25,025 nt of DNA from a virus (lineage: Duplodnaviria; Caudoviricetes). The DNA is taken from the IMG/VR virus record IMGVR_UViG_3300033076_001307, positions 1 through 25,025 of that record; one strand, 5' to 3'. The first letter of the stretch is position 1. The number at the start of each line of letters is the position of its first letter. The notes under the pieces were generated by a model. That model had not been told where the DNA came from, did not search any database, and was given only the letters and a program-made list of their open reading frames with translations. Both the position numbers and the translations under genes were made by a program. Below are positions 1-25,025 of the stretch, piece after piece.

Positions 1-210
1 GCGGGGACGGGGGGGCGGCACTACATCGACGCGGAGCGGGCGATGTGGCCGGAGCTGGTGGCGGCGGTGGGGAAGATCCCTGCGTTGCCTGCGCGGGTGG
101 AGCTGGAGGCGGCGGAGGCAGCGGAGGCGCGGAAGGTGGTGAGGCTTGGAGATCGGCGTGGCGATCGGCTTGGCGATCGGCTTGGGGCGCGCAAAGGGGG
201 GGGCGTGTGA
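1..210 (+). CDS. Hypothetical protein, 5'-truncated C-terminus (...AGTGGRHYIDAERAMWPELVAAVGKIPALPARVELEAAEAAEARKVVRLGDRRGDRLGDRLGARKGGGV*)
   Basis: Frame 1 is open from the window edge to TGA at 208-210, with mostly G/C third positions and a protein-like helical sequence. Not in the supplied ORF track. Confidence 0.6.
   Translation, partial: AGTGGRHYIDAERAMWPELVAAVGKIPALPARVELEAAEAAEARKVVRLGDRRGDRLGDRLGARKGGGV
143..185 (+). repeat. About 3.5 copies of a 12-bp tandem repeat (GGCTTGGCGATC) encoding (L/R)GDR repeats
   Basis: GGCTTGGAGATC / GGCGTGGCGATC / GGCTTGGCGATC / GGCTTGG read directly. Confidence 0.85.
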
Positions 211-275
211 GCGCCCTACAGGTTACCTACGTGGGGGGAGGCGAGATCGAGATTAAGGGGAGACGAAGGGACTAA
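207..275 (+). CDS. Putative 22-aa leader peptide (MSALQVTYVGGGEIEIKGRRRD)
   Basis: The GTG start overlaps the upstream TGA (GTGA coupling) and follows a purine-rich AAAGGGGGG tract. The ORF ends AGA-CGA-AGG-GAC-TAA. Confidence 0.45.
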   Translation: MSALQVTYVGGGEIEIKGRRRD

Positions 276-452
276 GGGAAAGCTGGGAAGATTCCACGTG
301 GAACCTACAAAAGCCACCAAACAGGGGCTAATCACAGCAATCAAGCTAATACCTGGGTTTTTCCAAATCGAGCGTGTAGCGCAATAAACCCCTTCGTACC
401 GCAGACTCACCCCCTCGTCTCCCCTCCCACCTACGCCACACACCGGAGACGA
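256..452 (+). promoter_or_regulatory. Candidate alternative-pairing RNA element controlling the endolysin RBS
   Basis: TCGTCTCC (415-422) is the exact complement of GGAGACGA (445-452), which contains the lysin SD. AGGGGAGACGAAGGG (256-270) is complementary at 14/15 positions to CCCCTCGTCTCCCCT (411-425). Confidence 0.55.
290..305. promoter_or_regulatory. parS-like palindrome GATTCCACGTGGAACC
   Basis: Perfect 12-bp palindrome TTCCACGTGGAA (292-303); 13/16 match to the symmetric chromosomal parS variant TGTTCCACGTGGAACA; lies in the lower-GC intergenic region. Confidence 0.45.
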
Positions 453-454
453 CC

Positions 455-1159
455 ATGCTGAAGATGCCGACCCTGCGAGAGAAGGACCTGTGCCAGAGCA
501 TCGTCAGCGTCTTCGAGACGGGGCAAGCCAGAGGGAACCCGTCCGCCGTGGCCATCCTGTCGGATGGGGCCGGGCTGTCGTACGGGGTACACCAGGCCAC
601 CGATCGATCCGACGCCCTCGATCGCATCCTCCTCCGGTACCTCGACCTGGGGGGTGACAGGGTCGCCGACGCTACCGAGGTGCTGCGCCTGGTCGAGGCC
701 GACGCCACCACTCGGTACACCTCTCTCCGCTCCGCGCCCCCCAACGTGCAACGCGCCGCCGAGCTGCTGGCCGATCTCGGTAAAGACCCGGTGATGGTGG
801 CCGCGCAGATCGACGTCTTCGACACGGACTACTGGAACCCGGCCGTCGCGCAGGCGCGGGAGATGGGGGTCGAGCGCCCGCTCACGATCGCGGTGCTGTA
901 CGACACCGCGATACAGAGCGGCATCGGTGGGATCGCCAACATCCGCAAGCGCTTTCCCGAGGTACCCCCCAGCCGAGGCGGCGACGAAATGCGCTGGACG
1001 GCCGCCTACGTCAAGGCCCGGCGGGCGTGGCTGGCGAGCCACTCCAACCCGCTGGTGCGTCGCACTGTTTACCGCATGGACGCCTTCCTCCAGTTGATCG
1101 GCGACAGCAATTGGTGGTTGCTGCCGCCGTTCACCGTGCGGGGTGTGACCGTCCAGTAG
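455..1159 (+). CDS. Endolysin, GH46 chitosanase-like (lysozyme superfamily), 234 aa
   Basis: IVSVFE(21)TG...SD(37)GAGLSYG parallels the GH46 catalytic Glu/Asp motif (LVSSAE...GDGRGYTGG). DPVMVAAQ..FDTDYWNPAVAQA..MG....AVLYDTAIQSG parallels the GH46 central helices. GGAG SD at 445-448; followed by a membrane protein. Confidence 0.8.
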   Translation: MLKMPTLREKDLCQSIVSVFETGQARGNPSAVAILSDGAGLSYGVHQATDRSDALDRILLRYLDLGGDRVADATEVLRLVEADATTRYTSLRSAPPNVQRAAELLADLGKDPVMVAAQIDVFDTDYWNPAVAQAREMGVERPLTIAVLYDTAIQSGIGGIANIRKRFPEVPPSRGGDEMRWTAAYVKARRAWLASHSNPLVRRTVYRMDAFLQLIGDSNWWLLPPFTVRGVTVQ

Positions 1160-1168
1160 GAGGGGAGA

Positions 1169-1546
1169 ATGGCCGAAGACCCCGCAGAGATCCTGAAAGC
1201 GGCGCGCATGCTCGCGGAGATCGAGCTGCGCGATCGGGTCGCTAAGGCAGCCGAGACGCAGGCGGCGGACGTCCGCAGGATCGCGGACATCCTCCAGCAG
1301 CTCGTCACGGCCTTAGCGCCGGTGCTCGAACTCGCCGGCGCTTGGCTGAAGTCTCCCGGCTGGGCAGCGCTAGCCCGCCACATCTACGACGGCATGCCGC
1401 CGTGGGCGCGCGGGCTCGCAGGCACCGCCATCGTTTTGACGATACTCGGGTTTTCGAGTACGCAGATGTTGGAGGCGCTCAAGTATGGGATCAGCTACCT
1501 CAGGGGCGATGCCCCAACCGTCCAAGCTCCAGCAGCCACGCCATGA
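1169..1546 (+). CDS. Holin-like membrane protein, 125 aa
   Basis: Strong AGGAGGGGAG SD; coiled-coil-like N-terminus and a hydrophobic segment GLAGTAIVLTILGF; directly downstream of the endolysin. Confidence 0.55.
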   Translation: MAEDPAEILKAARMLAEIELRDRVAKAAETQAADVRRIADILQQLVTALAPVLELAGAWLKSPGWAALARHIYDGMPPWARGLAGTAIVLTILGFSSTQMLEALKYGISYLRGDAPTVQAPAATP

Positions 1547-1608
1547 GCTCGGAGCCGGCGGCGTCGCTGGGCTCCGCGCGATGTGCGCCCGGATCGACCC
1601 CAGGCTGA
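1543..1608 (+). CDS. Possible 21-aa coupled micro-ORF (MSSEPAASLGSARCAPGSTPG)
   Basis: ATGA overlap with the holin stop and TGATG overlap with the next ORF. No other support. Confidence 0.25.
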   Translation: MSSEPAASLGSARCAPGSTPG

Positions 1609-1706
1609 TGAGACTGGCGCAGGCAACGATCGATGACCTGCGTGTGGTCGCTGAGAGTGACCAGGGGGCGGCCGGGTGGCTGACGGCCCAGGGCAAGGAG
1701 GACTGA
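1608..1706 (+). CDS. Small hypothetical protein (MRLAQATIDDLRVVAESDQGAAGWLTAQGKED); alternative start at 1581
   Basis: TGATG overlaps at both ends; helical, protein-like sequence. Confidence 0.4.
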   Translation: MRLAQATIDDLRVVAESDQGAAGWLTAQGKED

Positions 1707-2017
1707 TGGGGGACACAGCCGAGAATTTCTCTACGGGCCGCCACAAAAACGTCAACCCCGCAGACGGCGACGGCGGATACACCGCCATCGTACACCGGCA
1801 GGACATCGGCCTGTACAGGCAAGCTCCCGATGTGGCCTGGACGCAGTACCGACAGGTGCTGATCGCGGCGCGGACGGGAGACGATGGCACCCTCGACAGC
1901 GCCGCCTCGACCGTCTGGGGCGACTGGTGGCAGCACGAAGTGGTGAACCGTGGCATGCGGAACACCGCGCGCTTCGCGCTGGCGAGGGTGCTACCGCTCG
2001 CCTTCCCCATCCCGTAG
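1706..2017 (+). CDS. Hypothetical protein, 103 aa
   Basis: AAGGAGG SD at 1695-1701 before ATG 1706; TGATG coupling; high GC at third positions. Confidence 0.75.
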   Translation: MGDTAENFSTGRHKNVNPADGDGGYTAIVHRQDIGLYRQAPDVAWTQYRQVLIAARTGDDGTLDSAASTVWGDWWQHEVVNRGMRNTARFALARVLPLAFPIP

Positions 2018-2374
2018 CACTTGCCACGCGAGGCGCAGGCGGTCGCGCCACGATCGCGGCGGGGCGGCCGGCGGCGGCGCTGACGGCGCGGGTGGCGGCG
2101 CTGGCGGAGCAGGTGGCGTACGCCGGGGCGGGGCCATCGCCCGGGCCATGTCGAGCGCCAGGCGGCCCTGGATCTCAGCCTCGCGGTAGCACTCGCGCAG
2201 CTCGCCAGCGGCCGCCAGATCTCCGCGCAGCAGCCGATGGTAGGCGGCATCTGCCCGCCGCTCTCTCGCCGACCGGGTCGAGCCGACCCGCCACAGGTAC
2301 GCGATCACCTCGTCTCGGGTAATGGTGATCGGTCGGTCGGGGTCTGTCGGTACACGGTTGGGATCGTCCGGCAC
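1991..2374 (-). CDS. Hypothetical protein, 127 aa, with a Pro-rich linker; last gene of the virion operon
   Basis: GTG start 8 nt after the stop of the large internal protein; protein-like helical segments. The 3' end overlaps the convergent gene by 27 bp. Confidence 0.65.
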   Translation of the reverse strand: MPDDPNRVPTDPDRPITITRDEVIAYLWRVGSTRSARERRADAAYHRLLRGDLAAAGELRECYREAEIQGRLALDMARAMAPPRRTPPAPPAPPPAPSAPPPAAPPRSWRDRLRLAWQVLRDGEGER

Positions 2375-2382
2375 CGGGCGCT

Positions 2383-5300
2383 CTATGGCTCGCGGAAGGA
2401 GGCCGGCATCGACGTGCCGGGTACCGCCTTGAGCTGGTCACGCACCTGGAGCTGCGTGCCGTAGTCCGCGCCGGGGTAGGCGAGCGAGGTGGAAAAGCCG
2501 AGGCCCCCGATCGCGCGCTGCCACCAGGCCGGGTCGAAGCCGCCCCCGCCGCCCCCCAGCGCCGCCTGCCGCTGGAGCATGCGGTCGAAGGCCAGGATGC
2601 CGGTCGCCTCCAAGATGCCCGCGAGCGCCGGATCGTCGACGGTGTAGCGGGTGCGCGGGTCGGTCTGTCCTTCAATCACGCGCGTCCGTGCCGACAGATC
2701 CGGGTACAGCCCGAACCCGTCCAGGCTCCGCAGCATCTCGTACACCGGCTGCGACACCGTCACGCTCCCCTGAGCCACCGTCCCGAGGATGGGCATGCGC
2801 GTCGGGTCGACCACCTGCTCCTGAAACACCTGAGTGGCGGGCGGGGCAGCCGTGTCGCTGGCGAGGCTCACCCCGATCGCCGCCACCGATGCCAACAGCC
2901 CCAGCGTGAACCGGGCCGTGGCTTCCGCGCCGGAGGGCGGGGCGGCGACCACGAACAGCGGCTCGCTCCAGGCCGGCGACCGGTCGGGCTGGACCCCCGC
3001 CGGATCCTTGATGCCTTGCAGCCCGATCCGCGCCAGCCGCGCCGTCGCGGTGTCCTGCGCCCAACCGGGTAACCGCGCCTTCCACGCCGGATCATCGAAA
3101 TACTGTTGAGCCACCCCCAGCCCCCTTACAATCTCCGGCGGGAGTTTGTAACGGCGGACGATCGATTCTGTTGCGCCCATCCGGATCAGCTCGACCCGCT
3201 CCTCTCGGGTGAGCTGCTGCTGATCCATCCACCCCACCAGCGCGCGGTAATCCTCCACTTCCGGCGGCGTCATCCGCCCGGTTCCCACACTCTGCGCGTC
3301 GTAGTCCCCCTGATAGACCGCGTCGATCAGCTCCATCGCCTCACGCCGCCCGCGCAGTGCGACGCCGACCCGGAAGGCGCCCGACGGCGAGGCGAACGCC
3401 CCGAGGAATTGCCGTTGCGCGTTCTTCTGCCAACTCCAGAACGGCGCCAGCGCCTGCATGATCAGGTGCCGGTCTGCCGCCCCCAGGCTGTAGCGGTAGT
3501 CATACAGCGCCCGCACTGTCTCCTTCGCCGCCTGCTGGGGCGGCATCCCGCGATCCAGCAGCAGCGCGTAGAGTCCGAGACGCTGCCGCATCCCCACCAC
3601 CTCAGCGAGGTGGGCGACGCCCTCGCCGCCGAACAGGGCGCGTAGCCCGCTAAGCTCTCCGTCTCTGAGTTGCGCCACGTCGAAGCCGTCCAGCACCCCC
3701 GACCGCGCCGCCTCTTCGTAGAGCGATCGGGCGGTGTAGGTGCGACCGCCGACCTTTACGACATCGTCGGCGCCCGCGCCCAGGATGCGCCCTACGGTCG
3801 GCCGCAGCGCGCCGATGTGCAGCAGCCGATCGCCACGTCCGGCGCGCAATGCCTCCGTCAGCCGCACCACGATCGCCTCCGCTGCCGCCTGCCCCCCACC
3901 CACGAGGCCCTCGACCACCGCCTTTCCCTTGCCCGTCCCCAGCGCCGCCCCCAGCGCCACACGCACGGCCCCCACGCCAGCCTCGCCAGCGCCCACCACG
4001 CGCGCGAGCTCCGGCGCCGCCGCGACGCCGATCCCCATCACGGAGGCCAGTTCCGCCCGCAGGGCGTACTCGATCGCCGTCGACAGCCCGTGGGTGACGT
4101 AGACCTGTTCGATGTTGCCGTACATATTGTTGAGCAGGTAGCCGGGGCGCGCCCCCCACAGCCCGCGCGTCACCGCCCGTTTCCAGGCGGAAAAAATCGC
4201 CGCCTCAATGGTGGGCGGACTCTTCGTCACGACGGCTTCCGCCGCAGCCGCCCATCCCTCGCGCACCCGCGCCGGCACCCACGTGACGCGCCCCAGCGCC
4301 TCCTGCCCCGGCAGCGCCAGCGCCTCGCCGCTGATCGCGCTGCCCCTCACCCCCGGCTTCCGCACCGCGCTCAGCACCGCTACATCTGGCGGCCGCCCCG
4401 TCGCCCCTAGCTCGCGCACCCACGCCGCCTCCTCTCGGGTGAGCAGCAGGCCAGCGCCGTAGAGATCCTGAACGACGTCCATCTGCGCGCCCGTCGCCGA
4501 CACCCACGCCGCGAGCGCCCGCGACTCCGCCGCCGTCGCCTCCGGCAGCAGCGACATTAACAGCGCGGCCGGATCTTCCGCGTTCGCCAATTGCGCCACC
4601 ACCTCCGCGCGATCGACGCCAGGCCGGATCGCTTCGAGCGCGCGCCCGACGTCGCCCTGGCTCACCATGCCGCTCCGGATCATGCGGGAGGCGGCCTCCG
4701 CCCGCCCGGTCGAGCGCAGCCACGCCGCCGCAGCCTCCGGCGTGTCGAGCCCCGCGCGCAGCGCCTGCTCTGCGCCCATCGCCGCCGCCCGCTCCCCCCG
4801 GATCGCCGCCTCCCGCGAGGCCCGGCTGAGCCCGGCACGGAGGTAGGGCGCGGCCTCGTCCGCCCCCCTGAACGGGAACAGCAGCGCCCCCGCCCGCTCA
4901 TGCCAGGGCGCCGGGCGCACCAGCTCGCGCACCTCGCGCCGCGCCGCGAGCGCCCCCAGCCTCGTTCCATCCGCCGCTGCCGCCGCGCCCCGCCCGCCTG
5001 CCGCCGCGCCCTCCATGATCCGCGCCGCGCTGGTGGCCGCGCGCCGTTCCCACGCCGCCGCCGCATCCGGCGCGATCCGTTCCCCCACGCGCAGCTCGTC
5101 CGCGAGGTCTGCCCCGAAGCGCGCCGCGACGCTGCGGTTCACCGCCTCGACCTGTCGAGCCGTCAGCGGGATCTCCCGCCCCCCCTTCCAGGCCGCCGTC
5201 ACCGCCGCCGACGGCACGCCGACCGCGTCGCCCACCAGGTCTGCGAGCTGCGGCAGCTCTCCGGCGCTGGCGCCCGCTCGATAGCCGACGCGCGCCCGCA

Positions 5301-6995
5301 GATCCCCGACGGCCTCGACCACCGCCGCCTTGACCGCAGCCGCCTCGGTGACGACCTCGCGCAGCGCGACCGGATCGGCTGCGGCGATCGCGCGCTCTGC
5401 TTTGGCGCTGAGGCTGCGCCCGATGCTGGCCAGCCCCGGCGCCGCCGTCGCCGCCTCGCGCACCGCCGGACTCAGCACTGGCAACGCTGCCGCCCGCCCC
5501 CGCCGGGTAGCCTCGGTGACGAGGGCCTCGCCGCCCCCGGCCAGCGCCCGCTCCACCTCCGCCAGCCCCCGCGCGAGATCGTCGACCGCCGTCTTAGCCA
5601 TCGCTGCCGACACCGGCGGCCCGTCGACGCGAGGCACCGGTGGCTCCCCGCGAGGCACCGGCGGCCCGTCGACGCGAGGCACCGGCTCCCCGCGAGGCAC
5701 GGGTGGCCCGTCGCCGTGAGGTGCCGGCACATCGTCCATCGCCCGCGCCGCCCGCTCCAGCGCCACGTCCACGTCGGCCAGCGCCCGCGCACCCGTGCCG
5801 CCCACCAGGCCGCGCTCCAGCGCCCGCCCCGCACCCGGCAGCGCCCGCTCTGCGCCGCGCGCCAGCGCCCGTCCGCCCGCCGCCAGCCCGCGTGTCGCCC
5901 CCAGCGCCAGGCTCACGGGGTCGGGGGTGAACACGTCGGCCAGCGCCCCCAGCGTCGCCACCGTCGCCCGCCCCAGATCCGACGTCGGTGCGGTGTCTTT
6001 GGCGACGTCGGAGAACGCGCGCCGCTGGCGCAGCGCCGCAGGCCCGCTGACGTACTCGACCGGCGGCGCCTCGCGCACCGTGCCAGCGACCGCCCGCGCC
6101 GCTCGATCGGGGATGCCGGTCGCCGTCGCCGCGTAGATGGGCATCGACATGAGATCGATCGCGTAGCTGCCTGGACCCTGCTGGCGGAGGATGAGGTTCC
6201 CATCCTCATCCGTCCCGACCACCTCGACCCGAGGGGCCGCCGCCGACAGGTAGGCTCCGGCTCGATCCGGGCTGTCGTCATCGACGTTGTAATAGATGGC
6301 CGGCCCTACCCACACCCCCGCTGTCCGGAGCACCGCTGCGTCCCGCACCGCGTCCTCTGACGCGCGCCTGAACCCGTCCGCACCCGCGTACCGCTGCTGC
6401 TCCGGCGGCCGACGTGCATCCTCCGCCCGCCGCTGCTCACGCCGTCGGGCGATCCACGCGTCCGAGCTCGTCCGCGCGTCCGACTGCATCAGCGCCAGCA
6501 CGCCCTCGTCACGGAGCAGCCGATCTGCCTCCGCCCGCGCGAACGGCATGCCACTGCTGAGGCGCGCCTCGATGTTCCTGGCCTCATCGAACGGGGCGAC
6601 CACCTGCCCAGCTCGAACCCCACCGCCAGGACCTCGCGTCTCCAGCCCGCTGTCTGCACGAAATTGGCCGCGCGCGTTGATGCCGGCGGCGTCTCGACCG
6701 CCGGTGATCGGGCGCGGCACCGGCTCCGGCGGCAGCCCCATCTCAGACCGCGCGATCGCCCGATCGACCCGCGCCCACGCATCCAGACGTGCCTGCTCCG
6801 CAGGGTCTATCCGCGCACGTGCTGGCGCCGACGTCGAGGCCGCGAGCGGCGAGGCTGTCAGCGGTGCGGCTGTCGGCGGCGGAGCTGCCAGCGGCGAGGC
6901 GGGGGTCGGCGTCGGCGAGGCGAGGGGGGGCGCCGGCGAGGCGGGGGGCGGCGTCGGTGGCGGAGAGGCTGGGGTCGCACGCGGCAGCTTCGCCA

Positions 6996-6996
<1 letters not shown>
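2383..6996 (-). CDS. Large internal virion (ejection) protein, about 1537 aa
   Basis: Start re-called at ATG 6996 (MAKLPRA...; GGAGG SD; TGATG overlap with the upstream stop). The C-terminal RLGLYALLLDRGMPPQQAAKETVRALYDY...APFWSWQKN segment resembles large podoviral internal proteins. Last of three genes of increasing size after the tail genes. Confidence 0.75.
5611..5730 (-). repeat. Intragenic tandem repeats of 18-24 bp encoding PPVPRGE / PVPRVDG
   Basis: Repeated CACCGGCGGCCCGTCGACGCGAGG and CACCGG(TGG)CTCCCCGCGAGG units. Confidence 0.85.
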
Positions 6997-9424
<2,428 letters not shown>

Positions 9425-9425
<1 letters not shown>

Positions 9426-9934
9426 TACTTCTTCTCCATCAGGTGGAGGAGGCTCGTGAAATCGTCTGCTTCCGCCTCCGCCGGTGTCGCACGCGCGAGA
9501 TCGGAGAACCCAGCGACCCGCTGCGCCCGCTTCTCTCGGATGCGCCGCAGGATGTCGGCCTTCTGCGCCGCCGCCTGGCCGGCCGCCCCGACCTCGATCT
9601 GACCAGCCGCTTGCGCGGCCGCCGCCGTCGCCTGCTGGTTCGTCTGCTGGAGCGCTCCCTGGAGCGCCGCCGCCTGGCCGGGGTTCGCCGCCGCCTGCCG
9701 CGCGAGCGCATCGACGTTGGCGCGGTTGGCCGCCCGCGCCGACGCCAGCGCCGCCGCCTGCATCTGGCGCCGTTCCGCCTGCGAGGGTCCGAGCGTCCCA
9801 CGTTGCAGCGCCTGCATGTCAGCGCGCAATTGCTTTCGTTCGGCCCGCGCCTCCGGTGACACGGCGTCGACGGCCATGCCCGCGCCACGGATGGCGTAGG
9901 GCGCGAGGGTCGAGAGCAGACTGGCGATCGGCAT
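9425..9934 (-). CDS. Small Ala/Gln-rich internal virion protein, 169 aa
   Basis: Start re-called at ATG 9934 (MPIASLLSTLAPYAIRGAGMAV...) with AGGAGA SD. Hydrophobic N-terminus followed by an A/Q-rich coil, typical of the smallest ejection protein. The upstream part of the supplied 404-aa ORF is off-frame overlap with the next gene. Confidence 0.7.
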
Positions 9935-9942
9935 GTACTCTC

Positions 9943-10698
9943 CTACAGCGCGAGAATCCGCGCAGACCGGACGCCGAAGCGCAGCCGGTGGCGGATGAAG
10001 TGTTCGACGTTGCCCGCCGTCCGGTACAGCGGCACTAACAATTCCCTGCCCTGGGTTCGCGGGATCAGGCACTCCAGCCGGACGGAGTGCCAACCCACCG
10101 CCGGGTTGGTGATCATGTGCACCAGATCGAGGTGCTGCGTCAGCACCTGCTCCCGCGCCACCTCTGTCCCTGCGTTGCCAGGGTTCACGGCCGGATACCA
10201 CGTGTACGGGAACGGGCGGCGCGTGTGGCCGATCGGGGTGCCGTCGACCGCCATCCGCACGTACAGCTCCGGGCCGCCCGCCACCTCGACCGCCGGGTTC
10301 GGGTCGGTCGTCTCGCGCTGCCGCAGCACCGTCACGAAGGCGGAGACGTTGCAGATCAGCACCGCTGCTGCCCACGGCAGGTAGACCCGGTGGGCGGTGC
10401 CAGCGACCGCCAGCCAGTCCGTGTCGCCGGCGGCGCCGATGGCGGCCTGGCCGAACAAGCTGTCGTAGTAGACCCGCTCCACCTCTTCGCCGCCCGACAC
10501 CCCCAGGTGCAAATCGTTCGGCTTGAATTCGCGCGCGGTCAGCTTCGCCCCGGCGGCAAAATTCGCATCTTCCAGGTTCCCGTTCAGCTCCCCATAGACG
10601 CTGGCGCCGGCGGTCGTTGACCGCATGTCGCTGTTCCATCCGTTGACGTTGAAGGCCACGCCATCGACCGGAACATAAGGGTACGTCACGTCCGCCAC
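9943..10698 (-). CDS. Tail/virion structural protein, 251 aa, beta-rich (one module)
   Basis: GGAGG SD before GTG; located between the nozzle and the internal proteins; similar to both halves of the upstream gene. Confidence 0.65.
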   Translation of the reverse strand: MADVTYPYVPVDGVAFNVNGWNSDMRSTTAGASVYGELNGNLEDANFAAGAKLTAREFKPNDLHLGVSGGEEVERVYYDSLFGQAAIGAAGDTDWLAVAGTAHRVYLPWAAAVLICNVSAFVTVLRQRETTDPNPAVEVAGGPELYVRMAVDGTPIGHTRRPFPYTWYPAVNPGNAGTEVAREQVLTQHLDLVHMITNPAVGWHSVRLECLIPRTQGRELLVPLYRTAGNVEHFIRHRLRFGVRSARILAL

Positions 10699-10707
10699 GG
10701 GAGCCTC

Positions 10708-12201
10708 CTACGGGTAGAAGTGGAGCACCTGGAGGCTGCCGCCCTGCCAGGAGGTGATCATCCCGGCAGAGCTGTCGCCCGCTACCAGCGCCCGGTAGAA
10801 CGAGACGACGCCGCCGGCAGGGGGCGCAGCGCGAAAATCAAAGAAATCCAGCAACGGGATGTCGGCGTCGCAGTCGAAGAGGTTGGGCGCCGATGCCCAC
10901 GCCGGCGGCACGTTCGGGTTGTTGACGTGCGCCTCGGCTGCCTGCGTGTGGAAGTCGGTGGCGCTCGCGTACTGCCCCGCGATCGCGTAGACCCCGTACC
11001 GGTGCGGCACCGCCGGCAGCCCCGGATCGTAGGCTTTCCGATGGCTGATGTTGGCGAGGATCAGCACGAACGCCGGCGCCGCGCTGTAGTCGAACGGCCC
11101 AGTCACGCGCAGGTTGGTGCCGGCGCCGTCGTTCACCTCGTCCCAATTTCCGGCGTTCACGATGCCGGTGGAACCCCAGCCGGGGTAGAGCCGGGCGGTG
11201 GTGGTGCCGGCGGTGATGGCCTGCTGCTGCGCCTGGCGCAGCGCCCCAGCGCCGCCCGGCAGGTGCTCGCGCCGGAGTCCCTGTGCCTGGATCGCGCCCT
11301 GCCCCAGGTCGTTGATCGCCGTCTGGAGTGGGGTCAGGATGTCGCCGTTAAGTACGGCAGCGCTGATCGTCCCGTCCTCTGGGTACACGACGTTGACCGG
11401 CTGGATCGCTGGCGCCGCCGTCGGCTCCACCCGCTTGAGCCGGAGCGCCACCACCATCCGGCTGTAGATCCGCACGGGCTCTACGGCGCCGGCGATCGAG
11501 CCGGGATCATCCGGCGGCACCCGCCGCACCACCAGCTCCGCCGTGACCACGCCCGACGGCACCGGCACAAACGCTTGAACCCGCAGCGGGCGCACGTGCC
11601 AGCCCATCGAGCTGGTGGCGCGCAGCGCGTAGGTGTCGACCGACACGTTGTTTGTTGGTGTTGCCGGATCGATCGGGCTGACCGGGTAGATGCTGCGAGG
11701 CGCCCGCTCCGTCGCATCCCCGCTCCCCGTCACCGTCTCCGCCAGCACCGCCCCGTTCACGCGGAGCGCGACCTGGATGCGCGGCTTCAGCAGCGCCGTC
11801 TCCGTCAGGTCGAAGTCGACGATCGCGCCGGTCGGACAGATGCCGTACTCCAGCCACCCCAGCAGCCACAGGTTGTCCTCTCCCCCCGTCCAGGTTGTCG
11901 ACATCTGATCCACCACGGTCCACTCGCCGGAGTCCGGCACACGCCAGGCGTTGGCAGAGGTGCCGTCGGGGATGTCGTTGGCGTTGGTGTGGATGCCGGT
12001 GTCGGCCGCGACGCGGGCGGTGTACACGTCCAGCAGCATGCCCGTCGACCGGCGGCTGATCCCGAACGTCCCGCTCTTGACGTTGTGATCGTTGACCCGG
12101 CCCCCCAGCTCCTCCGCCGCTGGCTGCGCCGCCTGCCGCATCCGCAGGGGGTCCGGCATGTCCGCTTGGCGGATAATGTTATCCGGCACACGATACCCCA
12201 T
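10708..12201 (-). CDS. Tail/virion structural protein, about 497 aa, with two tandem beta-rich modules
   Basis: ATG 12201 overlaps the nozzle TGA (GTG 12204 is an alternative start); beta-strand patterning; synteny. Confidence 0.65.
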   Translation of the reverse strand: MGYRVPDNIIRQADMPDPLRMRQAAQPAAEELGGRVNDHNVKSGTFGISRRSTGMLLDVYTARVAADTGIHTNANDIPDGTSANAWRVPDSGEWTVVDQMSTTWTGGEDNLWLLGWLEYGICPTGAIVDFDLTETALLKPRIQVALRVNGAVLAETVTGSGDATERAPRSIYPVSPIDPATPTNNVSVDTYALRATSSMGWHVRPLRVQAFVPVPSGVVTAELVVRRVPPDDPGSIAGAVEPVRIYSRMVVALRLKRVEPTAAPAIQPVNVVYPEDGTISAAVLNGDILTPLQTAINDLGQGAIQAQGLRREHLPGGAGALRQAQQQAITAGTTTARLYPGWGSTGIVNAGNWDEVNDGAGTNLRVTGPFDYSAAPAFVLILANISHRKAYDPGLPAVPHRYGVYAIAGQYASATDFHTQAAEAHVNNPNVPPAWASAPNLFDCDADIPLLDFFDFRAAPPAGGVVSFYRALVAGDSSAGMITSWQGGSLQVLHFYP

Positions 12202-14255
12202 CACGCCCCCCGCAGCGCGCCCTGTATGCGCGACTTATTGTTATCCTGCCGCTCCACCAGGAATGCAAACCCCACCAGATGGAGCACGCGGCCCGACGTG
12301 CTCGACAAAGAGAACCGGAACCCGGCGATATTGTTAATATCAATGTCCACCTTGCGGCACCGGATCTGCGGCTGCCGGAAGATGGTGCTGCCCACGGTCG
12401 CCCCTCCGTAGGCGTCCGCCGCCACGATGTCGCCGCCGCAGAGGTCGATCGGGTAGTCCCGGTACTCGCCGTCGGGGCGATCCGTCACCCACACCCGCAG
12501 CGTCGCCGACCCGCCCGCCACCACCGCCGACTCTACGAAGTGGATGAGGATGCCGCGCAGCCGGAACACCACGCTGGCATCCTCCCCCATCCGCACCACG
12601 CCGCTCTCGAACGCGGAGGCGATCGTGTCGCCCTCGATCACGGAGGGGCGGTTCCAGATCCGTACGTTCTGCCCCTCGCCGCCCAGGTAGCTGCCCATCA
12701 GCAGGTGCCGGGCGTGGCCGGGCGCCGCCGCCAGCGCGGTGATGCGGCGCCCACCGGCGTCCGACTCGCTCCAGCCCCCCGTGCGGACGTCGTAGAGCAG
12801 CAGCTGATCCGGCAGCGGCGAAGAGCCAGTGCATACCGCCAGCACGTACACCCCCGTCCGAGGATCGACGGCGCCGACGGCCCGCCCCAGGTACGAGCTG
12901 GGCAGCCGCGCGTACGTCTGCCGGATCGGATCCGAGACGCGCGCCGGCACGCCGCCCGAAAGGGTGTACACCCCGTCCATCGCCATCCAGATCAGGTCGC
13001 CGTTCGGCAACACCGCGAGCGTCGCCGGCGCCACGCACCCGACGCCGCCGATCAGCGGCCTGCTGGTGACCACGTCGCCGGTCGCCTCCACCTGGAAAAT
13101 ACTGTTAGCGGTGAACGCCAGCAGGCCACCGGCCGTCGCCGCCAGCCCCGTTACCGCCGCGCCGCCGGCGTCGGGGATCACGCGCGCCGTCCGTGGCCAT
13201 GTACCTGGGAACCCTGGTTCAGATAGCCTGATCATCCCTGGGTTATCGTTGAAATTGGCAGCCACCAGCCGCCCCTGAAATTCGCACGCGACCCGGTACG
13301 GCGTCACCGGGTCGAGCTCTACCAGCGTGGGTCCCGCCGACAGCAGCCCGTCGCTCTCGCCGTCGGGTAGCCCGAACGCCTCGCGGCCGGTCAGCCTCGC
13401 CAGCAGGTAGTAGGCGCCGTCCGTGTGGAGCTTGTCCGTGGTGCGGTACACCCGGATCGCTCCAACGTGTTCCTCGCCGGGGTCGATCCCTCGGAGACAG
13501 AACTGGCGCGTCATGCTGTCGAGGTGGTTCAGCCGCTCGTAGTCCGCCGAACTGTTGACGAGGTAGCCGGTGGACTGGAGCCGGAGGGCGGCGGTCGCCT
13601 CTGCGCTGGCCGGGCTGAGGTTCCCGAACGGGTCTTCCCACTGGACGCGATACCCCCACGCCCCCGCCAGTAGCGCGCCGTCCTCGCCGTCGTAGGACTG
13701 GACGGTGCCGATCCCGCCGACATGGGCATACCCGGCATAGTTCGGCACCGACTGAGACGAGCTCGCGCCGCCCGACGGATAGAGCACCGTCGGCGCCGCC
13801 GGCGCCCGGTCGAACCCGAGCCGGATCACCTGACGGCCGTAGGTGGTCACACCGTCGATCAGCAGCGGCGCGTCGACGCCGTTGCTCCAGCAGACCCGCC
13901 CGTTGATCGCCACCATCGAGTCCGGGTAGGGCTGCCCCAGGTCGTAGGTCAGGCCCGACTCCAGCACCTGCACTGAGCGCGTCCAGCCCTGGTGGCGCCC
14001 CAGCTTGTCCCCGTACCGGATCAGCGTGATCTGGTTGGCGCCCCCGGCCAGCTCCAGGTGCGCCAGCCCCAGCACGTAGGCGGCGAGGTTGAGGCCGGGT
14101 TCGAGCGGGGCGGTGTCGCCGCAGCGCAGCAGCGTGTTGCCGGGATCCTCGCTCACCCCCATGTTCAGCAACCGCTTGGCGAGGCTGGCCGGGCGGTACA
14201 GCGTGTCCGCCTGGATGAAGATCTGGCCGATGTCGAGATAGGTCAGGCGCCCCAT
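12201..14255 (-). CDS. Tail nozzle / tubular protein B-like (T7 gp12 / P22 gp10 type), 684 aa
   Basis: Beta-propeller-like repeats, FQGRLVAA..., IRLSEPGFPGTWP, GVGCVAPAT, WMAMDGVY..., VSDPI; follows the adaptor gene. Confidence 0.75.
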   Translation of the reverse strand: MGRLTYLDIGQIFIQADTLYRPASLAKRLLNMGVSEDPGNTLLRCGDTAPLEPGLNLAAYVLGLAHLELAGGANQITLIRYGDKLGRHQGWTRSVQVLESGLTYDLGQPYPDSMVAINGRVCWSNGVDAPLLIDGVTTYGRQVIRLGFDRAPAAPTVLYPSGGASSSQSVPNYAGYAHVGGIGTVQSYDGEDGALLAGAWGYRVQWEDPFGNLSPASAEATAALRLQSTGYLVNSSADYERLNHLDSMTRQFCLRGIDPGEEHVGAIRVYRTTDKLHTDGAYYLLARLTGREAFGLPDGESDGLLSAGPTLVELDPVTPYRVACEFQGRLVAANFNDNPGMIRLSEPGFPGTWPRTARVIPDAGGAAVTGLAATAGGLLAFTANSIFQVEATGDVVTSRPLIGGVGCVAPATLAVLPNGDLIWMAMDGVYTLSGGVPARVSDPIRQTYARLPSSYLGRAVGAVDPRTGVYVLAVCTGSSPLPDQLLLYDVRTGGWSESDAGGRRITALAAAPGHARHLLMGSYLGGEGQNVRIWNRPSVIEGDTIASAFESGVVRMGEDASVVFRLRGILIHFVESAVVAGGSATLRVWVTDRPDGEYRDYPIDLCGGDIVAADAYGGATVGSTIFRQPQIRCRKVDIDINNIAGFRFSLSSTSGRVLHLVGFAFLVERQDNNKSRIQGALRGA

Positions 14256-15658
14256 CAGCTCCCCCGGTAGCGGAGTGGACCCTCAGTCGGCAGCCGGCCG
14301 CCGAACCCATCCCGGCTGATCTTGCCCGTGGGGTTCGAGGTCTGCGCCCGGAGACTGCCGATCTGATCCCTCGCCTGTTTGGCGAAGACCTGCGCGAGCT
14401 GCTCATCCTGATCGCGGCGCGCGTACCAGTGGGCGCAGAACAACGCCAGCGCGCTCCGGTACTCCGGCACCACGGCCGGGCTGTCGTTGTCGTTGAGCAG
14501 CAGCGGCGGCCGACACGTCACCCGGATGTCCATCTCCGTCCGCGCGTCCGGCGTCGGCCACATCGACCAGGCGTAGTAGACCCCCTGCTCCGGCAGCCGG
14601 AGGGTGTAGTCTGGGATCGCCGCTCCATCGTCATCGTAGGTCGTGACCGGCCCATCGACGTCCGCGAGTGCCTGGAAGACGTCGGGGTATTCGATGGTCT
14701 GGTGAGTTCCTCCGGTGATGCTTTTGCGGCGTCGGTAGATGCGCTTGTACAGGCCGGAGTGACCGGCCCGTAGCGCCCCCGCTACGTTGAAGTTCACCAT
14801 CCAGTCCACTTCCGGCACCGTCACCCGGACGATCTGGGGAGCGGTCGAGGTGATGGGGCCGGAGATCGGCGACGGCGCCGACTCGAACAACGGGATCGGC
14901 GTGCCGCTGGGGGACTTGTTGTACAGGTCGCGGTAGCCCCAGCAGTAGGTGAAGCAGTACTCGAACTGCCCCGTTGGCTCCCCCGCCCATGTCCCTTCCA
15001 CCAGCGCGACGGCGGGCGCCCGCGTCGGCGCCCGCTGCTGGTAGCTGTGTTCACGACGCAGCTCGGTAGGGTAGCCGCTGACGATGCTCACCTGGTTGCG
15101 GGTCTGCCACTGGTTCGCCGCCTGCGTCGCGGTGGTGAGGCGCATCGGGCCGCCGGTCGAGCCCCACCGGACGACGGTGTGTATGCGGCTCCACTCTGAG
15201 GGACACCACAGATACTGCGCCACCAGGGTCCACGACAGGCCGGTGGCGGTGCCGGAGGTCCAGGGTCGATCCAGGCTCACATACTTCTCACCGGTCAGCG
15301 CCAGCCAGAATTCCCGGCACCAGAACCGGTAGGTCTGCCCCTTCGCGGTGACCTCCAGGTGGTACATCCCGTCCCAGGTGCGGTCTGTGACGGGCGCGAA
15401 CGTCCCCCCGACAAACTGTAGCACCCAGGGATCGGAGGTGGTCGACAGCGTGGTGCCGCCGTAGGCACCGGAGCTGAGCGTACCCGGCACCACCTCGCGC
15501 GGCGTCTGCGGGTACAGCGCCTCCGGCGCCTCCGTGTACAGGAGGTCGAGGCCGTGCCGGATCGCCTCGTTCAGGCGGGTCTGTTCCGTACCCGCATCCT
15601 GGCCGATGTCCCAGGCCAACAGGGCGCGGATGTCCGTGCGTAGATCTCCCCGGTTCAT
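14255..15658 (-). CDS. Head-tail adaptor / tubular protein A-like with a large insertion, 467 aa
   Basis: Adaptor-type termini (MNRGDLRTDIRALL...RLNEAIRHG; MWPTPD...DNDSPAVVPEYRSALALFCA); AGGAGG SD; follows the capsid genes. Confidence 0.7.
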   Translation of the reverse strand: MNRGDLRTDIRALLAWDIGQDAGTEQTRLNEAIRHGLDLLYTEAPEALYPQTPREVVPGTLSSGAYGGTTLSTTSDPWVLQFVGGTFAPVTDRTWDGMYHLEVTAKGQTYRFWCREFWLALTGEKYVSLDRPWTSGTATGLSWTLVAQYLWCPSEWSRIHTVVRWGSTGGPMRLTTATQAANQWQTRNQVSIVSGYPTELRREHSYQQRAPTRAPAVALVEGTWAGEPTGQFEYCFTYCWGYRDLYNKSPSGTPIPLFESAPSPISGPITSTAPQIVRVTVPEVDWMVNFNVAGALRAGHSGLYKRIYRRRKSITGGTHQTIEYPDVFQALADVDGPVTTYDDDGAAIPDYTLRLPEQGVYYAWSMWPTPDARTEMDIRVTCRPPLLLNDNDSPAVVPEYRSALALFCAHWYARRDQDEQLAQVFAKQARDQIGSLRAQTSNPTGKISRDGFGGRLPTEGPLRYRGS

Positions 15659-15673
15659 CCGGCCCCCCTCCTG

Positions 15674-16162
15674 TTACAGCGTGTTGATCCGGCAGTTGGC
15701 GAGGCTGCCGGCGGCGCCGTCCGCCTCCAGCGCCACGCCGAAGGCGGCGGCCACCTCGTCCGCGTTGGTCAGCGTCGCGGTCTTGACCCGGCCCGCCGTC
15801 CCCTCGCACATGATGCTGTCGTTGGCCGCCACCGCGCCGTCGCACTCCACCTTGCAGCGGCCCAGGCAGATGACGTAGCCGTAGCTCCCGGAGGCGATCG
15901 CGTGGTCGGCGACACCGAGCACCTTGCCCTTCGGCAGCTTGGCCGTCGCCGCCAGGATGGCGTCATTCCAGGTGAGGTCGCTCGCCTTCATCTGCACCAC
16001 GTCGCCCTGCGCGAAGGCGGTAGCGCCCTCCTTGTTGACGACGTAGCGCCAGAGCGTCCAGCCGTAGGTGGGGTGGAGGTACCAGCGCAGGGTACCCAGC
16101 TCGGTGCGGGGGGAAGTGGAGACGTCCGTGATGAGGTGGTCGTAAAAAGAACGATCGAACAT
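15674..16162 (-). CDS. Capsid cement/decoration protein (DUF2190/Bbp16-like), 162 aa
   Basis: VLGVADHAIASGSYGYVICLG..VECDGAVAAND...AFGVALEA pattern; immediately after the major capsid gene; GGAG SD. Confidence 0.65.
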   Translation of the reverse strand: MFDRSFYDHLITDVSTSPRTELGTLRWYLHPTYGWTLWRYVVNKEGATAFAQGDVVQMKASDLTWNDAILAATAKLPKGKVLGVADHAIASGSYGYVICLGRCKVECDGAVAANDSIMCEGTAGRVKTATLTNADEVAAAFGVALEADGAAGSLANCRINTL

Positions 16163-16192
16163 AGTCGCTCCCGATGGGGGGGTGAGGGTGAA

Positions 16193-17290
16193 CTACGGGA
16201 TGCGGCCGCCCGCGATCAGGCAGTGGGCGTTGAGGCGCAGCACCATCGGCTGCCAGTCGTTGTGGCACTTGGCGACCACCACGTCCTGATCCGCGATCAT
16301 GTCCTTGAACTCCGGCGCCTCGTCCAGCTCCTCCAGGTAGGGGACCTCGACAAACTCAGAGTTGAGGAAGTAGATCACGCCGCCAGTGATGGCGCTGGTG
16401 GACAGGCACGGGGTACCCGTGAAGCTCGCGTTAGTGGGGTCGAGGTTCACACCCACATCGTAGACCCGCGCCGCCTTGTACAGCAGGAACTCCGCCGACT
16501 TCGGCCCGTCCACCCGCTCATCCGTGGACACCACCCGCACGTTGTCGCGGATGTTGGCGCTCAGGTTGCTGAAAGATCCCCCGTCGGCGAACCCAAAGTC
16601 CGGCGCCTGGCCGTCGCCGCGCTGCGCCGCGAGGTTGTACGCCGCCTCGATCGTCACCATCCCGTTGGCGGCGAAGCTGGTGATCGCGCCGAACTGAGAG
16701 ATGTGCTGGATGGTGTTGTTGCGGGCGACGCCCTGGACGTTGCCCGTCTGCGACGCCGGCGCGAGGGCCTGGAACCAGCCGGTGTTGCCGTCCGAGTGGG
16801 TGATGTTGCCGTTGAAGGTGGCGGCCCCGTCGAAGTCCGGGCTGTCGATGACCGACACCGCCGGATCGTGGTAGGCGCCCGTCAGCAGCCAGTACTCCCA
16901 GTCCTCCATGTACTGCGCGAAGGAGGCGGCGGGGTATTGCTTGATCAGCTTGACCACCCCCTGGGTTCCGTCGTTCTTCTTCAGGTCGACGTTGGGGATA
17001 GTGATGGGGATGAGGTGGCGGGTAGACTCGACCCGGTAATTCTTGGTGACGGAATTGCGGGTGAGCGCCGCGATCTCGTTGCCGGTCGAGATCTTCTTGC
17101 CCTTCGCCGGGCTGCCGTAGCCGAAGGGGCGCTCGAAGTAGGTGCCGCCCACCCGCTCCTTGTTCACCTTCTTCTTGTCGATCAGGTACTTCATCAACGG
17201 CTTGCGCGACGCCGTGACCAGGATGAGGTTGCCGCCCTTCACGTACATGTCCGCGAGGGTGGTGTTAAGGACATCGATAGAGACTGCCAT
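16193..17290 (-). CDS. Major capsid protein, 365 aa
   Basis: Size and position between scaffold and cement genes; LNTTLAD...PLMKYL...GGTYFERP, IYFLNSEFVE, PEFKDM..QDVVVA patterns typical of podoviral HK97-fold capsids. Confidence 0.8.
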   Translation of the reverse strand: MAVSIDVLNTTLADMYVKGGNLILVTASRKPLMKYLIDKKKVNKERVGGTYFERPFGYGSPAKGKKISTGNEIAALTRNSVTKNYRVESTRHLIPITIPNVDLKKNDGTQGVVKLIKQYPAASFAQYMEDWEYWLLTGAYHDPAVSVIDSPDFDGAATFNGNITHSDGNTGWFQALAPASQTGNVQGVARNNTIQHISQFGAITSFAANGMVTIEAAYNLAAQRGDGQAPDFGFADGGSFSNLSANIRDNVRVVSTDERVDGPKSAEFLLYKAARVYDVGVNLDPTNASFTGTPCLSTSAITGGVIYFLNSEFVEVPYLEELDEAPEFKDMIADQDVVVAKCHNDWQPMVLRLNAHCLIAGGRIP

Positions 17291-17359
17291 CGTTTTCCCA
17301 CAGAGCAGGGTGGAGGTTGTACTGCGCTGCTACCGACTGGCGCGGCCTCCGGCTCCGGC

Positions 17360-17407
17360 GTGGGCTACGGGAGGTGAGCGACAGGGCTCACCCCTATGAT
17401 AGCCCAC
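17360..17407. promoter_or_regulatory. Interrupted inverted repeat/hairpin upstream of the major capsid gene
   Basis: GTGGGCTA (17360-17367) / TAGCCCAC (17400-17407) encloses an inner stem GGTGAGC-GACAGG-GCTCACC. Confidence 0.6.
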
Positions 17408-17424
17408 ATCCACATCCCTATCCA
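17396..17424 (-). promoter_or_regulatory. Sigma70-like promoter for the major capsid gene
   Basis: TGGATA-N17-TATCAT on the minus strand in the scaffold-capsid intergenic gap. Confidence 0.55.
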
Positions 17425-17448
17425 CTCTGCGATCTCACCATCAGCTAT

Positions 17449-18387
17449 CTACCGTTTGTGCTTACTGACCGCCCCCGACGCCGCTTCTGCGATCATCTGC
17501 TCCAGCGTGTACCCCTTCGGAAACCCCGCCTCTGCGGTGCCGGGCGCCTCGCGGTTGTTGCTGACCTCGGTTGCTCTCTCCCAGGCGTCGCGCTTTGGCG
17601 TGGGCGGAGTCGGCGGTTTCGGCTGCTGCTGGGGCGTCTCCGCCTTCGCCAGTTTGAACTTTCCGCGCACGATTTCTGCTGCCTCCGCGAGATCCACATC
17701 CGCAGAGACCAGGCGCTCGAAGAGCTCGCCGGCCTTGTCATCGGCCAGGATGTCCGCATAGTCGCGCACGATCTCCTGCTCCATCCGCGCCTGCTCCTGC
17801 CGCGCCGCCTCCTGCCGCGCCGCCTCCGCTTGCTGCCGGTACGCGCGCAGCTCCACCAGCTCCTTCTGCAGCTTCTGCGCCTCCGAGTCATCCCCCCCAT
17901 AGAGGGCCTCCAGCAGCTCCGCCCGCTTGACCCGCTCCTCCGCCGCCTTGCGTCCGGCCTCGAACTCCGCCCGCTGCGCCTCCAGCGCCTTCTTCTCCTC
18001 TGAGGTCTTCCGGTACTTTTCGGAGTACCCACGTTCGAGGTTCCCCCACTTCGCCTTCACCCCGTCCCGCACCTGCGCCTGCACTTCCGGCGCCAGCGCC
18101 TTGTACCACGGCAGCGCCGCCAGCCCCTCGACCTCGGTACATCGTGGCGTGGGTGTCGATGCGCCGCCTGCCCCGGCGCCGGCACCGCCCGCACCGCCTC
18201 CCCCAGCGTCGGCACCGGCCGCCCCAGCACCGGCACCGCCCGCACCGCCAGTCCCCCCAGCGCCAGCATCGGCGCCACCAGCACCGGCACCAGCACCACC
18301 AGCGCCAGCGCCGGCACCACCGCCGGCTCCCCCGCCATCGCCCCCGCCGTCGCCCTCTTCCTCGAACACGTCTTCAAACAGGTACAT
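17449..18387 (-). CDS. Capsid scaffolding protein, about 312 aa, with a Gly/Ala-rich N-terminal tract
   Basis: Acidic N-terminus, NLERGYSEKYRKTSEEKKALE motif typical of scaffolds, coiled coil, directly upstream of the capsid gene; TGATG coupling. Confidence 0.75.
   Translation of the reverse strand: MYLFEDVFEEEGDGGGDGGGAGGGAGAGAGGAGAGAGGADAGAGGTGGAGGAGAGAAGADAGGGGAGGAGAGAGGASTPTPRCTEVEGLAALPWYKALAPEVQAQVRDGVKAKWGNLERGYSEKYRKTSEEKKALEAQRAEFEAGRKAAEERVKRAELLEALYGGDDSEAQKLQKELVELRAYRQQAEAARQEAARQEQARMEQEIVRDYADILADDKAGELFERLVSADVDLAEAAEIVRGKFKLAKAETPQQQPKPPTPPTPKRDAWERATEVSNNREAPGTAEAGFPKGYTLEQMIAEAASGAVSKHKR
18161..18351 (-). repeat. Low-complexity (GAG/GAGA)n-coding repeat tract
   Basis: Repeated GCACCG/GCGCCA units on the + strand. 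Confidence 0.8.
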
Positions 18388-18590
18388 CACAGGCTCCGGT
18401 TGACGAGGGTGTCAGTGGGGTGGAACACGCCATCCATGACGGCGTCACGGATCGGCGTCCCGTTGAGGATGGCATCGCCCAAGCGCCCCAGCCGCAGCAG
18501 CGCCTCATCGATCTGCGGCTCAGAGATCGGCGGAGTGTCGGGCGTGGGGGGCGGCGCGGGCGGCGCGGCGGGCGGCTTCGTCGGCAGCAT
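18387..18590 (-). CDS. Small hypothetical protein, 67 aa
   Basis: AAGGAG SD; abuts the upstream stop and overlaps the scaffold start. Confidence 0.65.
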   Translation of the reverse strand: MLPTKPPAAPPAPPPTPDTPPISEPQIDEALLRLGRLGDAILNGTPIRDAVMDGVFHPTDTLVNRSL

Positions 18591-19763
18591 TCACGGCTCC
18601 TTCGGCAAAAAGTAAACCTTGCTCCCATTATGGGACTTGGACGCTACGACGCTGCGGGCGCGCAGCTCTGACAACATGCGCCCCAGCACCACCTGTTGGC
18701 GCCGCACCGACGCACCCTCGACCTCGATGTCGAGGCTCTTGCAGAGATCCAGCACGTCCAGGCTCGACAGTCGGGCCGCGCCGTGCTTTGCCCACCAGGC
18801 CGGCAGAACGCGGCGCCACCAGTCCGGCAGCGTCGGCGAGGTCGAGGCTTCCAGCGCTGGCTCCGACGCGGGCTCACCACCCTCCAATTCAGCGGCGGCT
18901 TGTTCCTCGATCGGCGCGCTCATAGACGAGATGCCGTTGTCGCTCTCGCCATTCATCCCCTCGGTGGCTGAGGCGTCCGCCCCGATCGAGGTCTCGGAGG
19001 TCGCGGTTGGCTCGGTCTTCCTCTCGCCGTCGACGATCAGCGGCGGAGTCTCCTTCGACTTCGAGGGGGGTTCCCCACTGTTGCTGGTATTCCTGTTGGA
19101 ATGCTCTCCATTTTTCGGGAGTGTCGTATGTGACGCCTCCGAGTCGGATGGGGGCGAAGCCGGTGGGGACAACGGTGGCGTCGTCTGGATCGGGGGCGTC
19201 GCCTCGGCAGACGGGGCAGGCATTGACGAGGCGTCCGCCGATGGTGACGTATCGCTCTCGGACGTGGCACTGGCAGCGGGGGGGCATGGCTCCTCCAAAA
19301 GATGTGGGGCGCAGAGGCCGACATCGAACCCCATGTCCGTGTAGGCGTCGGCGAGGTCGGCGGTGGTGAGGGAGACGCCCTCGCACCGGGTATGGGGCGG
19401 CAGGCGCCAGCACCGGGCATAGGTGCGCGTCGCGTCCGGGCGCATCGACACCCACGCCACGATGTACCGCCGCACCTCGTTCAGGCACCAGAGCTGCAGC
19501 GACTCGCCGCGATGGCGCTGGACGCAGCCGCGCCAGTGCCGCGCCGCCACCCGCGCCACCCACGCGAGCACTTCGACGTGCGGCATGTTCTCCTCACCGT
19601 GCGCCTCCCCAAAGTGGGCGCGGACGTTCCCGATCAGCACATAGGGATCGTGCTCCCCCATGAACCGGTGGCGGTTGTCCGCGTCCGCCAACGGATAGGA
19701 CGACGGCGGAGCCTGAAGGGCGCGCAGCGGCGAGGTCGGCAGATTCTCTACGATGTCGGGCAT
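18591..19763 (-). CDS. Hypothetical protein, 390 aa: N-terminal domain, S/T/P-rich linker, C-terminal winged-helix-like domain
   Basis: AAGGAGG SD; fills the gap between the portal and the 67-aa ORF exactly; both termini look globular. Confidence 0.6.
   Translation of the reverse strand: MPDIVENLPTSPLRALQAPPSSYPLADADNRHRFMGEHDPYVLIGNVRAHFGEAHGEENMPHVEVLAWVARVAARHWRGCVQRHRGESLQLWCLNEVRRYIVAWVSMRPDATRTYARCWRLPPHTRCEGVSLTTADLADAYTDMGFDVGLCAPHLLEEPCPPAASATSESDTSPSADASSMPAPSAEATPPIQTTPPLSPPASPPSDSEASHTTLPKNGEHSNRNTSNSGEPPSKSKETPPLIVDGERKTEPTATSETSIGADASATEGMNGESDNGISSMSAPIEEQAAAELEGGEPASEPALEASTSPTLPDWWRRVLPAWWAKHGAARLSSLDVLDLCKSLDIEVEGASVRRQQVVLGRMLSELRARSVVASKSHNGSKVYFLPKEP
18889..19287 (-). 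CDS. Nested 132-aa Zn-ribbon-like protein (MPPRCQCH...ACPVCRG...)
   Basis: GGAGGAG directly upstream of ATG 19287; CxC...CxxC motif; strongly C-ending codons in its first half. Small Zn-ribbon genes are common between portal and scaffold. Confidence 0.65.
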   Translation of the reverse strand: MPPRCQCHVRERYVTIGGRLVNACPVCRGDAPDPDDATVVPTGFAPIRLGGVTYDTPEKWRAFQQEYQQQWGTPLEVEGDSAADRRRREEDRANRDLRDLDRGGRLSHRGDEWRERQRHLVYERADRGTSRR

Positions 19764-19784
19764 CCTTGCTCCTCCTTCAATTTA

Positions 19785-21659
19785 TCAGACACCGATCCCC
19801 CCCGCTAGCTGCGGATCGGTCGGACTCTCTATCGGTGGCTCCTCTGTCTCTGGCGCCTCCTCCAGCTCCTCCTCCGGCTCCGGCTCCTCTCTGTCGGCGG
19901 AGGCCTCCGGCGCAGCCCCCATGCTCTGCATCAGCGTGGTGGCCAGCTCCTCCAGCAGCCCGCTCACCGTCCCGAGGGGGGCGGCGATCTCTGGGGGGAG
20001 CTGCGCAGCCGCCGCCTCCAGCGGGGCGAGCTGCTGCGCGACCTGGTGGAGCAGCCCCAGCGCCGCCCTCGCCACGTCGCCGTCGACCGCGCCGGCACCC
20101 TTGTTCGGCTCAGTCGACGCGAGCACCGCCGACGGCAGCCCCCACGCCTGGACGAACATCTCATCCAGCTCATGCACGTCGAAGGGCGCCGGCTCCCCCG
20201 CCGCCGCTGCCGCTTGGTTGCGGGCGCCCATGAAATTGTAAAGCGTCTGGAATTGCTCGCGCAGCACCATGCGCGTCGACTCCGTCCCGTTGTACGTGAT
20301 CAGCTCGACATCCCCGGCCAGCTCGCCGATGTCCCCCTTCCGCCCTCCCAGGTACCACAGCGCGAGCAACCCCACCCGCGCCCACGCCTGCTGGAACCGA
20401 GACGTGCGGAGCCCCAGCCGGGTGCGCTGCTGCGACTCGATCAGCGCGAGCTCCGTGGCGGTGCGGGCGCCGGAGACCTGGCCGCGCGCCGCGTCCGCCA
20501 GCGCCGACGTGTACTGCACGATGGACTCCAGCTTCCCCATGAGGTCCGGCAATTCCTTCGGCGTCTCCGGCACCGGCGCGCTCCAGAACGCCGTCTTAGG
20601 GTCGATCCCGCTGCCCTTGCCCGCGCCCTTCACCGCGACGTAGTCCCCCGGCATGGCCGTCGCCATCCGCACCACGCTCTCCTCATCCACCTGCGCCGCG
20701 TCGTAGCCAGTGACCGGCACCGCCCGCCGCACGATGGTCAGGATCCAGGACAGAAACCGGTTGATGGCCTCGATGTTGTCGAGGCAGAGCTGAACCTCAG
20801 ACAGCCCCAGGCAGTTCTCCCCGTTGTAGTTCAAGTTGTAGAGCGTGTACGGACACACGTACTCCTTCCCCATCTTCAGGTGGAAGATCGGCGCGTCTGT
20901 CACGCCGTCGATCCACTTCGTCATCTCCTTCCGCTCGTTGTCCCACACCTCCCAGATCATCAGGAAGCGACCATCTTTATTTGAGTCCGCCGCCGCTCTC
21001 GACACCCACGCCGGGTAGCCGCGCGCGTAGTCCCGCAGCCGCTGGAGCTTGCCGCCGGAGAGCAGCGTGGGCGGCAGCCGGTAGGGCTTGCCGTGGCCTT
21101 CCTGCTCCAGCAGCTCCTCCGGCGTCATCACGCACAGCTCGACAAAGAATTTCAGATCCTGCGGCCGCCGGGTCGAGAGGTCGAACAGCACCGTACCCGG
21201 CGCGAGGGCGCGCACGCTCACCCCCTTGCACGTCGCGCCCTTCCCCTTCCCCCCCTCCAGGATCGGCATCGTCTTCAGGATGGACCGTCCGAACAGCACG
21301 GCGTCCGTCATGGAGATCACCGCCTCCTCACGCCAGGATCGTTTACGCGCCTCGCGGTTGACGGTCTGCTCCAGCTTCGGCGCGCACCACGCCGGGCGCT
21401 CTGCCTCTGCCGCCACGCTCCACTTCAGGTTCGGCGGCACCATCGAGCTCACCGCCGACTCCGTGATGGCAAACACGAGGTTGTAGCTCGTTCGCGTGAC
21501 GGCGATCGTCTTGTCGCCCGTCACGCCGTCGTTCCAGTATTTGCCCTGGTAGATCTCCAGCGCTCGCTTGAACGGGTCGCGCTCGTGCTGCTTCGCGTAG
21601 GTGAGGAGGTCGGCGATGATCTGCGGCCAGTTGGGTCCGCGCCAGGCGGGGTCGGGCAT
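19785..21659 (-). CDS. Portal protein, 624 aa
   Basis: YQGKYW...NLVFAITES, GQVSGARTATELALIESQQRTRLG (TATE motif of podoviral portals), acidic tail; follows the large terminase. Confidence 0.85.
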   Translation of the reverse strand: MPDPAWRGPNWPQIIADLLTYAKQHERDPFKRALEIYQGKYWNDGVTGDKTIAVTRTSYNLVFAITESAVSSMVPPNLKWSVAAEAERPAWCAPKLEQTVNREARKRSWREEAVISMTDAVLFGRSILKTMPILEGGKGKGATCKGVSVRALAPGTVLFDLSTRRPQDLKFFVELCVMTPEELLEQEGHGKPYRLPPTLLSGGKLQRLRDYARGYPAWVSRAAADSNKDGRFLMIWEVWDNERKEMTKWIDGVTDAPIFHLKMGKEYVCPYTLYNLNYNGENCLGLSEVQLCLDNIEAINRFLSWILTIVRRAVPVTGYDAAQVDEESVVRMATAMPGDYVAVKGAGKGSGIDPKTAFWSAPVPETPKELPDLMGKLESIVQYTSALADAARGQVSGARTATELALIESQQRTRLGLRTSRFQQAWARVGLLALWYLGGRKGDIGELAGDVELITYNGTESTRMVLREQFQTLYNFMGARNQAAAAAGEPAPFDVHELDEMFVQAWGLPSAVLASTEPNKGAGAVDGDVARAALGLLHQVAQQLAPLEAAAAQLPPEIAAPLGTVSGLLEELATTLMQSMGAAPEASADREEPEPEEELEEAPETEEPPIESPTDPQLAGGIGV

Positions 21660-21685
21660 GGTGCCTCACTTCGGCAAGGGGGGCG

Positions 21686-23305
21686 TTACAGCGAGGGCGG
21701 GGCAGGCCGCGCCCGGAAGCGTTCGAGGTCGGCGACGCGGACGCTCCCGATGGGGAGCGGGGCGCGCGGCGCGGGGAGCGGGGGCGGCTTCAGGCGGTCG
21801 AGGAGATCCGCCGCCATAAAGTATGTCTGGCATCTATCCCAGTGGTGGCTCTCGCCGTCCTCTGTGACGCGCTTCGAGGTGCCGTCCCACGCCAGTAATT
21901 GTAGCAGCCCCATCCGGGATCGGATGGCGATGTCCTGATCCTGGAGCAGCCGGGTCAGCGCCGCGATCGAGCGCTGCTTTGAGTCGCGCGTGGTGTACCA
22001 GCCGGGGTGGTGGATGCTCTCTCCCCAGATGTGGCGGTAGCCGGTGGCCACGGCCGTAGCCACGCAGGCCGCCGCGTTGCTCTCGATCACCAGCACCGCC
22101 TCGTTCCACCTCCGGGCGATCTCCACCAGGCGGCGCCCGAACAGCGACGGATCGACCCGCCCGCTCCAGCTCGCCGCCTCCCGCCTCCCGTAGAGATCCC
22201 AGACGGTGTACGCCGACGGGTCGCCCGCCGCGCCGTAGCCGTTGGGGTCGGCGAAGATGTAGTACTTCACTCCGAGCTGCGGCTTTTCTCCGCCGAACCC
22301 CTCCCCCATCGGCGGATCGGCCAGAGCCGACAGCTCCAGCACCCGCAGCGGGTCCGGCGGCAGCGCCGGCTGCTGGCTCGACAGCCACCCGTCGAACGGG
22401 TCGAAGGGGTAGCTGTTGCGGAACAGCGCCTCGTTGCCGTCGAACACCGTGTCCAGCGCGCTCCGCATGAACCACAGGTGCTCGACCGTGATCCCAGGGT
22501 ACATCGTCAGCAGCCCGTCCAGCGTCGCGTCCGGACGCCAGCCCGGCGGCGGGGTGCGCTGGTAGCTCGCGTGCTGCCACCACGGGATGAAGATGGGGCG
22601 GAACCGGCTGCGGCCTTCGAGGGCGGCGTACCACACCTTCTGGTAGTGGCTGCCGTGCTGGGACGGGGTGGACTCGATCACCACCCGCGCATGCCGGCGC
22701 TTGAGCAACGTCGGGAACAGGAGGCTCGACACCCGCGCCGCGTTGCGCCAGAAGCCAAACTCAGAACACATCAGCCGGTCGATGCTGAATCCAATGGCCG
22801 GGTTCTGCCCCTTCGCCGTCAGCGCCTTCCAGCGGCCGCCGTGGCTGAACGCCATCCCCTTCGTCGACATCCGGGTCTGCGGCACGCGCATCTGCGGGGG
22901 CTGGCTTTCGTGCATCAGCTTGACCCGCTCGAATAGCTCTTGCGTGGTCGAGTCCTTGTCGCAGATGATCGCGCCGTTGGCGCCGGGCGTGTACTCCAGC
23001 TCGCGCAGCATCCAGGCCGCGCAGAGGGTGGAGATCATCGACTGCCGGGGCTTGTTGACGATCACCCAGTCGCCCGCCTCGCCGCAGGGCGCGGAGGCCA
23101 GCGCCGCCAGCGTCGACTCCTGAGTGGTGCTCGGCCGCAGCGGCACCAAGCCCGCGCCGTCCGAGAGCTGCTCCGGCTGGATCTTCGTTTGCGTCAAAAA
23201 CCCACGGAAGGAGTCCCGCGCCGCCGCGCACACCTCGCCGTCCAGCTCGACCGCCGGACGCTGCGCCTGCGCCCGGCTCCGCCCCCGCCCCCGCCCGGCC
23301 GCCAC
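21686..23305 (-). CDS. terL: Terminase large subunit, 539 aa
   Basis: Walker A-like VIVNKPRQSMIST, Walker B LMCSEFGFW, motif III VIESTP, FIPWW; RNase H-like nuclease motifs YYIFADP, DPSA..VWD, LVIESN, HHWD. Confidence 0.9.
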   Translation of the reverse strand: MAAGRGRGRSRAQAQRPAVELDGEVCAAARDSFRGFLTQTKIQPEQLSDGAGLVPLRPSTTQESTLAALASAPCGEAGDWVIVNKPRQSMISTLCAAWMLRELEYTPGANGAIICDKDSTTQELFERVKLMHESQPPQMRVPQTRMSTKGMAFSHGGRWKALTAKGQNPAIGFSIDRLMCSEFGFWRNAARVSSLLFPTLLKRRHARVVIESTPSQHGSHYQKVWYAALEGRSRFRPIFIPWWQHASYQRTPPPGWRPDATLDGLLTMYPGITVEHLWFMRSALDTVFDGNEALFRNSYPFDPFDGWLSSQQPALPPDPLRVLELSALADPPMGEGFGGEKPQLGVKYYIFADPNGYGAAGDPSAYTVWDLYGRREAASWSGRVDPSLFGRRLVEIARRWNEAVLVIESNAAACVATAVATGYRHIWGESIHHPGWYTTRDSKQRSIAALTRLLQDQDIAIRSRMGLLQLLAWDGTSKRVTEDGESHHWDRCQTYFMAADLLDRLKPPPLPAPRAPLPIGSVRVADLERFRARPAPPSL

Positions 23306-24018
23306 TACCCGACCCCCCGCCGGGGCGGGACGCTGCTGAGCGGGCGCCCCCGCGACGCTGACGCCGTCGACTGCAGCGAGCTCTGCGACGCCAGCGCCGC
23401 CGCCACCTTCGGATCTGCGTCCGCCTCACGCGCCGACGTCGGCACCGGCTGCGGCTGCGGCACGACGTCCGCCCACGCGCTGCGCCCCCGCCCGCGAGCT
23501 GCCGGCTGCTGCGCTTGCTGCGGCTCCGGCTGCTGCGCTTGCTGCGGCTGCGACCCCAAAAGGTGCGGTGGCTGCGGCTGCTGCGGCTGCTGCGCTTCGT
23601 GTGCTTGCTGCGGCTGCTGCGCTTGTTGCGGCTCCGGCTGCTGCGCTTGTTGCGGCTCCGGCTCCGGCTGCGGCACCAGCGCCAGCGCCGGAGGCCCTGG
23701 TGGCGACAGGCGCCGCTCCGGCTGCTGCGCTTCGTCCAGCCCCCCGTCCGCCCCTCCGTCCAGCTCTCGCAGCAGCGCCGCCTTGTAGCTCGCCGCCTTG
23801 CTCGCCTCCGCCGCCGTCTGATCCGGCTCGACCCCGGCCAGCGCGTTCAAGAGCAGCACCAGATCCTTGACCGGCATGCGCGCGCGCGTCTCGTCATCTC
23901 GAAGCCGGAAGTGCAGCTCGCGCATCACCTGGTCTGCGAGCTGCGCCGCCGTCGGCGTCGGGCCAGTCGGCAGCGCCGATGCCGTGGCAGATGCAGGGGG
24001 GCGGCGAGGTCGAGGCAT
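23305..24018 (-). CDS. Putative terminase small subunit, 237 aa, with a Q/P-repeat tail
   Basis: Its stop overlaps the terL start (TAGTG); short helical core (MPVKDLVLLLNALAG). The assignment is by position only. Confidence 0.5.
   Translation of the reverse strand: MPRPRRPPASATASALPTGPTPTAAQLADQVMRELHFRLRDDETRARMPVKDLVLLLNALAGVEPDQTAAEASKAASYKAALLRELDGGADGGLDEAQQPERRLSPPGPPALALVPQPEPEPQQAQQPEPQQAQQPQQAHEAQQPQQPQPPHLLGSQPQQAQQPEPQQAQQPAARGRGRSAWADVVPQPQPVPTSAREADADPKVAAALASQSSLQSTASASRGRPLSSVPPRRGVG
23503..23672 (-). repeat. Tandem repeats encoding PQQAQQPE units
   Basis: Repeated GGCTGCTGCGCTTG(C/T)TGC(GGCTCC) on the + strand. Confidence 0.9.
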
Positions 24019-24026
24019 TCCTGAAA

Positions 24027-24055
24027 ACTTTAGGATGCGGGATCGCCGCTGTCCA
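24027..24055 (-). promoter_or_regulatory. Sigma70-like promoter of the packaging/virion operon
   Basis: TGGACA (24050-24055)-N17-TAAAGT (24027-24032), 8 nt upstream of ATG 24018. Confidence 0.6.
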
Positions 24056-24621
24056 GTCTTTTGCTCACACGTTCAGCAGACGATGTCTGCGCGCCGACCG
24101 ACCGACCGCCTCGACCGCCACCCGCACCGCCCGCACCGCCCGCGCTTCGGTGGTCGGCTTCTCGTTCTAAGTTCCTGCTCAGTCTCTGTTTGGGGGCGGA
24201 TCGCCGCATCCACCGTGGGGCGCACCGCCGCCACCACCGTGGGGCGCGCCGCTGCGCCAGGGTGGATGCAGCCGCTACACCACCCCCCCGCTCCATTAGG
24301 CCACCCCCGCCGGTCGCCGTCGCCGTCGCAGTCGCCCTCGATGTCCGCCGCGCCGCGCCTGTACACCGGCAGCCGACACCACCGCCAGCCACGCCGCACG
24401 CCGCTACGCCAGAGAACGGCAGGCCAGATGCCGCGTATGCCGCACTCTTACGCCGCCATTCCCCGCCGCACCGCCGACGCACCCGCCGCACCGCCCGGTT
24501 CGAGCGGGCCGCCCTCGCCGCCGTCGCAGTCGGTGTAGCCGTCACCGTCTCCGTCTTCGTCGACGCTGGCGCGGGGCGCCTCCGTCAGCGCCCCGTCCTG
24601 CCCACGTCGATCACCGGCCGG

Positions 24622-25025
24622 TCACTGTCGGCGCCGTCGCTCTCGCCGCTGGATCGCGTCCAGCCTCGCCGCCCGGCACTCCAGCACCGCCCGCTCTGCC
24701 TCCGCGAGCGCCGCCCCGATCTCTCCCACCGTCGCCGCCAGCCGCTGGGGCGCGACACCTTCGAGCTGCGCCGCCAGCCGCCGCGCCGTCACGGCCATTC
24801 CCTGCGCCTGGTACCGCAGCCCCTCCGGCATGGCATGCTCCACCGGGATCATCCCGGCGGCGTCCCACGGCGCCGCGAGCTCCGCCACCTGGAGATCGAC
24901 CGCCGCCAGCCGCGCCAGCAGCCCCGGCACCGCCTGCCGCGCCGCCTCCACCGCCGCCTCGCACGCCGTCCGCTCCGCCGCCTCCCGCGCCGCCGCCGCC
25001 TCCCGCGCCGTCGCCGCTTCCCGCG
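24622..25025 (-). CDS. Hypothetical Ala/Arg/Glu-rich helical protein, 5'-truncated by the window edge
   Basis: The frame stays open upstream of the supplied GTG 24951 to the edge (...REAATAREAAAAREAAERTACEAAVEAARQAVPG...). Confidence 0.65.
   Translation of the reverse strand, partial: REAATAREAAAAREAAERTACEAAVEAARQAVPGLLARLAAVDLQVAELAAPWDAAGMIPVEHAMPEGLRYQAQGMAVTARRLAAQLEGVAPQRLAATVGEIGAALAEAERAVLECRAARLDAIQRRERRRRQ

Follow-up and report, generated by a model that had tools for sequence, protein, structure and literature searches.

A candidate RNA leader before a likely GH46 endolysin gene of a tailed phage, and a parS-like site within it

One question raised by the left end of this phage contig is what occupies the longest of its 17 gaps, 244 bases lying immediately before the gene for a likely lysis enzyme. 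The window, by which we mean the whole stretch of 25,025 bases analysed here, is a contig of a tailed phage in which the matches to terminase, connector, capsid and tail proteins all fall on the minus strand, and a short plus-strand cassette at the left end faces these virion genes. In order, the cassette comprises the end of an upstream ORF (1-210), the gap, the GH46 gene (455-1159), a 125-aa gene and a 103-aa gene. An earlier, sequence-only reading regarded the gap as a leader in which the SD region of the lysin is occluded by a complementary strand, itself preferentially paired further upstream, and in which a ribosome pausing on three Arg codons would keep the lysin off.

The product of the GH46 gene scores 56.2 bits against Pfam PF01374 (cut-off 27) and matches seven PDB sequences of GH46 chitosanases, while Glu21 and Asp37, the catalytic residues of GH46, are invariant in 24 aligned sequences. 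The likeness to the chitosanases thus lies in a family score above the cut-off and in these two residues, kept in the aligned set, whereas the present clade differs in sitting on viral contigs and in that some relatives carry PF01471, which we take to be a peptidoglycan-binding domain. PF01471 is present in 11 of the 108 protein relatives, which suggests wall lysis as the role of the clade, and since GH46 relatives are also found at 50 viral loci the label 'endolysin' appears fair, the product being likely, as judged by family membership, to be one. The clade on phage contigs is probably an under-recognised endolysin family labelled chitosanase in databases; in one preprint viral GH46 proteins are tallied as chitosanase annotations, without testing (bioRxiv 10.1101/2024.12.20.629349). 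It is a large clade (L001-L130) on viral and metagenome contigs, often just behind a gene for a hydrophobic protein (L003, L004, L007, L026); a holin label was sought for such hydrophobic neighbours in related loci, and five of five lacked a Pfam family at cut-off.

The virion module (2383-24018, minus strand) is highly divergent. Its terminase has 21-26% identity to those of cultured phages (best 12 of 723 matches), and five long ORFs within 2383-18390, together with that at 18591-19763, matched no PHROG or Pfam family. Cultured phages yielded no match to leader or lysin, and single-protein scans of viral contigs with lysin, capsid and terminase gave no confirmed locus of a related phage. A tRNA/tmRNA search found none. 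Likewise, the homologue search with the upstream ORF at 1-210 found none; this ORF contains three 12-base tandem repeats at 151-186, coding DRRG/DRLG repeats.

Table 1. Features of the left-end cassette, with positions in the window
Feature	Position	Strand	Basis or remark
Upstream ORF, 3' end only (cut by contig end)	1..210	+	GC3 0.83, CAI 0.63
7-bp hairpin, GTGA stop/start overlap in loop	200..217	+	folding, P 0.77
22-codon ORF across both upstream arms, putative	207..275	+	GTG overlaps TGA 208-210; CAI 0.42
Arm A, predicted main partner of anti-SD strand, pairs with 414-435	230..251	+	complementarity and folding; overlooked in the sequence-only reading
Arm B, predicted pairing with 390-412 in rod; a substitute partner for 411-425 only if arm A is missing	256..270	+	
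AT-rich core, the contig's longest, lying exactly between repeats	271..399	.	composition scan
parS-like palindrome, exact 12-bp core, 13/16 to M. xanthus consensus	290..305	.	predicted site
IHF-site-like match, 1 mismatch, weak	339..351	+	3 in window vs 0.9 expected
Arm D, predicted to pair with arm B while transcription is under way, ahead of anti-SD synthesis	390..412	+	
Arm C, C-rich, contains anti-SD 415-422	411..435	+	
SD region of GH46 gene, GGAG six bases before ATG at 455	445..452	+	
GH46 lysozyme-superfamily hydrolase, likely endolysin	455..1159	+	Pfam PF01374
Ribosome site of next gene, exact 10-base complement of 418-427	1159..1168	+	
125-aa gene, one moderately hydrophobic stretch; holin-like by position only	1169..1546	+	no family match

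The leader is G-rich in its left half, where three G-rich units stand in tandem, and C-rich in its right half. The three pairings on which the sequence-only reading was built are present as described: 415-422 pairs exactly with the SD region 445-452 over 8 bp, 256-270 is complementary to 411-425 at 14 of 15 positions, and 263-270 is complementary to 390-397 over 8 bp. A repeat of at least 15 nt with at most one mismatch appeared in 2 of 300 shuffles within 20-nt blocks, in 1 of 300 within 40-nt blocks and in 0 of 300 when the whole was shuffled. Similarly, an 8-bp anti-SD arose in 34 of 5000 block shuffles, and in 1 of 5000 it was accompanied by a second, upstream occurrence of the SD 8-mer. 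A 4-base direct repeat at 227-230 and 431-434 bounds 200 bases whose two ends form an imperfect inverted repeat, much as an insertion would leave behind; the scar-like 227-434 stretch was found in no further copy.

The region 200-470 folds at -96.7 kcal/mol, a value equalled by 4 of 200 dinucleotide shuffles. Because of the G-rich left and C-rich right halves, the inner region 226-440 was compared with shuffles confined to composition-keeping 20-base blocks, and its energy of -81.0 kcal/mol (vs -58.0±5.5) was reached by 0 of 60. Relative to its own null it ranks first of 164 window-strands across the contig, its own minus strand being second (z -4.8 on the mRNA strand vs -2.8 on the opposite strand, for which the absolute energy is -85.0 kcal/mol). 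The block-shuffle nulls are mononucleotide ones and the region was picked after the fact, so that these figures indicate structure, not function.

For the full leader, folding predicts a rod in which A (230-251) pairs with C (414-435), B (257-270) with D (390-412), and an inner stem joins 276-284 to 356-364, the base of the rod being a predicted near-continuous helix of about 22 bp. The helix 230-251/414-435 has P 0.94-0.99 in the full leader, whereas 256-270/411-425, which the sequence-only reading took for the preferred pairing of the anti-SD strand, has P~0 there and costs 6.7 kcal/mol to force. It does form (P 0.97-1.0) for starts at 240-256 or when 230-255 is held open, and because it appears only when arm A is missing it is to be regarded as a back-up. 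The SD hairpin, worth -10.5 kcal/mol alone, has P <=0.03 in naked transcripts starting at 1-256 and P 1.0 when the 5' end lies at 260-416, in agreement with the earlier statement that a transcript starting downstream of 270 keeps the lysin off. It also reaches P 1.0 when 207-285, 226-275 or 240-285 is held open. The companion statement, that the SD is exposed by freeing arm 256-270, is not supported in folding: the leader behaves alike with and without 256-270 constrained to be single-stranded, P(SD closed) remaining ~0, and nothing short of the loss of both arms closes the SD. What stands of the proposed layout, then, is the existence of mutually exclusive helices of the anti-anti-SD kind; its wiring does not, in that arm 230-251 holds the anti-SD. 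Folds of growing prefixes give an order of events, D capturing B first and A then capturing the anti-SD before the SD exists. With E allowed up to 10, none of the Rfam covariance models (6S, riboswitches, phage motifs) matched 200-460, and a lone Rfam hit at E=5 lies inside the lysin gene, outside the leader.

The two states differ in the predicted cost of opening the SD, which is 9.7-14.8 kcal/mol for starts at 260-416 vs 4.4-5.0 for starts at 200-256; with 5' ends at 418-430 the SD is again open (5.0-6.7 kcal/mol). For the ribosome site the shift between states, from 3.4 to 14.3 kcal/mol, is the largest among the 17 phage genes and was matched by 0 of 60 shuffles in each of two nulls. The rod-state start (3.4 kcal/mol) is the most accessible of the 17, and the closed-state cost of 14.3 kcal/mol is ordinary for this GC-rich phage (range 5.8-21.8 across the 17 genes). 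With 5' ends at 1, 100 and 150 the 'open' state itself costs 10.8, 11.8 and 7.1 kcal/mol via other pairings, which makes the contrast between open and closed smaller. By these models the leader region is real and not random; its fold could work in two states, though its wiring departs from the scheme first proposed for it.

The small ORF described as coupled to the previous gene is present at 207-275; it stops three bases past the second upstream arm and carries AGA-CGA-AGG at 261-269, codons that are indeed rare in this phage (AGA 12, AGG 23 and CGA 49 of 655 in the Arg codon use of its 17 genes). A CAI as low as that of the ORF occurs in 15 of 337 gene windows. That either the ORF or its Arg run means more than chance is not borne out: 157 of the 210 RTGA sites in the contig open a frame of at least 22 codons, so that such a coupled ORF is at chance level, and RRR falls within the first 40 residues in 25 of the 210 RTGA-opened frames. 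Moreover, the Arg codons are not independent evidence, being the same letters as pairing arm B. When a ribosome was modelled at the three Arg codons, the SD closed in one of nine footprints, the longest one at AGA (P 1.0), and in the other eight P was <=0.3, contrary to the claim that a pause there closes the SD; holding 243-278 open also closes it. The Arg codons could at most slow ribosome traffic, and Arg sensing is unneeded. Because the ORF covers both upstream arms and ends right after them, ribosome traffic rather than a pause would be the trigger. The search for homologues or a family of the 207-275 ORF found none, and short ORFs with RRR precede 8 of the 88 lysin relatives, most of them without a leader. 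An open +1 frame of 58 codons (211-387, plus strand) overlaps the short ORF; a split gene, comprising the ORF and the +1 frame to 387, was considered and rejected, no homologue being found (best phrog_7088 at E 0.13). On the minus strand a 64-codon ORF (216-410) with a hydrophobic middle lies behind a G-rich run, with no homologue or family.

How widely, then, is the leader shared? A DNA match sought in 130 lysin loci, in cultured phages and by pattern scans of viral contigs gave no homologue; the two matches in the 130 loci (E 0.17 and 0.60) are both far from the gene, and the leader pattern gave 0 matches in viral contigs and 38 in genomes, alike in the pattern arms only. A MITE or other short inverted-repeat element was ruled out, with no multiple copies having a related interior and one exact pattern only. 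In one Labilithrix contig (L140:360-645, reverse) about 150 bases lie between the halves of a long inverted repeat that has tandem hexamers on either side, and this interior is unrelated to the leader. Starts could be assigned in 126 of the 130 loci; after removal of 3 uncertain starts and merging of duplicates to 101, 93 had enough upstream DNA, and for counts of gap length and of motifs before the relatives 88 loci were kept. None of the 93 lysin relatives, at about 33-58% identity, has the switch (maximum shift 3.8, none reaching 5). The gap before the gene has a median of 25 bases in relatives and is <=60 bases in 66 of 88, so that most relatives have no room for such a leader.

The closest comparison comes from a contig about 93% alike in sequencing run X4, which aligns to 464-2400 with 138 differing letters and 18 gaps; at 80% it shows no match to 1-463. 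On its upstream side it extends for 362 further letters if its coordinates are on its own strand, otherwise for 86; its likely protein is P0001 (96% identical), whose start, like that of the proteins next in closeness, coincides with ATG 464. As far as these comparisons reach, the pairings are not kept in relatives, an outcome that the sequence-only reading itself named as refuting it. With respect to these closest relatives the GH46 gene has three extra N-terminal codons (455-463), the junction lying at the second ATG, 464. Since homology starts at 464 and the relatives start there, leader and gene may be recently joined. By these alignments the leader, the SD and codons one to three are lineage-specific. 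X4 also contains another contig, of low depth, that spans 176-345 with 5 differences, which means that the left half of the leader exists in another sample; the whole leader was seen in one genome.

We tentatively favour, at something short of an even chance, the reading in which 230-452 is an RNA leader controlling access to the ribosome site of the GH46 gene, driven by traffic on the short ORF or by the position of the transcript start. The rod would tie up its own anti-SD strand and leave the SD free, and the SD would close only when both upstream arms, A and B, are unavailable. During transcription D would take B, and A would then take the anti-SD before the SD is made; in a naked transcript starting at or before 256 the SD would be free of the anti-SD, with arm B as back-up. 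The likeliest trigger would be ordinary ribosome traffic: ribosomes arriving from the upstream gene and translating the coupled ORF would melt arms A and B and so hold lysin synthesis down on read-through mRNA. The gene would be switched on once this traffic ceased, on a transcript with its 5' end between the GTG and 256, or again if the rod were cut at or beyond about 418. In favour of this RNA leader are the stability of the rod against its nulls, the size of the shift between the two states, the anti-SD with its upstream SD copy, the order of folding and the pairing of arm C with both ribosome sites. Several observations weigh against it, among them the lack of conservation, the ordinary closed-state cost and the smaller contrast with 5' ends at 1, 100 or 150. 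The rod contains the only DNA that is AT-rich and promoter-like, and a transcript begun there would have the closed form, and there is no promoter match; the scan for sigma-70 promoters and terminators gave no match in the 271-399 core, and the phage's own promoter type may differ. The minus strand also folds well, second of the 164, as a DNA repeat would; a freed arm C prefers the next gene's site in folds of 900-1000 bases; and the ORF is putative, its occurrence being at chance level.

Structure-gated translation is known for the T4 lysozyme gene e, with a 100-fold effect, and also for soc, 49 and I-TevI (PMC3014915). The likeness is that of an SD helix, here a predicted one, at a phage gene for a lytic enzyme, here a likely one, access being set by the transcript start; in gene e one local hairpin shuts the long transcript and leaves the short late transcript open, whereas here the naked long transcript is predicted to be open and starts at 260-416 closed, with a 210-base rod and two redundant anti-anti-SD arms. 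The gene e structure is kept in relatives, whereas the present leader is not conserved (0 of 93) and no late promoter match was found. In attenuators of the ermC and cat-86 type, stalling on a leader peptide switches the gene on, the stall site covering a key arm. The short ORF overlapping the upstream arm of mutually exclusive, SD-controlling helices, as folded here, resembles these; unlike them, ribosomes would here switch the gene off, most positions at the Arg codons lie too far downstream for arm A to be freed, and the ORF follows a gene to which it is coupled instead of lying at the 5' end. A literature search for a described case of such a leader found none, most subscription papers being outside the search. 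If the RNA reading is true, the ribosome site of the lysin would be shut by translation of an upstream ORF and not by transcript length alone, a new wiring of a known principle in a field, the timing of lysis outside lambda and T4, that is little mapped.

The pairings may have a different origin, in the DNA. The leader could be a DNA element, its AT-rich core with the parS-like site being flanked by a 15-bp inverted repeat and by short units in tandem, that serves partition, replication or site-specific recombination (the core itself might invert), with the RNA pairings as a by-product. On balance we think this unlikely; nevertheless, the contig's longest AT-rich core and the parS core together make it a serious rival, and it may coexist with the RNA reading. 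The core lies exactly between the repeats, and a 12-bp parS core is expected 0.0005 times per window and occurs once in the contig. The 16-bp comparison used the M. xanthus consensus (PMC3899335), and one mismatch of the parS-like site falls where that consensus has G. The tandem G-rich units on the left and the weak IHF-like match at 339-351 point in the same direction, as does the fact that the best repeat (14/15) is the one unused by RNA folding and that both strands fold well. The use of host parS by a phage has a precedent in phi29, whose genome carries parS sites bound by the host Spo0J (PMC2731898). The likeness is that of a chromosome-type parS palindrome on a phage genome; phi29 has five sites, whereas here there is one candidate site, 13/16, predicted from sequence. 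Against a DNA element stand this single, imperfect site, the lack of a parS core among the 88 related loci, and the lack of a recognised recombinase or replication gene among the 21 ORFs scanned in this partial contig; this reading also leaves unexplained that both the lysin SD and the ribosome site of the next gene are matched exactly. Joined forms were sought in four of 17 sequencing runs, in which one low-depth contig touches the leader, and none was found. Taken with a G+C content of about 70%, the parS-like site hints at a host using this type of parS. The site may link the phage to host chromosome partition, and were the structure only a DNA element or a leftover, this parS lead would be its remaining value.

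It is also conceivable, if improbable, that the rod is static or is a processing stem of the RNase III type, so that it keeps the site open, or is cut to free the mRNA of the lysin and possibly a small RNA as well; the SD hairpin would then be irrelevant in the cell. RNase III processing has its precedent in the sites of T7 early mRNA. The helix of about 22 bp at the rod base, the open SD with 5' ends at 418-430 and the most accessible start of the 17 genes are consistent with such a stem, which does not explain the exact match between the 3' arm and the SD (34 of 5000 shuffles); nor was there an Rfam family, or a literature match for the analogy.

The break in homology at 464, the three extra first codons, the 4-base repeat flanking 231-430 and the open +1 frame 211-387 would fit a further account, in which leader and SD come from another gene, a decayed small gene or an insert joined to the GH46 gene by recombination, and the pairings have no role in lysis now. 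We consider it distinctly improbable: neither the +1 frame nor the shifted reading has a homologue, there is no repeated element family, and the match to the next gene's ribosome site would be chance (1/200, about 0.1 after 16 tests). The remaining account, that of the sequence-only reading, in which a ribosome paused on AGA-CGA-AGG blocks 256-270, the SD hairpin forms and lysis is tied to arginine or tRNA supply, is very improbable, since, for all the rarity of these codons and the closure by the longest AGA footprint, a block of 256-270 alone is without effect, eight of nine footprints give P <=0.3, and the ORF with its RRR is at chance level.

The strand that would control the lysin under the RNA reading is also complementary to the site of the gene that follows. 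Pairing of arm C with the lysin ribosome site was equalled in 0 of 200 shuffles and that with the next gene's site in 1 of 200, or about 0.1 after 16 tests; against the other 15 starts it is not clearly beyond composition (best 17/200). In the 900-1000-base folds a freed arm C goes with 0.63-0.74 to the next gene's site and with 0.25-0.36 to the lysin SD, the former rising to 0.99 when the lysin gene is held open, long-range folds being weak predictions. As a long shot, then, one C-rich strand might serve as the shared anti-SD of both lysis-cassette genes, held in the rod (both on), paired with the SD of the lysin (lysin off) or, from the time the lysin is being translated, with the next gene's site 740 bases away (second off), with ribosome traffic on the ORF setting the state. 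This would amount to an ordered, RNA-only timer for lysis, of polarity opposite to that of T4 gene e, built around a host parS site. In the ~93% relative, which is without the leader, the site corresponding to 1159-1168 carries a one-base deletion and a one-base insertion.
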